From a virus, in the IMG/VR virus record IMGVR_UViG_3300042453_005424, positions 10,455-74,454 of that record: a stretch of DNA of 64,000 nucleotides; one strand, 5' to 3'. The notes under the pieces are model-generated. The model did no database searches. It worked only from the letters and a program-made list of their open reading frames with translations, and had not been told where the DNA came from. Shown in pieces: positions 1-64,000 of this stretch (position 1 is the stretch's first letter; each line of letters starts with the position of its first letter). Made by a program: the position numbers and the translations under genes.

Positions 1-613
1 TGATCAATTTAATTCTATTATTTAATATAGCTGTAGACAAATTTAATTTTTTAGATATGCCTGCATTATCTAGAATTTGTTTACCTCCGAAGCCTGTTTT
101 ATGCTCGAATATTAATTTGTCTGAGGGTGACAGGTCATGATAAACAAAATGCACCCATTCATCATTACCGCTCTCGAATAAGGCCGGTGATTCAAATAAA
201 TTAGACATAGCTGATGTAGTTTTTTTGCTGCGCAGCATATTATTGACCATTTTCATACTAAAGCCTGTATGCTCAGATAATTCTGAAACTGTTGGGTTTC
301 TTCCTAATGTATGCTCTAAATCTTTCTCGACCCGCATCAGTTTATTAATACCGAATTGTGTATTTTCCGGAAGTCTTATAACGTTACCGTATTGTGTAGA
401 TAATCTTGATAATTTTTTCAAGTTGTTAACCAAATAAGTACTAAATTTATACCCAGACGTAGGTTCGTACGAAGCTGCCGCATCTCGTGCCAGTTTATAA
501 GCCTCTATTTGAACCGTTATAAGAGGAATATTCGTTGCGTACCTCGCCGCTTCTAGCTCAATTAACTTTTTGTTTTCTTTTATAAGCTTTTCTATTTCGT
601 TTTTACTTTTCAT
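1..613 (-). CDS. Sigma-70-family RNA polymerase sigma factor (3' truncated at window edge; not in ORF track)
   Basis: Manual translation from the ATG at 613: MKSKNEIEKLIKENKKLIELEAARY...YEPTSGYKFSTYL (region 2.3-like), NVIRLPEN, LEHTLGRNPTVSELSEHTG (region 3), LSPSDKLIFEHKTG...ISKKLNLS (region 4 HTH). Open to position 2. Confidence 0.85.
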   Translation of the reverse strand, partial: MKSKNEIEKLIKENKKLIELEAARYATNIPLITVQIEAYKLARDAAASYEPTSGYKFSTYLVNNLKKLSRLSTQYGNVIRLPENTQFGINKLMRVEKDLEHTLGRNPTVSELSEHTGFSMKMVNNMLRSKKTTSAMSNLFESPALFESGNDEWVHFVYHDLSPSDKLIFEHKTGFGGKQILDNAGISKKLNLSTAILNNRIKLI

Positions 614-619
614 AGTTAA

Positions 620-2287
620 TCACCTGGTATCTCCTAAAAATCCGCTCTGAACACCACTTTCTTTTCCTTGGTTGTAACCTAAAAATTTATCAGAGGATAC
701 ACCTGCCGGGGATGACCCAATTCTACCGCACGAAAAATTTACAGTGGTCATCGCAGACCCTGTGTTGGGGCTGGACATGTCTATTCTGTGTGTCACGCCT
801 GTAACATAAAAAGCTAATGTTAGCTTTGTTTCTCTGATATAAATTGAGCCGCCTGTGCCTGGAGCCCACTGAGGATTAAAATCCATCACGATTGTTCCTG
901 TTCTATCTCCGTACCTATTCTGGTATAATTTAATTTCAGCATAGTTATTCAGAACTTCGCCCACCTTCTGCACATCACCTTTCTTTTTTTCAAACTGTTG
1001 TTTATACCCAGATTGGCTTTCGCTTTTAGCCTGGTCATATTTAAGAGGAGCTTTCATCATTGAATCGCCTGGGTTATCCAACCTAGGCTTTCCTTCTTTT
1101 GAATCAGTCACGTAAGGAGCATTAGGTGAAAAAAGCATAAATGGATTGCTTTTAACGACTAAAACTCCGGATGCCTGTGATACGTTTTTCTCGTCCATGT
1201 ATTCTCCGGAGAGACCTGTATCAAATGCCGGCCCTCCCAAGTACATACCGTCTATATGTGTGGGTTGAGCAATAACAACTGCAGCGATATCCCTATAACC
1301 ATTATCATTATAGGTATAGCTGACATAGTCTGCAGGACCCCCTTTGTTCGGAGCGCTTTGCACTTGTCCTTTACCTGGAGACCCGGAGTTTTGCTTTAAA
1401 ACCGAATTAAACGGAACAACCCAACCTTTACTATTACCAAATATTATAGAGCATCCGAGTAATTCTAAAAAGCCCATATAATTTTCAAGCAAAACATTAG
1501 AACCTTCTACAAATGCGGATTGTATAACTTTTAAAGCTGCTGGGTGTGAAGCTTTGGCTTGGGCTATGGACCCACTCTCTACAGCGCTAAGGTCTAAACT
1601 ATCTAGAATTTCTTTTGCCCTAGTCAACGCTTTTTTATACCTTGGGTCCGTTAGTACTTTCTTTAAAGCCTGAGATCCGGAAGGTAATTTTTCTTTCCCA
1701 GCAAATTGAAAAGGATTATTTAATTGTATATCAACAACTAATTTTAATAACTCTGTGTAATATTTTATTACGTTTTGAGTAAAAGGTAATTTTTGAGTCG
1801 CAGTCACATTGAACCAACTTTTAACCGCGTTAGACTCTTCGCCGGACTGCTTGAACCCTATAGCCATCGCCGGGTTTTTATAAATATTAACCGACACTGG
1901 ATGAAGCCCTGGCGTAATAGTGGTGATTTCCAATAATGTCTGAGCTTTGTTTTTTATAACTGCTTGATAAGAATTATTGCCTACAGCATTGCTTATGGAT
2001 AAACCATCCAAATATCCTACAAATTTAGCTGTGCGATTTTTCTTTCCTCCATCGCCTGTATAAATAGAAACATCCACATTAATTGTTACTTCATCTTTTC
2101 GCTTGAGCTGATCTGTGCTTGTTATAACTCCCGCGCTAAAAGTGTCTATTTTAGACCCTCCTCCGCTAGAGGAAAGCTCCACCAAAGCTGTCGGAATTGC
2201 GCCTACAGCATAATTTATAGTAACACCCACAGGTGTAATTCCACTTAACCCTGATACGTTGATTTTTACGTCAGTTTGTTTTGCCAT
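620..2287 (-). CDS. Putative baseplate hub / tail protein (gp27/gpD-like)
   Basis: Lies downstream of the tape measure gene. The C-terminal FNPQWAPG...FYVTGVTHRID pattern is typical of hub proteins. Confidence 0.5.
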   Translation of the reverse strand: MAKQTDVKINVSGLSGITPVGVTINYAVGAIPTALVELSSSGGGSKIDTFSAGVITSTDQLKRKDEVTINVDVSIYTGDGGKKNRTAKFVGYLDGLSISNAVGNNSYQAVIKNKAQTLLEITTITPGLHPVSVNIYKNPAMAIGFKQSGEESNAVKSWFNVTATQKLPFTQNVIKYYTELLKLVVDIQLNNPFQFAGKEKLPSGSQALKKVLTDPRYKKALTRAKEILDSLDLSAVESGSIAQAKASHPAALKVIQSAFVEGSNVLLENYMGFLELLGCSIIFGNSKGWVVPFNSVLKQNSGSPGKGQVQSAPNKGGPADYVSYTYNDNGYRDIAAVVIAQPTHIDGMYLGGPAFDTGLSGEYMDEKNVSQASGVLVVKSNPFMLFSPNAPYVTDSKEGKPRLDNPGDSMMKAPLKYDQAKSESQSGYKQQFEKKKGDVQKVGEVLNNYAEIKLYQNRYGDRTGTIVMDFNPQWAPGTGGSIYIRETKLTLAFYVTGVTHRIDMSSPNTGSAMTTVNFSCGRIGSSPAGVSSDKFLGYNQGKESGVQSGFLGDTR

Positions 2288-3236
2288 ATATGTCGTTTAC
2301 TTTTTCAACATAGGCTAAAAGCAGCCCTGAAAGCCTATATATATCATTGTAATGGGACGACCACAAGTTTTCATAAGTTTTAGTTGAAGAAGTACTGTTG
2401 AACTTAAACATATCTTCAACAATCCCTCGCTCATTACTTAACCGACTAATCAAGCCAGGTATGTCAAATTTCATCGAAGTTTCCGCAGTAAATAACCAAG
2501 ACTTATTCTCGCCCGATAAAAATAAGTCTAAAGGCCCTACAATATTAAACCCTATCCCGGTATCTCCTATCTTTATATGATTAGACATGTTGTCGTCATG
2601 CGCAGATTTCGAAATAGTTATAGCCATATTTGCTGGAGAGCGCGAATCAGCCTCTCCGAACTTATAATATCTCCTTTGCACAGGAGAAAAAATGGTGATG
2701 CTTGGTGTGCTGCCTTCCTGCCTTATCAAAAAACTATCGAAAAAAAGATTTGCCTCTAGCCGTTGTTTTAATTTTCCTGTTATGATTAAACTGAATTTAT
2801 TATCAGAGCTTTTCGGTATCGATATTTTTGGAATTTTAAAATAGTCGGAAGTTGCAGACAGTTCAAATAAATCATACGTAATTCTATTGTCGTATCTCAT
2901 TATTTGCGGAGTCATACCCGCCGCGTCAATAATTTTTAAATAACTAAATAAAAAAAACTGTTTATAGTAATCTGAGCATTCCTCAGGAAAAAGAATACTA
3001 TGCACATTTTTTAAAGCCGGAGGCAATTCTATAACTGTGTAATTCTTATTTAAAAATACTGAAGGTGAGCTTTCTGTTATAAGCGCTCCGCCCAATATAT
3101 TCGATATCTCTATAAAATATTCGTCTCGGGTTTGTAAAAAATGATTGTCATATCCCATTAAGAGATAATTTTGCACTGATGCTTTTATAACTGATAAACG
3201 CACATTAGTTAAAAGTGTAGCGAAGTGGTTAACCAT
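2271..3236 (-). CDS. Hypothetical virion/baseplate protein
   Basis: 321-aa ORF within the tail operon. Confidence 0.45.
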   Translation of the reverse strand: MVNHFATLLTNVRLSVIKASVQNYLLMGYDNHFLQTRDEYFIEISNILGGALITESSPSVFLNKNYTVIELPPALKNVHSILFPEECSDYYKQFFLFSYLKIIDAAGMTPQIMRYDNRITYDLFELSATSDYFKIPKISIPKSSDNKFSLIITGKLKQRLEANLFFDSFLIRQEGSTPSITIFSPVQRRYYKFGEADSRSPANMAITISKSAHDDNMSNHIKIGDTGIGFNIVGPLDLFLSGENKSWLFTAETSMKFDIPGLISRLSNERGIVEDMFKFNSTSSTKTYENLWSSHYNDIYRLSGLLLAYVEKVNDIYGKTN

Positions 3237-3241
3237 AATTA

Positions 3242-3685
3242 TTACATTGTGTGATTAACTATGGAAAAGTTGAACACAAACTGAGCCATAGTGTCTGGTT
3301 CGCTAATCACTGATATTTGTGCTGAGTTTAGTATTACTGTTAAAGTCATGCTGCCGATACTGATTGTTTGCTCTTTACCTCTTAACCCCGAAACAGCCCC
3401 AGAAAATTTATTTAGCCCCGGGATATCTCCATCACATTTGCTAAACATAATTCCGGCGACATTTACTGTTCCGAGTCCTTTACCAAAATGAATAAATTTA
3501 ATTACGTCGTCGAATGTTAAAAAATATTGAATTGTTTCACCTATCTGAACACTTACTTCGGTATAAATAGCTAATCCGGATTGTCCGACTATATTATCTA
3601 CCTGAGGTATTTTAACTAAGTGATCTGCAGAGCCACCGCTCTTAAACACATCATCTTTTTCTAAATTAAAAAATGCTGCAGCCAT
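3242..3685 (-). CDS. Putative tail tube-like / tube initiator protein
   Basis: 147-aa beta-rich ORF immediately after the tape measure gene. Confidence 0.4.
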   Translation of the reverse strand: MAAAFFNLEKDDVFKSGGSADHLVKIPQVDNIVGQSGLAIYTEVSVQIGETIQYFLTFDDVIKFIHFGKGLGTVNVAGIMFSKCDGDIPGLNKFSGAVSGLRGKEQTISIGSMTLTVILNSAQISVISEPDTMAQFVFNFSIVNHTM

Positions 3686-3690
3686 ATAAA

Positions 3691-6600
3691 TTAACTTGTT
3701 AACGCAGATGTCAAAGCTTGAAGTGCTGAGGCTATTCCTCCTCCACCTTCAAAAACTTCTTTAAACTGTTTCAATATATCTTTCATATCTCCCATACCTT
3801 TATCCTCAGGCGCTTGAGCTCCTGTCGCTTTTAATTTATCATCTATTGTACTTAAACTTCCTTGGGTCTGCGATAATATAACTCCTAGCTGCCCTCCTGC
3901 GCCATCTGAATATTTTTTTCTAACTTCTTCACTGGCAAACATACCTGAGGTTGTTGAATAGTCTGCAACCATCTTCTCCACATCTACAGACCCATCTTCT
4001 TTTTTATAGTTTTCTTTTGCCCTACCGATTAACTCGGCCGCCTCTCCTGACGCTGAGCTAGCGAACTCGTCTATACGCTTTTCCGCAGTGGTCAGTGTTT
4101 CCTCTTTAGCTTTGTCTGTTTCTGCTTTAAGTAATTGTTGCCTTCTAGACTCTATAGCCGCGGCACCTAAATTTCTTACACCTCCGTTATTCGCCATATC
4201 AAAAGCTGCTTCTGACTCAAGTAATCCCATTTTTTCAGCAGTCTCTAGGGCATTAAACATAGATTGATCTAACTCATTTAGATCTTCTCCTTTATCCACC
4301 CTAGTTCTAAAATCCTGTAAGTCTCTTTTAGCGGTTTTTACGGATCCTACGGTTTTAAGCTGTACCGCAGCATTTTCCAAGTCTTCACTACTAATTTCTC
4401 CTAATTTTTCTGCTAATTCGGTATCACCGGTCTGTCTTGCTTCTGCTATTCTGCCCTGTATAACAGCGTTCACACCTTCAGCCATTTTATCCGATATAGT
4501 GGCATCCCCACCCTCCATAGCGCTCGCAGCAGCAATTCCTTCAGCCCCTTTCAAGGATTGTTCGCGCGCTTTTTTTAGTTTTGGTGAAGTAACTCCCTCT
4601 GTAGTGAATAAACCTTCTATAGCTTGAGTTATTTCTCCTATATTTTCGCCTGAAGCTACCGCGTTAACCATTTGTGTAACCATTGGTGCATTAAGCCCGC
4701 CCAGCCTTTTTGACATATCGGCTTCAGTTTTAGCTTGTGTGTCGATCAAATTTTTAACACGAGTTTTTTGCTCTTCTGTCATAGTAGACATGTAGAGATC
4801 TTGCATAACAGAAGATCTAGCCATATTCGCAAACCTCTGCGAATCTTCTGTCATAGGCATATTTGTTAAAAGTTCCGAGTCGAAAAAAGTTCCTGCGCTT
4901 ATTCCTTTAGCTTGAGCTTCCTTAAATTTTTGTTTTATTTCTTCCTCGCTAATTCCCATCATTTCCATCCCCTCATAAAATGAGCGGGTCATAGTCCCTT
5001 TTGCTCCTCGTCGCAAACTCGAACTTATGTCTTCATCAGCCAAAGCTCTTTGCTGTAAATCTGCTCGCGACATATTTGCTACAACAAGAGAAGTATCCAT
5101 ACCTAATTTTTCTGATACATTCGCTAAAAAATTAGGATCAGCATAATCTTGTGGAGTAAATTCTCCTGAAGAAAATTGCTGCTTTAATTCTTCATATAAC
5201 TCTGGGCTTTTTCCTTTGGCCATTTGCAACAATGCTGCAAGCCCTCCTGTATAGCCGGATTGGAGATATTCTTGCTCAGAAGTTATTTCTTTTGCAGCTA
5301 TGCCTTGCGATCCTCCAGCTTTACGATAATCTTCTGGACTCATAACTGCCCCCATTGTAGCAGCTGTTTCTATAGCCTTAACGGACATTTCTGTTACAGT
5401 AGAAGAGCTTAGGTATTGCAGCTGAGGATTATTTCTAGCCAATTCTTTAGCAGAATCGATTATACCGAACATCGCTTCTAAACTAACCCCAGCCACTCTA
5501 GCTGTGGCTTTTGCTTTGCGTAAAATATCTTCTATTCCCTGAGCATCTTTTCCGGCGTCATTCGAAGATAACTTATTACCTAGCTTAGCGGTTTCTTCAC
5601 CTAGTCTAGGATCAGGCTCTGAGGAGGGGCCTGAAGCACCTACCTTTGGAGCTTCTCCTGGTTCTGTAGGCAACACACTCGATTCTCGAGAAGATAAATC
5701 GTAAGTTGCAGTCCCTACAAAATCGTTTATTCTTTCGACTAACTGTGCTCCAGATAAATCATTGCCGAATAAAGATCTGGCTGCGTCCAAAGCTCCCCCA
5801 GCATTTTTAGAGAAGTCAGCCATAGCCGCTGCTGGAGAAGAACCTCTCCTGTCTCCCAGTAATCTCAATTCAGCGGCTTTGTTAAACGCAGATGTAAAAT
5901 CTTCCAACTTAAACCCTCTAGAATTTTCAAAATTAAATCCCTTAAAACGCCCTTTTCCTTCTCGGTAAGCTTCTCCCTCCATTGTCAATCTCTCTATAGG
6001 ATCAAGCTCAGCTGTTTTTTCTAAAAGATCTCTTACTTTTTCCGTATTTAATTGACCGTCTTTATTTTTTAATTTTTTAAGCTGCTCTTCTGTGGCTACA
6101 TTGTATTTTTTAAGCTGCTCTTCTAATCGCTCATTATACTCTTTTTTAACCGATTCATCGCTCTCGTCGATTAATTTTTCTACATCCACATCAAGCATAT
6201 TAACTACCTGACGTTTTCTACGTATTCTATCTTTTACATTACGTGTAATTTCTGTATCAGCTCCTCCCTCAGGGCTTGTAATATCTATCTTCTCAAGCTG
6301 CTCCATTCCTTTTTCGGTGAGCTTTCCTTCGTCGTCCAAGTCCAACTCAATACCTAAGTCTTTAAGATAATTAATGCCAGTTTCTCCCTCTTCCAATCTG
6401 TCTGTTATAAATTTCCGTGTTTTGTCTTGCACATACTTTCTAGCCCCAGGGGTTCCATCAGGCGCTGTTTCGTACTGTTGCTCCGCATAAAAATTTTTGG
6501 CTAAAGACTGCATTACGGCTTCTGTTTCTTCGGGTGTTATCGCACCAATCCTTCCAAAATTCCCCATAATATCTGCCCCAGCCAATCCGGCGTAAGTCTG

Positions 6601-6954
6601 CATTTGCGCAGCCATGGGATTTCCTCCTAAAAGAGGACTCATAGCTCTGGCCAATAACCCGTCCGGAGAACCCATGAAACGCCCGGCCAGCCCGGTAAGA
6701 GGATTTTCACTTATTCCTAACGACTTAGAAATCTGGTTATTCATGAACCCTGAGCGCTGTAAGTTCATAAATTGAGCAGAACGTTCTCGTTGAATAAATG
6801 CGTCATACACGCTTTGCCCGCTATCTGGGCGAGGAGTATAACCGGCCCCATACAAACCCTGCATCATCAAGTTCATCACTGGATTACCATAGTTCCTCCC
6901 GAATGGGGAATATGCCGCGTAATCTTCGTAAGGGCTAAATGTATTCACATTCAT
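3691..6954 (-). CDS. Tape measure protein
   Basis: 1087 aa, helical and Ala/Gly/Glu-rich. Directly follows the chaperone pair carrying the slippery site. Confidence 0.7.
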   Translation of the reverse strand: MNVNTFSPYEDYAAYSPFGRNYGNPVMNLMMQGLYGAGYTPRPDSGQSVYDAFIQRERSAQFMNLQRSGFMNNQISKSLGISENPLTGLAGRFMGSPDGLLARAMSPLLGGNPMAAQMQTYAGLAGADIMGNFGRIGAITPEETEAVMQSLAKNFYAEQQYETAPDGTPGARKYVQDKTRKFITDRLEEGETGINYLKDLGIELDLDDEGKLTEKGMEQLEKIDITSPEGGADTEITRNVKDRIRRKRQVVNMLDVDVEKLIDESDESVKKEYNERLEEQLKKYNVATEEQLKKLKNKDGQLNTEKVRDLLEKTAELDPIERLTMEGEAYREGKGRFKGFNFENSRGFKLEDFTSAFNKAAELRLLGDRRGSSPAAAMADFSKNAGGALDAARSLFGNDLSGAQLVERINDFVGTATYDLSSRESSVLPTEPGEAPKVGASGPSSEPDPRLGEETAKLGNKLSSNDAGKDAQGIEDILRKAKATARVAGVSLEAMFGIIDSAKELARNNPQLQYLSSSTVTEMSVKAIETAATMGAVMSPEDYRKAGGSQGIAAKEITSEQEYLQSGYTGGLAALLQMAKGKSPELYEELKQQFSSGEFTPQDYADPNFLANVSEKLGMDTSLVVANMSRADLQQRALADEDISSSLRRGAKGTMTRSFYEGMEMMGISEEEIKQKFKEAQAKGISAGTFFDSELLTNMPMTEDSQRFANMARSSVMQDLYMSTMTEEQKTRVKNLIDTQAKTEADMSKRLGGLNAPMVTQMVNAVASGENIGEITQAIEGLFTTEGVTSPKLKKAREQSLKGAEGIAAASAMEGGDATISDKMAEGVNAVIQGRIAEARQTGDTELAEKLGEISSEDLENAAVQLKTVGSVKTAKRDLQDFRTRVDKGEDLNELDQSMFNALETAEKMGLLESEAAFDMANNGGVRNLGAAAIESRRQQLLKAETDKAKEETLTTAEKRIDEFASSASGEAAELIGRAKENYKKEDGSVDVEKMVADYSTTSGMFASEEVRKKYSDGAGGQLGVILSQTQGSLSTIDDKLKATGAQAPEDKGMGDMKDILKQFKEVFEGGGGIASALQALTSALTS

Positions 6955-6974
6955 TGTTTATCTGTATCTTAACA

Positions 6975-7331
6975 CTATTTTTTATTTATATTACTTAGAA
7001 AAAGTTTCCATTCAGCTAAATCTTCTTTACTCAATTGTTTCTTTTCTTGCTTTATTTTATCTTTTGCTACTATAGAAGGCAATTTTAAAGCTATCAGCAT
7101 TTTATTTAATTCAAAAATAGGCTCGAACAGCTCTTTGGAGCGTTTGTCTGAAGTAGCTCTAAGCGTAGACTCAATGAATAGTTTTTCTTTAAGTAATTCA
7201 AACATCCTATCATTTTGAAGTTTATGCAAAATAATCTCTTCTCTCAACCGAGAAGTACGCTGAGGATATTTAAAGTTCAGCCAGCCCCTAAGATAGCCTT
7301 CTATAAGGCAACTTACGCGCTGGCTTTCCAA
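6975..7331 (-). CDS. Tail assembly chaperone, -1 frame extension (gpT-like)
   Basis: Its TTG 'start' coincides with the end of the slippery heptamer in the upstream gene. Precedes the tape measure gene. Confidence 0.65.
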   Translation of the reverse strand: MESQRVSCLIEGYLRGWLNFKYPQRTSRLREEIILHKLQNDRMFELLKEKLFIESTLRATSDKRSKELFEPIFELNKMLIALKLPSIVAKDKIKQEKKQLSKEDLAEWKLFLSNINKK

Positions 7332-7828
7332 AAATTTACAGTTTGTACCTCATTTGTAAGTTTTATTATTTTAGCCTCAAACTTTTGGAAAGCATCCAAA
7401 AAAAGTGACAACTTATAAGTGGGCCATGATTTAAAAGACTTAGCTCTTGCTACAATATAGCTGTCGTTATCCCCTACTGTTAAATACGTATCTTTGTTAA
7501 TATCAGAATATACCTTTTCGTCTACAGACACTAACGCTAAGCCTAATCTGTATGTTGCAATTGTAATGAAATAAGCATCATTATCCATAGCTACACCAGC
7601 CTTTTTATCTGCAACTATCTGATTAACAACATCTGTGTTTTCTTGGACGGTCAATGACCTGAATCTAACTTTTAATTGACCATCAAAAAGAGGTATTGCC
7701 TCCTCGTAAGATCTGTCGGATAAAACACTTTTTAAAAAATTTTCTTTATCTTGCTCAGTAATATCTATTCTAGCTGGTTTTTCTGTACTCATATCTATAG
7801 AAGGATTGAATGATGGTTGGTTATTCAT
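7313..7828 (-). CDS. Tail assembly chaperone (gpG-like)
   Basis: 171 aa with LKVRFRSLT, in the canonical position before the tape measure gene, and with a slippery site at its 3' end. Confidence 0.65.
   Translation of the reverse strand: MNNQPSFNPSIDMSTEKPARIDITEQDKENFLKSVLSDRSYEEAIPLFDGQLKVRFRSLTVQENTDVVNQIVADKKAGVAMDNDAYFITIATYRLGLALVSVDEKVYSDINKDTYLTVGDNDSYIVARAKSFKSWPTYKLSLFLDAFQKFEAKIIKLTNEVQTVNFWKASA
7331..7337 (-). other. Programmed -1 ribosomal frameshift heptamer A-AAU-UUU
   Basis: The minus strand reads GTA AAT TTT TGG in frame (X XXY YYZ). A -1 shift enters the LESQRVSC frame of 6975..7331. Confidence 0.7.
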
Positions 7829-7836
7829 TATTTTAA

Positions 7837-10185
7837 TTATTTTGATTTTTGTACTTTGTATTGTTTCAAGGAGGATAGCGTTATATTACCTGGAGATGGT
7901 TCAGATTCAGCTTTATTGCTATAATCTTTACCTAAAGGATTAGATTCCAAATTTTTAGGTTTTTCACCTTTAAAATAAAACTGCTCAAATTTTTCTTTTC
8001 CTGGGTATGGTAGGCTGCCATTGACTTCCTCTTCCTGCCAAGGTTGTAACGAGTATAAGCTTGAAGCTAAGTCTTCTTGCTGCGCCATAGTCATAGGTAT
8101 AGCATCTTCTTGGTCACTTAACTGCCCGTATTGGTCGGATTTTAAAAACTTAAACTTCAGTTTTTCGACTTTTGATTCGTCTGTAAATATCGTCATTTTT
8201 AAAGGCTCTTTTTTAAATTCTTTTAGACTATCCAACATACCTTTAAACATCTCGGTAGGTATAACACCTTTAAGAATATCTATAAAAGGACTATCTGTAT
8301 CGTACATAACACCCAAGTTATCGTCTTTTTGACCAATATTAGTTCCAGATGAGCCGGCGACATTAACACTCTGACCAGCTATTAAGTTTAAACTTTTTGG
8401 TGTGTATATAATCAAAGATTCGTCGGTTATAAAATTTAATCGTTTATCTGGGTAGAATGTAATATCTTTTTTGCAGCGGAGGTCGATATCTTTCATACTC
8501 TCGAATAAAATTTTATCTTTTGAGTGATTCAAGATTACTTTTTCTGCGAAATTATAAATACCTAATTTAGATTTAAGGATTATTCCACCTACTTTTTCAA
8601 TCGCCATCGTTTCAGGGTCTGGCGTTCCTGGAGTATTCGAAGTACCTTCTGTTTGGAAAACAATTCCACCGTCTTTACTATAATAATAATGCGCATTTTT
8701 AGATTTGACTCTAAACCCTCCTTTTGTTGAAGAAAAATCGATGTCCCATTGCGAGGCTATGCTTACAAATCCGCCAGCTTTAACCACATTGTGTCTTAAA
8801 GGCTGGGATATCAAATCTTTAGCTGGCTGTAGATAAATATTTCCGCCTTCCATCACAATAGCAGAACTCCAGGCATCGCGAATTGCGATACCTCCGTTAG
8901 GCATAAGATATATCCCGGCAGTTCTAAGTTGGTATTCTTGAAGATCTAATTTTGTTTCTTTATCTATCGGACCGAATTCAGAAATTTTATTTTCTTTCCC
9001 GATAGAATCATTCACATAAAAATCTTTTTCATGCTTTTTAAAATTTTGATAATTAAGTTTTTCATTCACATATGCCACATAATCCCTAATTTGTAGCGCA
9101 TATAAAAAAGGATTTCCTTTAAACTTGTGATCGTTTTTGAACTCAAATTTTTCTTTTTCTTCGTACTCTAACGTGCGGGCGTCGTCTCCTTTTTTATCCT
9201 CAGGAAAAGCTATGCGATGAGGAACACGAATCCATTGCGTTTTTTCGATAAATACTTCTTTAACGCTGCGAAAATGCATTCCGCCGTCCGCACCTAAGTG
9301 AATGTCGCATAGTCCGGTATCAGGCGTACCTGGAGGCTTTAAATCGTTTTTACGTGTTTCTTGAGGGTCCGGGCGGACCACAAACAAGTGAAAAAAATCG
9401 CCTACACTACCTAAAAAAACTTTAAAGCGCTCAACAGCTTTTATACGCTCATCCTCGGTAATCTTATAAAAATCTTTTTCATCGTCGGTAGTATGTGAGC
9501 CTTCTTTAGAAAAAGTTGGAGGTGTGGCATCCGAGTTTACACAGGGTTTTCCATATAATTCGCCTGTTTTATGTGTAGCTCCAAACTCACACATTAAGCG
9601 TTTTCCGTCGTGCCATATATTGTATTCTCCGAGAGCAGTATAATGCTGAAAATTATGGCTTATAATCCTCACCATATCATCTAATAAAAAACATTGTATT
9701 TGCGCTAATTCTGATGCCTTTAAATGAGCCATTTGCTGGTACAACCCGAGCAATACTCCGAATTCATTACCTAGCACATATTCTCCATCAACTACATCAG
9801 TTGATCTTCTATTATCGTTAATAGACTGGGTGTGCTCCACATGACCCATACGATTAGCTTGGTCATCTAATGTATTTTTTTGGCCTAGCGTTGCTCTAGA
9901 TGGAAGAGAATCTACTTTGAGATTGTTTTGAGGTATGCCTCCAAGAATATAACATGTAGTCCCTGTGTTTGGTACACATAGAACTCTAGCTCCGGGTTGC
10001 GGAAGGTTAGAGTCTTTGAATCCGAAAAACGCGGCCATTGAGCTACTAATTAAAATTCCTTGCATCATATTTCCAGCATGCGGGGTATCTGACGAGGCGT
10101 ATCCCTCAGGAGCGACTATAACTGTGTTCGATCCTGCGTTAGAAGTAATTACAACTGCAGTAAATAATGTAGGTGAAGAATTCAT
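7837..10185 (-). CDS. Putative baseplate spike/hub protein (gp5/VgrG-like)
   Basis: N-terminal OB-fold-like LPQPGARVLC...YILG, then beta-helix-like repeats. Tail operon context. Confidence 0.55.
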   Translation of the reverse strand: MNSSPTLFTAVVITSNAGSNTVIVAPEGYASSDTPHAGNMMQGILISSSMAAFFGFKDSNLPQPGARVLCVPNTGTTCYILGGIPQNNLKVDSLPSRATLGQKNTLDDQANRMGHVEHTQSINDNRRSTDVVDGEYVLGNEFGVLLGLYQQMAHLKASELAQIQCFLLDDMVRIISHNFQHYTALGEYNIWHDGKRLMCEFGATHKTGELYGKPCVNSDATPPTFSKEGSHTTDDEKDFYKITEDERIKAVERFKVFLGSVGDFFHLFVVRPDPQETRKNDLKPPGTPDTGLCDIHLGADGGMHFRSVKEVFIEKTQWIRVPHRIAFPEDKKGDDARTLEYEEKEKFEFKNDHKFKGNPFLYALQIRDYVAYVNEKLNYQNFKKHEKDFYVNDSIGKENKISEFGPIDKETKLDLQEYQLRTAGIYLMPNGGIAIRDAWSSAIVMEGGNIYLQPAKDLISQPLRHNVVKAGGFVSIASQWDIDFSSTKGGFRVKSKNAHYYYSKDGGIVFQTEGTSNTPGTPDPETMAIEKVGGIILKSKLGIYNFAEKVILNHSKDKILFESMKDIDLRCKKDITFYPDKRLNFITDESLIIYTPKSLNLIAGQSVNVAGSSGTNIGQKDDNLGVMYDTDSPFIDILKGVIPTEMFKGMLDSLKEFKKEPLKMTIFTDESKVEKLKFKFLKSDQYGQLSDQEDAIPMTMAQQEDLASSLYSLQPWQEEEVNGSLPYPGKEKFEQFYFKGEKPKNLESNPLGKDYSNKAESEPSPGNITLSSLKQYKVQKSK

Positions 10186-10203
10186 TGTTTTTTTTTAGTA
10201 TAT

Positions 10204-10244
10204 AAAAAAACCTCAGCCCTTAATATATAGGACTGAGGTTTTTT
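10204..10244 (-). terminator. Rho-independent terminator after tail tube gene (possibly bidirectional)
   Basis: AAAAACCTCAG-CCT...AGG-CTGAGGTTTTT stem flanked by A/T tracts. Confidence 0.8.
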
Positions 10245-10268
10245 ATCAAGAAAATATACTGAAATATA

Positions 10269-10697
10269 TTATGCAGATAACTGAAGGAACTCGATGGTTA
10301 CATTATCCATAACAGTCAAGCCTTCTGCTTCTGCTTGTACTTGGAATTGTGTTACTATACAACCTGTAGCGGTGAGTGTTGTAGAAGCTCCGCCGCCGCA
10401 GCCGCCAGCCATAGCAAATGTGAGAGTTCCCGGCTCGCACGCTTTCCATCCAGGGCTACTGAACAGCTCGCTAGAATTTGTCGTAAGCAATCTAGCTATA
10501 GTTATTTGCCCGACAGGCATAGTGGCCCATATGGCTGCGACTCTATTTCCAATAGTACGTCTGCGATTTATTTGCTGCGCGTAGTTAATACTGATCTGGA
10601 CAGCTCCTGTTACAATTCCACCCCAGTTAATGGTGCATTTATCTGCTGTGATTGGTGTTGCGATGTCTTGATCTTTATATCCAAATAGGTCGGCCAT
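10269..10697 (-). CDS. Tail tube protein
   Basis: 142 aa, beta-rich, just downstream of the sheath gene, with its own promoter and terminator. Confidence 0.7.
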   Translation of the reverse strand: MADLFGYKDQDIATPITADKCTINWGGIVTGAVQISINYAQQINRRRTIGNRVAAIWATMPVGQITIARLLTTNSSELFSSPGWKACEPGTLTFAMAGGCGGGASTTLTATGCIVTQFQVQAEAEGLTVMDNVTIEFLQLSA

Positions 10698-10726
10698 ATA
10701 TTTATTCTAGTTAAGGTTATGTATAT

Positions 10727-10755
10727 AGTTTATGAAATTTTCTCTACCCTTGCAA
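10727..10755 (-). promoter_or_regulatory. Sigma70-like promoter TTGCAA-N17-TAAACT (tail tube)
   Basis: Read directly in the intergenic region. Confidence 0.6.
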
Positions 10756-10772
10756 GTTTATTTGTTGTTTAT

Positions 10773-10973
10773 TTAAAGTAATCCTAACGATTTTGCTATT
10801 TCATCAAAGCTAGCGTCTTCGCCTTTAGTATACCTTATCCAGCCTTGTCCTTCTCCAACTATTCTATATATTGTATTAGGCTTTCCGTCAGGAGAAAAAA
10901 TTAAAACCCCTGTAGCTTTATCAGTATTTAATAATGCAGGTTCTCTAAAATCTCCAGTTACTATAACTTTCAT
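10773..10973 (-). CDS. Hypothetical protein
   Basis: 66-aa ORF, TAATG-coupled to the upstream gene. Confidence 0.6.
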   Translation of the reverse strand: MKVIVTGDFREPALLNTDKATGVLIFSPDGKPNTIYRIVGEGQGWIRYTKGEDASFDEIAKSLGLL

Positions 10974-11209
10974 TATAATCGAATTTTTTTCTTTGCTGCT
11001 CTCATTCTGTCATCTATAATTTCATGTTTTAACATATTGGCTAAAATACCTACAGTAGTCGGGTCGTTTGTTTTTTCTGTAGGGAAAGTTTCGAATAACT
11101 TTCCAGCCTCGGAATGCTCCATGGCTCTTTTATATATATGGGCTGTCTGTTCGGTAGACAGCCCATATTCATTAGCGTAAGTTATGAACCCGGCTTCGAA
11201 AGCGGTCAT
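10973..11209 (-). CDS. Small putative head protein with FxxGF...KxA module
   Basis: MTAFEAGFITYANEYGLSTEQTAHIYKRA. AGGAGA Shine-Dalgarno. Confidence 0.6.
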   Translation of the reverse strand: MTAFEAGFITYANEYGLSTEQTAHIYKRAMEHSEAGKLFETFPTEKTNDPTTVGILANMLKHEIIDDRMRAAKKKIRL

Positions 11210-11222
11210 ACTTTATGTCTCC

Positions 11223-14200
11223 TTAGACGATAAGCTTGAGGTTGATGTAGTTCATCGGGTAAGGAACATTCAGTCTAACCTCTACATCAATTCTATCTTT
11301 ATAGGTAGCATTTTGCTCAAGTCTTAAAATGTCATCTTTTGGAACAAAACTGACCAACTGGTTACCTGCTCTATATGTCCAGGTATTTGTCGCTCTAAAA
11401 TTAAGCTGAGAGACAATAGCGGCGCGCACAACAACCAAGTTTTCTGGGTTGATGTTGAATCTGCCGATAAAAGGCTCAAGTGTAGCCTTCAGAGCATAAC
11501 TGATCGAGTCTACGTTGGTAGTGATTGAATCTTCTGAAGTATTCAAACTACGTTCATCAGTCGTCAACTGGTGGCGAACATAAGGCGTAGCCCCGACCAC
11601 TTCTTGCGTGATCAGCCATATACCTTGCTCAGCCATCACGTTCAGCTCATCTTGAGTAAATTCAAGAACAACTTTGGATAAATCATCAGCTCCGAGATAT
11701 TCTGTGTTAGTTAACCCTTGATGGGGCACAACACCAGACCTAAGCCCTGCAAGCCCTGCGGCTGCAAAATAACCCTGCTTGACGACGTTTCCGTACTTAA
11801 ATGTGTCAGGGAAAACACAACGCACACGACGGTTATTGTATTCACCTCCGATAAGAGCAACATTATTGGCTCTTTCGGACCTTGTGTACATTCTAACTAT
11901 TTGAACTTTGGTTAATGTACCTATCGCAGCCGGGAGCGGCTTGGTGATAGTGAATGATGTTTGTGTGCGAACTGTATCGATAACAAATTCGTCATAAATC
12001 ATCTTACCGTCAGGATTTAATCTAAAGTTCATGCGAAGACGATCGTTCGGGCGAATTCCGTCTTCTATGAAGGTTGCGTCGGGCACAGAAACAAGCTTGT
12101 ATTGTATTCCTCCAACTGCGGGGTCATCTCCTACAGTAGCTTGATACGGAGAACCATCTTCTTTCAAGTCATAAAGAACTTTAGAAGCCTCGTCTTTTAC
12201 AGAAAGCCATGCAATTCTCCAGCGGCCTACCTCCGGAGTACTGTAGGCATTAACGTGCGAAACAACAGCGTCCTGGATAGGTCTATCGAATGTCATAGGA
12301 ACAAAGCTATAAACTTTGTTGCTTTTTTCAGAGATCTTGATTGCCTTAGTGTAGCCGTTCAGGTCATTCGACTCAACACCGATAAAGTAAACCAGCATGT
12401 TGCTCGCATTCAAAACAGCGTCGTATACACCCTGGGCAAGCGGGTTGTCTGGGTGTACTGTGCCAAGCTTTGTGGTAACTTCTGCAAGGCTGCGAACCGA
12501 GTCGATAGCGTTTACATTATCTTGTAACAAATCTCGGTGCTCTACAAATAAGCTGGCTTTTGCTACAGGTAACCGAACCGGCGTACCAGCGTCTGTAAGC
12601 CTGTTATCATAGCTGGTAATTCCTCCGTTAATCGTTATATAGTTGTTATCAAGAACCCAGTTGGATGTCATCGTGACTAGATCTCGTGTAGCTGGAATCT
12701 GGATAGATTTCTGTACCACGAAAAGCTTGACTGTGTGCGACGTAGCGATAGACACCATCGCGTCAGGCATATCAGCAGAAAAGTCTACAACTCTTACACG
12801 ACCCAGCTTTTCAGCCGTAACAGGAATGTAGTATGTGTCACCTGCGATTAAACCCCCGTTGTTAGACCCTGCAGCGAATTTACCGGTTACACCAAAACTT
12901 CCAACATTGAATGCAGTGTTAAGCTGCGGGAGAACCGCAGAAGAAGTATCGATATCTGACGCAGTAATAACAATTCTTGCACATGTTTCAAAATTACCTG
13001 CCACAGGATCATAAAAAGCTCCACCTCTTTCGACTGTGAGCTTATAATACATATCAGAAGGCCCTGTGTAGCCTCTAAGAGGATCAGCAGCAGCAGCTAC
13101 AGGGTTAACCTGGGTAACTGCAGCTGTAACCTCAAGAGTCCACTTTGTACCTAAAGTAAAATTAGTGGTTCCTGTGAAATCTAACTTTACATTATTCAGG
13201 TTAAAATTATCTATGATAAGTTCGTCCGCCGCGTCGAGAGAAAGGTTGGTTCTTTCGATAAAAGCAAGGCTTTCGGACGAAACATTGAACCTTGCGTCAG
13301 CCAAATTTCCGCCAACTATAACTTCAATAGTATACTTGTCTGCTAAAATATTTCTACTGTTATAGCCTACATAAGCTGTAGAGGAGTTAGCCACAGTGAC
13401 ACCAGTAACGCTTCCTGTTCCTGGAACAAGCACAGGCGCGGCGCTAAAGCTTGCGGCCTGAGCAGCTGTATTATTAGCGTCATTGTATACCCCCTCAACA
13501 AAATAAGGGAGAGTTGTTCCTGTAGCTACACTCGCGTTCAAAACAATGGCAGTATTGCTCAGACGAGCTAAAATTTTACGCACACCTCGCCCGCCGATAG
13601 TGATAAATTTTCCAACCATAGCCTCAGTGAATACCGCTGAAGCTGATGTAAATGTAGTTGACCCGTTGGCTACACCATCGTTACCAGCCTCAAGTTCTCT
13701 ACCGATTGTGGATGCCAGCGAAGCATCTTCTTTAGCTGTGTCTGCTCGAAGCGCTGTGATTTTACCCCGCACTGTGTTGCCGAGGTTATCGGTAACTTCT
13801 ATGATATCGTTTAAAGAAACATCGCGACCACTAAAATAATTGGACCTGCTGTACCCATTGGCTGTTTTGAGCACCGCACTAGTAAAACGAATTTTATTTG
13901 TGTATTTCTGCCCTGTAGGTCCGCTTAAAAGAGCCACATCATCTGCGTGAGTGGCGTTAGACCCTAAATCAGGATTAGGAAAATATTGAGCTTCAACAGC
14001 TTCAGCATAAACTTTTGTATAATCCGGGTCCACAAGACCTCCTGCAGGAACATTAGGCACGTCGTAAGTTGTATCTACGTCAGGAAGATAACTATTTCCT
14101 GTAGCTAAATACGCACCATTATATGTTTTTGGTGCAGTGAAAGGCTTTTCTGAAGCTTCACTATAACGAGTTAATGAAAACTGAGGCCCAAGAATAAACG

Positions 14201-14276
14201 CGGGAAGCGGAAACTCTCTGAATACCGGTAGTTGAGTGAACTCTTGCTGAATTAAGACTCTTGGTGTGATGTACAT
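11223..14276 (-). CDS. Tail sheath protein (large, with inserted domains)
   Basis: N-terminal MYITPRVLIQQ and C-terminal YVRHQLTT...IDVEVRLNVPYPMNYINLKLIV sheath signatures. AGGAGA SD. Confidence 0.9.
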   Translation of the reverse strand: MYITPRVLIQQEFTQLPVFREFPLPAFILGPQFSLTRYSEASEKPFTAPKTYNGAYLATGNSYLPDVDTTYDVPNVPAGGLVDPDYTKVYAEAVEAQYFPNPDLGSNATHADDVALLSGPTGQKYTNKIRFTSAVLKTANGYSRSNYFSGRDVSLNDIIEVTDNLGNTVRGKITALRADTAKEDASLASTIGRELEAGNDGVANGSTTFTSASAVFTEAMVGKFITIGGRGVRKILARLSNTAIVLNASVATGTTLPYFVEGVYNDANNTAAQAASFSAAPVLVPGTGSVTGVTVANSSTAYVGYNSRNILADKYTIEVIVGGNLADARFNVSSESLAFIERTNLSLDAADELIIDNFNLNNVKLDFTGTTNFTLGTKWTLEVTAAVTQVNPVAAAADPLRGYTGPSDMYYKLTVERGGAFYDPVAGNFETCARIVITASDIDTSSAVLPQLNTAFNVGSFGVTGKFAAGSNNGGLIAGDTYYIPVTAEKLGRVRVVDFSADMPDAMVSIATSHTVKLFVVQKSIQIPATRDLVTMTSNWVLDNNYITINGGITSYDNRLTDAGTPVRLPVAKASLFVEHRDLLQDNVNAIDSVRSLAEVTTKLGTVHPDNPLAQGVYDAVLNASNMLVYFIGVESNDLNGYTKAIKISEKSNKVYSFVPMTFDRPIQDAVVSHVNAYSTPEVGRWRIAWLSVKDEASKVLYDLKEDGSPYQATVGDDPAVGGIQYKLVSVPDATFIEDGIRPNDRLRMNFRLNPDGKMIYDEFVIDTVRTQTSFTITKPLPAAIGTLTKVQIVRMYTRSERANNVALIGGEYNNRRVRCVFPDTFKYGNVVKQGYFAAAGLAGLRSGVVPHQGLTNTEYLGADDLSKVVLEFTQDELNVMAEQGIWLITQEVVGATPYVRHQLTTDERSLNTSEDSITTNVDSISYALKATLEPFIGRFNINPENLVVVRAAIVSQLNFRATNTWTYRAGNQLVSFVPKDDILRLEQNATYKDRIDVEVRLNVPYPMNYINLKLIV

Positions 14277-14316
14277 ATTATTTATTTCTCCTGAATGTAT
14301 TTTTTATACTTAATTA

Positions 14317-14345
14317 ATTTTAGGTTAAATCGATTGCGTTTGCAA
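14317..14345 (-). promoter_or_regulatory. Sigma70-like promoter TTGCAA-N17-TAAAAT (sheath)
   Basis: Read directly in the intergenic region. Confidence 0.65.
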
Positions 14346-14359
14346 CACATAAATAAACT

Positions 14360-15058
14360 TTATTGCTGCTCCAACGGTTGCTCCGAGCAACTCGTAAAAA
14401 CTGTATGTGTAATTGTTTTTATCTTCAAATGGTCACCCTTGATCACTGTGCCTAGGTCAAATACTGCTTGTAAAGTAATATTAACAACAAAATGATCCTT
14501 GCTTTCTAAGTATAGCATAGGAGGATCTATAGTGAGTAGCTTAAATTGGCGTAAACAAAAATCTTTTTTAATAATCTCCTGGTATCTAAAGAATATTTTG
14601 AAAACATACTCAGCCATTTGTTCTGCAAATCCAACGTTAGTGGCAACCACAGATAAATTAACAGGCATGGTTATTATCGCGAATCGCGCCTTTTCTGATT
14701 CTTTCGCGTTAATACCTATTAATTGATTTATTGTCGGAAACGTATACACTCCTTGCCCGCGTGAAACATATATCGCAGGTCGCTTTTGTATCACAGAATC
14801 TTTATAGTGATAAGCTATCTCAATAGCTATACCTGATTTAGTTTCATCTAAATCATAAGTTTGAGAAAACACATACCCTTCTTTTTGTGGGGAGTTCTCG
14901 AGCATATAATTTTTCACTATCTCATAGCAAATATTTTGCACAGTCCACGGGGTTAATACCATCACTCGTTTATCTGCCAAATATTTTTCACGCTCATCAA
15001 TATTGAGATAAGCTATATCTGGCGATCCGCAGTATTGTTTATTTAATGGGTCAGACAT
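14360..15058 (-). CDS. Putative tail completion/terminator protein
   Basis: KRPAIYVSRG motif. Lies between the neck and sheath genes. Confidence 0.55.
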   Translation of the reverse strand: MSDPLNKQYCGSPDIAYLNIDEREKYLADKRVMVLTPWTVQNICYEIVKNYMLENSPQKEGYVFSQTYDLDETKSGIAIEIAYHYKDSVIQKRPAIYVSRGQGVYTFPTINQLIGINAKESEKARFAIITMPVNLSVVATNVGFAEQMAEYVFKIFFRYQEIIKKDFCLRQFKLLTIDPPMLYLESKDHFVVNITLQAVFDLGTVIKGDHLKIKTITHTVFTSCSEQPLEQQ

Positions 15059-15065
15059 AATTTTC

Positions 15066-15878
15066 TTACACTGTAGGTATAGGTATGGAATATATTGTGT
15101 CCGTGGGAGCTATTAAACGCAAAGTAACTTTCTGAATAACTGTTATGCTAGTCCCTGGAAAAGATTTATATGCTTTCGACATAACACTATACCTAGAACC
15201 GTCGTCTGCATCGCACACAACGTCTCTAACTTCTAACATAGGAAATCCCGGAAATTTTGCTAAAAAATCGAAAGTTTCTTTTACCCCTATTCCCTCTCTG
15301 TCTAATTGGCGATCTTGAGAGCTATTTTCAAAATAAAAAGCGCACGGAGCAGGATTAAAATATCCTCCATCCAATCCGACGCCATAATCTTCTTCTTTAG
15401 TGTCGGACAACGGTACACCAGAAACAGGATCCAAATTTTTAGCAATTCTAGCCGGAGCTTTTCCGTAACTTTTCCGTTTCAACAACCAGCCTTTTTGCCC
15501 TGCATATCTGCAAGCCAGAAGCTCTTTCCGTATTATTTCTGCAGCCATAGCATACTTGCGTAATTCTACTTTATGCGCCCCGAATGAAATTGCTTTAGAA
15601 CAGTGCGTTTGACCATCTCCAGTGTATAAAATTACTCGGTAATAATAACTCTGTCCCCATGACTGCTTCAAATTAAAATCGTCTATCGCATAAAATACAT
15701 CACCTAAGTTATTCTTAACCGCGATCAATTCTGAAAAATCTGCAGTTTGTGATATTTCAAGCGAAAAATTATATGGGCGCTCCCCACGAAAAAATGGGTC
15801 CAATTCCCATTGTACCATGTGCCCATTAATATAATCAGGGATCATGGTGACTGTTTTGAATACTTTCTGAGCACTCAT
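15066..15878 (-). CDS. Putative neck / head-closure protein
   Basis: YGVGLDGGYFNP motif and position. Confidence 0.5.
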   Translation of the reverse strand: MSAQKVFKTVTMIPDYINGHMVQWELDPFFRGERPYNFSLEISQTADFSELIAVKNNLGDVFYAIDDFNLKQSWGQSYYYRVILYTGDGQTHCSKAISFGAHKVELRKYAMAAEIIRKELLACRYAGQKGWLLKRKSYGKAPARIAKNLDPVSGVPLSDTKEEDYGVGLDGGYFNPAPCAFYFENSSQDRQLDREGIGVKETFDFLAKFPGFPMLEVRDVVCDADDGSRYSVMSKAYKSFPGTSITVIQKVTLRLIAPTDTIYSIPIPTV

Positions 15879-15883
15879 TCGAA

Positions 15884-16111
15884 TTATTTACCTTTTAAAA
15901 ATTTAGCTGCGCCCTCGGCAATAATAAAATTAGGTATAGCTACTTTGAGTGTTTTCATAGCTATGCTATATGCTCCGTCAGTAACTATTTTTTTTGCTTT
16001 GTTTTTAAATAATCTCCATCTGATATGCGATACTAATCTTTTATTGGATGGTGCGAGCTGAAGCGCCCGAATCATTCTATTGTAGTCATTTATTATAGGA
16101 GATTGTTCCAT
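15884..16111 (-). CDS. Hypothetical protein
   Basis: 75-aa ORF in the operon. Confidence 0.45.
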   Translation of the reverse strand: MEQSPIINDYNRMIRALQLAPSNKRLVSHIRWRLFKNKAKKIVTDGAYSIAMKTLKVAIPNFIIAEGAAKFLKGK

Positions 16112-16125
16112 GGAAATTATATAGC

Positions 16126-16572
16126 TTAAAACCTACGCCTATGTATATATTCAGAATGCACCGTCCCGTATATTTGAGCGATATTTTGGTTTATTTTGAT
16201 TTGCTGACCTAATTCTTTAAAGTCTTCTTGTAAGCTTTGAGCTAGAGATGCGAATATCTGGGCTTTATCCTTGTCGTTTATCTGCACCCCGTCAGCAGCA
16301 TAACTTAAGCTATTCGCCGCTTCGTTTATTGCCCCGGAGCGCAATAAATATGCCGCAGAGCCTAGCAATAAAAGAGAGCGAAATGGAAATGTCTCTACCG
16401 TATACATAAACCCTGAAGGCGGGTTCATTAAATTATAATAATCCACAGTATTAATCATAGCTTGCTCGATCATTTCAGGCGTGAATCTAATCCCGAGCAA
16501 CAAAGGATTCATCTCTTCACGGTCTTGTATAAAAAGACGTATTTCTTCGCTAGTTAATATTGGCGCAGCCAT
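16126..16572 (-). CDS. Putative head-tail adaptor
   Basis: Helical 148 aa with LSYAADGVQINDK, downstream of the capsid gene. Confidence 0.55.
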   Translation of the reverse strand: MAAPILTSEEIRLFIQDREEMNPLLLGIRFTPEMIEQAMINTVDYYNLMNPPSGFMYTVETFPFRSLLLLGSAAYLLRSGAINEAANSLSYAADGVQINDKDKAQIFASLAQSLQEDFKELGQQIKINQNIAQIYGTVHSEYIHRRRF

Positions 16573-16589
16573 AATATTTAAAATATAAA

Positions 16590-16868
16590 TTAAAGTTTTG
16601 TTGCTTTGATCGGTTTGGCTGGAGCGGGGGCAGAGGCTCCTGTTGTTGTAGCTGCAGTGCTTTTTCCTACAGTAGCATTGTTGCTAGGTTTAGGAAAATT
16701 TCCTTCTCTAGGGGCAGGAGCACCTGAAATAACAGGTGCTGTTTCGATGTTAGATGGTGTTCCTCCTACACCACCTACATCTTTAGAAGGATAATTAGGC
16801 TGAATTACCATACTTGTTTTTTTCAAAAAAATATCAAATTCTTCGAGTATATTTTCCGATGTATCCAT
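16590..16868 (-). CDS. Low-complexity protein with N-terminal KxS motif
   Basis: LEEFDIFLKKTS followed by a Pro/Ala-rich tail. Has its own promoter. Confidence 0.5.
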   Translation of the reverse strand: MDTSENILEEFDIFLKKTSMVIQPNYPSKDVGGVGGTPSNIETAPVISGAPAPREGNFPKPSNNATVGKSTAATTTGASAPAPAKPIKATKL

Positions 16869-16875
16869 AATTTAA

Positions 16876-16904
16876 ATTATATATCCAAAAGAAATTTATA
16901 GCAA
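16876..16904 (-). promoter_or_regulatory. Promoter TTGCTA-N17-TATAAT, 7 nt before ATG (leaderless)
   Basis: Read directly. Confidence 0.65.
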
Positions 16905-16930
16905 GAGGCATACTGCCTCTTTTTAAATAG

Positions 16931-16958
16931 AAAAGGGGTCCGCACGGGACCCCTCTCT
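16931..16958 (-). terminator. Terminator after major capsid gene
   Basis: Minus strand AGGGGTCC-CGTGC-GGACCCCT-TTT. Confidence 0.8.
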
Positions 16959-16989
16959 ATAACTTATCTTATCTTATCTTATTTTAACC

Positions 16990-17946
16990 TTAGACGAAGT
17001 CGATTCTGACCGCGCCCTTAACGTTACCGATAGCGAGCGAAAGGTTCATGTATTGGAAGTACTCCAAGAAGTATGCTTCGTTTTTCATGAACACAGTGAG
17101 CGGCTGTAAGCGATAATATTTACCAAAGAACTCTTCCGAAGAAAAGAGATAAATAGTTCCGTCAGGAACCAAGTCAGACTTGATTGTGTAGATGGGTTTC
17201 ACGCCTAAGAGAGTCTTAGAAGGAAGGCCATTCACAAACATGTCTTGAGCAAGATCACCACCAACTTCAGAGCGACTCATCTTAACGAAGTCGTCTGCAG
17301 TAACAGTATTCATGAGCATAACACCCTTGGATTCTCCACCATCAGGCTGCGAAGGTCCAAAAGGAACGCGGAGGCGTTTGATCACTTTGAAGGCTTCTGC
17401 GACATTTTCACGAGTAATTCCGCCAGAAATGCTGCGGTATTGGGGAAGACCCATGCCGTTCAACGGGTTGACGGCGTCTCTCGTTCCGAGCACGCTATTA
17501 ACACGCTCGATGAATCTAGAATCGATCTCAGCAGCAATATCCTTGGTGCTGATTTCGAGCATGATCGCACGAATGTCATAGTCGTAGCTACGAAGATGAT
17601 CGATGTCCTTGTTGAACTTCGGGGATGTGATCCGTGTGAAGTAAGAAGGATAACGCGATCCGCTGAACTGATAAGCGTCCGGAACTACTCCGAGAGGAAT
17701 AGTAACAGCAGGAGCTGTATCAGGCTCACGATCATTCCACTTAACCAAGAACTCGGGGTTTTCTGCCTTGTCGAGTTCGTCATTACTGATGTCGATAGGC
17801 GTCAGAATCTTTTCTGTGAAGCTCTCTTCACGAAGTTTATTACGAGTAAAAGATTGCGCTGAAACAGCGGCCTTTTTCTCTTCGCCGGCTCGAATCATTT
17901 CAACGAACGTGTCGTTGAATACTTTTTGATTTGCGATTTTTTCCAT
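16990..17946 (-). CDS. Major capsid protein (HK97-fold)
   Basis: 318 aa with ITSPKF...DIRAIM...DIAAEIDSRF. Strong codon bias, AGGAGA SD and its own terminator. Downstream of protease, scaffold and decoration genes. Confidence 0.8.
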   Translation of the reverse strand: MEKIANQKVFNDTFVEMIRAGEEKKAAVSAQSFTRNKLREESFTEKILTPIDISNDELDKAENPEFLVKWNDREPDTAPAVTIPLGVVPDAYQFSGSRYPSYFTRITSPKFNKDIDHLRSYDYDIRAIMLEISTKDIAAEIDSRFIERVNSVLGTRDAVNPLNGMGLPQYRSISGGITRENVAEAFKVIKRLRVPFGPSQPDGGESKGVMLMNTVTADDFVKMSRSEVGGDLAQDMFVNGLPSKTLLGVKPIYTIKSDLVPDGTIYLFSSEEFFGKYYRLQPLTVFMKNEAYFLEYFQYMNLSLAIGNVKGAVRIDFV

Positions 17947-17967
17947 AGTATTAATTCTCCTGATCTA

Positions 17968-18450
17968 TTAAGCGTTGAGTTTCACTGCGACAAATGTCAC
18001 GGCGGCGCCGGCTGCTCCTCTGGGGAGTGTGCGGAAGCCTTCAACCCAGCCAACAACCTTACTTCCAGCATTTCCGCCGGTGGCTGCGATGGTGGTTAAG
18101 TTTCCGCTGTCGTTTGTAGTGAGCGGTGTGCCTATTGCTGCGGTGGCAACAGCTGTTTCATATTTGTCTGTTTCTACGACAGAAGCGCCATCAAGCCCGA
18201 AGACACCGATTCTTCCGGACTCAACTACATCTCCATCTGTTTGGTCGTTGATAGCGAAACCTAAGAGTACATTCCCAGGCACAGCTCCTGTACCAGAGTT
18301 AGCTCCTCTAGCGACTTCGACTAAGCTAGCGCCTGCGGCAGTGAATACACGTACCACATGGCCGGCTTCGATTGCATTTCCCGCGACAGGCTTACCAATA
18401 AAATTTGTTTGGCGAAGACTTAAAGCAGGACCTTTTTTGAAGTTAATCAT
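17968..18450 (-). CDS. Head decoration/cement protein
   Basis: Gly/Ala-rich beta-tulip-like 160 aa directly upstream of the MCP. AGGAGA SD. Confidence 0.7.
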   Translation of the reverse strand: MINFKKGPALSLRQTNFIGKPVAGNAIEAGHVVRVFTAAGASLVEVARGANSGTGAVPGNVLLGFAINDQTDGDVVESGRIGVFGLDGASVVETDKYETAVATAAIGTPLTTNDSGNLTTIAATGGNAGSKVVGWVEGFRTLPRGAAGAAVTFVAVKLNA

Positions 18451-18562
18451 ATTATTCTCCTTTAATTTTGTTTATTTGTTTTGGTTTTTTTGTTTTCTTC
18501 GCTTTTCACTCTGCTAACCGATCAAGGTCACATCAGCAATGTATTTGCAAAGCTATATTATT

Positions 18563-18591
18563 ATTATCTATAATTACTGATATTTAGTCAA
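18563..18591 (-). promoter_or_regulatory. Probable promoter TTGACT-N17-GATAAT for the decoration-MCP operon
   Basis: Read directly. The -10 is imperfect. Confidence 0.45.
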
Positions 18592-18626
18592 TTATTTTTT
18601 TTAGATAAATCTTTAGAAAATTTAAA

Positions 18627-19202
18627 TTATTTAGAAGCTGCGGCAGCTCCTTGAAACTCTTTCGGTATAGCTTCAGGATGTCCTGTAAACCAAGCTGTTT
18701 GGCGGTCCATTTCTTCTCGGCTAATTTTTGATGGATCACTGTATATGCTCGCGGCGGCGGCCTGAGCTGGGGATAATTTCCCTTGAGCCACATTTTCTTT
18801 TAGTTCGATAAGTCTACTAATAAAATTTTCTTTTCTTATTTGTTTAAGTGCGGATTCGCGGCCCATACCTTTACCTAGACGGTAACCTGTATAACCTGGG
18901 ACAAACATAAATTTTGCTCCTCTTCCTAATAACGAGGGGCGGTCTTCGATTACTCTGGTCAACAACTTCTTTTTGAACTCTTCTGGTGTGTCCGATACAT
19001 CACGGAAATGGTTGGTTTTAGCTTTTTCCCTCAGATACCCTGCCCCCATACCCAAAGCAGAAGGAAGGCCGTAGTAGCCCATTTCCATAGCAGGCCCAAA
19101 AAAAGCTTTTTTTGTTAAGGAATCTATCTGAGCCTCCGGTAAACCGGACTCAGAAGCACGCTTTAAAAATCCTTCTATAAATTTTTGCTGCAACGTGCGC
19201 AT
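18627..19202 (-). CDS. Putative head-cargo protein (FxxGF...KxA module plus Gly-rich helix)
   Basis: KFIEGFLKRASESGLPEAQIDSLTKKA then GLPSALGMGAGY. Confidence 0.6.
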   Translation of the reverse strand: MRTLQQKFIEGFLKRASESGLPEAQIDSLTKKAFFGPAMEMGYYGLPSALGMGAGYLREKAKTNHFRDVSDTPEEFKKKLLTRVIEDRPSLLGRGAKFMFVPGYTGYRLGKGMGRESALKQIRKENFISRLIELKENVAQGKLSPAQAAAASIYSDPSKISREEMDRQTAWFTGHPEAIPKEFQGAAAASK

Positions 19203-19208
19203 AAAAAA

Positions 19209-19601
19209 TTATTCGTCTAAAAGACTATAGTTTTGGTCATAACCGAATGCTCGGCGCATCACAGGGTCTTCTGATGCTCCGGCCGATTTAACTGTGGCTA
19301 CTTTACCCATATAAGCAACATCTGATGCAGTACAAACACGCTCAACAATTTTAGCTAGATAACCGAGGTCTTCCTTGGCTTTTTTAAGGAACACTTCCTT
19401 CTCATCGCTATCAGTTATAAAATCAGAATTATATAGAGCATCAGCTGCTTTTTTCAAGGCAGCTTCGGTTTCTTGGTCTTTTTTAACTTTTTCAGCAGCT
19501 TCCTTTACTTGATAATCATGCAACTGATTTTTAAGCTCCTTGATTTCAGCTAAAGCCGATTTTACGAATTCTTCTATTTTGTTAGTTGCTTCGTTTGTCA
19601 T
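19209..19601 (-). CDS. Scaffold-like coiled-coil protein (KxA-rich)
   Basis: Contains KSA, KEA, KKA, KVA motifs. Upstream of the MCP. Confidence 0.55.
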   Translation of the reverse strand: MTNEATNKIEEFVKSALAEIKELKNQLHDYQVKEAAEKVKKDQETEAALKKAADALYNSDFITDSDEKEVFLKKAKEDLGYLAKIVERVCTASDVAYMGKVATVKSAGASEDPVMRRAFGYDQNYSLLDE

Positions 19602-19731
19602 TGTTTGCTTTATCTAGGTTTATCAAGCTGTCTATGTATTCTAAAACTTTTTGCTTGTCTTGATCGTCTAAATAATTAAGCGCGTTTATCGCTTGCTGCT
19701 CGACAGATATTTCTGGCGATGTATCAGGCAT
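19582..19731 (-). CDS. Small 49-aa protein (not in ORF track)
   Basis: MPDTSPEISVEQQAINALNYLDDQDKQKVLEYIDSLINLDKANNDKRSN fills the intergenic gap. Confidence 0.5.
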   Translation of the reverse strand: MPDTSPEISVEQQAINALNYLDDQDKQKVLEYIDSLINLDKANNDKRSN

Positions 19732-19744
19732 TATAAGCTGTTAG

Positions 19745-20668
19745 TTATTTAGTAGGTTGACCACCGACAATTTCTGTCTTGAGCTTTTCTAAAACCATGT
19801 CAGCAACAACAGAAGCTAATTTTGCCTGAGCTTCAACTTGAGCTTGCTCCTGCTTAGCTTCGGCCTGCTTAGTCTGCTCTTTTTGATAAAAACTCTCTAA
19901 TTCAGCAACTTTTGCTTTAAGGGTTTTATTTTCTTCAATTGCTTGCTCGAGAGCAGCTTCTTTTAAAATAGAATCAAAGTATTCAGCTCCTGCTTCTTCT
20001 GCTTTCTTTTCGGTTAAGCTATCCTCGGATTGAAGATTCTCGGCTGCTTGGGCGATCATCAGATCAAAATCACGGCGACCGGCCTCTTTTGTAAATTCTG
20101 CTTCATTAGGAGCGGAATATTCGCTAGCGCTCTTTAAGAGAGCTGCGCAAAATTGGCGGCCTAGTTCGTAGGAAGCAACTTTAGCAGCCAGCTCTTCAAC
20201 TTCAGCCTTTTTAGCCTCAGCTAAAGGAGCGCTATCGTCCGTGCTGGGCTTTTGCTCTCCTGTGGTTTGGGGTGTGTTATTTTCAGGTTTTACAGCATTT
20301 TTATCAACAGTTTCTTTGTCATCACTAATACTTTCCGATTTAACATCTCCAGGAGTTCCCTTAACTGTATCCTGTGCTTCGCCCTGCTTGCGAATAATGT
20401 CAAGAATTTCAGCTCCCAAGGTCTCTGCTGTTTTAGGCCCGCAACAAGGTGTAGCAGAGTCGTCAGAAGGTTTCTGATGATAGCCTTGCGCTACATTTTC
20501 AGGACCTACGGAATTTTTATTAGTCGTTTCATGCTCATCGCTAATACTGTTAGATTTCACATCTTCCCCCGGAACACCAGAAATATTTTTCTGTGCGTCG
20601 GCTGCTTGCTTTTTGACCATAGTGTGAAGTTGATTAAGGACTTCTGCGTGTTTTGTTAATTTTGCCAT
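19745..20668 (-). CDS. Putative scaffold/core protein with internal duplication
   Basis: Acidic, with two ~70-aa repeats (G.PG-DVKS.SISD..ET..KN.V.PEN...QKPS.DDSA) and many KxA motifs. AGGAGA SD. Confidence 0.6.
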   Translation of the reverse strand: MAKLTKHAEVLNQLHTMVKKQAADAQKNISGVPGEDVKSNSISDEHETTNKNSVGPENVAQGYHQKPSDDSATPCCGPKTAETLGAEILDIIRKQGEAQDTVKGTPGDVKSESISDDKETVDKNAVKPENNTPQTTGEQKPSTDDSAPLAEAKKAEVEELAAKVASYELGRQFCAALLKSASEYSAPNEAEFTKEAGRRDFDLMIAQAAENLQSEDSLTEKKAEEAGAEYFDSILKEAALEQAIEENKTLKAKVAELESFYQKEQTKQAEAKQEQAQVEAQAKLASVVADMVLEKLKTEIVGGQPTK

Positions 20669-20695
20669 GATTTTTGTTCTCCTGATTGTTTATAG

Positions 20696-20724
20696 ATTTT
20701 ATTTTAATTTAATGAAATTGTAAA
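20696..20724 (-). promoter_or_regulatory. Promoter TTTACA-N17-TAAAAT
   Basis: Read directly. Confidence 0.5.
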
Positions 20725-20727
20725 TAT

Positions 20728-21741
20728 TTATTTCTCTTCTTGTTTCTCTTTGTTATCTTCGGTTTTTCCTTTAGCTAAGTTATAAGCAACTGTTCCACCT
20801 GCAGCAGCTCCGCCTGCCGCAGCGGCACCTAACCCAATAGCTTTCTTATTACGTCTAAGAAAAGCAGCTGTATCTTTACCTTTGGTGAAAGATTCTCCGC
20901 CGCGCACCTTATCTGCTTTGTTTCCTTTTACAAACCCTTCAGCAAAATCTTTTGCTTTATTGTACTTAGAACTAACTGTCTTACCGGCAGAGCTCGTTGC
21001 GGCTCCAAAACGCCCGGCTAATGTAGGCGCCGGAAGAGATAATGCTGAAGATTTTACAAACTCAAGAATTTCAGCATCTGAAAACCCATATTCACGAGCG
21101 CGCTCTAAAACACCTTCGTAATAAGCAGCTGTTTTTTCATCAATTTCAGAAGTCGCGTCTTTGTCTCCGCGCAATTTCTTTAAATCGCTCGAATCAATTT
21201 TACCGTTATTGTTTAAATCTAATTTGTGCTGGTCTCCTTTTAATTCAGCTGCTTGTTTTACAAAATTAACAGTTTCGTTCAACGCCTGCTCATACAAATC
21301 AACCGCTTGTTTAAAAGAGGCTCCGTGCTCCACAGCTCTCTCTAAAAATCCTTCTATATACCCAGCAGATTTAACAAAATCCAACTCGGCGCTTTTAACA
21401 GCTTCTTCTTGAGGTTGTGTTCCGAGATGCGTAGCGATTGCTTGAGCTAATTCTCCAATCTCACCATCTTCCGAAGCTGATTGGCCTCCTTGGATATCTC
21501 CAGCCAACTCAGAGGCTAACTGCTCTAATTCTTCCGGAGATAAAGACGCAAGAAGCTGCTCCACTTCATCACCTCCCTGCGCTCCTCCTTCAACTCCAAT
21601 ATTTTCTTCTAACGCCTCTTGGGGCAGCTCTGGAGATGCTGCTGCTGGGGAAGGGGCAACCGGTGGAATATTCAGTTCTTCCGCAGCAAGCTTGTTTTTT
21701 AAAAATTCTGCGGCTAATTCAGTGGCTGATTTATTTGTCAT
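20728..21741 (-). CDS. Putative prohead core protein (two YxEG modules, EF-hand-like loop)
   Basis: YIEGFLERAVEHG, YYEGVLERAREYG, DLNNNGKIDSSDL, and a C-terminal Gly/Ala helix. Confidence 0.6.
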   Translation of the reverse strand: MTNKSATELAAEFLKNKLAAEELNIPPVAPSPAAASPELPQEALEENIGVEGGAQGGDEVEQLLASLSPEELEQLASELAGDIQGGQSASEDGEIGELAQAIATHLGTQPQEEAVKSAELDFVKSAGYIEGFLERAVEHGASFKQAVDLYEQALNETVNFVKQAAELKGDQHKLDLNNNGKIDSSDLKKLRGDKDATSEIDEKTAAYYEGVLERAREYGFSDAEILEFVKSSALSLPAPTLAGRFGAATSSAGKTVSSKYNKAKDFAEGFVKGNKADKVRGGESFTKGKDTAAFLRRNKKAIGLGAAAAGGAAAGGTVAYNLAKGKTEDNKEKQEEK

Positions 21742-21802
21742 ATGTTTGTATGTTGAGTATTAAGTTATATTAACTGAAAATTTGTATAACTCCAAGAATT
21801 TT

Positions 21803-23239
21803 TTAAAAATTCTGAATTATAGCGTTCAAAAGCAAGTCATCATCTAATTTATTTTGGTCCTCAAGGTATCTCAAAGCTGCCAATTTATAAGCTGTATATT
21901 GGTCAGCTAATTCACGAACTGCGGCTTCTTTCGATATCTCCGAGTTTTCTTTTTTACCTGTTAATTTATTCTGAGGTTTGCCTACAATCGTAATTCGCAA
22001 AATTCTTTGGTGTGCAGGAGCTCCAAAAAGAGAATGCCCGTCAAACAAACCATTCACCAATTTTTTAATCTCTTTTGGCATTATATCTGAAAAAGAGGGC
22101 TCATATTTTTCATTGTGTAAAATATCCTCATTCAAATCAGAAAAAGCAAAAGGAAGCCTAGTTTTTACTTTGCTGAATAAATCTTCGGTGTTTTTAATCT
22201 TTTTGGTTCCGAATAAATATTTTATAAAGTCTTCGAGAGAAAAAATGACACCTTTGTCTGCTAGCGCTCTTAGTAATTTAGAAGGTTCGAATTTACGCAG
22301 CTCTTCAAGAGTATCCTCAGAAATATTGTCGCTACTTTTAATTTTAGCTGCTTCATCTCGAATAAATTTATCTCGGCTGTTTTTAACCCCGCCTTTTATA
22401 ACTGTCTCAACACGCTTTTCTATCTCTGCCAGCTTGGCTACCAAATTTCTTTTCTCACTGGCATATTTTGACACATAAAGAGTATTGTCTTCCTCAGGAA
22501 CAACAAACCCTGGGTATAGATTAAAATAGTCCGCAGCTTTTTTAATATAAGTTCCGTCAGAAGCAACTTTTTTAAGAGACATACCTATCCTATCAGCAGG
22601 TCTGCCGACTATAGACAATTCGAACCATCTAGGATTTATATTATCCATACTGCACATTTCGCCGCGTTTGTTGATTTCGCCTAATTTAGATGGAATATGC
22701 TCGCAACGAGATCTGTCGTCTTTAGCTTCGTGGTCGCACCAAGTACATTTGTCATAAGCCACTTTAGCCGCCATCGAAACATTGATTTGTTTACCTTCTG
22801 ACAACTTTTGAATTTCTTCAGCACATTTATCATTATCCATTCCGATAATTAATTCAATACGGCGCATATTTTTATTATATGCGGCAGCTTTAATATTTCC
22901 GTATTTCGGGTCTTCAGGTTTATTTTTATGGTGCCTGTTTAAAGCACGCCCGTCGTACTTACCTTCTTTATTTTTTTTGCCTGAATATAAGAATGTTTTA
23001 TAATTGTTTACACATTCGGCTTCTTTAAAAATATCGCCGTTTCTATTAGCGCCAGTTCCTTCGTACGCACCAAGCGCAATAACTAATACATCAGTTTGTC
23101 CGGCTGTTTTCTCAGCACAAAGCTCATTGTGCGCAGCTCCTGTCTTAGCCAATGTATTTTTATTAGCCAGTATTTGTACAGGTTCTACATCCCAATTCCA
23201 ATCTTCAGTAGAACTAAATTTAATTAACCCCGAGTACAT
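21803..23239 (-). CDS. Prohead maturation protease (assemblin/HK97-like, with Cys/His zinc site)
   Basis: NRNGD, RHHKN, VSMAA...CTWC...CEH, WFELSIVGRPAD motifs. Upstream of scaffold and MCP genes. Confidence 0.8.
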   Translation of the reverse strand: MYSGLIKFSSTEDWNWDVEPVQILANKNTLAKTGAAHNELCAEKTAGQTDVLVIALGAYEGTGANRNGDIFKEAECVNNYKTFLYSGKKNKEGKYDGRALNRHHKNKPEDPKYGNIKAAAYNKNMRRIELIIGMDNDKCAEEIQKLSEGKQINVSMAAKVAYDKCTWCDHEAKDDRSRCEHIPSKLGEINKRGEMCSMDNINPRWFELSIVGRPADRIGMSLKKVASDGTYIKKAADYFNLYPGFVVPEEDNTLYVSKYASEKRNLVAKLAEIEKRVETVIKGGVKNSRDKFIRDEAAKIKSSDNISEDTLEELRKFEPSKLLRALADKGVIFSLEDFIKYLFGTKKIKNTEDLFSKVKTRLPFAFSDLNEDILHNEKYEPSFSDIMPKEIKKLVNGLFDGHSLFGAPAHQRILRITIVGKPQNKLTGKKENSEISKEAAVRELADQYTAYKLAALRYLEDQNKLDDDLLLNAIIQNF

Positions 23240-23242
23240 ATT

Positions 23243-24889
23243 TTAATTAATTCTTTCAGCGGCATCGAAATCCCCTCTTGATTTGAGGAGTGTTTTTTTC
23301 CATTCTTTAATTTGCTCGTCTTCAAAAGCTTTATTTTGAATAGCTCGCACCAAGGCATATAATCCAGAGCCGCCTAAGGCTATCCCTGCTCCGGCCGCCA
23401 AAGGGAGACCAGCCCTTCTCAATGTTCTTCTCAGCCCTGAAGATTGAAAGTTCGGATTCTTTATATCTCTTAAAGTTGTGTTAGCAAACATATGCTCCGC
23501 AGGATTTGCCGAAGAAAAATCTTTTCCGCCATTGATTTCTTTTATAATGTCTGATACCAGCCCTTCATTAAAATATTTGTCTGCTCCGGTGATATTTCCT
23601 TTTTCTAAAAGATCGCCAATTGCTTGATTTTTCCCAGGAACGAGACTATTGACTATTCCACGCAACTTGTTCGCTACAGGGCTAATATATTTCTTCTGTA
23701 AAAATTTCTGTACAGCCGGATTGTTTTTCAGCTCGTGCAAATCTTCACCAATATAAGATTTAAAAGGTTTTCCAGAATCTCTTTTCCTCTTATAACTTTC
23801 CATGAAATTTGCATAATCTTTGAGCTTTGCCTGTGCAGGAGATTGTCTGGCTTGGCTAATCAAGTTTTTTTGTGCCTGTTCTATTTCAGATATTCTAGAA
23901 GCATATTGCTCTTGTAATGTTTTTTTAGGCTTTTGGTCTCCGGTAGCCATGAGTTGCTCAAGCTTTCGATTGAAGTCTTCGCTAATAATACTTTTTTGCA
24001 TCTCTAATGCGCGGTATTGCGGAGCATAACCATGAGGCTCTAAAGTACGCATCAGATCATTGACTTTAGTTTTATAATCGGTCATCGCCGTTCCATAACC
24101 TATATCAAGATCTTTTAATTTACTTCTGTAGTAACTATCCAAATTTTCAAGAGCCCCGCCCTGCATATCTGTAGGATCTATATTCAAATCTTTTATTATT
24201 TGCTCAATAGGTTCGCCTTTTTTAGCCCTGCTCAAAGCATTAAGTTGCTCTTTCTGCGTTGCCGAATATTGCTTTCTAAAATTATCGATAGCTTCAGAAC
24301 GCTGCGCTTCGAGCATATTGAATTCTCCAGGATATTTCCGCATATCCGCTACTGGGCGGCGCTCAAGGTCATCTAATCTACGAAAACGCAATTCTGGAGA
24401 AACTTTTAAATCGTCACTCAGCTCGCCAAAAGTTCTAGCTATATCTTCGCGTAAAGGACCTCTTGAAGAATCTAGTAAGTTTGTGGGATTGCTTGGATCT
24501 AAAGGGTTATTAGCGCGAGCCATTTGCGCTTTTTCTGTAGCCATCATGTTCTGCATCTGGCGTAAATAATTAGTCGCTGCTCCGCCGGCTGCTACCCCAA
24601 GACCTATGGTGGGTGACTGCTTTAAAATATCGCTAAGTACAGATTGCGTTGGGTGCTCATCATAAAAAGTTTTTCCTTTATTGCTCTTAGTACCTGTCAA
24701 GTACTCGAGACCTACCACACCTTTTCTAACATGCTCTCGTAAAGCTTTAATTCGCTCTGCGTCATAACCTTTTAATTTACCGACATTAGAAGAAACTATT
24801 GGAGCTATCGCATGGTATAGGTCAGTGTCAAGCCCTGCGGCAGGATTCGCTAAGTCTTCTTGAAAAGCTGTTTGTGATGGTGTTGGCAT
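23243..24889 (-). CDS. Hypothetical helical virion protein with Gly-rich hydrophobic segments
   Basis: 548 aa with GLGVAAGG and AAGAGIALGGSGLY. Confidence 0.55.
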   Translation of the reverse strand: MPTPSQTAFQEDLANPAAGLDTDLYHAIAPIVSSNVGKLKGYDAERIKALREHVRKGVVGLEYLTGTKSNKGKTFYDEHPTQSVLSDILKQSPTIGLGVAAGGAATNYLRQMQNMMATEKAQMARANNPLDPSNPTNLLDSSRGPLREDIARTFGELSDDLKVSPELRFRRLDDLERRPVADMRKYPGEFNMLEAQRSEAIDNFRKQYSATQKEQLNALSRAKKGEPIEQIIKDLNIDPTDMQGGALENLDSYYRSKLKDLDIGYGTAMTDYKTKVNDLMRTLEPHGYAPQYRALEMQKSIISEDFNRKLEQLMATGDQKPKKTLQEQYASRISEIEQAQKNLISQARQSPAQAKLKDYANFMESYKRKRDSGKPFKSYIGEDLHELKNNPAVQKFLQKKYISPVANKLRGIVNSLVPGKNQAIGDLLEKGNITGADKYFNEGLVSDIIKEINGGKDFSSANPAEHMFANTTLRDIKNPNFQSSGLRRTLRRAGLPLAAGAGIALGGSGLYALVRAIQNKAFEDEQIKEWKKTLLKSRGDFDAAERIN

Positions 24890-24890
24890 A

Positions 24891-25826
24891 TTATGAATGT
24901 AATAAATATTGGTCAGCTGTGTTCATATCAGAAACATCTGAAATATTGTTTGTATTTTGTAGCTTTTTCAGCGCCTGTACAGCTTCATATTTATTTTTTG
25001 CTGCGGGCATAGAAGATAATATGCCGGATAGTAATGCTGAAGTTCCTCCTAAAACTGCAGGAAGTGCAGAACGTGTTTTGTAAGATAAATTTAAAAATGG
25101 AGCTTTCCGTAGTAAATGCCCTCCAGCTAAACCTGCCGCCCCTCCTATCCCAGCACCTAAAAGCCCTCCCTTTAGTCCGGCAATTCCTCCTGATATTACG
25201 GGGATGTCGTCGACCGCAGCATCTCGAGCTTTCAACAAATTCTCATTATATGCTCTTCGCTGTTCCCCAGTAAAATCATCGTAAACCGGAGAAACCCCGC
25301 GGCTAGCTAACTCTTTTTTAATATTAGCAAAATCAGCGGATGTCATATCGCCGGGATTCTGAAAAGCTTGTTTTTTGAATGAAGAAATTTTACTTACTCC
25401 GGCTGTGCTATCTTCAAAATAGGGCTGCATCTCCATCTTATTAGGTTTATACCCGAATGCGCGACCACCGGCGTCAAGTATAGGATTTCCTAAAACTGAA
25501 GCAAAGCCCATAACAGGCATATCTACAGCAGCTGCCGAGGCTATGGGACGATTTAAAAAATTAGGTAGCCCGCGACCAATTCTCCCCATAACCCCAGATC
25601 TCTCCGCTAACCTCGGAGCCGATTTCAGTAGTTGTTTTCTAGCTATCGAGGAGGCTACTAGAGGAAGCATAAACTTCCCTGCCTCTGCAATTAATGGGGC
25701 TACAAAAGCGAATTTATTTAACTCCTCATAGTTACTTTTATTACGTGAGTTTAATAAAATAGAATAAATTGATTGCGAGGCTGTTTTTTTATTAATAGCT
25801 TTGGATAATTTTTCACATAATTCCAT
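24891..25826 (-). CDS. Putative head-cargo protein (KxA motifs, glycine zipper)
   Basis: KKTAS, NKFAF, KKQAF, and GGLLGAGIGGAAGLAGG. Confidence 0.55.
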   Translation of the reverse strand: MELCEKLSKAINKKTASQSIYSILLNSRNKSNYEELNKFAFVAPLIAEAGKFMLPLVASSIARKQLLKSAPRLAERSGVMGRIGRGLPNFLNRPIASAAAVDMPVMGFASVLGNPILDAGGRAFGYKPNKMEMQPYFEDSTAGVSKISSFKKQAFQNPGDMTSADFANIKKELASRGVSPVYDDFTGEQRRAYNENLLKARDAAVDDIPVISGGIAGLKGGLLGAGIGGAAGLAGGHLLRKAPFLNLSYKTRSALPAVLGGTSALLSGILSSMPAAKNKYEAVQALKKLQNTNNISDVSDMNTADQYLLHS

Positions 25827-25828
25827 AA

Positions 25829-26203
25829 TTAAACATTTTCTATATATTCCCCTGTAAAAGTATCTGCGTTAGCTCTTAATGCCGAGAAAGCTGCGGTATA
25901 AGCAGCAACAAAATGGTCTTGATAAGCTTCGGCTTTTGTTTGTGTATTTGTCGAAAAAACACCTGCTTTAGAATCAAACTCTTGAGTAAAAGGCAAATCA
26001 GATCTTATTTTAATAAATTTATCAGGCAAAGTATATTCGTCAGGAGTACCACTTAAAACTACCCCGCCCGAATTAATAGCGGGTTCTCCGAATTTACGCA
26101 TTAACTCTTTATCGGATTCAGCTAATTTTTCTATATCCAGATAAAAAGTTATACTCCAAACATCATTATTTATAGTTCTTTTAATTTTTAATTGAGCCGG
26201 CAT
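25829..26203 (-). CDS. Hypothetical protein
   Basis: 124-aa ORF. Confidence 0.6.
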   Translation of the reverse strand: MPAQLKIKRTINNDVWSITFYLDIEKLAESDKELMRKFGEPAINSGGVVLSGTPDEYTLPDKFIKIRSDLPFTQEFDSKAGVFSTNTQTKAEAYQDHFVAAYTAAFSALRANADTFTGEYIENV

Positions 26204-26218
26204 AATAATTATATTCTA

Positions 26219-27664
26219 TTAAATTCTAAATTGCTCAGTCAAGCCACTGTTAAAAGCTTGAGTGGCAATTCTGCGTTTAAGCATGTCCACATCAAGTTTA
26301 GTCATTAAATCTGCGTCATGCGCACTTAAGGCTTGTGAAGCGACCATCGCTCTTAATTGTGCGCGTACCACTTCTTTCTCTTTAGATGTTTCTGGAGAAA
26401 GTCTTAATAACTGCTCGTAAGCTTTGGCTACTCGAACAGGGTTAACTCTAGATAATATGGGGTCAGTGAGCATTAATTCTTGCAATAAAAGCTTTCGCTC
26501 CATATTTTCTAACGTAAGATTAGGCTTAGTAGGTCTGCTTTGCGCGGCTCCTCCGAGTCGAGATCTTAAGTTATCTACAAAAGTACCTTTTAAAAAGTCG
26601 CCTAAGGGGTCTCTGTTAAACCCCGCAGCTGTCTTTTCCGCTGCTGCCTCGATGACAGGATCTTTAGCGTATTCTTTAGCTATTGTAAACTCAGGGTCTG
26701 ATACTTTTTTTTTAACTGCGTCAAGAACAGGATCTTCAGCGGCGTCTTTCTGAAGATCACCTGCAAAAGCTTTAGTCTCAGATGCATTCTCGGTAGAATT
26801 TTTTATGTCCGCCGTTTTTTTAAATTCTTTATACGCTTCTTTTGCAAAAGCTGATTCATACTTATAGTTCTCGAGCGCGTCCGCGGCTTCCTTTTCCAAT
26901 GCTACAAGTTCATGAGCTGATTCTATCAAGCGGTCAAAAAGTACGGCTTCTTTAGTCGGCTCAAACATAATATAACCCTTGTCGTGAACTCCTCGCTCCT
27001 CTTCTCGAGCAGCTGTCTTATGGATTAAGTCCAAATAAGGCACAGCCAGTTCTCCGTATTTAGAAAAAACTTGCGACTCAAATTCTTCAAAAGACGTTCT
27101 TGCGGCTGCATCTTTTCTAAACTCATGAGTCAACGCACAAAAAACATCATTCAAGTGTAACTCAGCGGCCACCTTATGTATCTCTGTCTCCTCTACCTGA
27201 CGAGCTAATTTTTCTATATACTGCGCTGACTTCTCGTAAAGAGTTTCGACTCTGGTTGGAAAGCTGTCATGCTGCTCGTCAGAATTCGCTATCTCCAAAT
27301 ATGCTTGTTTATACTGAGGGTTGTTAAGAATTCGGTTGTAGTTAAAAACTACGTCGTCAGAATCCGGAGTTATAAAGTTATCTGCTAATGTTTTAGCCGC
27401 GCTTTTTTCACTCACGCTCAATGCATCGGTAATAACTTTTGGAATATCCGCTATAGCGAATTCTTCTGCCCGATCTTCCGCTGTTTTAAAATGCCGATAA
27501 TGTAATGCCACGTTCAAAGCTTCGCCTGTACGTTGGATGTAATTCGGGTTTAGATCCATTTCTTCAGCCACTTTTTTAAGAGCTTCTGTAGGAGAATTCC
27601 CTTGGTTTACATATTGCACAGCTTCGTTCAATGCAGTTTTAATTAAAATATTAGGCTCTTCCAT
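26219..27664 (-). CDS. Hypothetical head-associated protein (KxA-rich)
   Basis: IKTA, FKTA, EKSA x2, HKTA, KKTA, EKTA. Confidence 0.6.
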   Translation of the reverse strand: MEEPNILIKTALNEAVQYVNQGNSPTEALKKVAEEMDLNPNYIQRTGEALNVALHYRHFKTAEDRAEEFAIADIPKVITDALSVSEKSAAKTLADNFITPDSDDVVFNYNRILNNPQYKQAYLEIANSDEQHDSFPTRVETLYEKSAQYIEKLARQVEETEIHKVAAELHLNDVFCALTHEFRKDAAARTSFEEFESQVFSKYGELAVPYLDLIHKTAAREEERGVHDKGYIMFEPTKEAVLFDRLIESAHELVALEKEAADALENYKYESAFAKEAYKEFKKTADIKNSTENASETKAFAGDLQKDAAEDPVLDAVKKKVSDPEFTIAKEYAKDPVIEAAAEKTAAGFNRDPLGDFLKGTFVDNLRSRLGGAAQSRPTKPNLTLENMERKLLLQELMLTDPILSRVNPVRVAKAYEQLLRLSPETSKEKEVVRAQLRAMVASQALSAHDADLMTKLDVDMLKRRIATQAFNSGLTEQFRI

Positions 27665-27672
27665 AATTTATA

Positions 27673-27700
27673 ATTGTAACAGGTTTAAAAACTATTTCAA
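27673..27700 (-). promoter_or_regulatory. Promoter TTGAAA-N16-(TG)TACAAT, 8 nt before ATG
   Basis: Read directly. Confidence 0.5.
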
Positions 27701-28783
27701 TTCAGTAATTGATTTATATTCCGGTAAGGTATTTTCTTTTAAAGCCAGCTGAGAAATTAATTTCAACGCTATTTCATCCTCTTCCTGCATATTTGTGTCA
27801 AAATCAACTTTGTCGTTAAGTATTCTAGTTGTACTTGCATCTAAATTTCTAACTTTAGCTTGGAAATATTTGATTTCCTCTTTTTTAATTAAAAACGACG
27901 CCAAGTTATTTATAACACTATTATAGTTTAAAGCATCTTTCTTATCTTCGATAGAAAAATATAAAGATGTAACGTTATCTATCATCGAATCACCTAAATA
28001 AGCATTAAGTCGTTCTCTTTCTTCGTAAGTTAAGCTGTGTGGGTCTGCATCTGCTTTTAACCCTAATTCTCCTAACGAACCTATGATTTTATAATATCTT
28101 CTATCAATATCGCTTATAATTTGATTATCTGCTAATTGTGTAAAATACGCTGCGCGAGCTACAACCTCGGTGGGAGCATTTGAAAAGTCAAAAAACAGTT
28201 CTCTGAGTGCGCGAACCTGTTTAGGATATAATCTATGCCTTTTAGCTATTTCACTATCCGAAAGACCTGCAAAAATACAATAACCTATTACGCAACATGT
28301 CCTCCGATGATCTTTAGAACTATGAAACTTGACCGCAAAGTCATATTCTGAATAATATTTAATTTTAGCTGTGTGATATAAAAAATTGCGTAAAGGCTCG
28401 TCTAAAATCAAATCTATAAATTTACAATTCCAAAGCTTGATGTCGTCTGATTTATACGTAGGAACAAAAAGTTTTTTATCCCCCTGTTTTTTAAGTTTTT
28501 TATTGAACAGTTTAAAAAACATACTCTTCTGATCCATGGTTAATTTCGAAATGGCCTTAGATATGAATGGTGTGAAAGAATAAGCTAACGCCGCGTTATT
28601 CAACAAATCTTGGTTACTTGTAAGATACCTGCGCAACCGATTAGCTCCATCTCTAGGCTTATCCCTACAATAAGCCAAATTAGCTCTGTGGGGCTCTAAA
28701 TAAATTAGATACCGCCAATTAGGAAAATTAAAAAATGAGCCTATTTGATTAAGCGTAATAGGCATTAATGTTTTAAGCTTCAT
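27692..28783 (-). CDS. Hypothetical protein with possible HTH
   Basis: AGLSDSEIAKRHRLYPKQVRALRELFFD. Confidence 0.5.
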   Translation of the reverse strand: MKLKTLMPITLNQIGSFFNFPNWRYLIYLEPHRANLAYCRDKPRDGANRLRRYLTSNQDLLNNAALAYSFTPFISKAISKLTMDQKSMFFKLFNKKLKKQGDKKLFVPTYKSDDIKLWNCKFIDLILDEPLRNFLYHTAKIKYYSEYDFAVKFHSSKDHRRTCCVIGYCIFAGLSDSEIAKRHRLYPKQVRALRELFFDFSNAPTEVVARAAYFTQLADNQIISDIDRRYYKIIGSLGELGLKADADPHSLTYEERERLNAYLGDSMIDNVTSLYFSIEDKKDALNYNSVINNLASFLIKKEEIKYFQAKVRNLDASTTRILNDKVDFDTNMQEEDEIALKLISQLALKENTLPEYKSITELK

Positions 28784-29729
28784 GCGGTCCGAGGCCCTGC
28801 GTTATGCTGCCTAATACTCCTCCTACAGCAGCCATAGGCAGAGCTGTCCTTTTTATAGCCTTTGGCGTATTTCTCAACATATTTAAAAAATCTTTTTTAA
28901 TAACATTCACGGGCGCACCTCGCTTACCGCTAAACGCAGACCATAAGGATCTAGGTGCGTCAACCAGAGGAGCTGCTGCTCCAGTAATTCCTCCCAAAGC
29001 GCCGCCTAAACCTACCCCTAAAAGTCCGTTTTTTAAATTACTTAAAATAAAATCATTTTTTTCTGTATTATTCCGCCTAGTCACGCTTAATAAATCAGCT
29101 ACAGGAAAGCTAGAAAGATATGGCTGAGCTTCTATCACGCGGGCGGCGTCCTCGAGCGCGGCGTCAGGTAGCTTTGTTTTGCCTGCCAAAAAAGGAACAG
29201 CCGTACCGCTAGCTGCGCCTAAGATTGCTCCCGTGGCTGTATCATTGATCACGCCGTGTGTAAACTTTTTACGGTGGGCATGCTCATTATTAAATATACG
29301 CTTCGTTGTTTTGACTGGAGAAAAAGGTAATCTTAATTTACCTCCTGGTCCTCTTAATCCTCTGAACCCCATCAACCGTATTGCTGACGACAATAAAAAA
29401 CTGGCAGGAATTCCGCCTAGCCCCATAGACAAAGAGTTGCTAAGCATCTGTTTTCCAATTTCAGATTTAGCTTCTTTAGTATTTTTTATTTTTTCAATAG
29501 CCCTACGGACTTGAGCTTTGCGGGTCTCTGTGTTTCTAGAAATAACAGCCAAGGAAGTCGGGACGTCTTCAAAAAGCCCAGCCACAGTCTTTAATCTGCC
29601 TGGGAAGTCTCCCATAAAATCAGCAGCATTATACTTATTAGGTTGAGTAAAATAAATATTTTCGCGCAATAATTTTAAAGCTAAATAACGCTTTAATAAA
29701 CTATTATCATTTTCAATAGGAGTATCCAT
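28773..29729 (-). CDS. Glycine-zipper protein, putative virion component
   Basis: GAILGAASG, GLLGVGLGGALGG, AVGGVLG. Confidence 0.55.
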   Translation of the reverse strand: MDTPIENDNSLLKRYLALKLLRENIYFTQPNKYNAADFMGDFPGRLKTVAGLFEDVPTSLAVISRNTETRKAQVRRAIEKIKNTKEAKSEIGKQMLSNSLSMGLGGIPASFLLSSAIRLMGFRGLRGPGGKLRLPFSPVKTTKRIFNNEHAHRKKFTHGVINDTATGAILGAASGTAVPFLAGKTKLPDAALEDAARVIEAQPYLSSFPVADLLSVTRRNNTEKNDFILSNLKNGLLGVGLGGALGGITGAAAPLVDAPRSLWSAFSGKRGAPVNVIKKDFLNMLRNTPKAIKRTALPMAAVGGVLGSITQGLGPHEA

Positions 29730-29749
29730 TTAAGTTACTCATGCGCGTA

Positions 29750-64000: not shown

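Follow-up and report, generated by a model that had tools for sequence, protein, structure and literature searches.

Can a phage that encodes its own multisubunit RNA polymerase also supply that enzyme with a sigma factor? This question is raised by the left end of the window, a 64,000-nucleotide stretch of a freshwater giant-phage fragment, where a gene for a sigma-70-family protein (1..613, minus strand) lies within a block of virion genes, while four genes elsewhere in the window encode pieces of an RNA polymerase. According to the accessible text of three reviews, phages with a multisubunit polymerase of their own have no sigma homologue, and phages with a sigma factor have no polymerase, their sigma factors being thought to act on the host core (PMC7598289, 2020; PMC7824862, 2021; PMC13282480, 2026).

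The sigma-70-family gene and its product

The open reading frame (2..613, minus strand) is cut by the left edge of the window, which retains 204 codons. Extending the contig leftward, as the initial annotation had proposed, supplied the missing 3' end: in the complete record (L002:10426-11067:-) the last nine codons and the stop codon account for 29 nt to the left of the window, and the full-length protein has 213 amino acids. A Shine-Dalgarno-like AGGTGA, read from the sequence (620..625, minus strand), is located 8 nt 5' of the sigma ATG and overlaps the stop codon of the upstream gene, and the downstream neighbour begins at position 10429 of the complete record, within the final four bases of the sigma frame, which ends at 10426. 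Translation of the sigma gene may be coupled to that of these neighbours in the virion block. The gene had been placed at the end of a tail operon, but eight further large open reading frames follow downstream in the same orientation and the virion genes go on. The 139-aa frame that adjoins sigma on the downstream side has no PHROG match and no usable Atlas match.

The product is a genuine sigma-70-family protein with domains 2, 3 and 4, without region 1.1 and without the Trp dyad. Domain 3 (194..367, minus strand; residues about 83-140, region 3.0-3.2) is matched by the Pfam model Sigma70_r3 (PF04539) over residues 89-136 with 35.3 bits against a cut-off of 25.3 (E 1.3e-8), and the same model matches 64 of the 65 sigma family members. 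Domain 2 (374..613, minus strand; residues about 1-80, regions 1.2/2.1-2.4) was delimited from alignments, model helices and column counts, and domain 4 (2..166, minus strand; residues about 150-213, with the helix-turn-helix of region 4.2) is cut by the window edge. Sigma70_r2 does not match the window protein even at E up to 10 and matches 3/65 family members at E up to 0.01; the Pfam r4 models do not match the window protein itself, and Sigma70_r4 and r4_2 match 15 and 7 of the 65 members, respectively. The Pfam comparison that the initial annotation had suggested was positive for r3 and negative for r2 and r4, and the complete lack of a sigma profile match that it had envisaged did not occur, with PHROG 351 ('sigma factor') matching at E 2.5e-12 in addition to Pfam r3.

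Domain 2 is real but divergent. Searching the PDB with phmmer aligned residues 8-135 with SigB, SigA, RpoD and RpoS at E 2e-9 to 1e-6, and a profile of the 65 family sequences aligned from region 2 to the end of region 4.2 of SigB, RpoS and RpoD with E about 1e-20. The domain 2 part of the alignments to SigB, SigA, RpoD and RpoS, by phmmer and by profile, spans residues 8-80 and includes the KFSTY motif. At the other end of the protein, the family profile aligns with region 4 of SigB and RpoS up to the chain end, and the model has helices at 150-212. The AF2 model has a mean pLDDT of 86.4, and all 50 listed Foldseek matches in the PDB are sigma factors or sigma-containing entries, at probability 1.00. 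The assignment of regions 2, 3 and 4 made at the outset is supported by the Pfam r3 match, the family profile, the AF2 model and Foldseek. Calling the gene hidden was less fortunate, as homologues are already named sigma subunits by JGI, and gp10 of Salmonella phage Arash is annotated as a sigma factor.

The motif KFSTYLVNNL of region 2.3 (419-448, minus strand; motif search) had been read as a loss of the Trp dyad, correctly so: in printed alignments the bacterial FSTYATWWIRQ pairs with FSTYLVNNLKK in the phage protein, with Asn-Asn in place of the dyad, and none of the 65 family members has Trp in these columns (Asn occupies the first column in 40/65). Alternative sigma factors usually lack the Trp dyad, and its loss is therefore not remarkable alone.

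Bacterial group 1/2 sigma factors (RpoD/SigA, RpoS and M. tuberculosis SigB) are the best matches of the phage protein in both sequence and fold, and the likeness begins at region 1.2/2.1 and continues through the whole of region 4.2, with the KFSTY core of region 2.3 retained. Unlike them, the phage protein has no region 1.1 or long N-terminus, as about 8 residues precede the point at which region 1.2/2.1 begins to align; it carries Asn-Asn for the Trp dyad and an altered QEGN in region 2.2, reads PEN.QF where region 3.0 has PVH..E, and has replaced recognition-helix residues in region 4.2. Among the NCBIfam models for RpoD, RpoS and SigB, TIGR02997 scores highest, with 50.9 bits where its cut-off is 384.5, and 25/25 listed models fall far below their cut-offs. 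Group 3 factors (SigF/SigB/FliA type) are comparable in size, with three domains and no region 1.1; full-length SigF (1l0o_C) aligns to the phage family profile at E 1e-15, and the SigBFG model TIGR02980 matches the phage protein at E 3e-9. The latter nevertheless scores 36.8 bits against a cut-off of 234, far below, and in contrast to group 3 the phage protein represents a phage-borne lineage paired with a phage polymerase.

Close homologues (n=32; length 210-216 aa) have a mean column identity of 76%, with invariant residues across regions 2.2-2.4, 3.0 and 4, among them P82, E83, N84 and Q86 of region 3.0. These observations bear on the idea that the protein has the sigma fold without a part in initiation, for example as a decoy that titrates either the host core or an anti-sigma target, or as a virion protein with a purely structural role. 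In favour of this idea are the loss of the Trp dyad, the replacement of the residues with which the aligned primary sigmas read the -35 element, and the lack of a match to the Pfam r2 and r4 models. However, all three domains fold confidently in the AF2 model, and the family-invariant residues of the DNA-facing helices in regions 2.4, 3.0 and 4.2 (N63, L65, K66, K67, R70, P82, E83, N84, Q86, S193 and R200) argue for a conserved role in reading DNA; we regard a role outside initiation as highly improbable.

The phage polymerase and its sigma-docking surfaces

The core of the phage polymerase consists of beta and beta' only, encoded by four genes with about 2066 aa in total. A fusion of 996 aa (35432..38422, minus strand) joins the C-terminal half of beta to the N-terminal part of beta' (Pfam Rpb2_6, Rpb1_1 and Rpb1_2; PDB alignments), and the C-terminal part of beta' is a separate protein of 619 aa (32013..33872, minus strand; Pfam Rpb1_5, E 3e-15; Arash gp216, E 1e-59). 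The N-terminal part of beta comes in two pieces, the first of 221 aa (46593..47258, plus strand; Arash gp206 residues 36-222, E 8e-15; no Pfam match) and the second of 230 aa (53798..54490, minus strand; Pfam Rpb2_3, E 1e-5; Arash gp206 residues 231-469, E 8e-24). The polymerase is far nearer to bacterial beta/beta' than the phiKZ type is (phmmer, E about 1e-39). Models for alpha (PF01193) and omega (PF01192) matched in 0/5 near-complete genomes of the lineage, with controls matched 14/14, so the enzyme is no mere copy of the host polymerase.

Both surfaces to which a sigma factor would dock are found in the 996-aa fusion. A flap-tip-like helix, KSLDIQLGKLSKVIR (37586-37630, minus strand), aligns to the bacterial beta segment GETELTAEERLLRAIF, and the stretch around the clamp-helix motif SADINELYKDL (36281-36313, minus strand) aligns to TSDLNDLYRRVINRNNRLK of B. 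subtilis beta'. Across 30 polymerase homologues (52-100% identity) P261, L271, G272 and L274 of the flap tip are invariant, as are R693, P694, N708, L710, Y711 and N718 of the clamp helices. The alignments and the conservation bear out the claim of the initial annotation that the polymerase keeps its sigma-docking surfaces. We hypothesize that domain 2 of sigma docks on the retained beta' clamp helices and domain 4 on the retained beta flap-tip helix.

Sequences on the two sides of the putative domain 2 interface have diverged from the bacterial pattern. Region 2.2 reads [EQK][ASIL]EA[KY] in the phage sigma family versus QEGN in the aligned bacterial sigmas, and the clamp helix reads LYKDLMLVNKSLK in the phage beta' versus LYRRVINRNNRLK in B. 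subtilis. At the level of sequence, these departures, at positions which we take to be contact residues, would fit co-adaptation of the two partners. Prediction of a complex between sigma residues 1-82 and beta' residues 575-996 gave a weak median ipSAE of 0.47 (runs 0.37, 0.50 and 0.47), a value in a range where predictions prove false more frequently than true, except for pairings that were probable at the outset; the best of three control values was 0.00. At least 94% of the contacts are common to the runs, with a partner pLDDT of 72 or higher. The mark applied to such predictions is reached by 116/157 solved complexes and 2/215 mismatched pairs, and scores of 0.60 or below comprise 18/157 solved complexes and both of the mismatches that pass. 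Because like complexes have already been solved, the pass may reflect memory. We consider it probable that sigma binds the phage core.

Sigma is a conserved core gene of a phage lineage with genomes of roughly 165-215 kb, which includes Salmonella phage Arash, the Vibrio phages D69, D148 and D181, and many uncultured freshwater contigs. The fused polymerase gene is strongly matched in 12 of the 19 IMG/VR records that carry sigma and weakly in a 13th (E 7e-4), the remaining six being 18-66% complete, and the two genes occur together in all five records that are at least 90% complete. All four cultured phages that match at least 94% of the fused polymerase gene (Arash and the three Vibrio phages) also match sigma, and nine values for the sizes of the longest contigs are common to the lists of sigma and fused-polymerase homologues. 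A search with the distant family member P0127 led to the distant record G022, which carries both genes; another distant member, P0130, gave no match as a query. With P0125 two 30-residue matches were obtained, one of them in a 98%-complete 59.6-kb record without a polymerase, which is not counted as a family member. The 'moraphage' lineage (PMC12619734) is a different one, without a polymerase.

A second, ECF-type sigma-like gene is present in four of the five near-complete relatives, outside the window fragment; for the window phage itself, roughly 60% of the genome lies beyond the available record. It scores over the cut-off in G011 (70.6 bits) and G003 (58.3 bits) and under it in G006 (36.7 bits) and G022 (35.1 bits); among these five relatives, G017 has none. 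The weak Shiga toxin rows that NCBIfam gives in G006 for a gene neighbouring the ECF-type one, at 12 bits (E 0.094) where the cut-offs are 650-725, are noise. The ECF-type protein could be the partner of the phage polymerase, either instead of sigma or in addition to it. The four polymerase genes and sigma do add up to the five genes of the holoenzyme proposed in the initial annotation, but with an ECF-type gene in 4/5 relatives the term self-contained is too strong.

Candidate promoters, packaging and the choice of core enzyme

Promoter-like sequences were sought in the window and in related genomes. Consensus sigma-70 promoters are not enriched in window positions 1-11500 (28 sites versus 32.2 expected), and neither are terminators (8 versus 7.8 expected); -35/-10 regular expressions revealed no enrichment in either of two genomes, and k-mer enrichment was weak in 25 upstream regions of the window. 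The best consensus promoter-like site, a candidate reading TTGATA-16-TATATT (10/12; 10222..10249, minus strand), lies within an 83-nt gap at the head of the close-packed minus-strand gene run that contains sigma. A clade motif, TGGTATAATATATTGA, is significant in relatives but not in the window alone, where 3 matches with up to 3 mismatches compare with 1.11 expected and 8/100 shuffles reached 3. Neither Arash nor G022 has a copy of it with 2 or fewer mismatches, and the sole copy in the window at 2 mismatches (62962..62977, minus strand) is preceded by a C-run and followed by a small hydrophobic frame and a hairpin with a T-run. Domains 2 and 3 of sigma would read a -10-type element, and this candidate motif may be the promoter that sigma recognises. 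It includes the canonical TGnTATAAT, a sequence that the host's own primary sigma could also recognise.

To our knowledge, all characterised phage sigma factors (SPO1 gp28/gp34, T4 gp55) act on the host core. The sigma genes of SPO1 and T4 are early or middle genes located outside the virion block. SPO1 gp28 and gp33/34 and T4 gp55 are encoded by the phages, belong or are related to the sigma-70 family, and serve to time phage transcription; SPO1 and T4, unlike the window lineage, encode no polymerase of their own. By analogy with these classical factors, the window protein might redirect the host core to phage promoters, leaving the phage polymerase to use another factor or none. The clade motif TGGTATAAT... 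indeed resembles a host-type extended -10 element, the nearest solved relatives of sigma are the bacterial SigB, SigA, RpoD and RpoS, and the ECF-type gene of 4/5 near-complete relatives could serve the phage polymerase; the reviews, in their accessible text, likewise assign phage sigmas to the host core and deny sigma homologues to phage polymerases (PMC7598289, PMC7824862, PMC13282480). Against this, a factor that switches the host polymerase to later genes would be expected to be made earlier than the position of sigma in the virion/late block suggests, and the core-binding consensus of bacterial sigmas is not kept in region 2.2. Moreover, sigma accompanies the phage polymerase in all near-complete relatives examined and in relatives as distant as about 30% identity, and sigma was detected in Arash virions along with the polymerase, according to the available text of the Arash report (PMC10585845). 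Action on the host core appears to us the less likely reading on this evidence, but a serious alternative.

Promoter specificity, the job that we propose for sigma, is performed in the non-virion polymerases of jumbo phages by the fifth subunits phiKZ gp68 and AR9 gp226, which the accessible text of the reviews describes as having no recognisable sequence similarity to sigma (PMC7598289, PMC7824862, PMC13282480), whereas the window protein is an ordinary sigma-70 homologue. The AR9 polymerase reads the template strand of uracil-containing promoters. No phage polymerase subunit (gp68 or gp226) is among the 60 PDB sequences that match sigma at E up to 1, in a searched set that presumably holds the gp68 and gp226 chains.

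The closest experimental counterpart is Arash, whose gp10 (OQ632216; 'RNA polymerase sigma factor RpoS') is a member of the sigma family described here: the family HMM matches it at E 2e-58, and blastp against the window sigma gives 31% identity over 121 aa. The Arash protein shares its place in the virion-gene order, with gp12-15 matching four frames beyond the 139-aa frame downstream of sigma, and Arash carries the fused beta/beta' type of polymerase, like the window phage. The two systems also differ. Arash gp10 has 234 aa versus 213 aa and is only about 30% identical; the complete beta and the N-terminal part of beta' are fused in one 1525-aa protein in Arash, whereas beta is in three pieces in the window phage; and Arash has a second sigma, gp196 (345 aa), a homologue of which was not found in the window record or G006.

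Virion presence of sigma is known for Arash only, from mass spectrometry of sucrose-gradient particles. The available text of that report lists gp10 in the proteome of purified virions, without analysis, at 100% coverage with 24 unique peptides and 467 spectra; beta gp206 is the top protein by spectra (3516), and beta' gp216 has 1210 (PMC10585845). The list is permissive: among its 116 proteins are ribonucleotide reductases, RNA ligases and a dNMP kinase, and its own authors consider that abundant proteins may have been carried over (PMC10585845). For the window phage, we judge the chances for and against sigma being packaged in the particle to be evenly balanced.

If carry-over explains its presence in Arash particles, sigma could serve the phage polymerase unpackaged, as a middle or late factor made in the cell, with the ECF-type sigma or the host enzyme covering the other gene classes. 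The co-occurrence and the docking surfaces agree with this equally well, and two sigma-like genes are found in 4/5 near-complete relatives as well as in Arash (gp10 and gp196). Yet, in the accessible portion of the report, it is gp10 whose sequence is fully covered (100%; 467 spectra) in particles purified on a gradient, gp196 not being among the entries of Table 2 (PMC10585845), and sigma occupies a conserved position within the structural block in both Arash and the window clade. A sigma factor that works for the phage enzyme without being packaged seems quite unlikely.

We favour, at a little above even odds (roughly 55%), the reading in which sigma acts as the subunit that gives the phage polymerase its promoter specificity, and is synthesised late, packaged into the virion and injected. 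From the location of the gene inside the virion block and its apparent translational coupling we infer that the protein would be late-made, packaged and injected. Sigma would be produced late along with the polymerase, enter the particle with it, and start early transcription in the next cell. A more elaborate version is tentative and somewhat less probable: a five-polypeptide sigma-70-dependent holoenzyme without alpha and omega would be packaged and injected and would begin infection from promoters of its own, of an extended -10 type (TGGTATAATATATTGA, in some cases preceded by a C-run), after which the fast-evolving ECF-type sigma would switch the same core to later genes.

Significance for phage transcription

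The window lineage has both a sigma factor and a polymerase of its own, conserved together, against the dichotomy drawn in the accessible text of the three reviews (PMC7598289, PMC7824862, PMC13282480). Our search of the literature outside subscription journals found no paper that analyses such a pairing. The pairing is directly testable because cultured relatives exist, namely Arash and the Vibrio phages D69, D148 and D181. If it is functional, it would provide a very small sigma-dependent holoenzyme of bacterial type for structural and biochemical work, would bear on whether phage polymerases are ancient or were captured from cells, and would represent a novel route by which infection can begin without relying on host transcription. 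Should the five-polypeptide enzyme with a subsequent ECF-type switch prove true, the lineage would possess a complete sigma cascade on a viral core enzyme.

Sequence, fold and genomic position of the sigma factor

The minus-strand ORF at the left edge of the window (2-613) runs past that edge and, once the flank is added (10426-11067 of L002, the record's own sequence), encodes 213 amino acids. The product is a sigma-70-family factor with three domains. Pfam Sigma70_r3 matches residues 89-136 (35.3 bits, cut-off 25.3), PHROG 351, 'RNA polymerase sigma factor', spans residues 3-208 (E 2.5e-12), and phmmer against PDB sequences finds SigB, SigA, RpoD and RpoS (E 2e-9 to 1e-6, residues 8-135). 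The NCBIfam RpoD, SigB, RpoS and SigBFG models match residues 5-136 with E 1e-13 to 1e-9, all far under the family cut-offs. The initial annotation had read regions 2, 3 and 4 in this ORF; with the contig extended leftward, the Pfam model for region 3 finds its target, and those for r2 and r4 have no match to the 213-residue protein itself.

For a profile and a structural model we aligned 65 relatives at 25-85% identity, drawn from a word-index search (311 matches) and an exhaustive search (4381 matches at E ≤ 0.001, 635 at E ≤ 1e-10). The profile aligns with SigB, RpoS, SigA and RpoD from region 1.2/2.1 through the end of region 4.2 (E 8e-21 to 1e-16) and with SigF over its whole length (E 1e-15). 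Scanned one by one with Pfam, 64 of the 65 relatives match r3, 15 match r4, 7 match r4_2 and 3 match r2. In the AlphaFold2 model (mean pLDDT 86.4) the helices form three blocks (residues 4-76, 83-140 and 150-212), the linker at 141-147 being of low confidence, and each of the 50 Foldseek matches listed from the PDB is a sigma factor or an entry that contains one (probability 1.00, 209-240 columns). Domain models, profile and fold thus agree on the sigma-family identity originally proposed.

The loss of the tryptophan dyad of region 2.3 is likewise borne out, and is a trait of the family. Bacterial FSTYATWWIRQ stands opposite FSTYLVNNLKK in the phage protein (phmmer/PDB alignments), with Asn-Asn at the dyad positions. 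N63 does not vary among 32 close homologues, where the residue after it is Asn, Ser or, once, His; tryptophan occurs at neither dyad column in any of the 65 aligned relatives, and Asn occupies the first in 40. Group 3 and 4 alternative sigma factors commonly lack the dyad, so that its absence sets the protein apart from primary sigmas without making it unusual. Further segments depart as well: in the same alignments region 2.2 carries Q-I-E-A-Y in place of bacterial QEGN, in region 3.0 PEN.QF replaces PVH..E (P82, E83, N84 and Q86 being invariant in the close family), and in the recognition helix of region 4.2 SRERVRQ of Mtb SigB becomes STAILNN. Where such conserved yet different residues face the DNA, they suggest a promoter that is itself conserved yet different.

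The source record measures 74,454 bp, of which the window covers bases 10455-74454, and is rated 38% complete. AGGTGA lies 8 nt 5' of the sigma ATG and overlaps the stop of a 555-aa gene upstream; at the other end (10426), the final four bases are overlapped by the start of a 139-aa ORF (10429 in L002). In total, eight more co-oriented ORFs of 139-838 aa follow up to the end of the record, so the gene lies well inside a long run of genes and not, as first described, at the end of a tail operon.

No close cultured phage was found, the nearest being Salmonella phage Arash and Vibrio phages D69, D181 and D148, whose sigma counterparts are 26-31% identical. Arash gp10 (234 aa, annotated as a sigma factor) matches the sigma family HMM at E 2e-58 and lies between the structural hydrolase gp8/gp9 and structural proteins gp12-17. 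The four ORFs past the 139-aa ORF correspond, in order, to Arash gp12, gp13, gp14 and gp15 (E 1e-4, 3e-11, 1e-9 and 2e-3), and the place of the sigma gene in the virion-gene block is conserved. The second Arash sigma, gp196, does not fit the sigma family HMM, and neither this record nor the complete relative G006 holds a homologue of it.

Translational coupling links the 139-aa ORF (L002 10010-10429, minus strand), just outside the left window edge, to the sigma gene; the ORF has a 51% identical counterpart in G006, and PHROG family and Atlas searches gave no match. From where it lies, it could be a protein that associates with sigma or an anti-sigma factor. In Arash the equivalent position is taken by a small gene, gp11, whose product was among those detected in virions (PMC10585845). 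Ten public runs contain at least half of the sampled words from window positions 1-8000; each has a freshwater or lake-water metagenome label, seven of them may represent the source sample, and no RNA run is among those listed.

The phage polymerase and its sigma-docking elements

Pfam finds polymerase domains in three genes of the window, and comparison with Arash gp206 and gp216 adds a fourth and orders the pieces. A 221-aa gene (46593-47258, plus strand) matches gp206 residues 36-222, a 230-aa gene (53798-54490, minus; Rpb2_3) matches residues 231-469, and a 996-aa gene (35432-38422, minus; Rpb2_6, then Rpb1_1 and Rpb1_2) matches residues 482-1517 of the 1525. The last of these joins the C-terminal half of beta to the N-terminal part of beta', and is 31-32% identical to its counterparts in Arash, D69, D181 and D148 across 94-98% of its length. 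The fourth gene, of 619 aa (32013-33872, minus; Rpb1_5), matches gp216. The five genes counted in the initial annotation are therefore four core polymerase genes and the sigma gene. Models for alpha (PF01193) and omega (PF01192) matched in none of five near-complete relatives, with control models matching in 14 of 14 genomes. The split differs from both the bacterial and the phiKZ-type arrangement: beta comes in three pieces, of which the last continues into the N-terminal part of beta'. The entire beta appears to be joined to that part in Arash (1525 aa) and in the distant relative G022 (a 1483-aa ORF).

Both sigma-docking elements that had been named earlier lie in the 996-aa fused gene and are retained. 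The stretch KSLDIQLGKLSKVIR aligns to GETELTAEERLLRAIF of bacterial beta, which we take to be the flap tip, and SADINELYKDL aligns to TSDLNDLYRRV, the clamp helices of B. subtilis beta'. Each is conserved among 30 homologues at 52-100% identity.

Some homologues of the fused gene (P0342, P0355, P0332, P0377 and P0350) reach 1296-1500 aa, and in two of these Pfam recognizes LAGLIDADG or intein domains (PF14528, PF14890), which suggests inteins inserted in the polymerase gene. At residues ~575-605 of the fused protein (window ~36600-36700, minus), judged by eye from the homologue consensus, the gap between the conserved motifs GLFD and NHI.L of the beta' part is only ~15 residues and holds no cysteine; bacterial beta' has its zinc-binding cysteines at this place, so that the zinc-binding domain may be missing. 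A near-palindrome, CTTGATATACAAG (~31987-31999, minus), lies upstream of a 729-aa gene (29750-31939), ~12 nt ahead of an AT-rich -10-like hexamer, and is conserved at the corresponding position in G006. The near-palindrome may serve as an operator or belong to a late promoter.

Co-occurrence, a second sigma-like gene and candidate promoters

The sigma factor and the polymerase co-occur strictly. Among 19 sigma-bearing IMG/VR records the fused gene is strong in 12, weak only (E 7e-4) in one, and absent from six that are 18-66% complete; it is present in all five records at least 90% complete. The distant G022 (165 kb, terminal repeats) holds a sigma 36% identical to family member P0127 and an Rpb2_6 match within its 1483-aa ORF. 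Nine longest-contig sizes are common to the sigma and polymerase match lists, as expected if the same contigs hold both. Sigma70_r3 has exactly one match in each of five genomes, and this record and G006 each hold a single protein that the sigma family HMM recognizes.

G006 (204,454 bp, terminal repeats, collinear with this record) also encodes a 194-aa ECF-type sigma-like protein (L026 13629-14213, plus strand), with matches to Sigma70_r4_2 (27.7 bits, cut-off 25.7), the ECF model NF058625 (E 3e-15) and, over the full model length and under the cut-off, TIGR02937 (sigma70-ECF, E 2e-9). TIGR02937 also identifies such genes in G003 (C1, 140177-140767), G011 (C1, 62644-63123) and G022 (C1, 159714-160106), over the cut-off in G011 (70.6 bits) and G003 (58.3 bits), and under it in G006 (36.7 bits) and G022 (35.1 bits). 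In the fifth near-complete relative, G017, it matches the three-domain sigma only, with no separate ECF-type gene. As a query, the G006 protein is 29% identical to that of G003 and matches nothing elsewhere. The ECF-type gene lies outside the genome portion covered by this record. The lineage typically has two sigma-like genes, one conserved in the virion block and the other fast-evolving, of ECF type, among non-structural genes. The description of a self-contained five-gene holoenzyme is thus right in its gene count and too tidy in 'self-contained', four of five near-complete relatives having the ECF-type gene.

Upstream regions of G006 are enriched in TATAATA (11 of 65 regions, 1.0 expected) and GGTATAAT (4, 0.2 expected), and extension of these words gives a promoter-like 16-mer, TGGTATAATATATTGA. 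At up to 3 mismatches it has ten intergenic sites in G006, all on the plus strand (38876, 48649, 50706, 51106, 53392, 92778, 96781, 98504, 191269 and 191780), and two more 3-mismatch sites on the minus strand inside ORFs. At up to 2 mismatches there are 7 sites in G003 and 8 in G011, all forward (reversed-pattern control 0), 3 in G017, all reverse (control 1), and none in Arash or G022. The G006 sites fall outside the structural block, mostly ahead of small ORFs of unknown function, as would be expected of early promoters. The window holds one copy, with 2 mismatches (62962-62977, minus); taken by itself, the window does not have the motif above chance. A C-run stands ~25-35 nt 5' of five sites, four in G006 and the one in the window.

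The window copy begins a compact unit (62700-62977, minus) of motif, very hydrophobic small ORF (~56 codons by our count) and GC hairpin with T-run, directly upstream of the gene for a PhoH-like ATPase (61916-62692, minus); an 87-aa ORF called from 63034 is probably over-extended. Other accessory genes encode a SET-domain protein (59845-60246, plus), a family-25 glycosyltransferase (61252-61953, plus), a ribonucleotide reductase (55905-57791, plus) and a DUF6745 protein (63216-63866, minus).

Probable partner of the sigma factor and its proposed place in the infection cycle

We hypothesize that the sigma factor binds the phage polymerase core, and would be made late, packaged with that core and injected, the holoenzyme then starting early transcription; we put the probability of this whole sequence at roughly 0.55. 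For the first step, the phage core is the likely partner. Complex prediction with sigma residues 1-82 and beta' residues 575-996, each as an alignment, supports this weakly, with an ipSAE of 0.47 (runs 0.37, 0.50 and 0.47; best control 0.00), a pass that may reflect memory of already solved sigma-beta' complexes and not this pair. At least 94% of contacts agree between runs, and partner pLDDT is at least 72. In calibration, of 157 solved complexes 116 reached the mark, as did 2 of 215 mismatched pairs; at scores of 0.60 or less it was reached by only 18 of these complexes and by both of the passing mismatches. The main rival, that the protein acts on the host polymerase core, is the textbook role of phage sigma factors, and the ECF-type sigma would be available as an alternative partner for the phage polymerase. 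We consider host-core use the less likely of the two. The candidate promoter contains a canonical TGnTATAAT and could be used by the host primary sigma.

Packaging of the phage-core holoenzyme has about an even chance in this phage. The available part of the Arash study (PMC10585845) describes mass spectrometry of particles purified on sucrose gradients, in which beta gp206 had 3516 spectra, the most of all proteins, beta' gp216 had 1210, and sigma gp10 had 467, with 24 unique peptides and 100% coverage. The virion list is permissive, as its 116 proteins include several metabolic enzymes, and the authors offer early transcription or carry-over as possibilities (PMC10585845). The original reading is confirmed in its observation and supported in part in its interpretation.

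The pairing can already be seen in the annotation of Arash and in its proteome table, and is not discussed in the available part of that paper (PMC10585845). Our literature search, with most subscription journals outside its coverage, found no paper analysing it. In the available parts of reviews, phage multisubunit polymerases come without sigma homologues, jumbo phages with sigma factors have no polymerase of their own, and the known specificity subunits, phiKZ gp68 and AR9 gp226, lack sequence similarity to sigma (PMC7598289, PMC7824862, PMC13282480). With a sigma factor and a polymerase of its own, this lineage departs from that pattern. As a gene, the sigma factor adds a member to a known family; what is new is its arrangement with a viral core, the two probably being co-packaged.
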